Shown: in pieces, positions 1 through 64,000 of the stretch | Layout: the number at the start of each line of letters is the position of its first letter | How positions within the stretch are numbered: position 1 is the stretch's first letter | DNA from: Trypanosoma brucei | Lineage: Eukaryota | Assembly: GCA_000002445.1 (NCBI GenBank) | Contig: CP000068.1 | Location: 1,184,001 to 1,248,000, forward strand | Reading direction: 5' to 3' | Length of the DNA: 64,000 nt | Made by a program: the position numbers and the translations under genes | Notes under the pieces: generated by a model | The model's input: only the letters and a program-made list of their open reading frames with translations | Database searches by the model: none | Told to the model about the DNA's origin: nothing

Positions 1-16
1 GAGTGTTGGTGAAGTA

Positions 17-3000
17 ATGGCCATCGGTCGTACATTTGAGGAGGCCGTGCAGAAGGCACTGCGAATGGTGGATCCATCGAATAACGGCTTTGACACTCCC
101 AAAAGACTTGCTGAAATGGGTGACAAGTGGGACTACATGCGGGCGCTGCGCGTTCCTACGCCAGATCGCATCTTTGCGATTTGCCGTGCCTTGAAGGAAG
201 GCATCACAGTGGATGAAATACATCGGTTAACTCGCATCGACAAATTTTTCCTCAACAAGTTACAACTCCTGATCGAGATGCAGAGGGAACTGACCACGCT
301 ATACAGGGGTAAACTGGACACAATCACATATGACCACCTCCTTGCTATGAAAGCGCACGGTTTCAGCGACGTTCAGATTGCTGAGTACCTCCAGTGCACA
401 ACTGACGATGTACGGAAACGGCGCTACAAGTTGAACATTACCCCCAAGGTGAAGCAAATCGATACAGTCGCTGGCGAATACCCCGCCGCGCAGTGTTGCT
501 ATTTATACACCACCTACAACGCACAACACGATGATGTCGAATTCAACGATCGTATGTACGCCGTGCTTGGTTGTGGTGTGTACCGGATTGGCAGCAGCGT
601 GGAGTTTGACTACGGTGGTGTCTTAGTCGCTCGTGAGCTCCGTCGACTCGGTAACAAAGTGATTTTGATTAATTATAACCCCGAAACAGTGTCCACAGAT
701 TATGATGAATGTGACCGCCTGTACTTTGAAGAGGTGTCAGAGGAGACAGTGCTTGACATCCTGCTCAAAGAAAAGATTAGCGGTGTTATCATATCGCTGG
801 GTGGACAAATTGTCCAAAATATGGCCCTTCGATTGAAAGAGCATGGGCTGCCGATCCTTGGGACAGATCCTGTAAACGTTGATAAGGCAGAAGATCGCAA
901 CAAATTCTCGAAGATGTGCGATCAACTGGGTGTACCGCAGCCCGAATGGATTTTGTCAACAAGTGTTCAAGATGTTCACGCGTTCTGCCAGCGCGTCGGT
1001 TTCCCGACACTTGTGCGACCAAGCTATGTGTTGAGCGGCTCTGCTATGGCTGTCATATCGTCTCCGGAAGATATTGACCGCTACCTCACTAAGGCTTCGT
1101 TGGTTTCTGGTACTCATCCTGTTGTGGTGAGCAAGTACTACGAAGGTGCAATGGAATACGACGTTGATATCGTTGCCCATCACGGCCGTGTGCTCTGTTA
1201 CGCGATTTGCGAGCATTTGGAAAATGCTGGTGTACACTCAGGAGATGCCACGATGTTCCTTCCTCCACAGCACACCAAAAAGGAGGTCATGAAACGCATA
1301 TACGAAGCAGCCACACAAATTGCCGGAGAGTTGGATGTTGTCGGACCCATGAACGTTCAGTTCTTGCTCACTAAGGACGAGCAGCTGCGCGTGATTGAGG
1401 CGAACATCCGCAGCTCACGTTCCGTGCCGTTTGTTTCCAAGACGCTTGGCATATCGTTCCCGGCCGTCATGGTTTCCGCGCTTCTATCGCGTCCCGACTC
1501 CGAGCTTGTGCCAATCCGTCGTGCTAAGATGACTCACATTGGTTGTAAGGCTCCTATGTTCTCATTCAACCGACTCGCTGGCGCTGACCCTATCCTCGGT
1601 GTGGAGATGGCATCCACGGGTGAAATTGGCGTATTTGGCTGTGACAAACGCGAGGTGTTTCGTAAAGCAATGCTTTGCCAGAATTTCCGGTACCCGACAA
1701 AAGGTGTTTTTATCAGCTCTGATGTGGACGCAGTCACTGAGGAGCTCCTCCCCCACCTCGAGAAGATTTCAAAGACGTTACCACTTTTTGCATCAACACA
1801 CACCGGTGCTGTGCTCACCAAGCACGGCATTCCGCACACTGTCTTAACTCAAAGGCATGAGGATGGTGACAATCCCACATACGAGGTGGAGCTCGCGGCG
1901 AGGCGATTTGACCTCGTTATTCAGCTACGAAATAAAAGGAAAGATTTCATTCTGCGAAGCTGCACGCGGGAAAATGCACCACCAGACTACTGGGTCCGCC
2001 GCCTTGCTGTTGACTACAACGTAGCACTCCTTACCGAGCCCAACGTTGTGAAGATGTTCTGCGAAACCCTTGACATCATTGGTGATATCGAGATCGAACC
2101 ATTCCGCTACTACGTACCTCGCGTATATCACAAAATAGAGAGCAATAACTGCACTATGCTGCGCCACCACAAGGTTGGTCTCTGTATTAATCCTACGATG
2201 GATAGCAAGGTCCTCGCCATACGTATGCGCGAAGAGAAAATCGATCTCACATGCTTCCACGCGTCTCTCGGTGGATCGGTCACGAGCAGCGAGGCCTTTG
2301 CTGAGGAGTTCCGGTCACTTAAGGTTCCCGTGGAAGTTGTAGATCTCCGTAACGAAATGGCAGAACTCGCCTTCGATATGGTGATGGCTCTCATCGCAGA
2401 AGAAGATAACAGGTGGCACTTGCCGGCGCTGGCTGAACACGTCATTGGCGTGCACCTCCTCACTGCGATGCAGGAGCGCGGTGTTACTGTTGTTGCACAG
2501 TGCTCATCACAAGGGAGGAAGGGAATGAATTTTGAACGTTATGCCCGCATGCTTCAGCCGAAGATGGGTGTTTATAGCCCGTGGCGAGACCAACGTATGC
2601 TAAGTGATTTCCCTACAGAGGCTGAAAAAATCAATTTTCTTGAAAAACATGAGGTAAAGGTTCAATCAGCAGCGATGGAGACACACAGTAGTATCTGTGG
2701 CATTACATGTGGATTGGGCGGCGAAGTCGCCACGCCTACACCACGGATGGTTCTCCCTGTGTCTAAATGTCCCGCCACACCCGAGTTTTGCTCTATTGCA
2801 TTCCGTGCGGCACGCTGCGTCCGCATCAACGACGTCGATGTCACACCGGTTCAGGCCCTGCAGCTGGCGAACGAAATTGCCGGCCGCAATGGTGTCGGTC
2901 TTGAACACACTCAAAACAATGAGATGTGCGAGGCGCCAGGTATGACACTACTTTCCAAAGCTCTGCACTTTATCTATGACGTGTGTTTCGATCGCGGTAA

Positions 3001-3283
3001 CACTGATGCCTTCCGTATGTACTCCCGGCATGTGTCATCCATGCTTTCCTCACGCGGTTTCGTTGAGCGCCAAACACTATCTTCATTGGAGGCTATCCGT
3101 CATTTAACAGCGGATGTGGACGGTGTGGTGGATGTGGAAGTGAACCGAGGTGAAGTGATATTCCTAAAGGTATCGCACGTCTCACGGCCCGTAAAGCTTC
3201 GACTAACCAAAATCATGACTGACGAAGAGCTCGAGGAGGTGTTCCAACCCGGTGACGGCACGTTCGGTGATGTACAATGGTAG
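17..3283 (+). CDS. pyr1: Carbamoyl-phosphate synthetase II large-chain region, 5'-truncated at the window edge. Covers the oligomerisation domain, second ATP-grasp domain, MGS-like domain and a ~390 aa C-terminal extension.
   Basis: Translation starts inside the CarB oligomerisation domain (AIGRTFEEAVQKALR). The second ATP-grasp block is YAVLGCGVYRIGSSVEFDYGGVLVARELRRLGNKVILINYNPETVSTDYDE, followed by LVRPSYVLSGSAMAVI and an MGS-like domain ending ~aa 700. The frame is open from nt 17, so the N-terminus lies upstream of the window. Confidence 0.9.
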   Translation: MAIGRTFEEAVQKALRMVDPSNNGFDTPKRLAEMGDKWDYMRALRVPTPDRIFAICRALKEGITVDEIHRLTRIDKFFLNKLQLLIEMQRELTTLYRGKLDTITYDHLLAMKAHGFSDVQIAEYLQCTTDDVRKRRYKLNITPKVKQIDTVAGEYPAAQCCYLYTTYNAQHDDVEFNDRMYAVLGCGVYRIGSSVEFDYGGVLVARELRRLGNKVILINYNPETVSTDYDECDRLYFEEVSEETVLDILLKEKISGVIISLGGQIVQNMALRLKEHGLPILGTDPVNVDKAEDRNKFSKMCDQLGVPQPEWILSTSVQDVHAFCQRVGFPTLVRPSYVLSGSAMAVISSPEDIDRYLTKASLVSGTHPVVVSKYYEGAMEYDVDIVAHHGRVLCYAICEHLENAGVHSGDATMFLPPQHTKKEVMKRIYEAATQIAGELDVVGPMNVQFLLTKDEQLRVIEANIRSSRSVPFVSKTLGISFPAVMVSALLSRPDSELVPIRRAKMTHIGCKAPMFSFNRLAGADPILGVEMASTGEIGVFGCDKREVFRKAMLCQNFRYPTKGVFISSDVDAVTEELLPHLEKISKTLPLFASTHTGAVLTKHGIPHTVLTQRHEDGDNPTYEVELAARRFDLVIQLRNKRKDFILRSCTRENAPPDYWVRRLAVDYNVALLTEPNVVKMFCETLDIIGDIEIEPFRYYVPRVYHKIESNNCTMLRHHKVGLCINPTMDSKVLAIRMREEKIDLTCFHASLGGSVTSSEAFAEEFRSLKVPVEVVDLRNEMAELAFDMVMALIAEEDNRWHLPALAEHVIGVHLLTAMQERGVTVVAQCSSQGRKGMNFERYARMLQPKMGVYSPWRDQRMLSDFPTEAEKINFLEKHEVKVQSAAMETHSSICGITCGLGGEVATPTPRMVLPVSKCPATPEFCSIAFRAARCVRINDVDVTPVQALQLANEIAGRNGVGLEHTQNNEMCEAPGMTLLSKALHFIYDVCFDRGNTDAFRMYSRHVSSMLSSRGFVERQTLSSLEAIRHLTADVDGVVDVEVNRGEVIFLKVSHVSRPVKLRLTKIMTDEELEEVFQPGDGTFGDVQW

Positions 3284-3740
3284 GCCGCTGACTAAAAATA
3301 CGTATGCGTTTGAGTGTAGTGAATGTGAGTTGACGTAACTTCCTTAGAAAACTTATTTTAGTCAACGCTCCTCTTGACGAGATACTGAATGTGCCTGAAG
3401 TGGAAAGTGAAAGCGGGGAGCGGTGTGGATGTATTTCACTTATGCTTCCAATTTTCCCGTTTCAACATGATACCGCGAGGATATGAAGGAAAAGGGACGT
3501 GAAGGAAGCAACCGAAGTCAGAACATTTCTTACTGCTAGTGGGATGGTCCCACAAATCAACAGCGTGGGCGCCGAAATCGAGTGGTCATTTTCACAATAC
3601 CGTTTACCACATTCTCCGTTCTGTCAATTGTGCCTACACAAATTTATTTTATCCCGTTTCCATTCTTGCACCTTCTCCGTTTTTTTTGGTTTTATTTTTC
3701 ATTTTTAGTTATGCCATTTCTCCACCCATTTTATTTTGTT

Positions 3741-3830
3741 TGGCCCCTCTCTTTCTTCCCCTGTCCCTCTCCCCCCCCCCCCCTCTCCCCCTCTTTCCTC
3801 TTTTTTTTTCTTTACTACGGTCAGGTTGAG
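3741..3830 (+). repeat. Extended C/CT-rich polypyrimidine low-complexity tract including a C12 homopolymer
   Basis: ...ccctctctttcttcccctgtccctctcccccccccccctctccccctctttcctcttttttttt... Produces spurious P/L/F-rich ORFs (3539..3829, 3582..3953). Confidence 0.8.
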
Positions 3831-3924
3831 ATTTCTGAAAGGAGGGAGGGTAAGGGACAGGGGAGGGATGTAAGCGTCACGAGGGTACTGAATTCAAAAC
3901 GGAAGCAACGTTTAAAAAATAAAC

Positions 3925-3943
3925 ATACACACACACACACAAA
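3925..3943 (+). repeat. (AC)n microsatellite
   Basis: atacacacacacacacacaaac. Confidence 0.9.
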
Positions 3944-4982
3944 CGTTCGTTGATAACACTATTGCCGGTATATTTTTGTTAAGGAATCAAACAAGAGAGA
4001 GGGAGAGGAAATGATAGCATGCGACGGTATCTAACTTTACTTCCCTCATCGATATATGGTAATTCCCTTCCCTGAAAACGAATCGAGGGTAAGCGCGGCA
4101 TTAAGAATTCCCCACCGTGTTTTTTTTTGATTTGTGTTACTAAACTTCTCAAATGAATCATGAGAAGTAAAAAGGAAGGAAGGAAGGGGGGGGGGGGTAA
4201 AGTCATTGTTTTATGTGTATGCGCCTCCGTGTGTTGCGGAACCCTGCAAAAGGAGAAAGAACCGTACCGCAGAGCCGGTGTAAATTTACCCTGAAGTCAC
4301 GTAGACGAGTAAATGGTGGTTACTAATAAGTAATATAATTAATTTAACTGCACAGTATAGATAAGAGGACGGGTTGGGCGTGAAGAAAAAAAATGAGAAC
4401 GGTTACAATGGAGAAAAGGGGAGGGTAAGCTGACTTTTTCGGCGTGTCAAAAAATTAGTATAATAATCGATTCTTTCTTTGCTTCTCTCCTTCTTTTTGT
4501 TTTTTCCTCTTCTTCACGCGCTCTCCTTCTCTTTATTTTTACCGTCTTTGACCCCTTTTTCCCCTCCTCGTTTGGCCGTGGCTGTGATAACTGATTTCAC
4601 TTCAACTCCCTAAAGGAATATAGTGGAAGCAAAGATTTGGGAGCGTGACTAGAAATGTTTTGTGCACAGCCCTCCCACATGGCGAATAATTGTAGCGGCA
4701 GTTTCTAACGGTTATATGTTTAACTGCATTATGCCCCTCTCTCACTTGGCGCCATCTCTGTGTTACAACATGCGTTTGATCTATCAGTTTATTATATTGT
4801 TTTCCCTCAAACACATGCGAAGCGAGTAAGAGTTGAAAATGTTACGGCAAAGGCCAATGGGCACTGGTAGAAGGCAACGGATCGCGGTTATGAAAGTTCT
4901 TGTGTGTATGTTTATGTGGGGGTGGGGGTGGAAGTTGTGGTAGTGTCATCTCGTGTACATTGTTTAAGTCGCTTCAACCTTG

Positions 4983-5020
4983 TTTCTTTTTTTTTTCCTT
5001 TTCTTCTTCTTCGCTATCTG
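4983..5020 (+). promoter_or_regulatory. Polypyrimidine tract / trans-splice acceptor region upstream of OMPDC-OPRT
   Basis: tgtttcttttttttttccttttcttcttcttcgctatctg followed by AG dinucleotides, then ATG at 5181. Kinetoplastid SL trans-splicing signal architecture. Confidence 0.6.
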
Positions 5021-5180
5021 ATTGAGTTTTCATACTAAGTTGGATCCGCTGCTTGACTTGTATATATAAAGCAGCAGTATTCTAGGTAAAGAAGACCAAA
5101 TAAAAAAGAAAGAGGTAAGTAAAAATTGAAGACACATATATACAAACCAACAAGTGTTGTGAAAGGCAAACAGTTACAAA

Positions 5181-6557
5181 ATGTCCTCTACTTTCTTTGA
5201 TATGCTTAACAAACGGGCGAAAACCACGTTGCTCTGTATAGGCTTAGACCCACGGGCTGACACTGCAGCGGCAGCAGTTCTCGAGTGCAAGCGGATTATT
5301 GACACCACATCCAACTATGCGGCGGCATATAAGCCTAACGCAGCCTTTTTTGAGTGTTTTGGAGCAGCCGGTTGGTCGGCACTCGAAGAAGTGATCGCTC
5401 ACATTCCTCAGGACATTCCCGTTTTGTTGGACGCGAAGCGTGGTGATATCGCTGACACGGCAGAGGCATATGCGAAATCTGCCTTCCAACGCCTCAAGGT
5501 ACACGCCATAACTGCTTCACCATACATGGGGGGTGATTCCCTGCAACCCTTTCTGAAGTACTCATCGAAGGGAGTATTTGTTTTGTGTAAAACCTCCAAC
5601 AAGGGTTCCAGTGAGCTTCAATGCCTACAAACAAATGGGCAGTCTCTATATGAAACCATTGCCGAACGTGCTGAGAGAGTTTGGAATTACAACCGTAATG
5701 TCGGTTTGGTTGTTGGTGCCACGGACCCTGTTGCCCTCTCCCGCGCACGAGCATGTGCCCCCACATTGTGGATTTTGGTTCCTGGTGTTGGAGCACAAGG
5801 CGGCGACCTGAAGGCAGCACTGCAAGCTGGGCTGCGTACGGACGGGAGCGGTCTGCTAATTAATGTCTCACGTGCAGTAACCCAAGCGAAAGATCCGCGC
5901 GCGGTGGCACAAAAGCTCTGCGAGGATATTAACCGTATCCGGCTGCGCACAAACAATGTGTCGGAAATGGCAGGCGCACTTGTGGCATCGCAATGTGTAC
6001 GCTTTGGTAAGTTCACTCTGAAGTCAGGGAAAACATCGCCCATTTACATTGATCTGCGCCGTCTCGTAACACATCCGTTGATAATGCGTTTGGTGGCCCG
6101 TCACTACGCGCGTATATTAACCACTATGCAGTTTGACCGCATTGTGGGTTTGCCCTACGCTGCGCTCCCTATTGCGACCGCCATTTCACTTGAGATGAAT
6201 GTTCCTCTTATCTACCCACGCCGGGAGAGGAAAGATTATGGTACGAAGGGTCTCATTGAGGGAGATTTTCAGAAAGGCGACCGTGTGGTAATTGTTGACG
6301 ACCTCGTGACAACAGGTGAGACAAAAGTAGAGGCTATTGAGAAGCTGAAGGCAGCCGGGCTTCATATTGTTTCCATAGTTGTGCTCATTGACCGAGAGAT
6401 GGGCGCCAAAAAGTTCCTCGGTAGTCTTGGTTATGAGTTCCATGCAGTTGCCACACTTTCTCAATTACTCCCGCTTTGGTTACAGCAAGGCGCCATTACG
6501 GATAAGCAGATGCGAGAAGTCACCGCCTTCATGTTGGAATCCACTAGCAAGCTGTAA
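5181..6557 (+). CDS. pyr6-5: Bifunctional orotidine-5'-phosphate decarboxylase / orotate phosphoribosyltransferase (OMPDC-OPRT fusion), ending in the PTS1 tripeptide SKL.
   Basis: N-terminal OMPDC motifs (LCIGLDPR, LLDAKRGDIADT). C-terminal type-I PRTase PRPP-binding motif VVIVDDLVTTGETK. Terminal -SKL. Polypyrimidine tract 4983..5020 upstream. Confidence 0.9.
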   Translation: MSSTFFDMLNKRAKTTLLCIGLDPRADTAAAAVLECKRIIDTTSNYAAAYKPNAAFFECFGAAGWSALEEVIAHIPQDIPVLLDAKRGDIADTAEAYAKSAFQRLKVHAITASPYMGGDSLQPFLKYSSKGVFVLCKTSNKGSSELQCLQTNGQSLYETIAERAERVWNYNRNVGLVVGATDPVALSRARACAPTLWILVPGVGAQGGDLKAALQAGLRTDGSGLLINVSRAVTQAKDPRAVAQKLCEDINRIRLRTNNVSEMAGALVASQCVRFGKFTLKSGKTSPIYIDLRRLVTHPLIMRLVARHYARILTTMQFDRIVGLPYAALPIATAISLEMNVPLIYPRRERKDYGTKGLIEGDFQKGDRVVIVDDLVTTGETKVEAIEKLKAAGLHIVSIVVLIDREMGAKKFLGSLGYEFHAVATLSQLLPLWLQQGAITDKQMREVTAFMLESTSKL

Positions 6558-7391
6558 GTGGGTCGGAGCTCTATCTTTAAGCTATTGCGGACGTACACAC
6601 ATGTTTTCGTTGCAAATTATTTTCGCACCTACTTCAGATCGTAAGCGTGGGGAGTAATAATAATGCTCCCTACCATGAATTTAAGCAGTTTGGTGAATGA
6701 ACAATTCGCTTTAAATTGATGGACCATGAAATGCACTTTTACGGTCGCAGCGTTTAACTAAGTGGCGAGGGCAAGTTTTTAATAATAATAATAATAAAGC
6801 AAATAGTAAACTATATGAGACAGCAATGGGGTTTGGGAGGGAAGGTTTAATCGCTTCAAAGGTATTTGTGTGTGGTTGAGGAGGTGATAGCGAAGTGAGG
6901 GTTTCTAATAACTGTAGAGCAGCAATAAAAAAAAAGGTAGCAGTTGATCAATTTGCTGTGGTGCCCTCTGCATTGAAGGGTATCTGGGATGTATGAAGTT
7001 CCATCACTCGGAGCCATCACCTTTCCCTCATTTCTCGTTTACATCCTTTACATGTTGGGTGGTGGCATTAATTCTTCACTTAACAAATAAACAAAGGGGA
7101 CTACAAGAGGAACAATAAGGATATTGTGTGACTTCCCCCCCCCTCTCTCTCTTCATTTAGTTGAACTGTCAGTGGATACACACAAGGAAGGTTTCGGATG
7201 AAGCTAAAAAGGAAAGAGGATGATGTTAAACGATGAGTATGATAAATATGCGTAATTGCTAATTGGGTGGACAACGGAGAGAAGCAGAAAATAAAAATGT
7301 TGAGATCAGATTGGAAGTGTTGTGTGGACAGATAAACTGGGTTGTATAGCGTACAGTAATAGCATTGACTCTCTTTTGACAACTTACGCTG

Positions 7392-7430
7392 TTTCCCCCT
7401 CTTTTTTTTTCTTTTCACACCTTCCTTCGT
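7392..7430 (+). promoter_or_regulatory. Polypyrimidine tract / trans-splice acceptor region upstream of ATCase
   Basis: tttccccctcttttttttcttttcacaccttccttcg ~240 nt upstream of ATG 7671. Confidence 0.55.
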
Positions 7431-7670
7431 TATGACGCACCACTGGAAAGGCAGATCGCCTTCTCTACACGTTATTTAAACGGTGAAACGACCGGAACTG
7501 ACAGGGTTGACAACAGGAAAAAAGAGGAAAAGAAGGGAAGGAAGTGTGAGATACCTGCGGTCTCGGAACTTGCTAAATTTTCACAGCTATCGAAAACCAG
7601 TGGCGATAGTTCTCATAGGGTCGGACGTGAACTACCGTTTTCTTCTCTGACGTCGGACTCAGACGAATAA

Positions 7671-8654
7671 ATGGCGGAGCTGCAACCTGTAACTAGTTTG
7701 AAGGGGAAGAGCATAATAACCGCAGCTCAGTTCACCCGCCCCGATATTGATGCTCTCATTCGCCTTGCCACTGCACTTAAAGAGAAGATATGTGCGGGAG
7801 AGGTGTTACGTTTTCTTGAGGGTCGCATCATGACACCTCTATTCTTTGAGGATTCCTCCCGCACGCTTAATTCCTTTTGTGCGGCCATGGCGAGGCTTGG
7901 AGGTCGCGTTGTGTACTTTAAAGCCGAAACCTCCTCCGTGAACAAAGGCGAGACACTCGGGGATACGGTTCGGACGCTGGATTCCTACAGTGACGTACTT
8001 GTGCTGCGTCACCCAAAGCAGGAGGCCATTACGGAAGCGGTTGCCAAAGCTACGCATCCCGTTTTGAATGCCGGGAATGGGGCCGGTGAGCACCCAACAC
8101 AAGCACTTCTCGACGTGTTAACAATACATTCTGAACTGGGCCGCGTTGACGGTAGCACAATCGCGATGATTGGTGATCTTAAGATGGGACGTACGGTCCA
8201 CTCACTACTGAAGTTGCTGGTGCGTAACTTTAAAATGAAAACCATCTTCTTTGTTGCGCCGGATGCACTTCAAATGCCACAGGATGTGGTGGACTCACTA
8301 AAGCAGGAAATAGCAGCAAGTGGCGTGACAATTCGAAGTAGCAACTCGCTGACAGAAGAAATTTTGGGACAATGCGATGTGTTGTACGCCACCCGTCTGC
8401 AGAAGGAGCGCTTTGCCGCAGCGGCTCTGGACGAAGCGAAGGCGTTACAGGCATTTGAAGCGGCAAAGGCGGATATCGTTATTAATGCCGAGCGCATGAA
8501 GAAGGCGAAGGCGAAGATGATTGTCATGCACCCACTTCCCCGTAATGATGAATTGTGCACCAGTGTGGACGAGGACCCACGCGCGGCATACTTTAGGCAG
8601 ATGCAGTACGGTATGTATATGCGGATGGCCATACTTTACAGTGTTCTCGCTTAA
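7671..8654 (+). CDS. pyr2: Aspartate carbamoyltransferase (ATCase) catalytic chain
   Basis: Carbamoyl-phosphate binding motif FFEDSSRTLNSF (S-x-R-T), HPTQ motif (GEHPTQALLD), HPLP motif (MHPLPRN). Length 327 aa, typical for ATCase. Confidence 0.9.
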   Translation: MAELQPVTSLKGKSIITAAQFTRPDIDALIRLATALKEKICAGEVLRFLEGRIMTPLFFEDSSRTLNSFCAAMARLGGRVVYFKAETSSVNKGETLGDTVRTLDSYSDVLVLRHPKQEAITEAVAKATHPVLNAGNGAGEHPTQALLDVLTIHSELGRVDGSTIAMIGDLKMGRTVHSLLKLLVRNFKMKTIFFVAPDALQMPQDVVDSLKQEIAASGVTIRSSNSLTEEILGQCDVLYATRLQKERFAAAALDEAKALQAFEAAKADIVINAERMKKAKAKMIVMHPLPRNDELCTSVDEDPRAAYFRQMQYGMYMRMAILYSVLA

Positions 8655-9211
8655 GGCACAAACGGAAGCAGGAGTGTAAAAGAAAAAAGAAAGGAACAAC
8701 AGAGCCCAAGGAGAAACTCACAGGTTGATTGGTTTAACTTCGCTCAATAGAGAGTGGATTAGCACAGTGAGGGTGTCCAACACGTTAACAAAGTGAGGAA
8801 ACGATAAGGAGCATCGGCCTCCAGTGGAGCGAATTATTAATATTCGGAAGGTAAATGATCGCATCAATATCTTGGATGTTGGCAAGAGGATCGGCAGCTG
8901 AAATGGTTTAGTGACCGGTTTTCCTTTAATTTTTTAAATCGTGACTTAGCTACAGCAGGTGGGAGAAAGATAAAAGAAAATGGGGGATCACACAACGACC
9001 ATGAAGGTTCCTGCCACCAAGCGCAACCGAGTAGTTACGTGAGAGTTACAAGTTGTTAGTGAGCGGTAACTTAACAATCCACACCCTTGTAACTTTTTTA
9101 AAGAAAAATAAAAGAGAAAACACCTGTTAGGGAATATTTCTTGACCTGACCACAGTTTCGTACATCTTTCCGTTGTCTACCTGGATACCACCCAAAATGC
9201 TTTGCAAATCA

Positions 9212-9250
9212 TCCCGTTTTGCCTTTTTTTTTCTTTTTTAATTTGTTCGC
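9212..9250 (+). promoter_or_regulatory. Polypyrimidine tract / trans-splice acceptor region upstream of DHODH
   Basis: tcccgttttgcctttttttttcttttttaatttgttcgc ~215 nt upstream of ATG 9464. Confidence 0.55.
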
Positions 9251-9463
9251 TTTGAGCCATTGATTCTTCGGTTTTGACCAATAATTATCAAACATCCCAA
9301 GGGGAACATTAACGGGGAAAAGAGTTAAGGGGAAGAGGCACTTAAAGGAAGTACACAACATTTGTCGATATTGAAACGAAACGAGGGAGTCAGTACATCC
9401 ACGCAACTGAGTGAGGTGTGGTAGTAGTGCAACCGTAAACGCATACGCAAAGGGAAAAGTAAC

Positions 9464-10405
9464 ATGAGTTTGAAAGTTAATATTCTCGGACATGAGTTTT
9501 CCAACCCGTTTATGAATGCTGCGGGAGTTCTCTGCACAACAGAGGAGGACTTGCGTCGCATGACGGAGAGCGAAAGTGGTTCACTTATTGGAAAGAGTTG
9601 CACACTCGCCCCTCGTACGGGTAATCCTGAGCCACGCTATTTTGGTTTGCCACTAGGGAGTATTAACTCAATGGGGCTTCCAAACCTTGGTGTCGACTTT
9701 TATTTGAGTTATGCTGCACAGACGCACGATTACAGTAGGAAGCCGCTGTTCCTCTCCATGTCCGGCTTGTCTGTAGAGGAGAGCGTGGAGATGGTGAAGA
9801 AACTCGCTCCGATAACGAAGGAAAAGGGTACCATTCTTGAACTAAACCTCTCTTGCCCGAATGTACCTGGGAAACCACAGGTCGGATATGACTTTGACAC
9901 AACACGTACGTATCTTCAGAAGGTGTCTGAGGCATACGGTTTACCGTTTGGGGTGAAGATGCCACCCTATTTTGATATTGCTCACTTTGACATGGCAGCC
10001 GCCGTGCTAAACGATTTTCCTCTCGTGAAGTTTATCACGTGTGTGAACAGTATCGGGAACGGCCTCGTCATCGATCCAGCCAACGAGACAGTCGTGATAA
10101 AACCTAAGCAGGGATTCGGTGGACTTGGAGGGAAATACGTTCTCCCAACTGCACTAGCGAATGTGAATGCCTTTTTCCGTCGTTGCCCCGACAAGTTGGT
10201 GTTCGGATGTGGCGGTGTTTACAGTGGAGAAGAAGCTTTTCTACACATCCTCGCCGGTGCCTCTATGGTACAAGTCGGCACTGCTCTGCATGATGAAGGT
10301 CCCATCATATTTGCTCGACTCAACAAGGAACTGCAAGAAATTATGACAAACAAGGGGTATAAAACCCTTGATGAGTTCCGCGGACGCGTGAAGACGATGG
10401 ATTGA
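9464..10405 (+). CDS. pyr4: Dihydroorotate dehydrogenase, family 1A (cytosolic, fumarate-dependent type with catalytic Cys)
   Basis: MSLKVNILGHEFSNPFMNAAGV N-terminus; active-site LNLSCPNVPGKPQ (Cys base = class 1A); FMN-binding C-terminal GCGGV...VGTAL. 313 aa. Confidence 0.9.
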   Translation: MSLKVNILGHEFSNPFMNAAGVLCTTEEDLRRMTESESGSLIGKSCTLAPRTGNPEPRYFGLPLGSINSMGLPNLGVDFYLSYAAQTHDYSRKPLFLSMSGLSVEESVEMVKKLAPITKEKGTILELNLSCPNVPGKPQVGYDFDTTRTYLQKVSEAYGLPFGVKMPPYFDIAHFDMAAAVLNDFPLVKFITCVNSIGNGLVIDPANETVVIKPKQGFGGLGGKYVLPTALANVNAFFRRCPDKLVFGCGGVYSGEEAFLHILAGASMVQVGTALHDEGPIIFARLNKELQEIMTNKGYKTLDEFRGRVKTMD

Positions 10406-11405
10406 GGCATACATGGGTGTTGATGAGCATGCAATTACGCTTAAGAACGTACACACCGACGGATATGGGCTTGTAATAAGGCATACAAAATGCGTTATTG
10501 AGTCTAACATTCTCTGATATAATGTTTAAGTACGAAAACGAGTTAAGGGACGAATTGCGCCGACATGACAAAATGTTCTGCCTCATTATTTATTACTCTG
10601 TAGGGCCACAATTATCCCTCTTTACACATCTTTTCGTGGTTCTTTCTCCCATTTTTCCCCGTTTTGAATTATTGTGTTAATGGAAAATTGTGCCCCTTGT
10701 GAAAGTGGATGCAGAGCAATAAAAAGCATTACATCTCCGATGAAGGTAAGGGGCGAACTGTTGACGTCTGGCTTGTGAATGGCTTATCTCTAACTTGTGT
10801 CTTTCTCGTCCTCTCCATGCTGTTACCTTTGGCACACCTCTATCTTCTTTGTTAGCCCTCAAAACCGTTTTCCCCTTTTTTCATCTATAAGTTAGTTGTG
10901 CACTCAGCACTATTCGTGCAGAATGTAGCTTCTAGTTATGCGCCAGCTTCTCTTTTTATCCAATTTCGTGTACCGACGGCACATCTTCCTATCTTTCAGC
11001 ACGGGGGTTGAAGGCGTTATCGTCGCCACAAGCTTTGCAGATGTTTTACCGCTGTTCCGTGAATTATTTGCGATTGAATGGGAAGCGGAAGGATAGTAGT
11101 TTTATATCTGTTTTTATTTTTTAATGAATATTTGATTGTGTTAGGGAAAGGGTGGATGCCTCAGTGTCAACTTTCGGCCGGTTGTGTGGTGACACGCCAG
11201 CTCCGCTGAATATTTTACATAGCCTTTGCTGCATCGGGTGCCTCATGTGTATACACGGGTCTTACAATGATGTTTTTTTTTGTTTCTTTCATCATAATTA
11301 TCATCAAACTCAATGTATTTACCTGTATTTCTTTTAATTGCTTTTTCCTGATTACTTTTTTTTTGGTGGTACAATAGGGTATCAGAAACCTTTTTAGAAA
11401 TCCTG

Positions 11406-13133
11406 ATGCATGGAGCTTCAGTCGGAGCCACTACTTCGATGCTGTCAGCCGCGGTCGAGTTGGGAACCAGTCAGAGACAGTTGATGCGAACCAGGTGTTT
11501 TCGTTCCGCTTTGCGCTGTGGCTTCAGGGCGGTGCCGCCCCTCTTGTTTACCGATTGCTCGCAATTTCTGCACCAACAACGCAATGCAAGTAGCTTTAAT
11601 AAGTTTGAGGCGGTCTCCTATGCGGGGCGTTCTCGCAATGTGGCTAATGCTTTTAACCCACTAGAGTTAAATTTGTTTGACGATCCGACTGGTGGCCTTA
11701 CTGCTGGTCCTGCGGAGGAGCTTCCATCTACTGATATCGCGAGCCAGGTCCGGCTTTGTGTTGCCACATACTCTCGTCATCACTATTACCTGCTCTTCAC
11801 GCCTTTTGTAGACGTTATGTCGATTGTTTTCCAACTTGGTTTGGCTCCGAATGTGGCGCGACCTGGTGAAGTGATGGCTCGATGGTTCACAGATGCTGTG
11901 GCAACATTACAGAACCCTTCTTGTATGGAAGAGGTGATGGGATCGAAAGCATGGCAACGACTCTGCGAGGGACTTGATAAATTCTATGAAGATGTGGAAC
12001 CGGTAATGCCGCTTACCGCTGCTGTGCGAAAACATGGGCTACCGGAGAACTTGTTGGTACCTTTCATGAGACAACTTGCTATGGATTTGTTGCTACCGGC
12101 GCGCAGGCGAGGAGTTGTGGAGATCTTGCCAGGGTTGATATTAGGTCTTGCTAACGGAAGAGCACCTCCGGAACTTGGGTTTCCGGAGGCTGCGGGAGCA
12201 GCCGCATCGACGTCCACAGCGTTAAAGGGTGCTGCTGAGGAGCTGCAACGAAAGCGAGCCACCATGGCGGCAGATCTCTTCCTTGGTGTAGGGCAGGAAA
12301 CGGGAAACACGGACTTTGCCTACCTTGGTATTCAGCTCCTGCGCGCAAACGACATCGCAGTCCCTTTCCCAAAGCAAAAGCAACTGACCAATGTTTTTTC
12401 CGCTGCGACAAGAATTCAAACAGATTGGCAGATGCGGGTGAGTGGCCAACTTATGGAGGTGCTGCCCAAATGGATGGATTACTACAAAACGGTGTATAGC
12501 GACAACATGCGTGCCATCAAGAAGTTACACGAGAAAAGTGAGACGATACCGGAGCGGGGTAACATCAAAAATCCCGCTGCTTCTCGGGGTAATAAACAAT
12601 CGCAGCAAACCCAAAAAGAGGGAGACGAATCTGACGAAACACGGTGCACCGACGTTGGAAGTGACAATGGCGATGATGGTATGCACGACTACTTCACAAG
12701 CAACCGGAGGGAAAACATTGCTCGTGTTGCCGATCTAGAGAGTCGTATTGAGGAGTGCGTACGGAAGAGAGACATTGAGTGGCGTGACGACGGTGATCAA
12801 TTGTATGGTCGGTTCAAGCGGAAGAAGTCCCTGGCTGCTGGAGGGTCTTTAAAAAATGACGTGACTAGTGAAGACGTGGCGGAAGGAAAGGATCAATCTA
12901 GTGCAAAAGTGGTTGACGCGGAAGGTTTGGTTAAGGCGCAGAGGCAGACAAGTATGGATTTGGGGGATGAGGATTGCGCTGATGTCGCTTCTAGGTTCAG
13001 GGTTTCCACCAATCAGGCACCACCTGAGCACTTAAAAAAAAGTATGGCTGAAGACAACGCGTTCAAGAGCGCCTCGAAATACATTAGGGGAACTATTAAC
13101 AGTTGCGAAGAGGAAGAAATATGGGAACTGTAA
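11406..13133 (+). CDS. Hypothetical protein. N-terminus is basic with a presequence-like stretch; C-terminus is acidic.
   Basis: 575-aa ORF in the polycistron orientation, preceded by a T-rich tract 11270..11390. No family motif recognised. Confidence 0.55.
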   Translation: MHGASVGATTSMLSAAVELGTSQRQLMRTRCFRSALRCGFRAVPPLLFTDCSQFLHQQRNASSFNKFEAVSYAGRSRNVANAFNPLELNLFDDPTGGLTAGPAEELPSTDIASQVRLCVATYSRHHYYLLFTPFVDVMSIVFQLGLAPNVARPGEVMARWFTDAVATLQNPSCMEEVMGSKAWQRLCEGLDKFYEDVEPVMPLTAAVRKHGLPENLLVPFMRQLAMDLLLPARRRGVVEILPGLILGLANGRAPPELGFPEAAGAAASTSTALKGAAEELQRKRATMAADLFLGVGQETGNTDFAYLGIQLLRANDIAVPFPKQKQLTNVFSAATRIQTDWQMRVSGQLMEVLPKWMDYYKTVYSDNMRAIKKLHEKSETIPERGNIKNPAASRGNKQSQQTQKEGDESDETRCTDVGSDNGDDGMHDYFTSNRRENIARVADLESRIEECVRKRDIEWRDDGDQLYGRFKRKKSLAAGGSLKNDVTSEDVAEGKDQSSAKVVDAEGLVKAQRQTSMDLGDEDCADVASRFRVSTNQAPPEHLKKSMAEDNAFKSASKYIRGTINSCEEEEIWEL

Positions 13134-13712
13134 GCCCTTTAAATGAATTTTTTTATGTGTGTGTATATGCTCGTGTAAAGTGTGGACAGCCGTATCTCAG
13201 GGCACTAAAACTATTCGTCTTTTTTTTTTAATGCCCGCGTTGATTCTTTGTTGTAATGGTGTCCCTACTGATAATCTGTGTGTTTACATTTCATAAGAAC
13301 CTTCATGGCGACGTACAACGGATAAATTTCCGATTTCGACCGTATGTGCCACTGTTATTGTGTATTTTAGACAGTCCGAATAATGTTGTCCACCATGCAT
13401 CACCGCGTACCAGCGTTTGCACGGGGAATCAGTGTTTAGTTCTCCAGTTATATCGCTTGGGTAAAGAGTCGTGGAAATTTATTCGTCACACTTCCATTTA
13501 TTTGGTATATGTAAATATGCATACACGTAATCTTCTCTTGTGGCATGTTATGTTTTTTTCTGCTTCTTTAGGATTCCTCCACGGTAGTGCAAACTGCGAC
13601 TTGAGTGCACGGATAACAGTACGCAAATAACAGCGGTTATAGTGAGCGAAGGCGTGAGGAAATCCCAACTGACACAGTGCACGTTTGCCGCTTAGCCGGG
13701 TCGCCAAGGTAA

Positions 13713-16388
13713 ATGGGGATAATAGGTCTGCGCAAATTCATTGATTCCTCATCGTGTTCGAAACTCCTTCATATTGATACGCAAGACGAGGATGAAGAGA
13801 CTTTACAGCGCCCACCAGAACGGAATCTGTCGAGGGCCTCAAGCACACTGCAGGATGAATACCAGGGGATTGAAGGTCCTGTGCTCTGCTCAAGTGATAC
13901 AGTTACGCCACACGCGGATCATGTTTTAGTTGATTTGAACTGTATCGTTCACTCCAGTCTTAGAAAAAGTACTGTCAGCGGCGATGTGAGCGCGGCTGGT
14001 GCCGCCTCCATGACGAAGCGCGATCTTATACAAGCGGTGCTGCAACGCCTGCGGTTTCTACTTACGCGTGTAGTTGTTCCAACTGTCTCTCTGACAATTT
14101 GCATTGATGGCCCCGCACCGTACGCCAAGTTGGGCACCCAACGAATGCGCAGGCGTCAAGTTGGACTTCTCGACACCAGTAGTGCACAGCAGTTGTCCTC
14201 TCTTGCCATTACCCCGGGTTCGTTGCTTCTAGTTGAGTTGGAGAATGCGTTGGCGGCACAGTTTAAACTTCGCAACGGGAAGGGCTTCTTAGCGGAGTAT
14301 GTTCCCGTTTTTCTTCATGGTTCGACAGTTGCCGGTGAGGGCGAAGCGAAAATCGCTCGGTCTCTCGCATTCCTCGCTTCGTGTGGTTTCGGGCGCCACT
14401 CGGAAGCTAGTCGTCGGTACAACCCTAATGATACCATAGTTGTTATTGGCAATGACATCGATCTCACGCTCACATGTATTGGTGCCACTCAATATCACAA
14501 TTTCTCCGTGTTAGGCCCATCGTCTATGCATTTGATAGATGTATCAACTCTTCTTTACCGTTGGCTCTACAGTGGCGTCTTAACGGAGAAGCAACAACTT
14601 CCTAGTTGCGGGGAGTTCCGGTTAACTGCACGCGAACTCGCATCAGTTCGCGTGGACTTTGTGTTTCTGTTTCTTCTTAATGGTGGTGATCACTATGCTG
14701 GGGCTGGGGAAGTGGCGCATATCTTGTGGCGTCGGTACCGTACCGTTCGCGGGGCTTCGAGCATGAAGCGCTCGCTTGTTTCTGAGGACCTCTGTTCTGT
14801 TGACGTTGATATGCTGGCCGACGTGTTGCAATCTGGTGAATATACCGGGGATGTGGACACGAAAGTCGGGATGCAACTTCTTAGGGCGACTCTCTGGTCA
14901 CTACAAACGACGGTTTCTGGAGCATGCCCCGATTACCGTTTTGTTCCAAGAATATGCACTGATGCGGGGGGACCGCATCTCAACCATGTGCGGGCTGCAG
15001 TAGCTCACTGCCACCGTAAACGGCGACCTATTTCTTTTATTGCACGAAAGACGTTTACGCGGTGTAGTAGCAGCGACCCCAAGGCTAATGCGCAACTCGT
15101 GGACGACAATGAGAAGTCGCGTCCGCCGCTTCCACTAACGCCCCTGGAAACTCTGGTTGCTCTGATGCCCACAGAGGCATCACTGCCCACAAGCGTCGCA
15201 ACTGCTCTCCGGTCATCCCGAAAGTTTGAGCACATCGCACACGTTCTTGTATCAAGTAATGATGCTCATGCGGTTGCCGACGCTGCTCGTGAGGCCGTAG
15301 AAGCCGCCGATGCATATCTAACGGCCAGCGAAAGATACTTGCGTGATTTCACAGACCCCGTTCAAATCAATGTTCCACAGAAAGCGAAACGTCTTTCCAG
15401 GCATGAGCAACACCGTATGCTGGCGACTACAGGGACGATTACCGTGGAGCAACCCATGCCAGTCGTGCGCCGCGTTCAGATGCCAGAGTCTTTTCGCTAT
15501 CTCGGTGTGGATTATCCGACATACGTGAAGGATTTGATCTTCTTCTCCCCGTTGGATCTCTCTGCTTCTGGTGAAGCGGCAGTGGAAGAAGCGGAAATTT
15601 CTGCTGGTGCCGATACCAGCTGCCACACCACTGGCAACCCGTATTTGGGACACGAAAACAGCAGTTTCATAACTGATATCAAGCACGCTATCATCTCTCG
15701 TGATTGTGTGGCCGGCGTCTCAAAGACGCCTTCCAACATGCGTCGCGTGCCTGCCCACCCCAGTCTTCCTGAAGCTACGTCACTCAAGGAAGTGTGGGCG
15801 GGGAAGAAGCCGGCTAATGTTAAGCAGGCACATCGGGCTGAAGGTGCTGAGAGAAACCGACATGATGGGGCTATGAAAAATGGCACTAATCATCACAATG
15901 AAGGTAAAACCGTAACTGGAGAAAGTATGGAAGAGCTGAGGAGGCACTTCCTTCGCAAGAAAGACAAGGCCTTCGTCAAGGAAGTCAAGCAGTTCCTGGG
16001 AAGCGATGACTTTGATAAGGACTGGGTAGTGCGTGGCAGGAAGAAACCAGAGACACGAGGGAAGGAAAAGCTAGACGCGAAAAAAAATAACAAATCCGGG
16101 AAGAAGAATAGTGTGGTGAAAACTAAGGCTACCAAGCGAAGCAGTACAAAAGGAAACGTTAAGAAGAAGGTTAAAACGAATAAAAAGAAAAGGGGCAGTA
16201 AAGGTAAGCAGTCGACTCCAACACGGGGTGCCGAAATCTCGCAGGCTCCTGCAGAAGGTGACGTACCACCACTCAAGCGCAGCCGAGAGGATTCACAAAC
16301 TGGTGGGAACGAAAACACGCGGCACGATGACTCAAAACCACAGAGCCGAAACAAGCGACAGCGGAAGGTACAGGACCATCAAAGATGA
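13713..16388 (+). CDS. XRN-family 5'-3' exoribonuclease homologue with a lysine-rich basic C-terminal tail
   Basis: Conserved XRN N-terminal catalytic blocks: MGIIGLRKF (cf. MGVPKFFR), LVDLNCIVHS (cf. LYLDMNGIIH), ICIDGPAPYAKLGTQRMRRRQ (cf. IDGVAPRAKMNQQRSRRF), STVAGEGEAKI (cf. SVPGEGEHKI). The C-terminus is KKNNKSGKKNSVVKTKATKRSSTKGNVKKKVKTNKKKRGSKGK. Confidence 0.75.
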   Translation: MGIIGLRKFIDSSSCSKLLHIDTQDEDEETLQRPPERNLSRASSTLQDEYQGIEGPVLCSSDTVTPHADHVLVDLNCIVHSSLRKSTVSGDVSAAGAASMTKRDLIQAVLQRLRFLLTRVVVPTVSLTICIDGPAPYAKLGTQRMRRRQVGLLDTSSAQQLSSLAITPGSLLLVELENALAAQFKLRNGKGFLAEYVPVFLHGSTVAGEGEAKIARSLAFLASCGFGRHSEASRRYNPNDTIVVIGNDIDLTLTCIGATQYHNFSVLGPSSMHLIDVSTLLYRWLYSGVLTEKQQLPSCGEFRLTARELASVRVDFVFLFLLNGGDHYAGAGEVAHILWRRYRTVRGASSMKRSLVSEDLCSVDVDMLADVLQSGEYTGDVDTKVGMQLLRATLWSLQTTVSGACPDYRFVPRICTDAGGPHLNHVRAAVAHCHRKRRPISFIARKTFTRCSSSDPKANAQLVDDNEKSRPPLPLTPLETLVALMPTEASLPTSVATALRSSRKFEHIAHVLVSSNDAHAVADAAREAVEAADAYLTASERYLRDFTDPVQINVPQKAKRLSRHEQHRMLATTGTITVEQPMPVVRRVQMPESFRYLGVDYPTYVKDLIFFSPLDLSASGEAAVEEAEISAGADTSCHTTGNPYLGHENSSFITDIKHAIISRDCVAGVSKTPSNMRRVPAHPSLPEATSLKEVWAGKKPANVKQAHRAEGAERNRHDGAMKNGTNHHNEGKTVTGESMEELRRHFLRKKDKAFVKEVKQFLGSDDFDKDWVVRGRKKPETRGKEKLDAKKNNKSGKKNSVVKTKATKRSSTKGNVKKKVKTNKKKRGSKGKQSTPTRGAEISQAPAEGDVPPLKRSREDSQTGGNENTRHDDSKPQSRNKRQRKVQDHQR

Positions 16389-17133
16389 CATTTATCTCTA
16401 ACAGTGGCAAGGTGATCGTATGTTGGAGGACAACTGCTCGAACTCGTGGCGGCTCTTGGTGAAGAGAGCGATTTCGCAGAACAAGTATAACGAGGTAAGT
16501 AAAAAATTTATTAAGGTTAACTGGTAAGCGTGCGGAGACGTGTTATCAACTTGCATCTTGTGGTGTGTTGTGCGGTTAGTGAGCAGTGGCATGTATTGCC
16601 ACCAGCGCTTCCTGCTTTCAGGGGAGAAGTAGTACCTTACACACGAATTTCGATTTGTTGATGTTATACGCACCGTTCCTTGCTCCACTTTGTTTCCAAT
16701 TAAGGGGTTACAAAAAGCGTTCTTTCTTTCACCCTGCTTGTTTTTTTTTTTCCTGCGTTCTCTCTGATTTATTTTCGTTGGTGCTTTGCCCGCGAATTTG
16801 ATGGGTTGTGCTGTTACAAAAAGTAGGTTAGGTGAAGGAACAAAATTAGAAAGGAAAAAAGAAGGCACTCAAGGGGAGGCGCAGGTAACTCTGCTGCGGG
16901 GGATTCCATGCGTGTGTGGCTGCTGATCACCTCCGTTTCACTAATAAATTATTAACTGAACTGTATTAGCAGACGAAAAAGCAATTGCGTAGAGTTGTTG
17001 TCGATCATCTTACGGGGGCAGCTGTGTGTGTACCGCGCACCTCTTGTATACTGTGTCATCGAACCGAACAAAAACACAAAGAGAAAAAAGAGAACACATT
17101 CACTTACACAAGGGAGGGAATCCTTGAGGAAGC

Positions 17134-17156
17134 TATATATATATATATATATATAT
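17134..17156 (+). repeat. (TA)n microsatellite immediately upstream of TTL-like gene ATG
   Basis: tatatatatatatatatatatat ending at the ATG of ORF 17155. Confidence 0.9.
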
Positions 17157-18729
17157 GTTCCCTAATACATCGCTGCGACCCGGTGGGGCAGCAAACATTG
17201 GCCTTCGAAGTAAGAAAACTGAGCTCTATGGAGGTGCGAGAGGTGCGAAACCCCTGTCTTCTGCATCATCGGTGTACGGCATGTCGGGTTCTAATGGCTC
17301 CAATTTGCCCCATGCCATCGGAGGGAGCGGCAGGATTACAAATGTTGGGTCAGGGTCACCACCAATCTCTCAAGTCCTTCCTGTAGGTGGCAACTCTCAA
17401 CTTAGTAGCCTACGGGATGGCGATGTGGCCAAGTCAAACCCCGTCCGGTACAGAACTCCGCAGATGCAAATGATCGTAGCTGAACTGAGCGGTGCGCGGC
17501 AGGACGGGCCCATGCTTCGCTACCGAACCGATTTAGATAAACACGTTATTCACTTTGCATTTCGTCGATTTCCACGTAGTGTTGAAATTGTGGAGGATGA
17601 AGAAATTACAGCAGGTGACTGGCATTTCTTTTGGATGAGTGTTGGACGTGTGCGCAGTCTGTTTTCCTCCTCTGAGTATAGGTTGTCTGACTCTCAGATC
17701 ATCAATCACTTTCCCAACCACTACGAGTTGACACGAAAGGATCTCATGTACAAAAATATCAAAAAGTACATAAAGGATCCTAACAACGTACAGTTGAGGA
17801 TGCCGTATAGCTTACCGGAGCAACTCGCCAATGGTGGGGACAATGTGACATACTTGCGATTTGCTGACTGTGTTCCCATCACATACAACATTCCGAACGA
17901 TCTTGCGATGTTTGAGGAGGAGTTCCGTCGGCAACCCGGCTCCACGTGGATAGTGAAACCCACATCCCGCTCTCAGGGCCGTGGAATTTTCCTTATCAAT
18001 CGCCTTTCACAGCTGAAAAAGTGGCTTAAGGAGCGGAAGGAGTTGGATGAATTTGAGGGCGTAATGATGATGAACAGTTTTGTGGTATCCAAGTACATCA
18101 GGGACCCTTTGCTGATCGGCGGGAAAAAATTTGACCTGCGCCTGTATGTCCTTGTTACTTCCTTCAAACCATTGGTGGCCTACCTGCATGATCAGGGATT
18201 TGCACGGTTCTGCGCGACACGGTATGTTGCTAATGCGTTGAGTGATGAGGATCTATGCTCCCACCTCACCAACGTTGCTTTACAAAAGGGTGAGAAAGAA
18301 TATAACGCCTCGCATGGAGGTAAGTGGACGTTGGCAAATCTCCTACTTTTCATTCAAGGTCGTTTTGGTGCGGCTGCTGCCGACTGGTTGATGCATGGCA
18401 TTGAGTTTGTTATCTACCATAGTCTTCGTGCACTGGAATCTGTGATGTTCAACGATCGCCACTGTTTTGAGTTATATGGGTACGACATATTAGTTGACTC
18501 GCAACTTCGACCACATCTTATTGAAGTAAACTCGTCACCGTCGCTGTCTACGACAACCGTCTCCGATCGACTACTTAAGGAGGAGGTATTGCAAGACGTT
18601 CTGCAGGTGGTTTTCCCACCCGATTTTCCATCGAACAACGCAATGCCGTACTGGGAGTATCGCTTGCGGGCGGATTTAACCACCGCACTGCCAACTGGAT
18701 TTCGACTTTTGCAAGTAGGAGAGTGCTGA
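17155..18729 (+). CDS. Tubulin-tyrosine ligase-like (TTL/TTLL) family protein
   Basis: TTL-domain motifs WIVKPTSRSQGRGIFLI, YIRDPLLIGGKKFDLRLYVLVTS, HLTNVALQK, ELYGYDILVDSQLRPHLIEVNSSPSL. The exact start Met is uncertain. Confidence 0.8.
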   Translation: MFPNTSLRPGGAANIGLRSKKTELYGGARGAKPLSSASSVYGMSGSNGSNLPHAIGGSGRITNVGSGSPPISQVLPVGGNSQLSSLRDGDVAKSNPVRYRTPQMQMIVAELSGARQDGPMLRYRTDLDKHVIHFAFRRFPRSVEIVEDEEITAGDWHFFWMSVGRVRSLFSSSEYRLSDSQIINHFPNHYELTRKDLMYKNIKKYIKDPNNVQLRMPYSLPEQLANGGDNVTYLRFADCVPITYNIPNDLAMFEEEFRRQPGSTWIVKPTSRSQGRGIFLINRLSQLKKWLKERKELDEFEGVMMMNSFVVSKYIRDPLLIGGKKFDLRLYVLVTSFKPLVAYLHDQGFARFCATRYVANALSDEDLCSHLTNVALQKGEKEYNASHGGKWTLANLLLFIQGRFGAAAADWLMHGIEFVIYHSLRALESVMFNDRHCFELYGYDILVDSQLRPHLIEVNSSPSLSTTTVSDRLLKEEVLQDVLQVVFPPDFPSNNAMPYWEYRLRADLTTALPTGFRLLQVGEC

Positions 18730-20639
18730 AGACAAGGGGATGTGGCTTATTTCGGTGCTAAACCATATTATTCCTGTTCTCCTTCTTCATTCCTCCACCT
18801 CGTGGATCAGTGGAGACGTTAGGGGGTGGAGCAGGCGTGTCAGACAAGAGTGTGTGCTTTCACTATTTTCATGATACGTTGTGTTAACACGTGTTACTCC
18901 GACATGTGTATAACATTTTTTTTTAATCTTTAACTCGCTATTCGCCTGAGCATCGCAGAGAAAGCCGCAACCTTGAGGAATTTGTTTTGAATATTACAAC
19001 CCAAGCAGTAGAGTGCTCAACGATACGATGAAAGGAAGTAAGGCAACGCAGTTTTGGGGGTTGGTGGGTACGGGCCAATCAAGACGACTTAACATTTCTT
19101 GTACAAGTGATGCATCCCGCAATTAACTTTGCTGCCTCCACTTAACAGGTCAGAGAAACCGGCGCTCGTATGCCGAACTTCGCCATGTGAAGTTACTCGG
19201 AACGGGACCGACCCGCGACAATCGACATTTAGGGGCATTGCACCGAACCTAATCGTCGCTTGCGGTTATTATTGTGGCGTGTGATGACGGTGACTAGATC
19301 GCAACCTTTCAATTGTTTTTCATCCGTTTGTGTTGGGTCCCGTGCTGAGTCTCCAAAGGCGTAATCATGACAGCAACGTGTTGTCCTGTAGTGACATGCA
19401 AACCTGTTGGATATAACATCGTCACACGTTTGTGCTAAGGGCCGCCACTCATCTTGAAAAAATGGAGGTGTGGTGCCATATGTAAGGTTAGTCACTAAAC
19501 AGCGAGATGAAACATCAACTGAAAGTGTGAAGTGCGTGCCCACTCGGCTATAGGGAGAAGAAAAGAAACAGAGCGCATAGCTACATATTGCTTATTTCTG
19601 GAATTTCGTTTTGCAGTGGTCATATTTCTTGGTGTGACTACTATCTCGTCGCTGCTGCTGGTAAATTTGAGGTGCGAGGGAAGGAGACATGTGATAGATA
19701 ATGGAAAGGTACCGGGTATATTACCAAACGCACTTGAAGGAGAGGGTAAGCACACTCAGTCCTTCTCCTCCCAGTTGCATGTAATGATCTTCAGGGGGGA
19801 GGTATACGAGGAACCCTTCCTTACAATAATAGAGATGCCGTTGCGGCAGAGAAACCATTGTACAGTAGCAACTGCACGCCCAAATGTATCCCGCTTCCGT
19901 CGTCCCGTTCACCGTGTATTGCGCGGTCACGTACAAATGCAAGACAGCGGGTTCTTTTCTTCGGCACCGGCCAAGTGATAAACTCTGGCTCAGGAGGTGG
20001 AGCGTGAAGGATGGGGAAGTTTGTAGATATCCATAACTTCGCCCTCACTTCATCTGTTACTTTCTTCTAACTTCTTGTGTCGCGCCAGCTTCCCACGGAC
20101 GAGGGTTGTTAATGACGCTAGAGTACCGAAAAGTCGTGAACCTCATCTGCGGGAAGGGTGTGGTTGGGCCACAGGGAAATGATCACCGTACCCGTAATGC
20201 ACGACGGTGAGTGGCAGCCTTTTTGAACGAGTACATGCATGTTCTGAGTGAGTATAGCAAGAGACATATTCTGGCATTTCTTCTTTTGTGTATTCAACGC
20301 CCGGGTGGTAGCGTAGTCTATCTCATAAAACATGATTTAAAGAAGTTTTCTCGATGTTAGTTGCGTTTTTTTTTTTGTGTTGTTATCTCTCTGATGCCAA
20401 CACTCAGTTTCGGTCACTGCGTTATACATTTCTGTACGTAATCTTTGCTCTCACACTCGGCATCGTGACTTAGCTGAATGAGGGCGGTTCTCGTTTCGCT
20501 ATGCTTACTTTGATGCCGAGGTGCGTTGTTGTGAAATTGATACGCCGCCCGTATATGAGTTAGTGTTAAATTACTTCTTTACCTTTCCTCAACTCTCCGT
20601 CGTTTAAAATGCTAATAGGAAGGGAGGTAAGTTCTTACA

Positions 20640-22883
20640 TTGACCCCCTTCTGTGGCGTAGGTTTAATTGGGGTCCAACCGTGGGCGATGAGGCGCTGCG
20701 GGAATGATCGTGCGGTGGCACTGCTGAGAGCAACTACGGAGGCCATGCGTCTCGTGAGGCTAAAGTTAAGCCCAGATCGTACACGAAATGAAGAAATACA
20801 AGACAGACAGAATGCATTTGTGTGGTCAGACGAGCACATCTTCCGACCACACCAGCACTTCACTCACGACCCGTGCAGTTGGAGCCGATCATTGGAACAG
20901 AGTATGAAGAAACAGCGAAAATTATCGATGGTGGAACGGCTGCGTTCGTTGGAGCAGCGCCAATTGGAGGAAAAGCAGTCGGCAAGTGCTACTGCCGGTG
21001 GATCGAGTAAATGTGCCAATCATATGGATGGCGAAAAGGCGGAGGGACCTCGGTTTTATGGTGCTGTTGGGGATTCTGAGGACTTAAAAGAATATGTCGC
21101 GAACGAGGACTACTTTTATACAATGCAACAGGAGGAAAAACCAAATGACCCTCCTCTGCAGGAGCTTGTCGATGAAGTGCAAAGTCTCCACGTACTCTTA
21201 TCATCACCGAGATATGAGGACACTCCACTGGCAACGGTAGAGCGCCTACAGTGTGCGTACAGTGAAGCACTTCGATGCGTGTTTGACCGTGTGCGTAACG
21301 CCAGTGTGGGGAAAACGATGAGTTGCAACGCGCTACTTTTTTCTTGGAGTCTGCTGCTTCAAGGGCTGCCTGCGTTGCTAGAGTCACTTGCAGAAAAGCG
21401 AACTGAAGAGTGTCTGGTTAGGGCTTTGAGTACCGTGCACGAAGCCCTCAACATAGTTCTGCAAGAATTCAATCGAATTACACATTCTAAAGAGAGGGTT
21501 GAGTTGCTCCCACTTGAGGGGTGGATTGAGTCTCTCGATGTCGTCACCCATCCGCTCACCAACAAGGATTATACGAGTTTAAAAGGCAATATAAGATTAC
21601 CTGAGTCGTCATTCAAACCCCAGTGCAAACTCGACAGCGCCACGGTGGAGTTTGTCCACTCCCGCGCTATACAAGCGGCTGCAATAAGGATGATAGAAAA
21701 CGACCAGTCAGATGTGGAAACTGAACCACTGGACCCGTACCATCTCTATATTCTTCTACGGTGCATGGTGCGCCTGGCAGAGAAGGGGGTCAATGACTCC
21801 CATATTCATCGTGCTGCGCTGCTCACGGGAATGGTGGGTGAGAGGATTTTTTCTTCTCTTGAACGAACTGTAGCGCCCCCTCGTCGTTACTCGTTGCGCC
21901 ATGCGCTTCTGGGGAAGCAACTGCGCGACGCATCGAAACCCCACGCGATCCCACTTGATGTGTGTGCACCGCCAGGCGGAGTGAAAAAGCCGCCAACGGC
22001 TGCCGACGATGTGCTCCTCCTCACTCGCGCTTGCACGTTACTAATGAATGTTGCGACTAATGTGTTACCCCAAACTAAGTTTAAGGTGTTGGAAACAGTT
22101 GATACGGTGTTGAAGACATTGTCATATGCACCAAACTACGACCTTAGCACCGCTGATACTGTGATTTTTTCGAATATGGTGTTGGAAGAACTTCATCATG
22201 TGGACGAAGCGAGCGCAACAGATCGGCACCTCCGCGTTCTTCTGCTTCTATCGCGACTGCGGTTGTCGATGTGCGCAGACCGTAGTGCTCTGAGTCATTT
22301 GTTAAGTTGCCTATGCAACCTGTTGCCTCCTCACTCTATTCAGCAAGACAAGCTTCGGGAGTGGAAACGACTTCGTGGACTTGTCATGCGGCATTTACTT
22401 TATTCTGTACGGGGCGAGGAGGTCGAGCAACATTACACAAGAGTGCTCAAGTCATCTGAAACATGGGTAGAACATTTAGCGTTCGGGCAGTACAGTGGTG
22501 GCTTACCCCTATCCCTCTGGTTGGAAGCTTGTCACATATATTTAACAGCAGGGAGGAAGTTGACAGTTTCATGCGCTGAAGCTCTCATTACACTGCGTGG
22601 GCGCTGCAAAGATGGTGGTGTGCTTCGCAGTTCCAATTCTGCTGGTGTTTGTCCGCTGGATTTTGTTTCAGTGACCCTTTTAGCGCAACTACTCGAAGTT
22701 GTTTCGCATGGGTGCTGCTCCGCTGATGACCTCGTTGCCTCCCCGGTTGCATGGGATAAGGTGAGACAGACAATCCAAGGGGCAATTGGGGAGGATGAAA
22801 ATACAATACAGCTGTTGCGGGCTGGACGCCTTTGTGTGGCGGACAGGCAAGCTACAGGGAGTTTGGTTACGACGTATCCTTAA
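20640..22883 (+). CDS. Hypothetical protein (747 aa, leucine-rich, likely alpha-helical repeat protein)
   Basis: Long ORF in the polycistron orientation with a T-rich tract 20341..20400 upstream. No catalytic motif recognised. Confidence 0.55.
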   Translation: MTPFCGVGLIGVQPWAMRRCGNDRAVALLRATTEAMRLVRLKLSPDRTRNEEIQDRQNAFVWSDEHIFRPHQHFTHDPCSWSRSLEQSMKKQRKLSMVERLRSLEQRQLEEKQSASATAGGSSKCANHMDGEKAEGPRFYGAVGDSEDLKEYVANEDYFYTMQQEEKPNDPPLQELVDEVQSLHVLLSSPRYEDTPLATVERLQCAYSEALRCVFDRVRNASVGKTMSCNALLFSWSLLLQGLPALLESLAEKRTEECLVRALSTVHEALNIVLQEFNRITHSKERVELLPLEGWIESLDVVTHPLTNKDYTSLKGNIRLPESSFKPQCKLDSATVEFVHSRAIQAAAIRMIENDQSDVETEPLDPYHLYILLRCMVRLAEKGVNDSHIHRAALLTGMVGERIFSSLERTVAPPRRYSLRHALLGKQLRDASKPHAIPLDVCAPPGGVKKPPTAADDVLLLTRACTLLMNVATNVLPQTKFKVLETVDTVLKTLSYAPNYDLSTADTVIFSNMVLEELHHVDEASATDRHLRVLLLLSRLRLSMCADRSALSHLLSCLCNLLPPHSIQQDKLREWKRLRGLVMRHLLYSVRGEEVEQHYTRVLKSSETWVEHLAFGQYSGGLPLSLWLEACHIYLTAGRKLTVSCAEALITLRGRCKDGGVLRSSNSAGVCPLDFVSVTLLAQLLEVVSHGCCSADDLVASPVAWDKVRQTIQGAIGEDENTIQLLRAGRLCVADRQATGSLVTTYP

Positions 22884-23001
22884 ACTATCAGGGGATTGCA
22901 ACTCGCTTTCGAACTCTCCCATCGCACAACCAGTGAATGCCTCCTGACACTACCGTGAAAAAAAATCATGCACATTTTTGTTGAACACGTGATGACAACT
23001 T

Positions 23002-23002
<1 letters not shown>

Positions 23003-23044
<42 letters not shown>
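23003..23044 (+). repeat. (TG)21 microsatellite
   Basis: Uninterrupted tg dinucleotide run. Generates the artefactual ORF MVCVCVCVC (23000..23218). Confidence 0.95.
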
Positions 23045-23046
<2 letters not shown>

Positions 23047-23256
23047 CGTGCATCTTTGCTGTATAAACATTTTGAAATATTTTTTGGTATCGTTGGTTTC
23101 CCCCATTTTTGTTCCTTTTTCGAATTTCTTTATCTCCATATCCACTCAGGGAGTGTGTGCAACGGCATTCTTTTTGATATCTTGTTGCGCACAGCGACGT
23201 TATCGAAAAAATGGGTGAACGAAACTTGGCTATTTTCCTTTAAAAAACGAGTGGGT

Positions 23257-23275
23257 ACACACACACACACACACA
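23257..23275 (+). repeat. (AC)9 microsatellite, reverse-complementary to the (TG)21 run ~215 bp upstream
   Basis: tacacacacacacacacacaaag. Confidence 0.9.
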
Positions 23276-23378
23276 AAGAGAACTCATACATATTTCAAAA
23301 GTGTTAAAACATCGATCAATTAACCTGTTTCCCCTTTCTCGTTCTGGAACTTTACCATAGGGCACTGTTGTTTTCCGT

Positions 23379-25601
23379 ATGGTCGGCAGCGCATCGCGGT
23401 CGTGCGGTACGGACATGGTGAACGATGCGGAAATGTATGGTGGTAGCGAGAACCAACCCCAAAACAGTTCTAATGCGGTAACTGATTCCACGCCTAAGTT
23501 GTCCCGGTGGCCTGATGGTACGACGTTTGAGGGGCCACTTGTTGATGGTGTGCCTGAGGGTCACGGGACCTGCGTGTATAAGTCCGGCTGCGTGTGTGTG
23601 GGAAGTTTTAGTCGCGGTTGCGTCGAGGGGCCGGCGGAGGCGCTACTGCCGTGTGGTGCGTTCTTCGTTGGTAACTTCTGCCGCTCTGCTGCGCACGGTC
23701 ATGGTGTTTTGCTTCAAAATGGGAGATTGGTACGTGGGGAGTGGCGCGACGGGGTGTTGGTTCGCCGAACGTTGGAAAATGTTAATGACGCGCGGGATGT
23801 TCAGTTTTATACGCGTGTCATCGCAAAGCTGTGTCACCGTGTTGAGGAACTCAATGGTACGATCGAACGAGACTCTTCTTCAGTATTTCAGCAAACAAGC
23901 AATAGCGGCCTGTGTATCAGAGAGCCAATTGTGCTTTTGAGGGATGAGCAGCAGCAGGAGAGGGACGCAGTCCAAACAAGGCGATGGGCAAGGGTTGCCA
24001 CTCAGAGCCCTCCCTACATGAGGAATGAGCCCCATGGTGCAGGGATGCCACCCCTCGCGCGGGAGCCGGACATCTCGCCTCGCTTCGATCGCGGTAGTTT
24101 TTCGTCTTTAAACACACATAGACGGCAACCGACAGCTTTAGACTTAAATCAACTGACGTCCTTCGCGAGATCTGTGCTCGCTTCTGGGGCTTCGCAACAG
24201 GCAATATTCGCATCGGCGGCGCCTGCAGCAAATGAGTTCTTTTCGCCAACTAGATACTTGCAGTGCTTCTTCATAATGCTTTTTCCATTTATATCACTGC
24301 CCCAGTTCTCCTTCTCGCCCATCCGCCGCGTCATGTTGAAGATGGAGAGGGAATTTGTTGTGAGTGGTGCGTTTCTCTTCCGGTCGTTTAACGTACCCAT
24401 TTACACCCTTACCTTCAGCACAATAGCTACCTGCTGCCTCATCGCCACAGTTGTAATAGTTTCCCTAAAAGTGGAGCTTGGACCGGTGACTGAGGGGAAG
24501 GTTACTCTGGAGGAGTTGTTTATTCCGTGCATTCTTTGGGTGGCTCAGTCAGCTCTTTACGCCGCCTATAATAGTTACGTGCGTGTGGCTCATGCGTTAG
24601 AAAGGTTGGACCGCCGTTTGACCCCTCAGTTGTACGCGTGTGCCGCGGGGATTGTAAATACGAAAGCGAAGGTGTGCATTTTTACGTGGGATGATGAAGG
24701 ACGTCGTGTAGTGACCAACGTACACTATCGGTACCGATGGTTAGGAGAATCTCTGTTCGTTGGTATTCTGTTTAGCTTAGCTGGGCCCCTAACTCGGGTA
24801 AGTTACAAACAACCTATGTTTGGATATACAAAGTACGAAGTGTCTGCGCTGGTTCTTATTTCAGCATCTGTCTTGGTGTTTGCAGCTATGGTAACGTTCA
24901 ACGCCCTCAAGTTGACTGACATGCAACGTCAGATCAAGGAACAGATGCGTGCGTTAACACACTTAGCGTACGTTGAAGGGAAGAGTGTGATGCACCCCAG
25001 TGAGCATCTGCTGCAACGATTTAACCTTGATGAACCCTTCAATGTAAGCGATATTTTCAATGGGGTTTCCGGTTGGTATGTGATACGATCCGTTGTCGTG
25101 TACGCGGCATCGTGCTCAAACCATGCGGCACGTGGCCTTGCCATGAGCGTGTTCTTTATGCTTGTAAACTCATGCTTTCTAGTGACCGCGTTGGATATGA
25201 TTTGCATGCTTTCCTTCCATTACAATGATCTGGGGAAGCGTTTTTCATGCATGCATGCGTATGGAGTGGTGACGTGCTCAGTATGGGGTATACTGCTCCT
25301 CCGCTACCTCTACAAGTGCGTCGAGACAGTTTGTGAGAGCGAGAGGCATCTTTACCTTCTTGATGTTGCCTCCCTATATCATCGTACGAGGTACAACAAT
25401 GCCGAGGGATGTGCTGATATAATCACAACCTGCCGAAAAATGGTGAAGGCATATGAGCAACTGCCTTGCGTTTTCTTGTTCCCCATTACACCGTTCATCA
25501 TCACGATTGTGGTCATTCTCTACATAGTAGCGTTGTTAATTGCTACGATACATGTGTACTTCGCGGCTGTAGCGCGATTTGCGGATACGGGAGGGAGATG
25601 A
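23379..25601 (+). CDS. MORN-repeat N-terminal domain fused to a polytopic (multi-TM) membrane domain
   Basis: N-terminal repeats of the MORN type (WPDGTTFEGPLVDGVPEGHGTCVYKSGCVCVGSF...GHGVLLQNGRLVRGEWRDG). The C-terminal half contains at least 6 hydrophobic helices (e.g. FIMLFPFISLPQF, TIATCCLIATVVIVSL, ALVLISASVLVFAAMVTF, TPFIITIVVILYIVALLIATIHVYF). Confidence 0.6.
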   Translation: MVGSASRSCGTDMVNDAEMYGGSENQPQNSSNAVTDSTPKLSRWPDGTTFEGPLVDGVPEGHGTCVYKSGCVCVGSFSRGCVEGPAEALLPCGAFFVGNFCRSAAHGHGVLLQNGRLVRGEWRDGVLVRRTLENVNDARDVQFYTRVIAKLCHRVEELNGTIERDSSSVFQQTSNSGLCIREPIVLLRDEQQQERDAVQTRRWARVATQSPPYMRNEPHGAGMPPLAREPDISPRFDRGSFSSLNTHRRQPTALDLNQLTSFARSVLASGASQQAIFASAAPAANEFFSPTRYLQCFFIMLFPFISLPQFSFSPIRRVMLKMEREFVVSGAFLFRSFNVPIYTLTFSTIATCCLIATVVIVSLKVELGPVTEGKVTLEELFIPCILWVAQSALYAAYNSYVRVAHALERLDRRLTPQLYACAAGIVNTKAKVCIFTWDDEGRRVVTNVHYRYRWLGESLFVGILFSLAGPLTRVSYKQPMFGYTKYEVSALVLISASVLVFAAMVTFNALKLTDMQRQIKEQMRALTHLAYVEGKSVMHPSEHLLQRFNLDEPFNVSDIFNGVSGWYVIRSVVVYAASCSNHAARGLAMSVFFMLVNSCFLVTALDMICMLSFHYNDLGKRFSCMHAYGVVTCSVWGILLLRYLYKCVETVCESERHLYLLDVASLYHRTRYNNAEGCADIITTCRKMVKAYEQLPCVFLFPITPFIITIVVILYIVALLIATIHVYFAAVARFADTGGR

Positions 25602-26176
25602 GAGTTCACTCCACCTGCATCTTCCGTCTCTTCTCACCGGGTGTTGACGAAAAGAACTGGAGGTAGATGGAGGGATACATGAGGATTTTTTCGAAATGTT
25701 TCAATTATCCTCACGGCACTGGGTTGCAATGTGTAGTGTACAGGTGATTATATGCGAACTCACGCATTCGTGAGGAAAGTTTTAGATGACAAACCAGCAC
25801 CTTGGCGAATGTACGCGTTAAACTACTTCGACTCGTGGCGTTCTTGCCTTTTCATCTCCCCCTGTTGCTCAAACGTGATTTGAAAACTATTAACTTTATA
25901 TTACAGTGCCTCGCTACAAATCTTGTTCCCTTTGTCGCCGGTTCAACACGGTGTGGCACACGAAGAAGAAATGACTTGTGTTTCGTTCACGGATGCGGCT
26001 GCAACATCTTTGCTGCTGTGCGTGGCTGCTGCGATTGTAATTGTACGGTCTCGTTCCTCTTTGGTTTTCCCATTGTTTAAATTATGTGTCACGTATGTTA
26101 ATAAGCCGGAAAGACACAAATACAAACGAGCAGAAACGCGCACTAGCTGTTCCTTCGATTTGCTGAGTCCCAAACG

Positions 26177-27091
26177 ATGATGACTGGGGGAGTCGTGGAA
26201 ACTCTATGCGTAACGGGTCGTACCTTCTCACCTCAGGTGGCGGCGACTCTCTGGACGCACGGCATGGCACGGCGGCACTCGTCAAATGTGTGGGTGCCGG
26301 CGGAAATTATTGACCGACTTGGTTTGAAATTGTCAGGGACGAACCCTCCGGCTCCGGTCGGTGTCGATGCCGCGAATGGCCGGCGATTTTTTTACAATGC
26401 ATCGCAGTTGGAGTGCTCACAGGAGGAGTTGGTAGCGATGACTAAAAGTTTGCTGGAGGCCCGGCGTGGCATTGCGGAGGCCATTAATGGAGATACGCAT
26501 CCGCTTAACACAAATGGTGAACCCTTCCCACTGGAGTTCGCTCAGCAGGCACGACTGCGAACGAAAACATATGAGACAGCAGTGCAAAGTCGTTTTTGGG
26601 CGACAGAGTATGAGGCGGCTTACATCTTTCGTAGCCCGTTCAAACCATCGTTCTTAACGCCCGAGAACGCAGTCACGGTTCGTGGTGGTGCGGTGTACCC
26701 CCGGCTTTGTTACTATAACGTTTGTGGCACACGTGATCCTAGCATCTTCAGTCATGAAACTTGTCGACGCTACCGCCCAGTTAATTACTATGGTCAACCG
26801 TATCCTGCAGCAACTTCCGTACAGATGAAAGCACTCTCCATTCAATATGGTTGCATGAATGACACACTGTGGGTATCGACCAGGCGTGCAGAGCGCGTAG
26901 GCGTTAAACTTCGCAGCGGTGTGAAACCATTGCTGTTTTGTGTAGAGGATATGACTTCCCTCGTAAATGTTGCGATGACGGAGGATCCGGATCGTTTGAA
27001 GAGGGACATCCTTTCATTCACACAGCACGGCGCAGTGAGTGGGGTTGCGTCGGCATTCACTCCAAAGAGTTTCTCACTACTCGCCTCGTAG
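26177..27091 (+). CDS. Hypothetical protein (304 aa)
   Basis: ORF in the polycistron orientation. No motif recognised. Confidence 0.5.
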   Translation: MMTGGVVETLCVTGRTFSPQVAATLWTHGMARRHSSNVWVPAEIIDRLGLKLSGTNPPAPVGVDAANGRRFFYNASQLECSQEELVAMTKSLLEARRGIAEAINGDTHPLNTNGEPFPLEFAQQARLRTKTYETAVQSRFWATEYEAAYIFRSPFKPSFLTPENAVTVRGGAVYPRLCYYNVCGTRDPSIFSHETCRRYRPVNYYGQPYPAATSVQMKALSIQYGCMNDTLWVSTRRAERVGVKLRSGVKPLLFCVEDMTSLVNVAMTEDPDRLKRDILSFTQHGAVSGVASAFTPKSFSLLAS

Positions 27092-27640
27092 GAGAAACCA
27101 AGTGCTTCAATCACCCCTTTAAGTATTGAAATTTTTAACATATCGCCTTTTGTGCTTATTTTATCGACTTTTTTGTTTTTTTTTTGGGGGGGGGTGCAGA
27201 AATATTCAGTTGGTTACTTCGTTTTTTGTCATAACGTACCAGAGTGTCTGGGACTGCTTTTGCTCGTCTTTTTTTTTTGCTACCTTACTCGTTCAGTGGC
27301 ACATGGCTCTACTTCATAGTTGTTCAAGTACGTTCTCATGAGTTTCACATATAATAGCCCTTTCCCCACCGTTGGTGGTGTTCTTTATAATGTGTGTATT
27401 CGTGTGTGTCACCATAAAATGTGCTCCATTGTCACCACTTTTTTAAAAAAACAAAGAAATAATTAATGTTTCCCCTCCTCTTCTTTGATTTCATTTTTTT
27501 TCTTTTTCTTTATTCGCTGCTTCACGCCATTTTCACTGCCACACCATTATTTTAGTGCCGGAGCGGAGGTACTGACACGTCCTGCAAGCAAAAGTGTTTT
27601 TTGAACACATTGCATTTACAGTAACGAAACCGGTACCAAA

Positions 27641-27931
27641 ATGCAAAGCAGTTGTATGCGCCGTTGCTTGAGTGCGCTGCAGCTTTACGTACTGGAGCAG
27701 AGAAAGACGGTCATGTCATATAAATATGTTGAAGACGCTGTAGGTGTTAAGGCTGCATTTAACCGTCTGAGCGCTGAGGATGTTGCGTTACTGGAGAATA
27801 AAGCGGAGGCTCTCCGCCATGACATTGCACTTCAATCTATTCTGTACAGCAATACACCACCCACAGAGGACGAGATGAATTATATCGAGAATGAAAACGA
27901 TGAAGATTCTGATGAAGTTGTGACATTTTGA
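27641..27931 (+). CDS. Small acidic hypothetical protein (96 aa from the first ATG; 72 aa if initiated at MSYKYVEDA)
   Basis: Only ORF in the 1.37 kb gap between flanking genes. Acidic C-terminus ENENDEDSDEVVTF. No family recognised. Confidence 0.3.
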   Translation: MQSSCMRRCLSALQLYVLEQRKTVMSYKYVEDAVGVKAAFNRLSAEDVALLENKAEALRHDIALQSILYSNTPPTEDEMNYIENENDEDSDEVVTF

Positions 27932-28459
27932 TACCCCACGGAAATCGAGATTATGGCAACAATGGTGCAGGAAGAACACCGATGCGTATTGGCTTCAGCG
28001 CAACAGAATATGTTGTGTGGGTGGGGAAGGAGGGAAGGGAGGGGGGGGGGTCAACCCATTTTAAAAAATATATATGCGGTTTGGTGGTGAAGGCTCGTTG
28101 ATAGCACGGTGAGTATTTATACTTCGCTAGTAATTTCTTACCGTGTGTTGCCGGTGGTGCCACTGCCATCAGTTTGTACAATTAAATGTTCTTTACCAGG
28201 GACCCCGCCACTCTGTCGAGCGCCCCATTGCCCTCGTATTTTTTTTTTTGTAAGCTTTAGATTCATTATTCTCCCCTCGCATACTCCGCTATTCATTTTT
28301 TATTGACTTTGTTTCTTACGGTAAGGAGAAGTCGGTTTTCATCGAAGGCGTCTCCGCACATCTCAGGGTAAAGAGACGCACTACAGAAGGGGGAAAATAA
28401 TAATAAAGGAAAGCGGAACAATTTTTTGGGGGGGGCTGTAGTTTCAAATATTTTTTTCC

Positions 28460-30694
28460 ATGGGCAAGGGTCGCGACAAGCGAAAGAAGCACGAGGATCC
28501 CTCAAAGGCTGCACGACGAGCATGCAAACAAGCACTTAAGTTGGCAAAAGGACGAGGGGTCCGTACCAATGATGCGGGTGGCGATGGTGAAGGAGGCTTC
28601 AACAATGAGGAAGCCCCAGAGGTGACGCTGAACCGCATCCGAAAAGTTGAGAGTAAAACCCGCACAACACTTGAGCAAGAAAATGTGCCACCACCAACAC
28701 CACGCGCTAACGTTGTTTTTGCGCCGCATCCAGCTCGAGATCAGGAGCTACTTATATTTGGAGGGGAGTATTGGGACGGCGTGAGCACGGTGGTGTATAA
28801 TGACTTGTATTTTTATCATACGAAGCGGAATACGTGGGCCAAGTTAGTAACGGCCGTAAATCCACCACCGCGTAGCAGCAGCCAAGGATTAGTGTACAAA
28901 CACTACTTTCTTATTTGTGGTGGTGAGTTTGTGTCGCAGTCGCAGTCACAGTTCCTTCACTTCAAGGATGTGTGGCGCTTCGATGCCCGGAAGTACGAGT
29001 GGGAGGAACTAAAAACTTTGAGGGGTGGCCCATCATCTCGAAGTGGCCATCGGATGTGCATGTGGCGCCGTAACGCCGTACTCTTTGGGGGGTTCTACGA
29101 TAACGCACAGGAGTGTCACTATTATAATGATTTGTGGGTGCTTTCACATCTTGACGGCGCAGGGAAATGGACGGCAGTCAAGACGGCTCCACATGGCGAA
29201 TCCCCTCACGCACGCAGTGGTCACTGCATGGCTGTGCATGACGACACTTTATTTGTGTATGGTGGATATTCCACAGAAAAGTTTAACCGCTTCAAGAAGT
29301 CGGAGGCAACGGTACACCACGACCTTTGGACGATTAAGCTGCCGAAAGATATGTTTGACGGTGGTAACAGCAAACCAGCTGACCAGGACGGTGAGAATTT
29401 TGTTTTTTGGACAAAAGTGAGGCTTGGAGGCATTCCACCACCAATCTGCTGCGGTGTTAGCTGTGCCTTCAAGGACAAAAAGATGTATCTTTTTGGAGGC
29501 GTGGTGGATGTGGAGTCGCCTGGAGGGAAGATGATTTCGAGTTTCAACAACGATTTATTCATCTTTCATATGGATACTAATCGGTTCTATCCTGTTGTGT
29601 TGCGTGCAAAGCAAGGAGGGTTGGTAGGAGGCACCGGAAAAGTATCCGGCGGACAGGGCATGAGTCTTGAAGAGGAACTAAAGGCCTTGCAGCTGCAGCA
29701 TCTTGCGAGTGAGGGCTCTACCGCTGGGGCTGGTGGTGACGGCGACGGCGAATCTAGTAGCGAAGATGACAACGATGATGATGATGATGATGCAGAAAAT
29801 GGAACCGGACACGACACAGTTGATGCCCGCAAACTTAAGGAGAGTTTTGAAGTGAACAAACGAGGCCAAGTTTATCCCCATCGACGCATGGATGCTGCCA
29901 TGCTCGTTGTGGGCAATACATTGTACATCTTCGGTGGTCAGTTTGAATGTGGTGCACGTGAAGTTACCATGTGTGATTTGTTCTCCCTCAACCTCAATAC
30001 ATGTGACACGTTCCGTGTGTTGCTTTCACAGGACCTTTCGAGCGCTGTTTGGCTTGGGAAGGATGATGAGGCAAGTGACGCCGGCTCCTGGGAGAGTGGT
30101 AGTACTGCCGTTACCGCGGTTTTTGACCTTGACTACGGTTACGAAGAGGATGAAGACGAAGGCGAAGGCGAAAGCGGTACGTTGGACGACCGTCAAGTGG
30201 TGAATCAGGTTGATGATGGTGATGAGGCACCTGAAGCTATCCCTGCTGAGCTTGACACTAATGCGACACCAGCACTTGATGAAGTAGATGGTATCACGAT
30301 AGTGAAGGGGAAGAAGGGACTTAAAGTTCACAAGGAACAACTCGTGGCTCAGCTGAGTGCGAGCTGTGGCGTGCCCACACCGCTGATGAATGAAAGTGCG
30401 GCTGAGTTCCTCACACGTACATCCGCATTTTGGACGACAATGGCGGAGGAGTCGTTTAAGGACGCGGGGAACACGAAGCCTCAGTCCGAGCGGAGAATAC
30501 AAAAGGAAGCCGGGAGGTTCGCCAATCGACGTTACCGTGAGGCGAAGAAACTTCTTGAGCAACTTCGTCTCGTCGAAGAGCGTGAGGAGGAGGAAGCACG
30601 CTTCTTTCGAGAATTGCGCCGACAGAAAGAAAAGGAATGGGAGGAATACGAACAGCAGTTGGCTGAAAAAGGTGAAGGAGATGAAAATAGTTGA
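28460..30694 (+). CDS. Kelch-domain protein, KLHDC4-like (kelch beta-propeller plus acidic and coiled-coil C-terminal region)
   Basis: N-terminal MGKGRDKRKK. Kelch blades with GG/Y/W signatures: LLIFGGEYWDGVSTVVYNDLYFYHTKRNTWAKL, RSGHRMCMWRRNAVLFGGF, HARSGHCMAVHDDTLFVYGGY, PPPICCGVSCAFKDKKMYLFGG. Collinear with human KLHDC4 as recalled from memory. Acidic insert DDNDDDDDDAENG. Confidence 0.75.
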   Translation: MGKGRDKRKKHEDPSKAARRACKQALKLAKGRGVRTNDAGGDGEGGFNNEEAPEVTLNRIRKVESKTRTTLEQENVPPPTPRANVVFAPHPARDQELLIFGGEYWDGVSTVVYNDLYFYHTKRNTWAKLVTAVNPPPRSSSQGLVYKHYFLICGGEFVSQSQSQFLHFKDVWRFDARKYEWEELKTLRGGPSSRSGHRMCMWRRNAVLFGGFYDNAQECHYYNDLWVLSHLDGAGKWTAVKTAPHGESPHARSGHCMAVHDDTLFVYGGYSTEKFNRFKKSEATVHHDLWTIKLPKDMFDGGNSKPADQDGENFVFWTKVRLGGIPPPICCGVSCAFKDKKMYLFGGVVDVESPGGKMISSFNNDLFIFHMDTNRFYPVVLRAKQGGLVGGTGKVSGGQGMSLEEELKALQLQHLASEGSTAGAGGDGDGESSSEDDNDDDDDDAENGTGHDTVDARKLKESFEVNKRGQVYPHRRMDAAMLVVGNTLYIFGGQFECGAREVTMCDLFSLNLNTCDTFRVLLSQDLSSAVWLGKDDEASDAGSWESGSTAVTAVFDLDYGYEEDEDEGEGESGTLDDRQVVNQVDDGDEAPEAIPAELDTNATPALDEVDGITIVKGKKGLKVHKEQLVAQLSASCGVPTPLMNESAAEFLTRTSAFWTTMAEESFKDAGNTKPQSERRIQKEAGRFANRRYREAKKLLEQLRLVEEREEEEARFFRELRRQKEKEWEEYEQQLAEKGEGDENS

Positions 30695-31097
30695 CGTTTC
30701 AACCACGATTGAGGAGAATAACGTTCTGTATGTGGGATTGGGGTTGTGTTACCATGCAACGGAGCTGTCTGGGGTCTCGGACATCAACTTAACGAGTGCT
30801 GCGTGACCTTTGCTCACGCATGAATAGGGAGTGTAGGGACCCGTTCTTTCTTCTAAGGGAGTTGAAGAGAACAAAATTAAGCGGTGGAAAGGGGCAATTT
30901 TCCTGGTTGCATTGTAATATTGGCATGCGCGTTTTGTGCCTTCACCATTGTGGAGAAGAGTGCTCTAACAATTGCTTTCCTGTGAAGTCGTATACATTTG
31001 GTGGATGATGCGATGAAGTCCATGTGATTACTCCCTTGTTTTCATTTTTATATCCCCGTTTGAAGTTATGAAATAGGTCCGGCGTGTTGGTACAATA

Positions 31098-32216
31098 ATG
31101 CGTAGGAACAATCGCACACGTTGCACTATTGATGATGTGAATGGAATGCTTGCCAGAAACGCGCAGCTACGCAACGCCTTACAGGAAAGGTACAAGCAGT
31201 TGAAAATGCGATATGAACAGCTGGCAGCTCTGAGAGCGGCCCTCTCTCCTTCGCGGGGGGTGACTCTGAGGAAACTAGGTGTAAGACAGGAAACTGCTGA
31301 CGGTGCCGAGGAGGTACGTTTCCTTGACGATTATACAACGGGAGGTGTGGGTAATCCCCCCTTTCGTGACGCTGGTATTTATTCAGCCAAGAATATTGTA
31401 TGTTACGCACCGGTTCCACCTACACGAGACGAGTTGCGATGGAAAGGAGTGACGTTGGCATTTCCACAGTTGGCATACGTACATTCTTTGGCAATGCTGC
31501 CGGAAACAGCGAACAGTTTTTCTAAAGCTCTCCAGTGGAGTCGAGAAGAAGATAGTGCACTCAGAGAGCAGGTTCACGCCTACAAGGGCGCAAGGTGTGG
31601 ACCTTCTTTTTGGAAAGCACTTGGTGCACCCGGTCAATCACGATTCGAAGTGGCGAGTCATTATATTAGGTTGCAGCAGCTTGGACTCATCGAACCGGGG
31701 AAAAACGACAAAACGATGATGTGGATCCCAGAGGAACAACGCGATATTGCTTTGCGGGAGGCAGTGTGGCGTCATTTAGGTGATGAGGGTGGCATTATGG
31801 CGGCTTACGTGGAAATTATTAGCGTTGCAGCACGGAAATGTGTGTACCTTTCGGAGGTAACATGTAATGAATCACTTGTGTTCCCTCCGTATGTGTGGGT
31901 GAAGCGTACCACCTTCAATTGGCTAACTTCACTTCTCATACAGAAAGCGAAAGCTCCTCTCGTGCGATGTGAAGGAGAATTTTCAGATGATACACCTTTG
32001 TGCATGCACTTTAAGAGTGACATTTCCCTAAAACTTTCTGCAGAAGATATGATGGCGTGTTTGTTGGCTTTCAAGGGTGAGGTGTTCGGAGAGGTGGGTG
32101 GACTGCGGTTTATTGAGCGCGCGTTTTTGCCGAAGAATAGGACCTATGCACTGAAGGCCACAGACTTCATGGCTAAAAGAGAGGGCAAGAAACATAAACT
32201 GGATGAAGAAGTTTGA
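31098..32216 (+). CDS. Hypothetical protein (372 aa)
   Basis: ORF in the polycistron orientation. No motif recognised. Confidence 0.5.
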   Translation: MRRNNRTRCTIDDVNGMLARNAQLRNALQERYKQLKMRYEQLAALRAALSPSRGVTLRKLGVRQETADGAEEVRFLDDYTTGGVGNPPFRDAGIYSAKNIVCYAPVPPTRDELRWKGVTLAFPQLAYVHSLAMLPETANSFSKALQWSREEDSALREQVHAYKGARCGPSFWKALGAPGQSRFEVASHYIRLQQLGLIEPGKNDKTMMWIPEEQRDIALREAVWRHLGDEGGIMAAYVEIISVAARKCVYLSEVTCNESLVFPPYVWVKRTTFNWLTSLLIQKAKAPLVRCEGEFSDDTPLCMHFKSDISLKLSAEDMMACLLAFKGEVFGEVGGLRFIERAFLPKNRTYALKATDFMAKREGKKHKLDEEV

Positions 32217-32750
32217 GGTGCCTGGGGGCGATCAAAAATAAAGGAGCATAGTGCCAAGTAATGTGATTATCATGCACAATATATCACTGTTCCTCACCTT
32301 GCGCGCACTCGCATATGAACTTGCTGTTGCGCCATATCTATGTGTGCTTGGGTGTTACTGAGAACCCTCGCTTTCCTTTGCTTGTTTGCCGATGCTGTTG
32401 CTGCTGCGGTTCCTCCTGTCCATTTGTGTGAGTACTGCGTATAAATTAATGCGTAAATATATACGGCACTGAGGAGTTTGTATGTTTGTCTCTGTAGTTT
32501 ATCTCACTGGGACTGAGTGTTTGATATTGTATGTTTTGTGTATTAGCGTGACAGACTTCCAACTGAGGCACGTTGCTCGGTACTTCACTAGGATCTATTT
32601 TTCTCTTTTACCTATCCTACTACCACATTCCGTTCGTAGGGAATCAGTGAGGTAAATTAATTTGTTCATTATTATTTTTTAAATAGCGAGAAGGGAATCG
32701 AACGAAGGCCTTTTAAGGAAAAGGAAGGGATTTTTTTTTCTGTTTGTGGA

Positions 32751-35699
32751 ATGATGTCACGGACCGTTGAGCTCGAGCGTTGTATCCTGCGCACCAAAAC
32801 GTACGAAGCATACAAGAATGTTCTGCAGCAGAGCACATCCATGACCGATAACGCGCAGTCGTTAGTGAACACCTTAATTCAAACACATGGTGAGATACAC
32901 CTTGGCGAGAAGATTCCATCCGGTGATGGTCGTCCTGTTGAGTTCGTGGTGGTTGACTTGGTTCCTGCAACAGTCGGTACCTTAACAGAATCGACTACTG
33001 TTATTGTCCTTCCACCTTCCTCGGATGGGAAGGAGCTGCCGCCTACCGCTGCCATGGGAACGACGGGGAGCTCCGCTGAGGGCACCGGCGCCGATGGGGT
33101 GAGTACAAATAATGAATTGGAGAGAGGCGGTATATGTTCCGTTAGGTTAGACTACTCGCTTTCGGGTTCCTCCACGGCTGCATCGGAGGCTTTTCTTCTA
33201 AGCACACTTCTGCAAGACGGCAGTATTGTGTGTGTGGGCGACGAGGAATACACGACTGCGTTTACACTCGTGAGGCAAAGGGATGACCCAGTGCCTACGA
33301 CAGAGCAGCAGGAGCAAGCAGAAACACAACGAAGAAAACAGCAGTGCGATACGCTACCCACCTTGTATGCTTCACCAAGTGTCTTTCGCAACATTCGGGC
33401 CTTTCTCATGCTTGACGTGCTTCCTACAATCATGAAATCGCGTTTCCAATACAATGATGATCAGTTGTGTGTACCTGTGTCGCTTTTTCGAGAGGTGCAC
33501 AACGGAAGTGGCGCCCCAATAACTATTGAGGCGGTTAGTAGCGGAAGCCGAAAGGAGTTGCATCTAAGTGCTGTTGCAGTTACACCTGCATGGCCGGTGT
33601 TTATTTTAACGGAAGTGTTTGGTGAAAGCTACGAAACTCTTCTCACCGCAACTCTAAAAGCTTCCGAGAGAGCCCTTCATGGGCGGATTGTAGCTGAGGG
33701 GGATGTTATTGTTCTTTCTGTCACCCCGACTCAACTTGTTGAAATGCAGTTAGAGCCTAATACTGCTGTGGAGGCGGTGCTGGTGCAGGTTATCCATGCT
33801 GTACAGAGCGGTTGTGCCCTACCAGCGGTGGTTACATCTGTGCTGCACGACGGCGCAATCGCTATCCCCTTCCGAGTTCTTGAAGTGAACACGCTGTCAG
33901 GCGCTGCATACGGCCGCATTGAGCTAGAAGACAAGGGCAACGGTACGGAGCTGCTCTTGTTATTACAAAATGCTCTGGCTTCTCCCGACACTACGCCGCT
34001 CTTTCCGCCCCCTCCCACCCCTCCGACGTTCTTCCCACAGCTGTCTCTGACAATGAACATCCGCAGCGCATTGGAGCGTTGTTACGTGCCAAGCAATGCA
34101 GGCACCACCAGTGTGTTTGTGGTGCATGCAACTAAGGAAAACTTGCCAGTTGAGTGTGTTTCGATGGTTATGGCACTTCTTGGCGTGGAGTGTCTTCTTG
34201 TTGACATGGAACGGAAGAGCGACGAAGAAGTGCAGAGGCTTCTGGGGGCGTATATGAGCTGTTCTGGGGAAGTCGCTCTGGTTATTCGTAATGCGCAGAA
34301 GCTTGATCAACGCACCGAACTGTTGCGCTTGTTTGACGCAGACAACTCAGGCAATGGAGTTGATGGCACTTGTAGCGACGGTGATTGCTTAAATGGTATT
34401 CGTGTCATATTTCTTGTTTGTGAGTGCGTGGAAGCTCCCCCACCTGCAGTGGCTGCGCAGGCGCGCAACGTCGAGGGGGTGTTGAAGGGTACACATCCTT
34501 CTGAGAAGGATCGTCGCTTCATCGTTGAAAATATTTTCACAGGAGCCCAGCGGTCCCGTGGCTTTTGCAAGAGTTTACTACTATCATTTGATTCTGTTGC
34601 GTCGTGGACCGTTGGTCTAAGTACCGTCGATGTGGTGGCGTATGCTGAAGAATGCGTGTCTGTCTTGGCGTCCATGTCACTTCCGGACGGCGTTCTACCG
34701 GTTCTATCCGAGTCCCTGTGCAGCAGCATTTTGGAAAAATTTCAGAAGGCTCACGGACACAATCTGGTGTCAACAAAACTACAACCTGTACGCTGGAGTG
34801 ATGTTGGTGGTCTCGAGGACGCCAAGCGCGAGTTGCGTGAAATGATTCAACTGCCGCTGCTCTACCCGGAGCTGCTGGGAAACGGTGGTAACGCAAAACA
34901 TGGGGCCGGCATTCTTTTCTACGGCCCGCCCGGCTGCGGCAAGACGCTCTTGGCGAAGGCCGTAGCCACCGAAATGAACATGAATTTTATGGCTGTGAAG
35001 GGCCCCGAGTTGATCAATCAGTATGTCGGTGAAAGTGAGAAAAATATACGTCTACTGTTCCAGCGTGCGCGCGACAACTCGCCGTGTATTATATTCTTTG
35101 ATGAACTGGACGCATTGGCTCCGGCGCGTGGAGCCAAAGGTGACGCCGGTGGAGCAATGGATCGCGTCGTGGCACAGCTGCTCGTGGAGGTTGATGGTGT
35201 TGGCCACAGTCGCAGCGATGGAACTGCAGCCGGGAAGGTGTTTATTATCGCCGCCACCAACCGCCCAGATTTGCTTGACCCCGCACTACTGCGGCCCGGC
35301 CGCTTTGACAAACTTTGTTACCTAGGTATTCCTTCCACACGCAGTGAGCAATTGGTTGCATTACGAGCACTGACACGCAAATTTCACCTCGCTGAAGATG
35401 TTGATCTGGAAGCTCTACTGCAGCCAATGACTTTGGATTACACAGGCGCTGATCTGTTTGCATTGTGCTCTGACGCTATGATGTTTGCGGTCGAGGCTAT
35501 GCTGCAGGAATCTCTAACTTTTAACGAGGAGGGTTCCCCCTCTATGCTGGCAGAGCCGGCTAAAAACTTGGTCGTCCGCATGAACGACTTTGTGAGGGCA
35601 CGTGACCAACTGAAGCCATCGGTGACTGCTGAAGACCTTCGCCGATACGAAAGCCTTCGCACCAAATTTACCGCTAATTCGGGTCGTGTGGCTGATTGA
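32751..35699 (+). CDS. AAA+ ATPase with a long N-terminal region and a single canonical C-terminal AAA module; candidate peroxin PEX6-like (glycosome biogenesis)
   Basis: C-terminal module has Walker [21 protein letters not shown], Walker [36 protein letters not shown]. The upstream ~650 aa carry a degenerate D1-like region, an architecture typical of PEX6. 982 aa. Confidence 0.6.
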
Positions 35700-36129
35700 A
35701 AACTCCGTACTGTTACTGTTCAACGTGTGTTCGAAACGGTGGCTGTGAGACGAGACAACCCGCAGGATGAGGGTTGCGGAGCCGGCAGAAGGAGATATCA
35801 CTTCGGCGAGGAGCACTAGTAATGAACCCTTTTTTCAAAAAAAAAAAGTTGTTTTGTTTGTGGCGCAAGCTGTTTTTTCCTTTTTTTAAAAAAAAAGGCG
35901 TAACGAATGGTATTATACGCTGGCGCTGCGTAGGCGTCGGTGGGGCTGGTGTTGTTAAAGTCGTTCTTTTCTCCCCGTCTAAGCGTTGGGGTTTTCTTTT
36001 CGGTGTCATTCCCATTCCCCTTCCCGGACATTTTTTTTGTACATGAACTTCAATGAACCGGCCGACACACGCAACTAACGGTTTGTTGGAGGGTGCTAGA
36101 AACAAGGTGCAGCCCAACGCGCGGCAGAA

Positions 36130-37497
36130 ATGACGGGAAAAAATCACTCGGTCGACAGGAGTAGCGGATTTAGCTTATTAATTGATGGGAACGAGCAGGA
36201 AAATGCCGAGCTCACCTCCGCAGCCGCCTCCTCCCCCTCCTCCTTTACCGTGAGGCGTCGCATGAGCATGCGGGAGCACCTTAGTCTATTCGCCATGTCC
36301 TTTAGCTACGGATTGTGCTTTAACACTCTTAATAACATTGTTATTCCCAAGACTGTCGCAAGAATAACACACGGCAAGGAAAGTCTCTGGGTTGGTGTGC
36401 TAATGGGTATTGGGGCCCTGTGTCAAATCACTTCCCCTCTGTTTGGCGCCTGCAGCGACCGACTGGGTAACCGAACCATGTTCTTGACGAATGGAGCCAT
36501 GCTGACAGTTGTTGGCCTCGTCTTATTTACCTTCGTTGAGATTACGAATTCAATGTTAGTTTTGTGTATCGCACACTTCGTCTCCTCGGTGGGTCTCTCA
36601 GTTGCGTACAGCATGGTAGTTGCTCTCCTGAATGATTATGTTGCTAAGGAGGAGACTGGAAAGGGGAGCAGTGCCATGGCACTGCTAGCAATTATAGGAA
36701 GTGGTGTTGGCTACACGATGTTGGCTGTCGGTGTCTCCACAGTTTTCTGTCTCGGGACGTATGCGCTTGCAACCATCTTTTGTTTAGTAATCACATTAAA
36801 TTCTATTCCATCGGAACCACTGAGACAGCCGCCTCAAGCGTTGCACTTCAGTGACACGATACTGAACTCCTTCACCATTCCATCCTTTCGAATTTTCCCC
36901 GACTTTGGCTTTGCGTGCGTCGGGAGGGGGCTTTTTAACTGCGGTCTGGCAGTACAAGTATATATCATATTTTTCCTGCGAGACATTGTGCAGTTGGCGA
37001 GCCCCGCAGAGGTAACCTCGGCGCTGTCTGTTGCAGCTCTCCTCGGTGGCCTGTTGGGAGCCGGGTTGAGCGGTCCCGTCTCCGACCGTGTGGGACGTAA
37101 GTCACTGATATATCTTGCAGCGGTGACATGCTCCCTATCGCTGCTCATGTTATTAGAGGTAAGAAGTTTGGAGTTTCTGTACATTATTGGGTTTGTGCAT
37201 GGAATGGGAAGCGCGTCATTCCTTTCGGTGGACTACGCGATTGGTGTGGAAACGTTACCGCGGAAGGACGGCATGCCGATTGATACAGCAAAGGATTTGG
37301 GCATCTTCGGTGTGAGTGCGACAATTGGCACGTTTGCCGGACAGCTACTGTACGGTATGCTGCTTCACATGTATGTGTCTAAGGGGGAAGGCAACACCCA
37401 GCGCTACAGCAGTATCGGGTTTGTTGCCGTCTACAGTGTGTCGTGCATGGCTTTTATTTGCAGTGGGATTACACTAGCGTTTATTAACACGAAGTAA
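36130..37497 (+). CDS. Major facilitator superfamily (MFS)-type polytopic transporter
   Basis: ~12 predicted hydrophobic helices in a 6+6 arrangement with a central loop. Motif-like GACSDRLGNR after TM2 (MFS signature G-x-x-x-D-R-x-G-R-R-like). Confidence 0.6.
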   Translation: MTGKNHSVDRSSGFSLLIDGNEQENAELTSAAASSPSSFTVRRRMSMREHLSLFAMSFSYGLCFNTLNNIVIPKTVARITHGKESLWVGVLMGIGALCQITSPLFGACSDRLGNRTMFLTNGAMLTVVGLVLFTFVEITNSMLVLCIAHFVSSVGLSVAYSMVVALLNDYVAKEETGKGSSAMALLAIIGSGVGYTMLAVGVSTVFCLGTYALATIFCLVITLNSIPSEPLRQPPQALHFSDTILNSFTIPSFRIFPDFGFACVGRGLFNCGLAVQVYIIFFLRDIVQLASPAEVTSALSVAALLGGLLGAGLSGPVSDRVGRKSLIYLAAVTCSLSLLMLLEVRSLEFLYIIGFVHGMGSASFLSVDYAIGVETLPRKDGMPIDTAKDLGIFGVSATIGTFAGQLLYGMLLHMYVSKGEGNTQRYSSIGFVAVYSVSCMAFICSGITLAFINTK

Positions 37498-38319
37498 AGG
37501 ATTTGACACTGGCGCAACCATATCTCGAGCCGGAGTGTGGTTCAGGGAACAGGTAACAGCGGAAATTGAAGCAGGTGAAGTCCCACGATGTGTTTGCTAA
37601 GTTGCTGCTTGATGCGGTTCCACCCGCAGGTAGCCTCCATGAAGTTCACGAGCAGCCGAAAGAGTCCGCGTATGACAAATAGATGAGTGGCTTGCCACAG
37701 ATAATTTTTTTCCCTCTCTTTTGTGTTGGTCGTTTAAATAACGGTCACAAGGTGCGTTTGTCTGCGTAGCACTCCGGTGGAAATAATCTTATGTTGTGGC
37801 ACATATGGGGTGAAGTTGCTGAGCATTTGTATGAACAGTCCCGCGTAACGCTGGTTTTGAACTTGCCGTGTGTTGTCTTTTTTTTTTTTTTGAAGGTTTT
37901 GTTTATTCTACCCATTTTCCTTTATCGGTGATGTGGGCCAAGGTTCTCTTAGAAGATGCAATTCCGCTCAATCTCTTCTCTCTTTTTTTTTCGGTTTTTA
38001 CATGACTTTTTATCCGTTTATACGTGCACAGGGGTCCTGGCAGAGACGGAGCCGTGTGGTAGACTTCTGAGACGTTACTTTCTTTTGCCGCGGCTTCACA
38101 TTGTTATGCACCAATAAGATGGTATTTGGAATGTACCTAAATTGCAAGTCGTGTTTGCCACTGGCGCTACTCTTGTGTTTGTGCTTCGTGTGGAACGAAA
38201 GGACTGGAGAAGTGGCTTTGGTTCCATCTCTAGACCCTCTTCCAAATATTTAATCATTCAAGTTACTCCTTCATCTTCACCCACTGTGACTAACCAACAA
38301 AACAAAGAAACATAAAGAC

Positions 38320-40335
38320 ATGTCGTCTTCAGACATCGCGGTAAAGCGGATCCGTCGCCAATGGGAACCTGAAGATAAGGCATGGCGCGATGAGGCGCTG
38401 CAGCTGCCATGGGAGGAGGTCTCACCGCCGCTGCACAGCACCACCTTATTTGCCTTACGTAACGTCTTTTTCTTTTCTCACGCTACAGCAGTCCAGGCGC
38501 GCACAATTAGTGTCTTTTGTTCTTCGGGAAACAGTACCATAGTTGAAGCACCAACTGGTAGCGGGAAGACACTTGCCGTGCTCATTCCACTGATGGAACG
38601 TACAGTACGGGCGTGTGATGCTTTTGTTGCAGCGCACAACTTTCCGTTGCTACGGCGCGATATTATCGGCATCGTTCTGGCCCCGTCGCGCGTCCTTGCG
38701 GAACAAACGTTTGTGGTCGGTCGCAACCTTGCCGCACGCCTGCCGCATACAATACGGTTCGCCCTGTGCGACGGGGCGGTACAGTCAGCGGATGTAGTTC
38801 TAAAGAGTTTAAAGGCTGCGGCGCGTGGTGCGGGAACTTTTCTGGTGACAACGCCACGTGACTTAGTTGACTTTATTGCTGCTTTAAATACAAAGCGTCC
38901 TACAGAACACCCACCTGTAGCGAGAAGTGACGCCGAAACTAGCGAGGGCGGCCGGTCAGTGCACAACGAACCGGATGAACGGGAGGAGCTTCTGGCCGCA
39001 CAAGACGAGGAAACACTGCGACGCTACTATGAGAAGCGCGGTAGGCGTAAGGACACGAGCGAGAAAGACACTGGACACAACGTACAGCTGCGTGGCTGTC
39101 ACAATGAGCGGTTTGTACTTGTAGTGGATGAAGCGGATCTTGTCTTTCATTCAGTTGAGATGCGTGGAATCGTGACTGAGTTTGTGGCGACGCACGCTTA
39201 TTTGCAGCAACCACTGGACAAGCGCCTGAAGGAAGAGCGTGGTGAATCCACGTCAACATCGACAAATTCCTCGGAGAAAACCTTATCGATGGATTTGTCA
39301 TTTGTCGGCGCAACTGTGTCAACTTCGACGGAGGTACAGACTTATGCTGAGAGGGCGTGTGCTGCTCTCCAGTCCAAGTTACACAAAGTGGTGCTTAATA
39401 GCAATGAAGACTTTGTAACCCAACTGCAGAACCGCTATCTGCTTTGTGAGGCACATGACTTTTTACCGATATTGATTCAGCTAATGAACTTACACTCATC
39501 CAAGAAGCATTTTATCTTCTTTAACAGTCCCAAAACGCTCCGTTTTGTTGAAAAGTTGTTTTCCCGTTTGGTGGAGAGCCATCAAATGTTGTTGTGCATC
39601 AACCATGTGTTTGTTATGTACGAGGGAATGAACGAGCGCACCCGACTGGACCAGTACAATGCTTTCCTCAATCACAAAGCGGAGGTGAAGGCGGGCGCTA
39701 CAGATGGGAAGAAGGCTGCACTGCTCTCCGCAACTGAAAAAAAAAACCAGTTTTACACCAGCGGTTGGAAACGGGAAGGTCGACAACCCGGTGGCAGGGG
39801 TGCGATTCTTCTTTGCACGGATGTGGCTGCGTTTGGCTTGGATGTACGTGATGTAGATTATGTCTATCACTTTGAACCTCCAACAACTGTGCAATCGTAC
39901 GTGCACCGCATTGGACGTGTTGGGCGGATGGGTATGAGAGGAAGCAGTATACTGATTCTTCCTTGCTTCAGTACAGATTCCTCACTGACAGAAGCTCCCG
40001 AACGAAAGTCAACGAGCACGAGGTTTAACACATTAATCAACACGAAGAGCGCAACGTCCAGCATTCAGACACAGCAGGTATCAGAGGCTGACCTTAGCGA
40101 AGAGCGACGCCAGTATCTGAAAGAGTTGGGCGAGCGAAGTGAGTTGCAGCCGTGTTCCATTCCCCCTTTCGCCCCCATCGCGGCAACTGTACGAAACGTG
40201 ATTTCCCAGCACAATAAAATTAAGACATTGGCTCAGCAGGCGGCCATGTCCATGTGCACCGCTCCATCTTCTGTGGAAGGGGTGAAATCATGGTTTGACC
40301 CTAAACTCGCTCTCCACGCCCTCCTGCTTAACTGA
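38320..40335 (+). CDS. DEAD-box ATP-dependent RNA helicase with large insertions
   Basis: Motif I APTGSGKTLAVLIPL, motif II VVDEADLV, motif III SAT (ALLSATEKK), motif VI HRIGRVGRMG. Confidence 0.85.
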   Translation: MSSSDIAVKRIRRQWEPEDKAWRDEALQLPWEEVSPPLHSTTLFALRNVFFFSHATAVQARTISVFCSSGNSTIVEAPTGSGKTLAVLIPLMERTVRACDAFVAAHNFPLLRRDIIGIVLAPSRVLAEQTFVVGRNLAARLPHTIRFALCDGAVQSADVVLKSLKAAARGAGTFLVTTPRDLVDFIAALNTKRPTEHPPVARSDAETSEGGRSVHNEPDEREELLAAQDEETLRRYYEKRGRRKDTSEKDTGHNVQLRGCHNERFVLVVDEADLVFHSVEMRGIVTEFVATHAYLQQPLDKRLKEERGESTSTSTNSSEKTLSMDLSFVGATVSTSTEVQTYAERACAALQSKLHKVVLNSNEDFVTQLQNRYLLCEAHDFLPILIQLMNLHSSKKHFIFFNSPKTLRFVEKLFSRLVESHQMLLCINHVFVMYEGMNERTRLDQYNAFLNHKAEVKAGATDGKKAALLSATEKKNQFYTSGWKREGRQPGGRGAILLCTDVAAFGLDVRDVDYVYHFEPPTTVQSYVHRIGRVGRMGMRGSSILILPCFSTDSSLTEAPERKSTSTRFNTLINTKSATSSIQTQQVSEADLSEERRQYLKELGERSELQPCSIPPFAPIAATVRNVISQHNKIKTLAQQAAMSMCTAPSSVEGVKSWFDPKLALHALLLN

Positions 40336-40645
40336 TGTGTCAGTGCTTCCAATGTGCACAAAAGACTGGCACAATAAGTGTTTGTCGTCTTGTTACTACT
40401 CTGTGAGGCTCGCCTCGCGCCTATTTCGATTAAAAAACTACACACCTCTTTCACGGTATGATAACGGTACTAAACACCTTGTTTTTCCTAATAACTCTTT
40501 TTTTCCCTACCAATATACCACCTCCCGTTGTAGCGGTTGCCAGTGAGTTGTGCCTAATACATATTCTTAACTGGGGGTGTGGTTTTTTGATTTTAATTTC
40601 ATCTTCTTTCACATAATATTTGTGTGATCAACATTAGAGCCAGAT

Positions 40646-41605
40646 GTGATGTACAGCTATAACAACATTATTGAAAAAAATGAGCCATGCAAAAAGGATG
40701 TGATTGAGAACCTTCAACTGAGCCTCTCACCAACCGGAGCGGTCAGACAATTTCGTGTGGACGAGCGCGTGGATGTGGTGGTGGTGGAGGGTTTTTTGTC
40801 GAATGACGAGTGCGACCAGCTCATCGCTGCATGTGAAAAGGTTGGATACACATTCTGGCGGCAAAAGGATCCTAACGCTGAAGGGGAAGAAGCTGGATGT
40901 TGCGGGGAAGCTGAAGCCCGTGCCTTCCGTGTGGTGGACACTATCGAAGCGAATTTCCCTACGTTGTCGCAGGTTCTCTCCTCACGAATAGAGAAGGTAG
41001 TGAAGCTGGATCCAAAAACGTTTTCTCCCTCTATGGAAGGGGCTGAGGAGTTATTTGCACGTGACCTTGAGGGTACATGGGTTCCCCAACAACTAGCACA
41101 AAACCTTTTGTTCGCGCGCTACGGTGCGGGTGGTCACTTCTCTCCGCATATCGACGGCTCCACCATCGTTGATATTAACACTCGGTCCCTTTACACTTTG
41201 CTTATTTATCTTAATGATTGTGAAGCAGGTGGAGAAACGGTGTTGTTTGACGGGGAACAGGCGGAGGTGCTGAAACGTGATGCAGAAAGTGGGAAATATA
41301 TTGGGAGGCGGGAGAACCGCATAGGTGCTGTGAAACCTACGAAAGGCACCGCTGCTTTCTTTTACTATGATGTGTTGCACGAGGGATCGCCTGTGGGAGA
41401 GGGCCACTCCAAGTACATCATTCGCGGTGATTTTCTGTACCGTCGTAACCCACCGATCCTAACAGCGGAGAACGATATGAAGGCGTTTGAATTGTATGAA
41501 AAGGCGCGCGTAGCCGAAAGTAATGGAGACGTTTTCGCAGCGTGTGAAATGTTTCAGCGGGTGCGAAAGCTCTCCAAAGGAGTAGCAGAGTTATACCAAC
41601 TGTGA
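40646..41605 (+). CDS. 2-oxoglutarate/Fe(II)-dependent oxygenase (prolyl-4-hydroxylase-like fold)
   Basis: HxD...H iron-binding triad candidates GGHFSPHIDGS and LHEGSPV. Downstream basic residue (KYIIRGDF) for 2OG binding. Confidence 0.55.
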   Translation: MMYSYNNIIEKNEPCKKDVIENLQLSLSPTGAVRQFRVDERVDVVVVEGFLSNDECDQLIAACEKVGYTFWRQKDPNAEGEEAGCCGEAEARAFRVVDTIEANFPTLSQVLSSRIEKVVKLDPKTFSPSMEGAEELFARDLEGTWVPQQLAQNLLFARYGAGGHFSPHIDGSTIVDINTRSLYTLLIYLNDCEAGGETVLFDGEQAEVLKRDAESGKYIGRRENRIGAVKPTKGTAAFFYYDVLHEGSPVGEGHSKYIIRGDFLYRRNPPILTAENDMKAFELYEKARVAESNGDVFAACEMFQRVRKLSKGVAELYQL

Positions 41606-41949
41606 GCTAAGGAGCCGCTTCACTACTTTGTTTTATTTTTCGTTTCGGCGCGGCCGTCCGGGTGGGGTACAAGATATATTGCTGGTAGCCCACCCTCACA
41701 CGTTTTACAAAGCAAGTTTACGAGTAACAATGGGTGGGAACCGCCCAAAAAATGGAAAGAAGACTTACATGCGGCGGGCGGAAAGGGGGTTTTATGTTGT
41801 TTTTTTTTTTGCACTTTAGCGTGGTGTTAAGAGTCAATCAAGGGGGTTCTGTGAACGGTTTTAACGAGAACATATTACAGCACTAAGACAAGTCTAAATA
41901 GTGAACCCCGTAAGTTTTTAAAGGACTGTTATTTGATCCTCCAATCCCT

Positions 41950-41955
<6 letters not shown>

Positions 41956-41989
<34 letters not shown>
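41956..41989 (+). repeat. (TA)17 microsatellite upstream of PRMT gene
   Basis: atatatatatatatatatatatatatatatatat. Confidence 0.95.
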
Positions 41990-41991
<2 letters not shown>

Positions 41992-42023
41992 TCGCCTTCT
42001 GATTATGAGGTTCGCGCATTACT

Positions 42024-43172
42024 TTGCTTACATTCCTTCACCACAACCCTATCGTCAACCACAAGATGGAGTCCGGGGGGTTTGCAGAAGACTATGACCC
42101 AAATAGCTCTTTGCATCATCAGTACTATGAAAGTTATTCAGATCTTGCTGTGCACCGCTTGATGCTGGAGGATGCGCAACGCATGTCGTTTTATCGCAAA
42201 TCCATAGAGCAAAGTGCATCCATTGAAGGAAAAGTGGTGGTAGACGTGGGTTCCGGCACGGGGATTCTCTCGATGTGGGCGGCACGCGCTGGAGCGAAGC
42301 ACGTCTTTTCCATTGAAGCATCATCGCTGAGTGAATTTCAAATCGGAGTCGTCGAAGACAATGATCTTTCGACGAAGATAACGGTACTCGGAGACACAGT
42401 GGAGAATATTATTGCCGGTGGTGTAGCGAATTTCGTGAACCGTCACAAGGCTAAATTGGGGAAATGTGGCGTAGCAGTGCTTCTATCCGAATGGATGGGG
42501 TTTTATCTGTTCCATGAAGGTATGCTTCCCTCCGTCATCCGTGCGAGGAACTTCTTTCAAGATGTCAACGCCGCCCTGGGGGTTTTGCAGCCTATTGAAA
42601 TGATCCCTGAGCGCGCCACTGTTTTCGTCGCCCCTATTACTTGCAAACCGTATTATGTGCAGCGATACAAAAACTTTTGGCGTGATGTTGACGGCTTGGA
42701 TTTTAGTCGCTATGGACGGATAGAATATGAAGTATATCTCGAACAGGCGTCACCTCTCGTTGAGTGTTTACCACCCTTGTGCCTTCTCCACGAAGGTCTT
42801 TCCCTGATTGAGTTGAATTTATCAACAGTTCAGGAGGAGGTACTCACATCATTGCATAATACCGTCCATTTCGACTTGAAGGAATCCGCTGAGTTTCAGC
42901 AACACGCCAGGGAAGCGGGTAGTGAAGGACGGGTTTCTGTGGACGGTTTTACCGTATGGTTTGATGTAAGTTATGGTGCCCACACACTTAGCACATCACC
43001 TCGCAGCCCTTCCACTCACTGGAAACAAACCACCATCCTTCTTCCAAGAGAAGCCCGAAACGAAGAACTCGTGTCCTTCCCCGTAGAGGGTGGCGAGCTC
43101 GGTGTGGAGATGCATATTAGTGCATCAGATAAAACCCTTCGCTTCTACACCATTGAGCTCGAGTTAAAATAA
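42024..43172 (+). CDS. Protein arginine N-methyltransferase (PRMT family); likely true start at the internal Met (MESGG, nt 42063)
   Basis: SAM-binding motif I VVVDVGSGTGILSMWAARAGA, double-E loop SEWMGFYLFHEGML, THW loop PSTHWKQTTILL. Confidence 0.8.
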   Translation: MLTFLHHNPIVNHKMESGGFAEDYDPNSSLHHQYYESYSDLAVHRLMLEDAQRMSFYRKSIEQSASIEGKVVVDVGSGTGILSMWAARAGAKHVFSIEASSLSEFQIGVVEDNDLSTKITVLGDTVENIIAGGVANFVNRHKAKLGKCGVAVLLSEWMGFYLFHEGMLPSVIRARNFFQDVNAALGVLQPIEMIPERATVFVAPITCKPYYVQRYKNFWRDVDGLDFSRYGRIEYEVYLEQASPLVECLPPLCLLHEGLSLIELNLSTVQEEVLTSLHNTVHFDLKESAEFQQHAREAGSEGRVSVDGFTVWFDVSYGAHTLSTSPRSPSTHWKQTTILLPREARNEELVSFPVEGGELGVEMHISASDKTLRFYTIELELK

Positions 43173-53764: not shown

Positions 53765-55170
53765 TTTTTTCAGTGAACATCTTACATAAACTTTGGTAGA
53801 AAATCTTAAGCACCTGTTTTGAATAACAACACTTCGGCAGCCTGTGTCGGTTGCTTGTCTTAAAAAGACATTCTTCTGCTTCATTGTACCCCTTTGTTTT
53901 AATACACAAGAATCAAAGAGATTGTTATGAAGGCAAAACGAGAAAAAAAAATGTCGCAAAGGCAAGAAATGCCGGGAATTTAAGAAGACATCCTCCCCGC
54001 CAAAGTTTTTTTTGGCCCAACGAACCGTACGAACTTGTATAGACTGGTGTAGACGAACCGTACCTGATCGAAACGAAAGTGTTTTTAAGCGTGAAGAAAT
54101 GCGATGAAGGACAAATGCGAAAATTCGAGGCAGGGACTTTAGGGAATGCCCAAACACTGTTGAGGATATTTTTAAAAAAAACCTCAGAATAAATCACCAT
54201 CTCGACGCGGTTTCAGAGCCCAATATGTAGGAACGACGGGGAAGGGAACCGAGGACCCGCAGCTAACTCCGCCAGGATTGGGTTACGAAAATAACCACGC
54301 GTGGGGCGTCAACAACAACAGCACACAAAAAAAAAACGCCGTTGCTAACCTGCAAAGCATCGAGGAAAATAATGACCTTTTTCCCTCGGTCTTTTCAGCA
54401 TGATGGCCTTCTCAGCGCAGTGGTGACACAACCTCAGCGGACATTTCCTCACCTTCCTTTGAGTTTATCTAAACTCTTCCCGTATACATCATTTTCTACA
54501 GGCGCAGCTCCTGTGGATAATTCATTCAATATTAAGGTTAATTCCTCCAAAGGGTATGCAAAATGGGTTGGCAGCTCCTCGCTATTGGTAATTCCATCTC
54601 CGAAACTTCGGACGTTTTTGTCCGCCACCTTTTCATATATTTCCACAATCACATTCATAAGTGCTGTTTTGTTGTTTGTTTTTTTGAAGCTCATTCTTCC
54701 ACCCAACACCGCACCCCCCTCCAAACGTCCCGCAATTCTTATCAGCAAAAAACAAAAAAACATTGCTTCATCCCTTTCCTACCTTATGACTCATTTTAAC
54801 AAAAGGAAAACGTTCAGGGAGTGTGAAAGCATAAACAATGACTAAACACGCGGGATTGCCTCAATAACGCATCGCGGAATACAATCACACATTACAGAAA
54901 AGAAATATAACCAATTTTATCACCAGTGCATTTCCCTGCACTTCCCCCCCCCCCTCTCCCTCAAAAAGGAACAAACAAGACGAAGGAAACACAACACACG
55001 AGGGGTTTATATTACATTTATTTATTTTTGGTTCATGCGTATGAAACCATATCCGTATGACACGTTTTTGCGCAGTGCATTGCACTTACTTTTTACACCA
55101 AGTGGATAAAAAGATAAACAAAACAAAAGGAAAAAAGGAAAAGAAACAATGGGAAAACACAATCAAGAAT
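53765..55170. other. Convergent strand-switch region (end of + strand transcription unit meets end of - strand unit); probable RNA polymerase II termination zone
   Basis: All confident genes up to 53764 are on +; all confident genes from 55171 onward are on -. No convincing ORF in between. Confidence 0.6.
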
Positions 55171-56085
55171 TCAGAATATACTGAGGAGCAAAAAAGAAAC
55201 CGCGGTAAAATATATTTTGATGATGAGGAGGGGCAACGGCGATTTAATACCGCCATCTTGTGTAGGGCGATCAACTCCATGCGCCTCAGGGGTGGCGGAG
55301 TTTTCAGGAGGTGGTTCCGTCGTTTCATTTTGTTTATCATTCTGTGATGTCGAGTGGTTTGTATTATTTTTTTTTTCTTGGGCCTGCGGTAACGATTGAT
55401 TTCGATGTGGTAATTGAAGTTTGTTTCGGGTGTCATCGCCTTCAGTGGTGGTTTCATTGTGTTTGTCATTAACTCCATTCCCTCCATTATCAGCAACCTT
55501 TTTATTGTCTTCATTTCTCGGGATTGCTTCCGCATTTTCATTACTTCTATCATCACCTTTCTTCTGATCGGTGACGTTATCATTTCCATGAACGACCGAC
55601 TCTTCTTCTCTATCAGTTTTCGGTTTTTCTTCAGGCGCTGCTTTAATTTCTTCATTGTTTTGAGTTGGCGATGCCTCTCCCTCAGCTTTTCCAACTTGAG
55701 GTGGCTGAGTTCGAATTTGTTGGACGCACTTCACTCGGTCACTGTCTTCCACATCGCAGGTATAATTGGTCTGATTAACGGATATTGTGCAATTTTTGAG
55801 ATATCTGCACAGTGGCAACACTTCCTTCTCTTGCCCATCAATCCTGCACTTACACGTAAAGTTGCTGACGTCAGGGCCGGGCATCCGATCACAAAAACCA
55901 TCGGGATCATCGGAACCATCCACATAGTTCTCCATTACTTCTTCAAGGAATTCGCAGTGTTCTTTTTGGTGTTCCTCCTCCGTTTGTGCGGGAGGGCGGC
56001 CTTTTCCAGGAAATTTCGCGTTCCATGTCTTAGCTTGAATAGCGAATGCACCCGCCAAGACTAAAAACACGACAAATATCCTCAT
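55171..56085 (-). CDS. Putative GPI-anchored surface protein: signal peptide, 8-Cys N-terminal domain, hydrophilic mucin/stalk-like low-complexity region, C-terminal GPI signal
   Basis: Signal MRIFVVFLVLAGAFAIQA. Cys spacing CEF..C..C..CKC..C..C..C..C. Multiple N-glycosylation sequons. E/N/K/D/T/P-rich stalk. Hydrophobic C-terminus SPLPLLIIKIYFTAVSFLLLSIF. Purine-rich (- strand pyrimidine-rich) tract upstream at 56190..56215. Confidence 0.45.
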   Translation of the reverse strand: MRIFVVFLVLAGAFAIQAKTWNAKFPGKGRPPAQTEEEHQKEHCEFLEEVMENYVDGSDDPDGFCDRMPGPDVSNFTCKCRIDGQEKEVLPLCRYLKNCTISVNQTNYTCDVEDSDRVKCVQQIRTQPPQVGKAEGEASPTQNNEEIKAAPEEKPKTDREEESVVHGNDNVTDQKKGDDRSNENAEAIPRNEDNKKVADNGGNGVNDKHNETTTEGDDTRNKLQLPHRNQSLPQAQEKKNNTNHSTSQNDKQNETTEPPPENSATPEAHGVDRPTQDGGIKSPLPLLIIKIYFTAVSFLLLSIF

Positions 56086-56792
56086 TATATTATTCCACTT
56101 GCAATATATTATCTAACTCCGCAAGTGTGTGCAGGTGCATGCAAATGTGAAACATATATTAATTTATTTAGTTTAGACATGTTAAAAATAGAAGAAAAGC
56201 GTCAACTGCCGCAATCGCCCGGCGAGAGTACTGCACACAAAAGACATATGAATATACACCACGCCCACAAAACTTCCGTTCCAGCGATGAAAGTCAAATG
56301 ATTTTTTCTCATTTCCTCGAAAACAGTGTTCCAACACCTTCTTTTCATGAGGTTGATAAATTATGACGTGCATGAATCTCAGCATTACCGTAAAAAATCC
56401 ATCAATGCATTCATACATTTACATCTTGTTAGGAAGGAGGGATTATTAAAAGCGCATGGAAGTGTGACGCTCCAAACTCGGTTTAGTGACATTTGCACGG
56501 GACTATTCTTCCTTCTGTTTACGCTTCTACGTTTTGACCCCGCATCTTATTAAAATAAATGAACTCAAATTAGAGCATCAGAGTGGAATATGGGAAAGGA
56601 AATGAAATATGATTTACAATTGCTGCTGACGTCTTAGCTGTTATGATGTGATATTACAAATGTGTCATGAAATAAACTACAACGCATTGCGATGAAGTGG
56701 GTTGACAGCAGAAACTGAATTTCTTCAGAGGAATATGCTCAACTAAACAACTAATGGCAAAAAGTCGATTCATTACACATCGGATGAACCAA

Positions 56793-56811
56793 AAATAAAT
56801 AAATAAATAAA
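56793..56811 (+). repeat. (AAAT)n microsatellite in the 3' flank of the - strand surface-protein genes
   Basis: aaataaataaataaataaa. Confidence 0.85.
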
Positions 56812-57175
56812 TGAACAGAGATTGATTGTTCACACCGCCTATTTTTTTTTTACGAGAAATTCACAGCGCCGTGTAAACAACACCGAAAGCGATGCATGCG
56901 CAATCCTCATGGCATGGTGGGCAACCTTTATAATAACATAGTTTTTTTTTATAACATTAATGCTGCTGAGACGTTACAGTGAGTTAATTTTAAATAATGA
57001 TACCGTTACGTGATGCCACGAGTCCCTTCTTCCGCATGAAATGAACTTAAACCAAAAATTAAAAAAAAACTAATTAAATAATGTGGCAAATGTCTTTCAT
57101 GTCTCCATCCGCATCTCCGTGTTAACAAAAAGTCGCTACAATCTGGCGGCGTGCCCTACACTTTTGTAAATTTAA

Positions 57176-57200
57176 GGAAAAGGGAAAAAGGGAAAAAGGG
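57176..57200 (+). repeat. (AGGGAAAA)3 short tandem repeat
   Basis: aaggaaaagggaaaaagggaaaaagggagg. Confidence 0.8.
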
Positions 57201-57285
57201 AGGACAAGGGACAATTCAAAGTGTGAAGAAAAAAAAAAAGGAAGCAGCTGGCAAAAAAAGCACTGAGTGGTGGCATGTTTGAAAA

Positions 57286-57320
57286 TAATAATAATAATAA
57301 TATTAATATTAATATTAATA
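57286..57320 (+). repeat. (AAT)n/(ATT)n compound microsatellite
   Basis: aataataataataataatattaatattaatattaata. Confidence 0.9.
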
Positions 57321-58054
57321 TGACGCGTCAATGGTGTTGTTCTTGGGAACAACAAGCTGGAAAGAGGAGAACAGGGGAAAAAAATATGAGGCGTTCCGTA
57401 CGCACATAAAATATGTTAATGAGGGGTAGATAAACATATAGGTAAAACTTATTAACAACAACGTTAAGAACACGTAACAACAAGAAATTAAAAAATCACA
57501 ATGAGAAAAAAAGGAAATAGATATGATCACCAAGAAAAAAAAAAGTTGTGCTAGTTATATTTCTTGTGTGCCTCAGTGTTCCCAAGAATGGGAACATAGA
57601 AACTAAGAAGAGGTTGCAGAGAAGTCGATAAATGCTGTAAAATTACGATAACACTTTAATATATATATATATATATGGAAACCAAAAAAAAAATAGTGGG
57701 AAAACAAGAAAAAAATAAAGAGGGGGACAACGCACAAAAACAAAAATGGTGGCGGCAGTCGTGAAGAGTAAATCCCTTTCTCGATGGCGCAGTAACTGCC
57801 TCTGCACGCGTAAATAAACTGTAAAATACAACAGTGCACTAAAAAGGAAATAATGGGGAAAAGGGCGGGGGAAAGCGTGTGCGCCGCCGAAATATGATCA
57901 ATTTTGGAGTAAAACAAGGAAAAGGGTGAATGGTAATGACGATGGTCAAATGGCAGGGAAATATTCCCATTTGTGGCGACACGCCCACGCTGGTCACATG
58001 AGCAGCAGCAGGATCATCATTAGCTGCGAGCCCCCCCCCCATAATATTTTTTTC

Positions 58055-58873
58055 TTAGAAAGAGAGGGCCGTGGCGGCAAGCATTACGAGAAGGAATTTC
58101 ATTGAAGTACCCACAGCCCCACTCGCTTCATCTTCCTTATCTTCATCGGAGTCGTCATCATCGATTTCAGGGAACTGAGCTGCCTCTTCTTGTGCCTCAC
58201 TCTTGGCATCATCAGCTGCATCGGCAGCCCTAACAGTCTCAGCGGTAGCTTTCTGAAGCTCCTCCAGTTTATTAGCCGCTTCATTCGCCTCCTGGAGGTA
58301 TTCCTCAGCGAAATCTTGCATGTACAGCCCTCTCAGGTTGTGAGCCGCTCTCGTAAGCGCTTCTGGCGTGACGTCGTCAGCAACAGCGGTGGCACATTCT
58401 TTAGCCAACTGCTTAATTGTTTCATTCCCTCCGTGCTCCGCGGCGCCCCTCAGCAAACCACTGAAGACACTTTCATATTCACTCTCAAAGCTGTCAAGCG
58501 CCCGGGCGAAGCGTTTTACTTCCATCGCTGCTGCTTCGGCACGTACAGATGCCTCATACGCCACCGTGGCGGCCTCCCGAGCTCTCTTTGCAGCCTGCTG
58601 CTGTTCCGATGTGCCGCCAACGGCACCCGCCTCCGCACGCTTCGCGGCCTTTTTGCCTTCCTTCGCTGCTTTTTTGCTTTCCTCCAATGCGCCTACAGCC
58701 TCGAACCTCCGCTCTTCCGTCAGTAGCGGAAGTTTACGCAGTTGTTTCGCCACCTCACATAGTGCTTTCGTCTGTTCCAATTCGGCTTCAAGATTATCGT
58801 TCGCGTAGGCGGTCGGTGCGAATATGAAGTGAAGACTGAGGCCGAGCACAAACAAAGCGCGGGAAATCATCAT
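58055..58873 (-). CDS. BARP/GARP-like alanine- and glutamate-rich, predicted helical, GPI-anchored surface protein
   Basis: Signal MMISRALFVLGLSLHFIFAPTAYA. Mature region strongly A/E/K-rich with heptad-like helices. Acidic DDDDSDEDKEDE preceding the hydrophobic C-terminal GPI signal SGAVGTSMKFLLVMLAATALSF. Confidence 0.5.
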   Translation of the reverse strand: MMISRALFVLGLSLHFIFAPTAYANDNLEAELEQTKALCEVAKQLRKLPLLTEERRFEAVGALEESKKAAKEGKKAAKRAEAGAVGGTSEQQQAAKRAREAATVAYEASVRAEAAAMEVKRFARALDSFESEYESVFSGLLRGAAEHGGNETIKQLAKECATAVADDVTPEALTRAAHNLRGLYMQDFAEEYLQEANEAANKLEELQKATAETVRAADAADDAKSEAQEEAAQFPEIDDDDSDEDKEDEASGAVGTSMKFLLVMLAATALSF

Positions 58874-59988
58874 CTTGGAATGGGTTACTGGTTGTTTTCG
58901 CGTGTAGTTGGTGGTGACGTTTTTTCTTTATCACAGAAATGAGCACATGAAGAAAGAGAAGGTGGAAGTACATGAAGAGAGTATGAAATCACAGCGGGAT
59001 AGAGCAGGGCAGTGGAAAGGAAATCACACGAGTTAGTTGGGTGTGGACGGGTCCACTTTCTTCAAGGCGTGTGGTGTCACCACAGTTTCTTCTGTTGAGG
59101 CAGCCGAAACTGTTAAACGTATGAGGGTTGCGTGCACGCGGTTTCATCGCACAGTTTAGCGCAGGTCGACTACCACTGGGGTCGCGATTATTACTGGAAT
59201 GGGTTCTGTTGAAGGATTGCTGTGTCACCTGATGACACACTAACGAGGAGACCTCCACGGACAACGCAGGCACCGATTTGACGCTCGCGCACATCTTTGT
59301 TCCATATCTCCGCGTTTGCAAGGACAAGGTTAATGTTATTGTCGAATCCCTTCAGCACGCCATGCACTTCGCGGTCCTCCAATGAAACAACAACACGACG
59401 ATCCAGATGCGGCTCTAGTGAAAGTATGCTCTCCTTTTTCTTAAGGATGTGTGCCTGCTGTGCCGACATTGCACCACCGAAACACGTATAAACTAGGTTG
59501 CCTCAGCAATGGTAAGGCAGAGGTTAAAAATAGGAGGAAAGGATGCAAGGAAAAAAACAAACATAGTGATGCAGCAAATACCAACACATTTCACACCTTC
59601 ACCACTGCCTCCATGCCTGTTGTCTCACCGGTTTCCCTTTCGATAGTGTTGTTACCATTCCTCCCACAACATTGAGTTCAATGCTGCGTTTGAGTTGTCG
59701 CAAACCTAAAGGTATTGCTGATTGTGTACCTGGGTCTTCAAAAGGACACGAAGAATCGTATGGACACACAGAAACATACACAAGTACGTTCGTAGACCCA
59801 CAAGGTAACGCGCACGCATCCGATAGTCGCTCACTCCGCAACATTGGCTAACCTCAACTCCCTTTTTTGCTTATATCCAAAATTCAGTTTCTTCTCGCCT
59901 CCCCTGCTTCGACCCCACTCACGTGGCTACCATTTCGCATCGTCCATTTCCACCTTCCCCCCCTCCACCCTTTCGAGTGCTATACACT

Positions 59989-62442
59989 TTATGGTGCGTT
60001 CCACTCAAGCGAGCGCGGGAATTGCTCATGGTTTATGAATGGCAAATCCTGCAAATCCTTCTCGTGGTGATGCATCTCCAGTTGCTGTACTGGTATGCTG
60101 TGCAGCAACCACGTTTGATCCTCTTCAAATGGGGTTTGGTCCACTTTTCCTGGAATCTGTTGCATGGGCCAAAGCTTGTTCACATTGTACACTGGTGCTG
60201 GCTCCGCAGAGATTGTAAACTGTTTATCCAAATATTTGGCGGTGTACGCCATCCAGTCCTGCGTGGCGGGTGTCTCGCTCGGCGTTGGTGGAAAACGGCT
60301 GGTTGGTGTATGGTACTCATGTGGGAACCGCTCGGCATTTTGCGGCAAATGAGGAATACTCTTCAGTTTGAATGTCTCCTCCTCCGCGATGGTGCGGGCA
60401 AGCAGCGCATCCGTGGCAGCTTGTGGTCGTAGTTGTGGTTCCACCAACCGTCGCGGCCTCCTCGCCTCCGGAGGCACACGGACAAAATCGAGACCAGAAA
60501 CGTCAGTAATGCCATCATTGACGGCCCGCAACGCTTCTTCGCTACACTGAAGACGCTTCGCTATGGCCACAAGCGTATCATTAGCATGCACACGCTCAAC
60601 CGGGCTGAACTCAGACTCGCTCGTTGACGTCCAGCAGGAAAGTGGGGCAACCAGTTCCGTTACTGAAGAATCAAACTCGCCCGCTTCGCTCTCTTTCTTC
60701 TGGTATGTCAGAGCGGCATGACCGTTACACTGTTGCAGCTCCTCTACTGTGCAATCAAGAATTGCTGCCGCCTCCTCCCATGTCCGAATACGCTCCCCAT
60801 CCTTCGCTGATGTTGTTTTTAGCGGAAGTACAAGTGGAGTCGCCCCAAAGCTTGTAAGTCTCCGTGTGGCAGTCACGGGGACATTAATCACAACTCCTGC
60901 CTCGATTGTCTCACGCTCCGCGTTCGCATCCTTCAATTCACCGACACTGCAACCCAAGCGCTGCGCCACGGCATCCCAGTTTTCACCTTCACGGACAGTG
61001 TCAGTGCTCAGTCGGTTTACTGGTGCCGACTGCCAGTCTAAAGCAAAGGAAAACATACGGTGATGTTCGTGCGTCGTTGGTGTCGCCGGGTCGTGTTCTG
61101 TAGGGAAAACCGCAGAATCGTGTATCACGTTACGTCGATAAATGGTGTGAAACTCGCAGGACGTCTGACGATGCAACCAGTGGCGTATATCGTACATGCG
61201 CTTCTCAAATTCCGTGCTTTGAAAGGGCAACTTGCATATTATTACCCTAAAGAACTTGCGAAACTCGTAGTGGGCTGTCGACATCTCAAGTTCTGTAAAT
61301 GAGGTGTCAGAAGAAGATGTCCAAAACTCGGCCATACGCACCCACGGCTCCAGTTTCTCAACGTGTGGCCATGATGTGTGCGGATCGTATATGTTTGTCG
61401 CACCTGGTACCGGTACATTACAACGGTTGATGACACTTAGACATTGCTCTTCTAGGCGCCGCAGGTCAGAGCGCAGGAAATTTGCGACCTCCTCCTTATC
61501 GTATTCATCATACCCCCCAAACGGACCGGCGCGGGCACAGTTGAATGCAGCGAGCAACTCCGGATCCACCGCACCTCCCTGCAGCAACCGACGTACCGCC
61601 ACCAACTTCTCCTCCACTATTTGGCGACCCACATCCTTCAAGAACATGCAAACATCCTCAGCCAGCTTCATCACGTGGTGATCCCAAAATCCTTCCAGAA
61701 CAATTTTGTAGGTTACCTCGGAACCACGAATACCATCCTCCTCGGTGTTCTCAAACACAAAGCGCCTATTTCGCACTTTGGCCACTTCATATTCGTACCA
61801 ATCCTCTGTTTTCCACTGGAAGGGGAACACACTTCGATCAGCGTTAATTTTTCCGGCATAAGACGGTATAGGCTCGAGCCGCCCGACGTCACGTTGCACT
61901 TCCAAAGGACTGAGAATGCGAGCGTGCTGGTGATGCTCACGCACAGCGCGATCCATTATGGTCTCCAGTGTGGGTGGTGGCGTTTTTTGATTCGCTTCGT
62001 TCATCTTCGTCAAGTAGGCGTCACGGAAGGGAAAACCTTTCTGTCCATTCCCACGGGACTTGCGTGGGTCAAATCTGGCGAACTCCCGCATGTATTGTAC
62101 ATACTCCCGGCCCTTCGCGTCGAATTCGTTGAACGGACGGAAGCGAAATGCATTCGGTGGCGCGCTTGCGCTCCACGGCCGATAATCTCCCATATGATGC
62201 GTCATGGAAGTACAGATATACCAACTGTCAACGTATTGGTCCTCAGGCACATCCGGGCGCACAAGTGGGCCGCGAATACTCATGGGAAATTTGTCGTCAA
62301 TAGGATCGATAAACTCGTTAGTTTTGGTGCTGTTCATGCTTTGTGGTGCAGCAACGGGGGCCGGACCGTCAAACTTTGGCATTTGCGTGGGCATTCGGTA
62401 CCGCGACCAATAGTACGCAACCACATGACTACGTCTAACCAT
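59989..62442 (-). CDS. Hypothetical 817-aa protein with three LysM-like repeats in its C-terminal half
   Basis: Repeats GENWDAVAQRLGCSVGELKDANAE..IEAGVVINVP, WEEAAAILDCTVEELQQCNGHAALTY and NDTLVAIAKRLQCSEEALRAVNDGITDVSGLDFVRVP fit the LysM pattern (D-T-L-x-x-I-A-x-r-x-x-x-s-x-x-x-L-x-x-x-N...G-x-x-L-x-V-P). Confidence 0.5.
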   Translation of the reverse strand: MVRRSHVVAYYWSRYRMPTQMPKFDGPAPVAAPQSMNSTKTNEFIDPIDDKFPMSIRGPLVRPDVPEDQYVDSWYICTSMTHHMGDYRPWSASAPPNAFRFRPFNEFDAKGREYVQYMREFARFDPRKSRGNGQKGFPFRDAYLTKMNEANQKTPPPTLETIMDRAVREHHQHARILSPLEVQRDVGRLEPIPSYAGKINADRSVFPFQWKTEDWYEYEVAKVRNRRFVFENTEEDGIRGSEVTYKIVLEGFWDHHVMKLAEDVCMFLKDVGRQIVEEKLVAVRRLLQGGAVDPELLAAFNCARAGPFGGYDEYDKEEVANFLRSDLRRLEEQCLSVINRCNVPVPGATNIYDPHTSWPHVEKLEPWVRMAEFWTSSSDTSFTELEMSTAHYEFRKFFRVIICKLPFQSTEFEKRMYDIRHWLHRQTSCEFHTIYRRNVIHDSAVFPTEHDPATPTTHEHHRMFSFALDWQSAPVNRLSTDTVREGENWDAVAQRLGCSVGELKDANAERETIEAGVVINVPVTATRRLTSFGATPLVLPLKTTSAKDGERIRTWEEAAAILDCTVEELQQCNGHAALTYQKKESEAGEFDSSVTELVAPLSCWTSTSESEFSPVERVHANDTLVAIAKRLQCSEEALRAVNDGITDVSGLDFVRVPPEARRPRRLVEPQLRPQAATDALLARTIAEEETFKLKSIPHLPQNAERFPHEYHTPTSRFPPTPSETPATQDWMAYTAKYLDKQFTISAEPAPVYNVNKLWPMQQIPGKVDQTPFEEDQTWLLHSIPVQQLEMHHHEKDLQDLPFINHEQFPRSLEWNAP

Positions 62443-62612
62443 TCGGTATCCTGCCGCTGCGCCCGCAGGAGTTCACACCCCCTTCGCCTCCGCAGACAAT
62501 AACTATATTTCTTCTCGCAACACAGAAAAAAGGAGGGAGAGGTCAAAATCTGCTAGTGTGATGTGGCAACAAAAAAGTTGGGGGAAAAGTTTAACTTGAG
62601 CACTGTGTGAAC

Positions 62613-63355
62613 TCACCTGCACCATTGAGCAGCAACAACAGATTGAAACATGCAACGAACCCAGTTTTCCAGTGACTGTATCCCAACCGCTTTGAAAAGT
62701 AATTTGTGATATATGTCACGAACCCCCACGCGCGGTTGGGTTTGAAGCATCTTCCAGCACCCACCCGAATTGTCGAATGAGTTCCTCCTTCGATCGGCAC
62801 GTCGCGGTATCGACTGCAGCCTCAAGTGCTTCAGGAGCAGAGGCCTCATGGACGGTGGGAAACACGGAAAACCACAGCATTCCCTCGAATACGCCCCGAA
62901 CCAGCGCTACTTTACCGTTGTGTCGGCTCTTCGAAAAGTAGACAATGTCACCGGGTGCGAAACCAAAGCCCGTGTCGGGCGACACATTCAGTAAGATGCT
63001 ATCTCCTGATTTAGTTGTTGCTTTCATACGTTATACCGCTTCTCATCAATACGCAAACCGAGGAAGAAGAAAAACAAATGAAGAAGTCGAAAAGAAAAAA
63101 AATTGATGGCGCGAGGGTGAACCAATTGTCCAGCACGATAAGTAAAATGTTTTGGTTGCTGCTGTTGTTATTTGCTAGCACGCTTCCGCACGCTACATTT
63201 AGGCGATCGAAAGTTCTATACCGAACGGATTCACCTACGCAACTTTTTCTCTTTCTCTCCCCGCACGAATACCGCAAGTGACAACTGGCTTTGCGCCGTG
63301 AAACCGAAAATGATCTGCCGTCCAACCGGGGAGGGAAGGGGTCAATGATGCACAA
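62613..63355 (-). pseudogene. Frame-fragmented signal-peptidase S26 / mitochondrial inner-membrane-peptidase (IMP)-like gene: hydrophobic N-terminus, catalytic-Ser region and C-terminal box lie in three different frames
   Basis: ORF 63011..63355 gives the hydrophobic anchor (ILLIVLDNWFTLAPSIFFLFDFFICF...VLMRSG). ORF 62716..63027 gives KSGDSILLNV...APGDIVYFSKSRHNGKVALVRGVFEG (cf. IMP2 GASMQPSL...GDIVSLVSP...IKRVIALEGD). ORF 62613..62849 gives SIPRRADRRRNSFDNSGG (cf. [24 protein letters not shown]). Confidence 0.4.
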
Positions 63356-63630
63356 TCAAACGCCACACACATACGCATGTGTATTCCCGTCATGCAGCTA
63401 AACAACAAGTGAAGTGAGTCAACCGAGTAAATATTCATCTAAACGTTCACGCATCCGCATGATTGTACATACTTGGTCATGCGCCACCTTCGCGTGATCA
63501 ATCACAACGCAAAGTCAACGCTGCCAAGTGAAACTTCACACCAAACTCTGAAGATGTGAAATATGCTACGGTAACAGGAAACCACCGGCTTGCGGTGATG
63601 AAAACTTACAAAACATGCGAGACCTCCTCC

Positions 63631-63993
63631 CTATACTGCAGGTGTTTTCCTCAAACACCTATTCAAGTATAAATAACCCAACACACACGTTAAAACGCTT
63701 GCAGCAAAGAAAACAACGGATTCCCAATAGGGCCCAATCATCGCGCCCCGCGCACCAAAACTCATTTGTGGCCCGCTTACCACGTGCAGAGCATAACGCG
63801 CACTCCTATACACAGTTTGATTAAGCCAATCCTCATCCAATTTCCATAAAGGTTCCTTCTCTTCATCTCGAAACTTCAGCCCCCGAGGCACAGCAGCGGA
63901 AAGCATCGGTTGTTCCCATCCAATATGCTTCAAACTTGCCTGAATTGCCTCCTCCACGGCAGTAGGGTTAGTTGTGACACTGTTGCCCAACAC
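63631..63993 (-). CDS. Hypothetical protein with C-terminal transmembrane helix; the frame is open to the window edge so the N-terminus may lie beyond nt 64000
   Basis: - strand ORF with C-terminal hydrophobic segment SVVFFAASVLTCVLGYLYL. First in-window Met at 63993. Confidence 0.4.
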   Translation of the reverse strand: MLGNSVTTNPTAVEEAIQASLKHIGWEQPMLSAAVPRGLKFRDEEKEPLWKLDEDWLNQTVYRSARYALHVVSGPQMSFGARGAMIGPYWESVVFFAASVLTCVLGYLYLNRCLRKTPAV

Positions 63994-64000
63994 ACCGACG

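What the first reader, a model, noticed from the sequence alone, without database searches (positions are those of the whole stretch)
55171..56085. Novel-looking Cys-rich, mucin-stalked, GPI-anchored surface protein
Signal peptide, an 8-cysteine globular N-domain, many NxT/S sequons, and a ~130-aa E/N/K/D/T-rich low-complexity stalk followed by a hydrophobic GPI signal. I cannot place it in VSG, ISG, procyclin, BARP or transferrin-receptor families by eye. The low-complexity stalk is what yields the overlapping out-of-frame ORFs on both strands (55086..55694 -, 55414..56064 +). Its position beside the VSG-related and BARP-like genes suggests a small surface-coat locus.
Basis: inference. Interest (0 to 1): 0.5.

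Follow-up and report, generated by a model that had tools for sequence, protein, structure and literature searches.

The report
Known trypanosome surface protein ESP4
The ORF is a real, already catalogued but functionally unstudied Trypanosoma brucei bloodstream-stage surface glycoprotein (Tb927.5.4010, ESP4), and its small cysteine-rich head differs between strains about twelve times more than the rest of the gene.

Summary
The 304-aa ORF at 55171-56085 (minus strand) is real and matches the description. It has a signal peptide, an 8-Cys head (aa ~19-125), 10 N-glycosylation sequons, a ~150-aa acidic stalk with no predicted secondary structure, and a hydrophobic GPI-type tail. It is 100% identical to Tb927.5.4010 on T. 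brucei TREU927 chromosome 5. That gene is already in the literature. Jackson 2010 listed it as a fast-evolving, T. brucei-specific gene at a strand switch with predicted signal peptide and GPI site. Gadelha 2015 named it ESP4 and found it 3134-fold enriched in the bloodstream-form surface proteome, but the tagged protein was undetectable, so it was never localised. The head has no Pfam hit, no relative among 1.84 billion representative proteins, and no PDB sequence or fold match, although the AlphaFold model is weak. New here: between alleles the head differs at 20% of nucleotides (dS 0.31) and the rest of the contig at 1.6%. All 8 cysteines and 3 sequons are invariant, and the alleles look like recombinant mosaics. 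I read it as a host-exposed head held on a flexible stalk within the VSG coat, probably under host-driven selection. "Mucin" is not supported. The neighbours are surface-protein genes (a VSG-related gene and the factor H receptor), but they are not co-regulated with it.

The parts
55171..56085 (-). Complete CDS of Tb927.5.4010 / ESP4 (304 aa; stop codon at 55171-55173)
   Evidence: ORF list. 100% identity over 100% of its length to Tb927.5.4010. Mass-spectrometry detection with 8 peptides and 35.9% coverage.
56032..56085 (-). Signal peptide, aa 1-18 (cleavage probably after A15 or A18)
   Evidence: Hydropathy and the -3/-1 rule. SignalP p=1 in Gadelha 2015. Predicted helix 4-19. One older predictor was negative. 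Invariant except I16V across 4 alleles.
55711..56031 (-). Cysteine-rich head, aa 19-125: 8 invariant Cys, 3 conserved sequons (N75, N98, N107) plus N104 in the TREU927 allele only. Predicted as one long helix (aa ~36-52) followed by 4-5 beta strands.
   Evidence: No Pfam, PDB or fold match. No homologue outside the T. brucei group.
55711..55953 (-). Hypervariable core of the head (aa 45-125): up to 30% nucleotide divergence between alleles in 60-nt windows
   Evidence: Sliding window and per-site patterns. Over aa 20-125, dS is 0.31 and dN is 0.22. Head versus the rest of the contig: Fisher p=9e-26.
55255..55710 (-). Acidic N/E/T/P/K/D-rich low-complexity stalk, aa 126-277, with 6 sequons; nearly invariant between alleles
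   Evidence: Composition. No secondary structure predicted for aa 123-283. dS 0.01 and dN 0.017. No tandem repeats.
55174..55254 (-). C-terminal GPI-addition signal, aa 278-304. The omega site is probably D277, which is N in other alleles; both are classical omega residues.
   Evidence: Hydropathy. Predicted helix 284-303. BigPI and FragAnchor positive; PredGPI positive. The omega-site assignment is my inference.
56184..56199 (-). Polypyrimidine tract (CTTTTCTTCTATTTTT). The first downstream AG is at 56118-56117, a candidate trans-splice acceptor that would give a 5'UTR of about 31 nt.
   Evidence: Read directly from the sequence. Inference only; no spliced-leader read was available.
55414..56064 (+). 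Antisense 216-aa ORF; a by-product of composition, not a gene
   Evidence: The true coding strand is T-poor. The mass-spectrometry peptides, the in-frame 3-codon deletion in the T. equiperdum allele and the signal peptide and GPI signals all support the minus-strand frame instead.
55086..55694 (-). Out-of-frame 202-aa ORF (TTG start) over the stalk; a by-product of composition

Best explanation
SHOWN. The ORF is Tb927.5.4010 (ESP4). It is a single-copy gene found only in the T. brucei group, and it is the last gene of the minus-strand transcription unit at a convergent strand switch on chromosome 5. Its product is present in the surface-labelled proteome of bloodstream forms. Its mRNA is higher in slender than in stumpy bloodstream forms and is also detected in salivary-gland parasites. 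The protein consists of a signal peptide, a ~105-aa head with 8 invariant cysteines and 3-4 N-glycan sites, a ~150-aa acidic stalk with no predicted secondary structure and 6 N-glycan sites, and a GPI-addition signal. Between alleles, divergence is concentrated in the head: 20% of nucleotides against 1.6% elsewhere. Synonymous and non-synonymous sites are both affected, the cysteine and glycan scaffold is untouched, and the alleles are mosaics of one another.

INFERRED MECHANISM. After GPI anchoring, the flexible stalk acts as a tether. A random coil of ~150 residues would span roughly 10 nm and could stretch further, against a VSG coat of about 12-15 nm (coat thickness from established knowledge). 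This would place the small disulfide-locked head at or near the outer face of the coat, where host macromolecules and antibodies can reach it, while the glycosylated stalk stays buried among VSG molecules. Membrane-proximal disorder with this proposed role has been shown for ISGs. Exposure of the head would explain why it alone carries deep allelic classes that recombine with each other. I interpret that pattern as host-driven balancing or diversifying selection. The head is most likely a binding module for a host serum or cell-surface ligand in mammal-infective stages. The ligand is unknown.
For: Identity. Surface proteome: 55 PSMs, 8 peptides, 35.9% coverage, 3134-fold enrichment (sixth in the table, which runs in descending enrichment), SignalP 1.0, PredGPI 1.0, 0 TM. 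GPI also predicted by BigPI and FragAnchor. Expression: slender over stumpy 2.76-fold with a high array signal; RT-PCR values SG 5, PV 1, MG 1, BSF 2. Architecture. Restriction to the T. brucei group: only two 90%-identity clusters among 5.8 billion; only the query itself among 1.84 billion representatives; no similar ORF in the T. vivax syntenic locus; literature agrees. Localised divergence: head dS 0.31 and dN 0.22 against stalk dS 0.01 and dN 0.017; 64 differences in 318 nt against 13 in 828 nt, p=9e-26; synonymous sites alone p=3e-8. The non-TREU927 head type is seen independently in the T. b. gambiense DAL972 and T. equiperdum genome assemblies and in two Logan assemblies. Mosaic sites are shared between T. 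equiperdum and TREU927. Precedent for a disordered tether: ISG membrane-proximal disorder allows extension beyond the VSG layer (PMC11065263). Precedent for receptor function: the adjacent gene is a proven host-ligand receptor, FHR.
Against: No ligand, localisation or phenotype is known. Endogenously tagged ESP4 gave no signal on western blot. GPI anchoring and glycosylation are predictions only. dN/dS in the head is 0.69, not above 1, so positive selection is not formally shown. Only four alleles were available, and DNA for only two. The head model has low confidence (pLDDT 66 in one of five models; 38 for the full-length protein), so neither its fold nor the disorder of the stalk is established. 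Savage 2012 classed the transcript as salivary-gland preferential, and their signal-peptide predictor was negative. The reach of the stalk relative to the VSG coat is a back-of-envelope estimate.
Confidence: 0.55

Rival explanations
1. ESP4 is exposed but has no specific ligand. It would be a minor glycocalyx or spacer component, or an immunological bystander. The head polymorphism would then reflect antibody-driven frequency-dependent selection only, as for dimorphic malaria merozoite antigens.
For: Variation is confined to the head while the scaffold is conserved. Glycan density is high. The head has no recognisable binding fold.
Against: A conserved four-disulfide scaffold and invariant motifs (PGPxVSNFTCKC, CRYxKNCT, NYTCD, RVKC) across all alleles suggest a maintained structure-dependent function. 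The gene is kept single-copy and intact in every Trypanozoon sequence found.
Confidence: 0.25
2. The head divergence is not maintained by selection. It would result from a single gene-conversion or introgression event that replaced the head-coding segment in the TREU927 lineage, or from relaxed constraint on a young, dispensable orphan gene.
For: 26 of the 60 variable amino-acid sites are private to TREU927. dN/dS of 0.69 is compatible with weak constraint. The divergence has sharp boundaries.
Against: No donor paralogue exists in the window or in the protein databases. Cysteines, sequons, length and reading frame are all preserved. T. equiperdum shares TREU927-type residues at aa 81-85 and 123, so the TREU927-type sequence is not private and has recombined with the other type. 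The protein is expressed at levels detectable by mass spectrometry.
Confidence: 0.15
3. ESP4 acts mainly in the tsetse salivary gland (epimastigote or metacyclic stages), not in the mammal.
For: Semi-quantitative RT-PCR gave SG 5, BSF 2, MG 1, PV 1 and the authors classed it 'salivary gland specific'.
Against: The protein was found on cultured bloodstream forms, with a high slender-form mRNA signal. Metacyclic forms in the gland are pre-adapted to the mammal, so a salivary-gland signal is compatible with a mammalian-stage role (established knowledge).
Confidence: 0.05

Closest known systems
Tb927.5.4010 = ESP4 ('enriched in surface-labeled proteome protein 4'), with orthologues Tbg972.5.4300 in T. 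b. gambiense and SCU71791 in T. equiperdum
   Same: It is this gene: 100% identity to the TREU927 protein, and 85-87% identity to the other alleles.
   Different: Nothing differs. The published record stops at prediction, proteomic detection and a failed tagging attempt; no function, fold or localisation is known.
ISG65/ISG75 invariant surface glycoprotein superfamily of T. brucei
   Same: Bloodstream-stage invariant (non-VSG) surface glycoproteins in which a folded membrane-distal domain is carried on an intrinsically disordered membrane-proximal region that lets it reach through the VSG layer (PMC11065263). ISG65 is a host C3/C3b receptor (titles).
   Different: ISGs are type I transmembrane proteins with helical-bundle ectodomains and belong to multigene families. 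ESP4 is predicted to be GPI-anchored with 0 TM, is single-copy, has a small 8-Cys helix-plus-strand head, and shows no sequence similarity to them.
FHR / BARP / GARP / HpHbR three-helix-bundle GPI-anchored receptors (Pfam PF16731, PF20933)
   Same: GPI-anchored trypanosome surface proteins, several of which bind host ligands. FHR is the adjacent gene in the same transcription unit.
   Different: There is no Pfam match and BLASTP against FHR finds only low-complexity noise. The head is cysteine-rich and mostly predicted as beta strand, not a long helical bundle. Stage regulation is opposite to that of FHR.
Fungal CFEM GPI proteins (e.g. Candida Rbt5/Pga7 haemophores) and mammalian CD55/CD59-type GPI proteins (recalled from my own knowledge)
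   Same: The overall build is the same: signal peptide, a small domain with 8 or more cysteines, a low-complexity glycosylated stalk, and a GPI anchor.
   Different: No Pfam CFEM, Sushi or UPAR_LY6 hit even at E<=10. The cysteine spacing (C-x20-C-x12-C-x-C-x12-C-x5-C-x10-C-x9-C) does not fit the CFEM pattern. CFEM is all-helical, whereas this head is predicted as a helix plus strands. This is an analogy only.
T. cruzi mucins and T. brucei procyclins
   Same: GPI-anchored proteins in which low-complexity sequence makes up a large part.
   Different: Mucins are rich in Thr, Ser and Pro and are O-glycosylated; procyclins have EP or GPEET repeats. The ESP4 stalk is 13.8% S+T, has no repeats, and carries a folded Cys-rich head.
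Dimorphic or hypervariable Plasmodium merozoite surface antigens such as MSP2 and AMA1 (recalled from my own knowledge)
   Same: Deep allelic classes in the exposed part of a surface protein, flanked by conserved sequence, with recombinant mosaics.
   Different: Unrelated organism and fold. For ESP4 the population frequencies of the allele types are unknown.

Membership tests
ESP4 / Tb927.5.4010 orthogroup | Full-length sequence identity to the reference protein | tested here: met
   100% identity and 100% coverage, E=7.5e-204. Accessions XP_845071.1 and Q57Z48.
ESP4 / Tb927.5.4010 orthogroup | Genomic position between the VSG-related Tb927.5.3990/4000 genes and FHR Tb927.5.4020 at a convergent strand switch on chromosome 5 | tested here: met
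   Pfam assignments of the neighbours. Gene orientation. Locus map in Reynolds 2014 Fig. 5. 'Located at strand-switch regions' in Jackson 2010.
GPI-anchored surface proteins (class) | Cleavable N-terminal signal peptide | tested here: met
   Hydrophobic core and AxA/IQA motif. SignalP 3 HMM p=1.0. One other predictor was negative.
GPI-anchored surface proteins (class) | C-terminal signal made of small omega residues, a short spacer and a hydrophobic tail, with no cytoplasmic tail | tested here: met
   D277-G-G, IKSPLP, then a 19-aa hydrophobic end. BigPI, FragAnchor and PredGPI all positive.
GPI-anchored surface proteins (class) | Biochemical proof of a GPI anchor (PI-PLC or GPI-PLC release, CRD epitope, lipid labelling) | not testable with these tools
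   No published experiment was found.
GPI-anchored surface proteins (class) | Presence at the cell surface | tested here: met
   3134-fold enrichment after surface chemical labelling of live bloodstream forms (literature). Microscopy failed because the tagged protein was undetectable.
VSG / VSG-related (Pfam PF00913, PF10659) | Match to the VSG N- or C-terminal domain profiles | tested here: not met
   No Pfam hit at E<=0.1 for the whole protein or at E<=10 for the head. BLASTP against the neighbouring VSG-related protein gave E=0.78.
BARP/GARP/FHR/HpHbR (PF16731, PF20933) | Profile match or three-helix-bundle ectodomain | tested here: not met
   No Pfam hit. BLASTP against FHR aligns only low-complexity sequence and the tail. 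The predicted head has one helix plus strands.
ISG superfamily | Type I transmembrane topology and a helical ectodomain | tested here: not met
   0 TM predicted. The C-terminal hydrophobic stretch is the last residue run of the protein. No Pfam or other sequence match.
Mucin-type stalk proteins | Stalk dominated by Ser, Thr and Pro, usually as tandem repeats | tested here: not met
   S+T 13.8% and P 8.6% in the stalk; N, E, K and D dominate. No tandem repeats.
Known disulfide-rich extracellular folds (CFEM, Ly6/uPAR, PAN/apple, CCP and others) | Profile or fold match | tested here: inconclusive

The most novel reading that the evidence does not exclude
The ESP4 head is a previously undescribed disulfide-rich fold that serves as a T. 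brucei-specific receptor for a host factor, for example a serum or complement component. It would be presented at the top of the VSG coat on a GPI-anchored disordered tether and kept as ancient, recombining allelic classes by host-driven balancing selection. That would make it an allele-dependent determinant of the host-parasite interaction.
Probability: 0.2. Interest if true: 0.65.

Novelty: already known. Interest (0 to 1): 0.33.

Why it matters
Few invariant surface proteins of bloodstream T. brucei have known functions; examples are TfR, HpHbR, ISG65 and FHR. Each one that was solved revealed a host-parasite interaction or a drug or immunity route. ESP4 is among the most strongly enriched surface-proteome hits that still has no function. 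It is specific to the T. brucei group, and its head shows a striking localised allelic divergence. That makes it a reasonable candidate for receptor-ligand screening and for serology that distinguishes allele types. However, the gene's existence, its predicted topology and its rapid evolution were already published, so the finding does not reveal a new kind of system.

Tried and rejected
(1) Pfam on the whole protein (E<=0.1) and on four head alleles (E<=10) gave nothing.

(2) A word-indexed search of 5.8 billion clusters found only the protein itself and one allele cluster. An exhaustive phmmer search of the head against 1.84 billion representatives found only the protein itself.

(3) A PDB sequence-profile search gave a best E of 0.16, which is noise.

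(5) BLASTP of the head against the neighbouring VSG-related protein, and of the whole protein against FHR, found nothing meaningful. This rejects the idea that the head derives from a VSG C-terminal domain or from FHR.

(6) Positional homologue search: the T. congolense uS10m orthologue is not on record in the contig index. The T. vivax syntenic locus carries HpHbR-family genes and nothing like ESP4.

(7) tblastn of ESP4 against the whole window found no paralogue or donor sequence.

(8) tRNA and Rfam scans of the window found nothing, so there is no RNA gene at the strand switch.

(9) I looked for extended similarity around the 24-nt inverted repeat that brackets the gene, to test for an inversion cassette. 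There is none beyond about 30 nt.

(10) I rejected the reading that the + strand or out-of-frame ORFs are genes. They are explained by the T-poor coding strand.

(11) I considered CFEM, Ly6 and PAN-domain analogies from memory. Profiles, cysteine spacing and predicted secondary structure support none of them.
Full report
**1. What is in the sequence**

The ORF listing gives a 304-aa ATG-initiated ORF at 55171..56085 on the minus strand. Its features are as follows.

- N-terminus: the product starts MRIFVVFLVLAGAFAIQA|KT, that is, one basic residue, a 13-residue hydrophobic core and AxA/IQA cleavage motifs.
- Cysteines: exactly eight, at positions 44, 65, 78, 80, 93, 99, 110 and 120.
- Sequons: ten NxS/T in total.
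- Stalk: aa 126-277 is dominated by N, E, T, P, K and D. It has no C, F, W, Y or M, a net charge of -13, and no internal repeats.
- C-terminus: the protein ends ...TQDGG-IKSPLP-LLIIKIYFTAVSFLLLSIF, which is small residues, a short spacer and a terminal hydrophobic run.

The sequons exceed what composition predicts. The head has 4 against 0.52 expected (P=0.0006) and the stalk has 6 against 2.5 (P=0.02).

The coding strand is only 15% T in the stalk, and every stop codon, read on either strand, needs a T on the coding strand, so long spurious ORFs are expected there. The + strand ORF also spans the head, so this explanation is only partly sufficient.

**2. Identity**

The protein is 100% identical over its full length to 'hypothetical protein Tb927.5.4010' of Trypanosoma brucei brucei TREU927, chromosome 5 (contig of 1,608,198 bp). 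The T. equiperdum orthologue is annotated 'Enriched in surface-labeled proteome protein 4', and the T. b. gambiense orthologue 'T. brucei spp.-specific protein'.

**3. What the literature already says**

- Jackson et al. 2010 (PMC2854126) single out Tb927.5.4010/Tbg972.5.4300, at 92.7% nucleotide identity, as among the 5% most divergent orthologue pairs. They describe it as located at a strand-switch region, with a predicted signal peptide and GPI site, and absent from Leishmania major and T. cruzi.
- Gadelha et al. 2015 (PMC4587319) found it in the chemically labelled surface proteome of bloodstream forms. The figures are 55 PSMs, 8 peptides, 35.9% coverage, 3134-fold enrichment (sixth in their table, which runs in descending enrichment), SignalP 1.0, PredGPI 1.0 and 0 TM. 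It belongs to no cell-surface-phylome family. They named it ESP4, but the endogenously tagged protein was undetectable on western blots and 'not pursued further'.
- Savage et al. 2012 (PMC3378594, Tables S6 and S7) report orthologues only in T. b. gambiense and a GPI site predicted by both BigPI and FragAnchor. Their signal-peptide predictor was negative; it was also negative for FHR and HpHbR, which are proven surface proteins. Their RT-PCR values were salivary gland 5, proventriculus 1, midgut 1 and bloodstream 2.
- Jensen et al. 2009 (PMC2771046) list the mRNA as 2.76-fold higher in slender than in stumpy bloodstream forms, with a high signal.
- Reynolds et al. 2014 (PMC4150806, Fig. 5) use this exact locus to show that base J and H3.V terminate Pol II transcription upstream of the last two plus-strand genes, Tb427.05.3990 (VSG-related) and .4000. 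Tb427.05.4010 is gene 4 in that figure, on the opposite strand.

I found no paper that assigns a function, fold or localisation.

**4. Surroundings**

Plus-strand ORFs run up to 53764 and minus-strand ORFs run from 55171 onward, so the gene is the last one of its transcription unit at a convergent strand switch.

- 52331-53764 (+) is a VSG A-type related protein.
- 58055-58873 (-) is a GARP/BARP-family protein. This is Tb927.5.4020, the factor H receptor FHR (Macleod 2020, PMC7067766).
- 59989-62442 (-) is the LysM-containing mitoribosomal protein uS10m.

The strand switch is therefore flanked by surface-protein genes, but they are not co-regulated. The VSG-related gene is silenced by base J. 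FHR is undetectable in slender forms and induced in stumpy and procyclic forms. ESP4 shows the reverse pattern. There is no tRNA or Rfam RNA gene in the window.

**5. Relatives and fold**

- Pfam finds nothing, at E<=0.1 for the whole protein and at E<=10 for four head alleles.
- The word-indexed search of 5.8 billion clusters returns only the protein itself and one allele cluster.
- Exhaustive phmmer of the head (aa 20-135) against 1.84 billion representatives returns only the protein itself.
- The PDB sequence-profile search returns noise, best E=0.16.
- BLASTP against both neighbouring surface proteins returns nothing meaningful.
- The T. vivax locus downstream of uS10m carries an array of HpHbR-family genes and nothing like ESP4. 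The window holds no paralogue.

AlphaFold2 on the head with four alleles gives pLDDT 66 in one model out of five. That model has a helix at about aa 36-52 followed by four or five strands. The full-length run is poor (pLDDT 38), but it repeats the same secondary-structure pattern in the head. It also predicts no secondary structure for aa 123-283 and terminal helices at the signal peptide and the GPI signal.

**6. New observation: divergence is confined to the head**

Four alleles were available: TREU927, T. b. gambiense DAL972, T. equiperdum, and one from Logan assemblies of runs ERR7929156 and ERR7929159. They are 85-87% identical. In the pairwise comparison with the Logan allele, 38 of the 46 amino-acid differences fall in aa 20-125.

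At the DNA level, TREU927 was compared with the Logan allele over an ungapped 1146-nt contig.

| Region | Differences | Divergence |
|---|---|---|
| Head (aa 20-125) | 64 of 318 nt | 20.1% |
| Rest of contig (signal peptide, stalk, GPI signal, both flanks) | 13 of 828 nt | 1.6% |

The difference between these two rows is significant (Fisher p=9e-26), and it holds for synonymous changes alone (p=3e-8). The Nei-Gojobori estimates are dS 0.31 and dN 0.22 (ratio 0.69) in the head, against dS 0.01 and dN 0.017 in the stalk. Sixty-nucleotide windows reach 30% divergence between codons ~41 and ~120 and fall to 0-3% on both sides.

All eight cysteines are invariant, as are the sequons N75, N98 and N107, the length of the protein, and the motifs PGPxVSNFTCKC, CRYxKNCT, NYTCD and RVKC.

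Of the 60 variable amino-acid sites across the four alleles, 26 are private to TREU927. However, T. equiperdum shares TREU927-type residues at aa 81-85 and 123 and the other type elsewhere, so the alleles are recombinant mosaics. The variable patches cluster at four places: aa 45-63 (the end of the helix and the following loop), aa 81-92, aa 101-106 and aa 112-116. In TREU927 these patches are acidic (DDPD, EKEV, VEDSD), and in the other alleles they are glycine-rich (GGSG, NTGG, GDDSG).

High synonymous divergence with sharp edges points to two possibilities. One is old allelic lineages kept in the population, with recombination homogenising the flanks. The other is a segmental replacement from an unknown donor. 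Since dN/dS is below 1, positive selection is not formally demonstrated.

**7. How it most likely works**

Shown:
- It is a real, expressed surface-proteome component of bloodstream forms.
- It has the architecture described above.
- It is restricted to the T. brucei group.
- Allelic divergence is confined to the head.

Inferred:
- GPI anchoring. I place the omega site at D277, which is N in the other alleles; both are classical omega residues.
- Heavy N-glycosylation.
- A disordered stalk acting as a tether about 10 nm long, or longer when stretched. This would place the disulfide-locked head near the outer face of the 12-15 nm VSG coat.

The third inference follows the design principle demonstrated for ISGs, whose intrinsically disordered membrane-proximal regions let the folded domain extend beyond the VSG layer (PMC11065263). 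If the head is exposed and the glycosylated stalk is buried, that would explain why only the head is polymorphic. I consider a host-ligand-binding role the most likely one. It fits the precedents of FHR next door, ISG65 and HpHbR, and the expression in mammal-infective stages, but no ligand is known.

The rivals are an exposed antigen with no ligand, a neutral segmental replacement or relaxed constraint, and a role mainly in the tsetse salivary gland.

**8. Comparison with known systems and novelty**

Membership of the ESP4/Tb927.5.4010 orthogroup is met by identity and by genomic position. Membership of the VSG, BARP/GARP/FHR, ISG and mucin families was tested and not met. Membership of known disulfide-rich folds is inconclusive.

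Functionally it most resembles the 'folded head on a disordered tether' invariant surface glycoproteins, but with a GPI anchor and an unrelated head. The gene, its topology predictions, its surface-proteome detection and its rapid evolution are all published, so I rate it 'already known'. The sharp mapping of divergence onto the head, with the mosaic structure and the conserved scaffold, is a modest addition that makes a receptor or antigen hypothesis testable.

Noticed in passing
window 55016-55039 (+) and 56781-56804 (-): A 24-nt inverted repeat, ATTTATTTATTTTTGGTTCATSCG, brackets the ESP4 gene, 131 nt past its stop codon and about 700 nt upstream of its start. These are the only two matches in the 64 kb at up to 3 mismatches, and none of 100 shuffles produced any. 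Similarity does not extend beyond about 30 nt. In sense orientation each copy lies downstream of a gene (the end of the plus-strand unit, and FHR), so it may be an AU-rich 3'UTR element rather than a structural repeat.
   Followed up: partly
window 46000-52300: A 6.3-kb stretch with no ORF of 180 aa or more lies between the ribosomal L15-like gene (44864-45988) and the VSG-related gene. GC falls to 0.41 at 48-50 kb. [quoted passage not shown] 5 onto the window).
   Followed up: partly
window 58055-58873 (-): The factor H receptor (Tb927.5.4020) ORF is 272 aa here and has a clear signal peptide. The text of Macleod 2020 says 227 residues, which may be a digit transposition or a different start or processing convention.
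   Followed up: no
L003 7905-16189 (T. vivax SOPI01000039.1): In T. vivax the region downstream of the uS10m (LysM) gene holds a tandem array of at least five HpHbR-family (PF20933) genes. T. brucei has the single FHR gene plus ESP4 at that position.
   Followed up: partly
window 59989-62442 (-): The 817-aa LysM-domain ORF is the mitoribosomal protein uS10m. It is conserved across kinetoplastids at 60-84% identity.
   Followed up: partly
window 57284-57320 and about 57660-57680: (AAT)n/(AATAATATTAAT)n and (TA)n microsatellites lie in the FHR-ESP4 intergenic region. They could serve as polymorphic markers next to the divergent head.
   Followed up: no
window 54342-54845 (+) and 54563-54799 (+): Only short, unconvincing ORFs lie between the VSG-related gene and ESP4. 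The annotated 'hypothetical protein' Tb927.5.4000, which is derepressed on loss of base J in Reynolds 2014, must be one of them. Its coding status looks doubtful from sequence alone.
   Followed up: no

What the first reader, a model, noticed from the sequence alone, without database searches (positions are those of the whole stretch)
58055..58873. BARP/GARP-like alanine/glutamate-rich helical GPI protein outside its expected array context
The composition and architecture (signal peptide, ~230-aa A/E/K-rich helical region, acidic patch, GPI signal) resemble the fly-stage coat proteins BARP (T. brucei epimastigote) and GARP (T. congolense). These are thought to share the VSG-like elongated helical-bundle fold. 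A single copy here, adjacent to a VSG-related gene, would be a coat-protein relative embedded in the chromosome core.
Basis: partly seen in the sequence, partly recalled or inferred. Interest (0 to 1): 0.5.

Follow-up and report, generated by a model that had tools for sequence, protein, structure and literature searches.

The report
Known trypanosome factor H receptor gene

Summary
Window 58055..58873 (minus strand) holds a 272-aa ORF with a hydrophobic N-terminal signal. Its mature part is 227 aa and 45% Ala/Glu/Lys. An acidic patch and a 21-residue GPI-type C-terminal signal follow. It matches Pfam GARP (PF16731) at E=4.4e-51 over the whole profile.

It is not an uncharacterised BARP/GARP relative. 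It is 100% identical to Tb927.5.4020 of T. b. brucei TREU927 chromosome 5. Residues 25-251 are identical to PDB 6XZ6 chain A, the [quoted passage not shown].

Macleod et al. 2020 (PMC7067766) showed the following:
- It is an about 90 Å three-helix bundle that binds factor H (KD about 0.1-0.15 µM).
- It is made in stumpy, procyclic and mesocyclic forms, but not in slender or epimastigote forms.
- It raises transmission to tsetse flies.

Jackson et al. 2013 (PMC3605285) had already placed it in Fam50 subfamily 'iii', as the single-copy T. brucei ortholog of a T. congolense tandem array. That clade is distinct from the BARP/GARP clade.

The "VSG-related" neighbour exists (atypical VSG Tb927.5.3990, 52331..53764 +). 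It lies 4.3 kb away, across a convergent strand switch, with two other genes in between.

Verdict: observation confirmed, interpretation partly right, already known, low interest.

The parts
58055..58873 (-). Complete coding sequence of Tb927.5.4020, the factor H receptor FHR (272 codons plus stop codon at 58055-58057)
   Evidence: ORF list and translation. 100% identity to XP_845072.1/AAZ11513.1. Pfam GARP E=4.4e-51. PDB 6XZ6_A is identical over residues 25-251.
58802..58873 (-). N-terminal signal peptide, residues 1-24 (MMISRALFVLGLSLHFIFAPTAYA)
   Evidence: Hydropathy means up to 2.28. The mature N terminus at residue 25 is seen in the crystal structure, and residues 25-251 were the expression construct.
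58121..58801 (-). Mature polypeptide, residues 25-251 (227 aa). Residues 25-237 are the ordered part of the crystal structure (the three-helix bundle); the last 14 residues before the anchor site are acidic and not ordered.
   Evidence: Composition. Crystal structure description in PMC7067766. Helices in the AF2 model. Foldseek top hit is 6XZ6.
58724..58786 (-). Conserved block near the mature N terminus (residues 30-50, AELEQTKALCEVAKQLRKLPL, with Cys39). This is the region the FHR paper singled out as conserved and tested by mutagenesis for factor H binding.
   Evidence: Invariant columns L32, Q34, C39, Q44, R46, L48 in the alignment with T. congolense and Tb927.8.930 relatives. [quoted passage not shown] The same block aligns with GARP.
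58355..58396 (-). Fam50 signature: Cys160 followed by VTPEAL (a variant of the VTxxSL motif)
   Evidence: The motif is defined in PMC3605285. It is seen in the alignment to GARP 2Y44 and to the T. congolense relatives, which have VTPDSL.
58121..58189 (-). Acidic patch, residues 229-251 (13 of 23 D/E); its last 14 residues (238-251) are not ordered in the crystal
   Evidence: The ordered structure ends at residue 237, 14 residues before the predicted anchor site.
58058..58120 (-). Predicted GPI-anchor addition signal, residues 252-272 (GAVGTSMKFLLVMLAATALSF), with the predicted anchor site at Ser251
   Evidence: Sequence features and hydropathy. The predicted mature C terminus is residue 251. 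The anchor is described as 'probably GPI-anchored' and has not been shown chemically.
58926..58968 (-). Candidate trans-splicing signal: a 21-nt polypyrimidine tract (58968->58948) and the first downstream AG (58927-58926), about 50 nt upstream of the ATG
   Evidence: Pattern scan. This is inference only; no spliced-leader mapping data were examined.
56086..58054 (-). AT-rich (37% GC) 1.97-kb spacer downstream of the stop codon, expected to hold the FHR 3'UTR and the processing signals of Tb927.5.4010. It has many polypyrimidine tracts, AU-rich repeats and an AAT microsatellite.
   Evidence: FHR mRNA depends on ZC3H20. The UTR boundaries were not determined here.
55171..56085 (-). Context: Tb927.5.4010, the immediate downstream neighbour and last gene before the convergent strand switch. 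It is a predicted secreted/GPI protein with no Pfam match.
   Evidence: Described as fast-evolving and located at a strand-switch region in PMC2854126.
52331..53764 (+).
   Evidence: Pfam Trypan_glycop E=7.5e-76. Named 'VSG, atypical'. It is the model gene for base J/H3.V-dependent termination inside a transcription unit.

Best explanation
The ORF is the gene for the Trypanosoma brucei factor H receptor (FHR, Tb927.5.4020), in the chromosome 5 core of T. b. brucei TREU927.

How it works:
1. The 24-residue signal peptide directs the protein into the ER (sequence features shown here; the mature N terminus at residue 25 is shown in the crystal structure).
2. The 21-residue C-terminal signal is predicted to be exchanged for a GPI anchor at Ser251 (predicted, not shown chemically).
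3. The mature 227-residue monomer is an about 90 Å three-helix bundle spread over the whole cell surface.
4. At the end far from the membrane, helices 2 and 3 spread apart to form a pocket that binds CCP domain 5 of host complement factor H (KD about 0.11-0.15 µM for bovine FH).
5. Factor H is held in an orientation that lets it inactivate C3b and C3bBb at the parasite surface. This limits the alternative complement pathway.
6. Expression is stage-regulated. It is below detection in slender bloodstream forms, switched on in stumpy forms, highest in procyclic forms (about 200,000 copies per cell), present in mesocyclic forms and absent in epimastigotes.
7. The mRNA level depends on the zinc-finger protein ZC3H20.
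8. Deleting the gene attenuates infection in mice and lowers transmission to tsetse flies.

In evolutionary terms it is the single-copy T. brucei member of Fam50 subfamily 'iii', whose T. congolense counterparts form tandem arrays.
For: Identity:
- 100% identity over 272 aa to XP_845072.1/AAZ11513.1, 'hypothetical protein Tb927.5.4020'.
- Residues 25-251 are identical to PDB 6XZ6_A (E=1.4e-132). Foldseek lists that entry as 'Structure of the trypanosome brucei factor H receptor bound to domain D5 of bovine factor H'.

Synteny: the neighbours are exact matches to TREU927 chromosome 5 proteins, namely Tb927.5.4010, LSm7, uS10m, atypical VSG and a uL15-domain protein.

Family: Pfam GARP at 173.6 bits over profile positions 2-193 of 193, and the Fam50 Cys...VTxxSL motif is present.

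Function, structure, stage expression and knockout phenotype: PMC7067766. Whole-surface localisation was confirmed again in PMC13186567.

Expression and regulation: midgut-specific mRNA, PMC3378594; ZC3H20 dependence.

Subfamily 'iii' and single-copy status: PMC3605285, supported here by the single copy in the window. The closest relatives are three consecutive T. congolense accessions, CCD14072-14074, at 44-47% identity; two of them lie on one 9,276-bp contig.
Against: Nothing argues against the identification. Caveats:
- Function, binding constants and expression come from the literature, not from tests made here.
- The GPI anchor is predicted; a later paper still says 'probably GPI-anchored'.
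- My single-sequence AF2 model was poor (mean pLDDT 65.4; TM only 0.46-0.55 to its own crystal structure). The fold-search ranking is therefore not independent structural evidence.
[quoted passage not shown] 227 is the length of residues 25-251.
Confidence: 0.97

Rival explanations
1. One reading: an uncharacterised BARP/GARP-type coat protein of fly salivary-gland or epimastigote stages that happens to sit alone in the chromosome core.
For: Matches Pfam GARP. Ala/Glu-rich composition with a signal peptide and a GPI-type signal. Same three-helix fold group as GARP. The protein is abundant on procyclic cells, about 200,000 copies per cell, so it is a major surface component in one fly stage.
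Against: The protein is identical to FHR, which has a defined ligand and a co-crystal structure. It is undetectable in epimastigotes, and its mRNA is specific to the midgut, not the salivary gland. The phylogeny puts it in subfamily 'iii', not in the BARP/GARP clade. None of the named hits of the exhaustive phmmer search is BARP at E<=1e-3. GARP is only about 27% identical.
Confidence: 0.02
2. A nutrient-uptake receptor of the HpHbR type: the same fold, but taking up a host macromolecule rather than regulating complement.
For: The fold search lists the T. congolense and T. brucei haptoglobin-haemoglobin receptors among the top matches (4E40 at E=9.5e-4). It is a monomer with a single predicted GPI anchor, like HpHbR.
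Against: The main protein in pulldowns from serum was factor H. SPR and the crystal structure define an FH CCP5 pocket. The protein is expressed at high copy number over the whole surface, and the null mutant has a transmission phenotype consistent with a complement role. Sequence identity to HpHbR is only 14-20%.
Confidence: 0.01
3. A chance ORF, or an unrelated low-complexity coiled-coil protein.
For: Low-complexity A/E/K composition. The word-indexed homolog search returned only the protein's own cluster.
Against: Full-length Pfam match at E=4.4e-51. Identical orthologs in T. b. gambiense and T. equiperdum. The protein has been detected with specific antiserum and crystallised.
Confidence: 0

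Closest known systems
T. brucei factor H receptor FHR, Tb927.5.4020 (PDB 6XZ6; Macleod et al. 2020, PMC7067766)
   Same: Everything. 272 of 272 residues are identical, and the chromosomal neighbours are the same.
   Different: Nothing. The window carries this gene itself.
T. congolense Fam50 subfamily 'iii' ('putative cell surface-expressed gene family', CCD14072-CCD14074)
   Same: Closest relatives outside T. brucei, at 44-47% identity. They share the length (270 aa), the signal peptide, the conserved N-terminal LxQTxAxCxVAxQLRKLP block, the C...VTP(D/E)(S/A)L motif, the acidic tail and the GPI-type end. They are procyclic-enriched, like FHR.
   Different: They are multi-copy: three consecutive accessions, two of them on one 9,276-bp contig, described as subtelomeric tandem arrays. 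T. brucei has one copy. One paralog carries a Gly/Asn/Lys/Asp-rich insertion before the anchor signal. I found no report showing that they bind factor H.
GARP of T. congolense (PDB 2Y44) and BARP of T. brucei (chromosome 9 array, Tb927.9.155xx)
   Same: Same Pfam family and Fam50 membership, three-helix bundle, Ala/Glu-rich composition, GPI-type surface proteins.
   Different: Only about 27% identity to GARP (E=0.0023 against the PDB). None of the named hits of the exhaustive search is BARP. BARP and GARP are epimastigote-stage coat proteins with no known ligand; FHR is a stumpy and midgut-stage receptor with a defined ligand pocket.
MISP (Tb927.7.360-440; PDB 5VTL) and HpHbR (PDB 4E40, 4X0J)
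   Same: Same fold group, ranked directly after 6XZ6 in the fold search. GPI-anchored monomers.
   Different: 14-20% identity. MISP is made in metacyclic and salivary-gland forms and has a long C-terminal extension and no known ligand. HpHbR binds haptoglobin-haemoglobin for haem uptake.
ISG65, the T. brucei complement C3 receptor (PDB 7PI6): a functional analogue
   Same: An invariant, helical-bundle trypanosome surface receptor that binds a complement component to limit complement action.
   Different: It is a transmembrane protein, not GPI-anchored. It acts in bloodstream forms and binds C3/C3b/C3d rather than recruiting the regulator factor H. Only a weak structural match (E=0.55). It has no GARP domain (from my own knowledge of the family).

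Membership tests
Pfam PF16731 GARP domain / Fam50 of the African trypanosome cell-surface phylome | Match to the family profile above the curated cut-off, covering the whole domain | tested here: met
   173.6 bits against a cut-off of 27.4, E=4.4e-51, profile positions 2-193 of 193, residues 33-225.
Pfam PF16731 GARP domain / Fam50 of the African trypanosome cell-surface phylome | The ubiquitous conserved cysteine followed by a VTxxSL-like motif (as defined in PMC3605285) | tested here: met
   C160-ATAVADD-VTPEAL aligns with GARP C-TGAAAE-VTSKSL and with T. congolense VTPDSL. The variant has Ser replaced by Ala.
Pfam PF16731 GARP domain / Fam50 of the African trypanosome cell-surface phylome | Elongated three-helix-bundle fold | tested here: met
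   The identical sequence is crystallised as 6XZ6 and described as an about 90 Å three-helix bundle. The fold search ranks 6XZ6, MISP, GARP and HpHbR at the top. My own AF2 model was low-confidence.
Pfam PF16731 GARP domain / Fam50 of the African trypanosome cell-surface phylome | N-terminal signal peptide and C-terminal GPI-addition signal | tested here: met
   Hydrophobic residues 1-24 and 258-272, with small residues S-G-A at the predicted anchor site and the next two positions. This is a sequence-level test only; the anchor itself has not been shown chemically.
T. brucei factor H receptor (FHR, Tb927.5.4020) | Sequence identity to the characterised protein, including the crystallised ectodomain | tested here: met
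   100% over 272 aa. Residues 25-251 are identical to 6XZ6_A.
T. brucei factor H receptor (FHR, Tb927.5.4020) | Genomic position on chromosome 5 between Tb927.5.4010 and the LSm7 gene | tested here: met
   The neighbouring ORFs are exact matches to AAZ11512 (Tb927.5.4010), AAZ11514 (LSm7) and AAZ11515 (uS10m), on a 1,608,198-bp contig.
T. brucei factor H receptor (FHR, Tb927.5.4020) | Binds complement factor H through CCP domain 5 | not testable with these tools
   Taken from pulldown, SPR, mutagenesis and the co-crystal structure in PMC7067766. It applies directly because the sequence is identical.
BARP in the strict sense (T. brucei epimastigote coat protein) | Member of the tandem array on chromosome 9 (Tb927.9.155xx) | tested here: not met
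   Single copy in the window, located on chromosome 5. BARP gene identifiers are given.
BARP in the strict sense (T. brucei epimastigote coat protein) | Close pairwise sequence similarity to BARP proteins | tested here: not met
   Exhaustive phmmer against 1.84 billion representatives gave only 4 hits at E<=1e-3. They are the protein itself, two T. congolense clusters and Tb927.8.930/950; none is named BARP. Caveat: I assume, but did not verify, that BARP sequences are in that library.
BARP in the strict sense (T. brucei epimastigote coat protein) | Epimastigote or salivary-gland stage expression | not testable with these tools
   The literature says the opposite: FHR is undetectable in epimastigotes and its mRNA is midgut-specific.
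GARP in the strict sense (T. congolense) | Orthology, meaning GARP would be the closest T. congolense relative | tested here: not met
   GARP 2Y44 reaches only E=0.0023 and about 27% identity. T. congolense subfamily-iii-like proteins reach E=1.6e-38 and 47% identity. Published phylogeny.
HpHbR (haptoglobin-haemoglobin receptor) | Sequence-level relationship to Tb927.6.440 or TcHpHbR | tested here: not met
   The resemblance is at fold level only, with 14-20% identity. HpHbR was not retrieved by phmmer against the PDB at E<=0.01.

The most novel reading that the evidence does not exclude
Four lineage-specific surface-protein genes (atypical VSG Tb927.5.3990, Tb927.5.4000, Tb927.5.4010 and FHR) sit on the two sides of one convergent strand switch. 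On the plus-strand side, base J/H3.V/PNUTS-dependent early termination is known to silence the last two genes. It is not excluded that chromatin-based termination on the minus-strand side also contributes to the strong stage-dependent and serum-dependent switching of FHR and Tb927.5.4010. One example of that switching is the unexplained induction of FHR in bloodstream forms grown in rabbit serum. Current evidence implicates only mRNA-level control.
Probability: 0.06. Interest if true: 0.4.

Novelty: already known. Interest (0 to 1): 0.07.

Why it matters
The gene matters biologically. It encodes the first described trypanosome receptor for a complement regulator, it links immune evasion to transmission by tsetse flies, and it shows how the Fam50 three-helix scaffold was adapted to bind a host ligand. 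All of this has been published, with a crystal structure, knockouts and fly-transmission data. The second look adds no discovery. Its value is a precise relabelling: the ORF is FHR (Fam50 subfamily 'iii'), not a BARP/GARP-like orphan, and its genomic context is corrected.

Tried and rejected
1. The word-indexed homolog search with the single sequence returned only the protein's own cluster. The low-complexity A/E/K composition probably filled the candidate list. The exhaustive phmmer search was needed to find the T. congolense and Tb927.8.930/950 relatives.
2. The AF2 single-sequence prediction gave mean pLDDT 65.4, with poor packing in residues 138-184. Its TM-score to the protein's own crystal structure is only 0.46-0.55. 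I therefore use the fold-search ranking only as a consistency check, not as evidence for the fold. The crystal structure provides that evidence.
3. Scans for tRNA genes and Rfam families, which sometimes mark strand-switch regions, found nothing in the whole window.
4. tblastn and blastn for further copies or pseudogene fragments of the gene in the window found none. The best extra hit has E=0.47 at 54873..55013 and I treat it as chance.
5. A search of the supplements of the PNUTS/base J paper for Tb927.5.4020 and Tb927.5.4010 found only Tb927.5.3990. The stored file is truncated, so this is inconclusive.
6. I chose not to spend a second large profile search to retrieve BARP sequences for a direct pairwise comparison. 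The published Fam50 phylogeny and the search in which no named hit was BARP already answer the question, and the verdict does not depend on it.
7. The rival readings (BARP/GARP-type coat protein, HpHbR-like nutrient receptor, spurious ORF) were considered and rejected, as set out under rival explanations.

Full report
**1. The observation**

The window has an ORF at exactly 58055..58873, on the minus strand. It has 272 codons, starts with ATG at 58873 and ends with a stop codon at 58055-58057.

- Residues 1-24 (MMISRALFVLGLSLHFIFAPTAYA) are hydrophobic, with Kyte-Doolittle 11-mer means up to 2.28.
- Residues 25-251 (227 aa) are 45.4% Ala+Glu+Lys. The whole protein is 21.0% Ala, 13.6% Glu and 6.6% Lys. 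There are two cysteines (39 and 160) and one N-glycosylation sequon (N150).
- Residues 229-251 form an acidic patch with 13 of 23 D/E.
- The last 21 residues (GAVGTSMKFLLVMLAATALSF) follow Ser251 and have the layout of a GPI-addition signal: small residues at the predicted anchor site and the next two positions, a polar spacer and a hydrophobic tail.

An AlphaFold2 model is helical from residue 28 to 231. The gene is present once in the window.

**2. What it is**

The protein matches Pfam PF16731 (GARP, 'glutamic acid/alanine-rich protein of Trypanosoma') with E=4.4e-51. The score is 173.6 bits against a curated cut-off of 27.4, and the match covers profile positions 2-193 of 193.

It is 100% identical over its full length to 'hypothetical protein Tb927.5.4020 [Trypanosoma brucei brucei TREU927]' (XP_845072.1/AAZ11513.1). 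It is also identical to T. equiperdum TEOVI_000337300, and it clusters at 90% identity or more with the T. b. gambiense ortholog.

Residues 25-251 are identical to PDB chain 6XZ6_A (E=1.4e-132). That entry is titled 'Structure of the trypanosome brucei factor H receptor bound to domain D5 of bovine factor H'.

The neighbouring ORFs are exact matches to TREU927 chromosome 5 proteins: Tb927.5.4010, LSm7, the LysM-domain mitoribosomal protein uS10m, an atypical VSG and a uL15-domain protein. The window is therefore T. b. brucei TREU927 chromosome 5, and the gene is Tb927.5.4020.

**3. How it works (from the literature, which applies directly because the sequence is identical)**

Macleod et al. 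2020 (PMC7067766) screened the genome for predicted three-helix-bundle, GPI-anchored surface proteins. Their findings:
- Recombinant Tb927.5.4020 (residues 25-251) pulls complement factor H out of bovine serum and binds it with KD 114-153 nM.
- The crystal structure shows an about 90 Å three-helix bundle, ordered from residue 25 to 237.
- The membrane-distal ends of helices 2 and 3 spread apart to form a pocket for factor H CCP domain 5. This holds factor H in an orientation compatible with C3b inactivation.
- The protein is below detection in slender bloodstream forms. It is induced in stumpy forms, rises to about 200,000 copies per cell in procyclic forms, is present on mesocyclic forms and is absent from epimastigotes.
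- It is spread over the whole cell surface.
- FHR-null parasites are attenuated in mice and infect fewer tsetse midguts (31/114 for wild type against 12/119 and 11/106 for the two null clones).

Other papers agree:
- The mRNA is midgut-specific in flies (PMC3378594).
- The mRNA falls when the RNA-binding protein ZC3H20 is depleted (PMC3121479 and bioRxiv 10.1101/646547).
- A 2026 eLife paper (PMC13186567) confirms whole-surface localisation. It reports unexplained induction in bloodstream forms grown in rabbit serum. It still describes the protein as 'probably GPI-anchored', so the anchor remains a prediction.

**4. Relation to BARP and GARP**

Jackson et al. 2013 (PMC3605285) define Fam50 as the family that unites BARP, GARP, CESP and further subfamilies. 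They name Tb927.5.4020 as the single-copy T. brucei ortholog of T. congolense subfamily 'iii', which forms subtelomeric tandem arrays and is procyclic-enriched. My own tests agree with this:
- An exhaustive phmmer search of 1.84 billion representatives found only four proteins at E<=1e-3. They are the query itself, a T. congolense 'putative cell surface-expressed gene family' cluster, a T. congolense fragment, and Tb927.8.930/950 at 27% identity.
- The T. congolense cluster is 47% identical (E=1.6e-38). Its three members have consecutive accessions, CCD14072-14074, and two lie on one 9,276-bp contig.
- None of the four is named BARP.
- GARP (2Y44) reaches only E=0.0023 against the much smaller PDB set and about 27% identity.

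The Fam50 signature, a conserved Cys followed by a VTxxSL-like motif, is present as C160...VTPEAL. A conserved block near the mature N terminus (L32, Q34, C39, Q44, R46, L48 are invariant in my alignment) corresponds to the single conserved region that the FHR paper tested by mutagenesis for FH binding.

The fold search ranks 6XZ6 first (E=3.8e-18), then MISP 5VTL, GARP 2Y44 and the T. congolense HpHbR 4E40. The query model was poor (mean pLDDT 65.4), so I treat this only as a consistency check.

In short, the protein is a member of the GARP-domain/Fam50 family. It is not BARP or GARP in the strict sense.

**5. Genomic context**

Plus-strand genes run up to about 54.8 kb, and minus-strand genes start at 55171. 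The region around 54.9-55.1 kb is therefore a convergent strand switch.

- Minus-strand unit: it ends uS10m (59989..62442), LSm7 (59191..59469), FHR (58055..58873), Tb927.5.4010 (55171..56085).
- Plus-strand unit: it ends with the atypical VSG Tb927.5.3990 (52331..53764; Pfam Trypan_glycop E=7.5e-76) and probably Tb927.5.4000 (54342..54845).

However, it lies 4.3 kb away on the other strand, with two genes and the strand switch in between.

Tb927.5.3990 and Tb927.5.4000 are the published model case of termination inside a transcription unit that depends on base J, H3.V and PNUTS (PMC7055916). Tb927.5.4010 has been noted as a fast-evolving predicted GPI protein at a strand-switch region (PMC2854126).

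The housekeeping genes on both sides confirm a chromosome-core position. They include adenylate kinase, an arginine methyltransferase, a DEAD-box helicase, an MFS transporter and an AAA ATPase.

**6. Processing signals (inference only)**

On the minus strand, a 21-nt polypyrimidine tract (58968->58948) is followed by the first AG at 58927-58926, about 50 nt upstream of the ATG. This is a plausible trans-splicing acceptor.

The 1.97-kb spacer downstream of the stop codon is AT-rich (37% GC). It holds many polypyrimidine tracts and AU-rich repeats, and it presumably contains the 3'UTR through which stage regulation acts.

**7. Verdict**

The family, fold, signals, copy number and core position are right. 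The specific identity, the clade, the stage and the function are not. The feature is already known in detail, so interest is low.

One reading is not excluded: that termination control at this strand switch also shapes FHR expression. It has no direct support. A supplement search found only Tb927.5.3990, in a truncated file.

Noticed in passing
window 46000-52300: This 6.3-kb stretch, between the uL15-domain gene (44864..45988) and the atypical VSG, has no ORF longer than 175 aa. It has a run of short plus-strand ORFs in different frames (46609-48271) and marked swings in GC content (0.40 to 0.51) and in AT skew. According to the literature, this is where transcription terminates early (base J/H3.V) upstream of Tb927.5.3990. 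Whether it holds a decayed gene was not checked.
   Followed up: partly
window 55171-56085 (-): Tb927.5.4010 is a 304-aa predicted surface protein. It has a signal peptide, a Cys-rich N-terminal part, a long N/E/K/D/T-rich low-complexity middle and a hydrophobic C-terminus. It has no Pfam match and is alone in its 90% cluster. It is reported as unusually fast-evolving (92.7% identity to the T. b. gambiense ortholog) and specific to African trypanosomes. I found no assigned function in the papers I checked. It is FHR's immediate neighbour and the last gene before the strand switch.
   Followed up: partly
window 54342-54845 (+): This 167-aa ORF (TTG start as listed) is probably Tb927.5.4000, the last gene of the plus-strand unit. 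It has no Pfam match, and the exact sequence is not in the protein collection, so the annotated start probably differs.
   Followed up: partly
window 58640-58683 (inside the FHR coding sequence): An imperfect 21-bp tandem duplication (2.1 copies, 86% match) encodes the repeated KKAAKEGKKAAK stretch. This stretch lies in the first half of the mature protein.
   Followed up: no
window 56800-56812 and 57284-57320: AU-rich repeats (overlapping TTATTTATT on the minus strand) and an (AAT)12 microsatellite lie in the AT-rich spacer downstream of FHR. They are candidate mRNA-stability elements in the presumed 3'UTR.
   Followed up: no
outside the window: proteins P0026/P0029/P0031 (Tb927.8.930, Tb927.8.950): These 470-aa 'T. 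brucei spp.-specific' proteins match FHR in two stretches. In the alignment they repeat the LxQTxxxCxxxxQxRxL and C...VxxxSL blocks, so they appear to carry two GARP-like domains in tandem. Tb927.8.950 is reported as salivary-gland specific.
   Followed up: no
window 1-64000: No tRNA genes and no Rfam family matches were found anywhere in the window, including the convergent strand-switch region.
   Followed up: yes
window 59989-62442 (-): The 817-aa LysM-domain protein next to LSm7 is the mitoribosomal protein uS10m (cryo-EM entries 6HIV, 6SG9). In TREU927 it is still named 'hypothetical protein, conserved'.
   Followed up: no
literature, PMC7067766 against window 58055-58873: [quoted passage not shown] The ORF is 272 codons, and 227 is the length of the mature part (residues 25-251).
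   Followed up: yes

What the first reader, a model, noticed from the sequence alone, without database searches (positions are those of the whole stretch)
60472..61011. Triple LysM-like repeat module in a kinetoplastid protein
LysM domains bind peptidoglycan or chitin-type glycans and are rare in kinetoplastids, which lack both polymers. Three consecutive LysM-like repeats (each preserving the L-x-x-I-A-x-R-L, N and G-x-x-L-x-V-P spacing) sit in the C-terminal half of an otherwise unrecognised 817-aa, apparently intracellular protein with no signal peptide. Candidate roles are binding of an unusual glycan (for example GlcNAc-containing structures) or of a nucleic acid, as in some eukaryotic LysM proteins.
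Basis: seen in the sequence. Interest (0 to 1): 0.55.

Follow-up and report, generated by a model that had tools for sequence, protein, structure and literature searches.

The report
LysM repeats in mitoribosomal protein uS10m
The three LysM-like repeats are real, but the 817-residue protein is the already solved Trypanosoma brucei mitochondrial ribosomal protein uS10m, where this sugar-binding fold most likely serves as a structural block of a protein-rich ribosome.

Summary
Window 60472-61011 (-) encodes residues 478-657 of the 817-aa ORF 59989-62442 (-). That stretch holds three LysM units. Units 1 and 3 each pass Pfam's LysM cut-off on their own. Unit 2 does not, but profile comparison and the predicted fold show it is a degenerate LysM with a 12-residue insertion.

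The protein is not unrecognised. It is 100% identical to PDB chain 9hny_CJ and about 99% identical to 6hiv/6sg9/7pub chain CJ, which is uS10m of the T. brucei mitoribosomal small subunit. Public databases already call it a LysM domain-containing protein. The predicted module superposes over all 203 residues on those cryo-EM chains, so it is an ordered part of the ribosome from an early precursor to the mature subunit.

The most likely role is a structural, protein-contacting block on the small-subunit head. Glycan binding is unsupported, and RNA binding is disfavoured because all three units are acidic.

One small new point: a deep-branching kinetoplastid, Papus, has one LysM unit where bodonids and trypanosomatids have three. 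The finding is already known and of low to moderate interest.

The parts
59989..62442 (-). Complete gene for mitoribosomal small-subunit protein uS10m (817 aa plus stop codon)
   Evidence: One search gives the ORF. One search shows 100% identity over 817 aa to 9hny_CJ and about 99% to 6sg9_CJ and 6hiv_CJ (uS10m). Orthologues 7aor_e and 7ane_e are also named uS10m.
61726..62442 (-). N-terminal extension (aa 1-239). It starts MVRR..., which looks like a mitochondrial presequence, and it is well conserved.
   Evidence: One search shows many invariant residues. One search shows aa 1-107 are low-confidence and extended in the AF2 model. One search gives mean column identity 0.64. The presequence reading is an inference.
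61135..61725 (-). uS10 core fold (about aa 240-436) with a long helical insertion. The boundaries are approximate.
   Evidence: One search gives the element order: strand 243-251, helices 254-342, strands 360-374 and 389-405, helix 410-422, strand 428-435. (Foldseek) hits S10 chains of bacterial, chloroplast, cytosolic and mitochondrial ribosomes (1fjg_J, 6ztj_AJ, 5aj3_J, 5mrc_JJ, 8p2f_k; prob 1.00, TMt 0.56-0.73). No similarity is detectable at sequence level.
60877..61005 (-). LysM unit 1 (aa 480-522)
   Evidence: PF01476 22.0 bits, above the 20.9 cut-off, covering the full profile; strand-helix-helix-strand fold.
60643..60792 (-). LysM unit 2 (aa 551-600). It is degenerate: the first strand is reduced, and a 12-residue insertion forms an extra helix and hairpin.
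   Evidence: no Pfam hit alone; hhalign 98.2% to unit 1 and 98.5% to unit 3; helices at aa 555-562 and 566-572, last strand at 596-598.
60472..60600 (-). LysM unit 3 (aa 615-657)
   Evidence: PF01476 23.6 bits alone; strand-helix-helix-strand fold. D622, A628, R630 and N642 are invariant in 34 orthologues.
59992..60471 (-). C-terminal extension (aa 658-817). It is mostly non-globular and highly conserved, including the invariant R664-R665 just after unit 3.
   Evidence: invariant columns; little secondary structure; mean column identity 0.70 for aa 701-817.

Best explanation
The gene encodes uS10m, the mitochondrial version of universal ribosomal protein S10 in Trypanosoma brucei. A divergent S10 core (about aa 240-436) is flanked by long kinetoplastid-specific extensions. 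The stretch between the core and the C-terminal tail is a compact module of three LysM folds (aa about 480-657). These arose by internal duplication of a single LysM unit. The module is an ordered, permanent part of the small-subunit head. I infer that it works as a structural block that packs against neighbouring head proteins in a ribosome where protein has largely replaced rRNA. On this reading it is an ancestral glycan-binding fold co-opted for protein-protein architecture, not a glycan sensor. Shown here: the protein's identity, the LysM homology and fold, that the module is ordered in the ribosome structures, its phylogenetic spread, and the variation in unit number. Inferred: that its partners are proteins rather than RNA or a glycan.
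For: Identity: one search shows 100% identity to 9hny_CJ and about 99% to the 6hiv, 6sg9 and 7pua/7pub CJ chains named uS10m. 9HNY is a T. brucei mtSSU precursor.
LysM: (module profile hits LytE at 2e-11, 4uz2 at 4e-10, Ecp6 at 2e-8).
Ordered in the ribosome: the predicted module aligns over all 203 columns to chains from the early precursor (9hny), the assemblosome head (6sg9), middle and late intermediates (7pua, 7pub), the mature subunit (6hiw), T. cruzi (7aor) and Leishmania (7ane), with TMq 0.75-0.79. Between 691 and 810 of about 817-822 residues are modelled in those chains.
S10 fold.
Protein-rich context: review PMC8998825 gives an RNA:protein ratio of 1:6 in kinetoplastids and lists uS10m among the head proteins contacted by mS49.
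Charge: one search shows the three units carry mean net charges of -3.3, -5.3 and -3.1 across 34 orthologues, and the whole protein is -23.
Conservation: searches show 52 orthologues, nearly all with PF01476. Column identity is 0.53-0.55 in the units against 0.36-0.41 in the linkers.
Internal duplication: R1 vs R3 gives E 2e-28 with a shared RLGC(S/T)V motif. Papus ankaliazontas (Prokinetoplastina) has a single unit, closest to R3.
Against: I could not open the deposited coordinates, so the actual partners of the module (protein, 9S rRNA, or solvent) were not read. Acidic charge disfavours RNA binding but does not exclude it, and the basic linkers (ATRRLTS, PRR after unit 3) may touch rRNA. 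The canonical GDT...IA...N motif is retained in most orthologues, so an intact ligand groove cannot be ruled out from sequence. The primary structure papers (Ramrath 2018, Saurer 2019) were not readable here. Those I could read do not mention uS10m or LysM in their main text.
Confidence: 0.72

Rival explanations
1. The LysM module binds RNA (9S rRNA or the incoming mRNA near the head), standing in for lost rRNA helices through direct nucleic-acid contacts.
For: uS10 is an rRNA-binding head protein in all ribosomes (established knowledge), and the S10 fold is present here. The linkers and the segment after unit 3 are basic and hold invariant arginines R664 and R665.
Against: All three LysM units are net acidic in nearly all of 34 orthologues. 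No RNA-binding family was matched. The kinetoplastid head is built mostly of protein (PMC8998825).
Confidence: 0.15
2. The module keeps a working LysM groove and binds a GlcNAc-type glycan or another small ligand in the mitochondrion.
For: The canonical LysM motif is retained in units 1 and 3 of most orthologues. Loop lengths are close to the Pfam consensus. Superposition on chitin-binding LysM domains is close, at 1.1-1.8 A.
Against: The protein is a fixed ribosomal subunit in the mitochondrial matrix, where no peptidoglycan or chitin is known (established knowledge). T. brucei and T. congolense have replaced GDT by GEN in unit 1. Unit 2 is degenerate. No paper in the searchable library links LysM with trypanosome mitoribosomes.
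Confidence: 0.05
3. The module acts mainly during assembly, as a docking platform for the many kinetoplastid-specific small-subunit assembly factors, and is only a passenger in the mature ribosome.
For: It is already ordered in the early precursor and assemblosome head (9hny_CJ, 6sg9_CJ). Kinetoplastid SSU assembly uses about 39 maturation factors (PMC8998825).
Against: It is equally ordered in the mature subunit and in the T. cruzi and Leishmania mature structures (6hiw, 7aor, 7ane). No contact data were available.
Confidence: 0.08

Closest known systems
T. brucei mitoribosomal protein uS10m (PDB 6HIV/6HIW, 6SG9/6SGB, 7PUA/7PUB, 9HNY chain CJ; T. cruzi 7AOR_e; L. major 7ANE_e)
   Same: It is the same protein: 100% identical to 9hny_CJ and about 99% to the other T. 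brucei chains, with 817-822-aa orthologues. The LysM module is modelled in all of these chains.
   Different: Nothing differs. The few residue differences from 6hiv and 6sg9 are strain-level substitutions.
Bacterial tandem-LysM cell-wall enzymes (B. subtilis LytE 8I2E, T. thermophilus NlpC/P60 4UZ2/4UZ3, MltD 1E0G/8RHE)
   Same: They share the LysM sequence family and fold, and a tandem arrangement with linkers. The module profile hits them at E 2e-11 to 1e-3, and Foldseek gives prob 1.00.
   Different: They are extracellular peptidoglycan binders attached to a hydrolase. Here the repeats sit inside a mitochondrial ribosomal protein with no catalytic domain. Unit 2 is degenerate, and the units pack into one compact module.
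Plant three-LysM receptor ectodomains (CERK1 4EBY, CERK6 5LS2, CEBiP 5JCD, CHIP13 9Q83)
   Same: They carry three consecutive LysM folds of similar total length. These are the best non-self Foldseek hits over more than 200 columns (E about 2e-5).
   Different: The global TM-score is only about 0.2 with rmsd about 17 A, so the three units are packed differently. The plant modules are extracellular chitin or Nod-factor receptors.
Canonical uS10 / uS10m of other ribosomes (T. thermophilus 1FJG_J, E. coli 6ZTJ_AJ, mammalian 5AJ3_J, yeast 5MRC_JJ)
   Same: They share the S10 fold (TMt 0.56-0.73, prob 1.00). A position on the small-subunit head follows from the title of 6SG9.
   Different: They have about 100-190 residues and no LysM. 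The kinetoplastid protein is 817 aa and acidic, and its S10 core is not recognisable by sequence.
Other intracellular eukaryotic LysM proteins (for example T. brucei FAZ16, Tb927.5.3460)
   Same: A LysM domain in a non-secreted protein of an organism without peptidoglycan or chitin (PMC4827413).
   Different: FAZ16 is an unrelated cytoskeletal protein and was not compared here.

Membership tests
LysM domain (Pfam PF01476) | Sequence match above the curated Pfam gathering score | tested here: met
   The whole protein scores 36.7 bits against a cut-off of 20.9. Unit 1 alone scores 22.0 and unit 3 alone 23.6. Unit 2 alone gets no hit, and is linked only by profile-profile comparison (98.2-98.5%).
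LysM domain (Pfam PF01476) | Strand-helix-helix-strand fold of about 45 residues | tested here: met
   The AF2 module has pLDDT 90.7. Solved LysM domains superpose at rmsd 1.1-1.8 A over 44-47 columns. Unit 2 is a variant with a reduced first strand and an inserted helix and hairpin.
LysM domain (Pfam PF01476) | Binding of GlcNAc-containing glycans (peptidoglycan, chitin) | not testable with these tools
   This needs binding assays or inspection of the grooves in the deposited coordinates.
Ribosomal protein uS10 / uS10m | Physically a component of the small ribosomal subunit | tested here: met
   The protein is identical or near-identical to chains named uS10m in seven T. brucei mitoribosome entries, with orthologues in the T. 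cruzi and Leishmania structures.
Ribosomal protein uS10 / uS10m | S10 alpha/beta fold | tested here: met
   The full-length AF2 model has only moderate confidence (pLDDT 63 overall, 70-88 in the core). Foldseek matches S10 chains of many ribosomes with prob 1.00 and TMt 0.56-0.73.
Ribosomal protein uS10 / uS10m | Sequence match to S10 family models | tested here: not met
   There is no Pfam Ribosomal_S10 hit on aa 1-472. The core profile finds no S10 chain in the PDB. Membership therefore rests on fold and on position in the ribosome.
Plant-type triple-LysM receptor ectodomain | Three LysM units packed in the receptor-type globular arrangement | tested here: not met
   TM-score is about 0.2 and rmsd about 17 A against CERK1, CERK6, CEBiP and CHIP13, despite significant local similarity.

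The most novel reading that the evidence does not exclude
The LysM module of uS10m may expose at least one intact LysM groove on the solvent side of the small-subunit head. That groove could bind a non-protein ligand or an unidentified partner, linking mitochondrial translation to some other process. The expansion from one unit (Prokinetoplastina) to three (Metakinetoplastina) would then track the gain of that function rather than simple structural padding.
Probability: 0.07. Interest if true: 0.6.

Novelty: already known. Interest (0 to 1): 0.22.

Why it matters
The finding illustrates how the extremely protein-rich kinetoplastid mitoribosome was built from recycled domains. Here a bacterial-type cell-wall-binding fold became part of a universal ribosomal protein. 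The protein, its structure and its LysM annotation are all already public, so the finding adds little. Two things remain open. One is what the LysM units actually touch, which can be answered from the deposited coordinates. The other is when the single unit became three.

Tried and rejected
- I looked for sequence-level evidence of the S10 core with Pfam on aa 1-472, a core profile against PDB sequences, and hhalign against E. coli S10. None found anything. Only fold comparison worked.
- I looked for literature on the LysM module. Searches for uS10m/LysM/Trypanosoma, 'LysM domain' with mitochondrial ribosome and T. brucei, and LysM with mitoribosome returned only LysM-Cre mouse papers or nothing relevant.
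- The main texts of PMC7703582, PMC8784144, the 9HNY preprint and a 2026 preprint do not mention uS10m or LysM. Their supplements are not held.
- Ramrath 2018 and Saurer 2019 are not held.
- NCBIfam gave only weak LysM-region hits to MltD and DipM, far below their cut-offs.
- I rejected a chance motif match, because of the Pfam, profile and fold evidence.
- I rejected bacterial contamination or recent transfer, because the gene has full-length orthologues across kinetoplastids and sits among trypanosome genes for a VSG, a GARP-family protein and uL15m.
- I rejected the weak helix-turn-helix Pfam hits (HTH_23 and others). They are below cut-off and overlap the two LysM helices.
- No tRNA genes were found in the window.

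Full report
**Observation**

The window carries an 817-codon ORF on the minus strand, 59989-62442.

- Pfam's LysM model (PF01476) matches the whole protein at 36.7 bits against a curated cut-off of 20.9 (E 4e-9). It matches the 180-residue segment at 44.2 bits.
- Scanned separately, unit 1 (aa 482-522) scores 22.0 bits over the full profile and unit 3 (best stretch aa 618-647) scores 23.6 bits. Both are above the cut-off.
- Unit 2 (about aa 550-600) gets no Pfam hit on its own.

**Unit 2 and the fold**

I built an alignment of 34 full-length orthologues and compared the three units as profiles.

| Comparison | Probability | Notes |
|---|---|---|
| R1 vs R3 | 99.8% | E 2e-28, 50 columns |
| R1 vs R2 | 98.2% | E 5.5e-14, 26 columns |
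| R2 vs R3 | 98.5% | 12-residue insertion in R2 between helix 2 and the last strand |

All three units share a family-specific RLGC(S/T)V motif between the two helices. That points to internal duplication rather than separate acquisitions.

An AlphaFold2 model of aa 466-668 built on 28 orthologue segments has pLDDT 90.7 and pTM 0.72. Units 1 and 3 show a clean strand-helix-helix-strand fold. Unit 2 is a variant with the first strand reduced to a bridge, plus an extra helix and hairpin.

Sequence and fold searches agree:
- A profile of the module finds LysM proteins among PDB sequences: LytE at 2e-11, T. thermophilus NlpC/P60 at 4e-10 and Ecp6 at 2e-8.
- A profile of the whole family finds 6351 proteins at E <= 0.001 in 1.84 billion representatives. 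The non-family hits among the best 150 listed match query positions about 475-675, i.e. the module.
- Foldseek superposes single solved LysM domains at 1.1-1.8 A.

**What the protein is**

The sequence is 100% identical over all 817 residues to PDB chain 9hny_CJ. It is about 99% identical to chain CJ of 6hiv/6hiw/6hiz and of 6sg9/6sgb/7pua/7pub, which the depositors named uS10m or LysM domain-containing protein. Orthologous uS10m chains exist in the T. cruzi (7aor_e) and Leishmania major (7ane_e) mitoribosome structures. 9HNY is a T. brucei mitoribosomal small-subunit precursor.

So the gene encodes the mitochondrial S10 protein of Trypanosoma brucei, and its structure has been public since 2018.

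By sequence, the S10 core is not recognisable:
- Pfam finds nothing on aa 1-472.
- A core profile finds no S10 chain in the PDB.

By fold, the core is visible. The full-length AlphaFold2 model has overall pLDDT 63, with 70-88 in the core. It shows the S10 order of elements between about aa 240 and 436, with a long helical insertion. Foldseek matches S10 chains from bacterial, chloroplast, cytosolic and mitochondrial ribosomes with probability 1.00 and target TM 0.56-0.73.

The resulting architecture is:
1. N-terminal extension (aa 1-239)
2. S10 core (about aa 240-436)
3. Three LysM units (about aa 480-657)
4. C-terminal extension (aa 658-817)

**The module within the ribosome**

The predicted module aligns over all 203 columns, with query TM 0.75-0.79, to the experimental chains. 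These come from:
- the early precursor (9hny)
- the assemblosome head (6sg9)
- the middle and late intermediates (7pua, 7pub)
- the mature small subunit (6hiw)
- the T. cruzi and Leishmania structures

Those chains have 691-810 residues modelled. The LysM module is therefore an ordered, permanent part of the particle, and the title of 6SG9 places the protein on the small-subunit head. Its three units pack into one compact body. That packing differs from plant three-LysM receptors, where TM is about 0.2.

**How it most likely works**

Kinetoplastid mitoribosomes have an RNA:protein ratio of about 1:6. Review PMC8998825 lists uS10m among the head proteins contacted by the giant kinetoplastid-specific protein mS49.

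Three results bear on the role:
- The three LysM units are net acidic across the 34 orthologues, with means of -3.3, -5.3 and -3.1. The whole protein is -23, which is unusual for an rRNA-binding ribosomal protein.
- The linkers and the stretch just after unit 3 are basic and contain the invariant R664 and R665.
- The units are moderately conserved, with column identity 0.53-0.55. This is higher than the linkers (0.36-0.41) and lower than the core and tails (0.64-0.70).

My best reading, at about 0.7, is that the LysM fold has been co-opted as a protein-contacting structural block of the enlarged head. This is an inference, because I could not open the coordinates to read the contacts.

The rivals are direct RNA binding (about 0.15), an assembly-only docking role (about 0.08) and retained glycan or small-ligand binding (about 0.05).

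**Distribution**

A word-indexed search found 52 relatives, all full-length or fragmentary orthologues. Nearly all carry PF01476, and many are already named LysM domain-containing protein. They include Trypanosoma, Leishmania, Leptomonas, Phytomonas, Strigomonas, Angomonas, Novymonas, a EukProt entry labelled Tbor, and many unnamed environmental sequences down to 37% identity.

The exhaustive profile search added two more distant full-length members:
- P0056 is from Papus ankaliazontas, in Prokinetoplastina. It has 646 residues and a single LysM-like unit between the conserved FSFALDW motif and the C-terminal extension. That unit is closest to unit 3, at 99.3% and E 1e-20. It is sub-threshold in Pfam at 14.9 bits.
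- P0057 is from a 756-kb environmental contig with tightly packed genes all on the same strand. It also has one unit, carrying an insertion.

So the module went from one unit to three in the lineage leading to bodonids and trypanosomatids, or two units were lost in Prokinetoplastina. No member was found outside Kinetoplastea. The uS10m chains of other eukaryotes matched have 129-401 modelled residues and, given the roughly 190-280-column alignments, presumably match only through the S10 core.

**Comparison with known families, and novelty**

The gene is a member of both families it resembles. It belongs to LysM by sequence and fold. It belongs to uS10m by fold and by its physical place in solved ribosomes, although the sequence-level S10 test fails. 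It is not a plant-type receptor module.

The protein, its structure and its LysM annotation are public, so the finding is already known. In the searchable open literature I found no discussion of why a LysM module sits in this ribosomal protein. However, the primary Science papers could not be read. T. brucei also has at least one other intracellular protein annotated with LysM, FAZ16 (PMC4827413).

**Verdict**

- Novelty: already known.
- Interest is about 0.2.

The residual question of what the LysM units contact can be settled in minutes by anyone who opens 6HIW or 7PUB chain CJ.

Noticed in passing
window 44864-45988 (+): This 374-aa ORF is T. brucei mitoribosomal large-subunit protein uL15m. 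It matches 6hiv_AP over its full length at E 8e-268, and Pfam Ribosomal_L27A at E 1.6e-10. It is a second mitoribosomal protein gene about 14 kb from uS10m, on the opposite strand.
   Followed up: partly
window 58055-58873 (-): The gene next to uS10m encodes a 272-aa protein with an N-terminal signal-like sequence and a hydrophobic C-terminal tail. It belongs to the GARP family (PF16731, E 4e-51) and matches solved structure 6xz6_A, 'GARP domain-containing protein', at E 1e-132. From memory, and unverified, that entry is the T. brucei factor H receptor.
   Followed up: partly
window 52331-53764 (+), and 54000-58000: A lone A-type VSG gene (PF00913, E 8e-76, plus the VSG C-terminal domain) is the last long plus-strand ORF before the convergent strand switch. 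Plus-strand genes run up to about 53.8 kb and minus-strand genes start from about 55 kb. GC content falls to 0.37-0.43 in the gap.
   Followed up: no
P0056 (Papus ankaliazontas) and P0057 / L001 3001-5148: These distant uS10m orthologues, one from the prokinetoplastid Papus and one from an unidentified environmental contig, carry one LysM-like unit instead of three. That unit is most similar to unit 3 of the T. brucei protein, which suggests a one-to-three internal duplication in the bodonid and trypanosomatid lineage.
   Followed up: yes
window 60985-60993 (-), aa 484-486: In unit 1, T. brucei and T. congolense have GEN where most kinetoplastids keep the canonical LysM GDT motif. This is a small departure at a position that lines the ligand groove in glycan-binding LysM domains.
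   Followed up: no
window 61621-62502 (+), 60749-61063 (+), 61304-61681 (+): Long ORFs of 104-293 aa run antisense to the uS10m coding sequence. They were not scanned separately, and I take them to be by-products of the codon composition of the real gene rather than genes.
   Followed up: no
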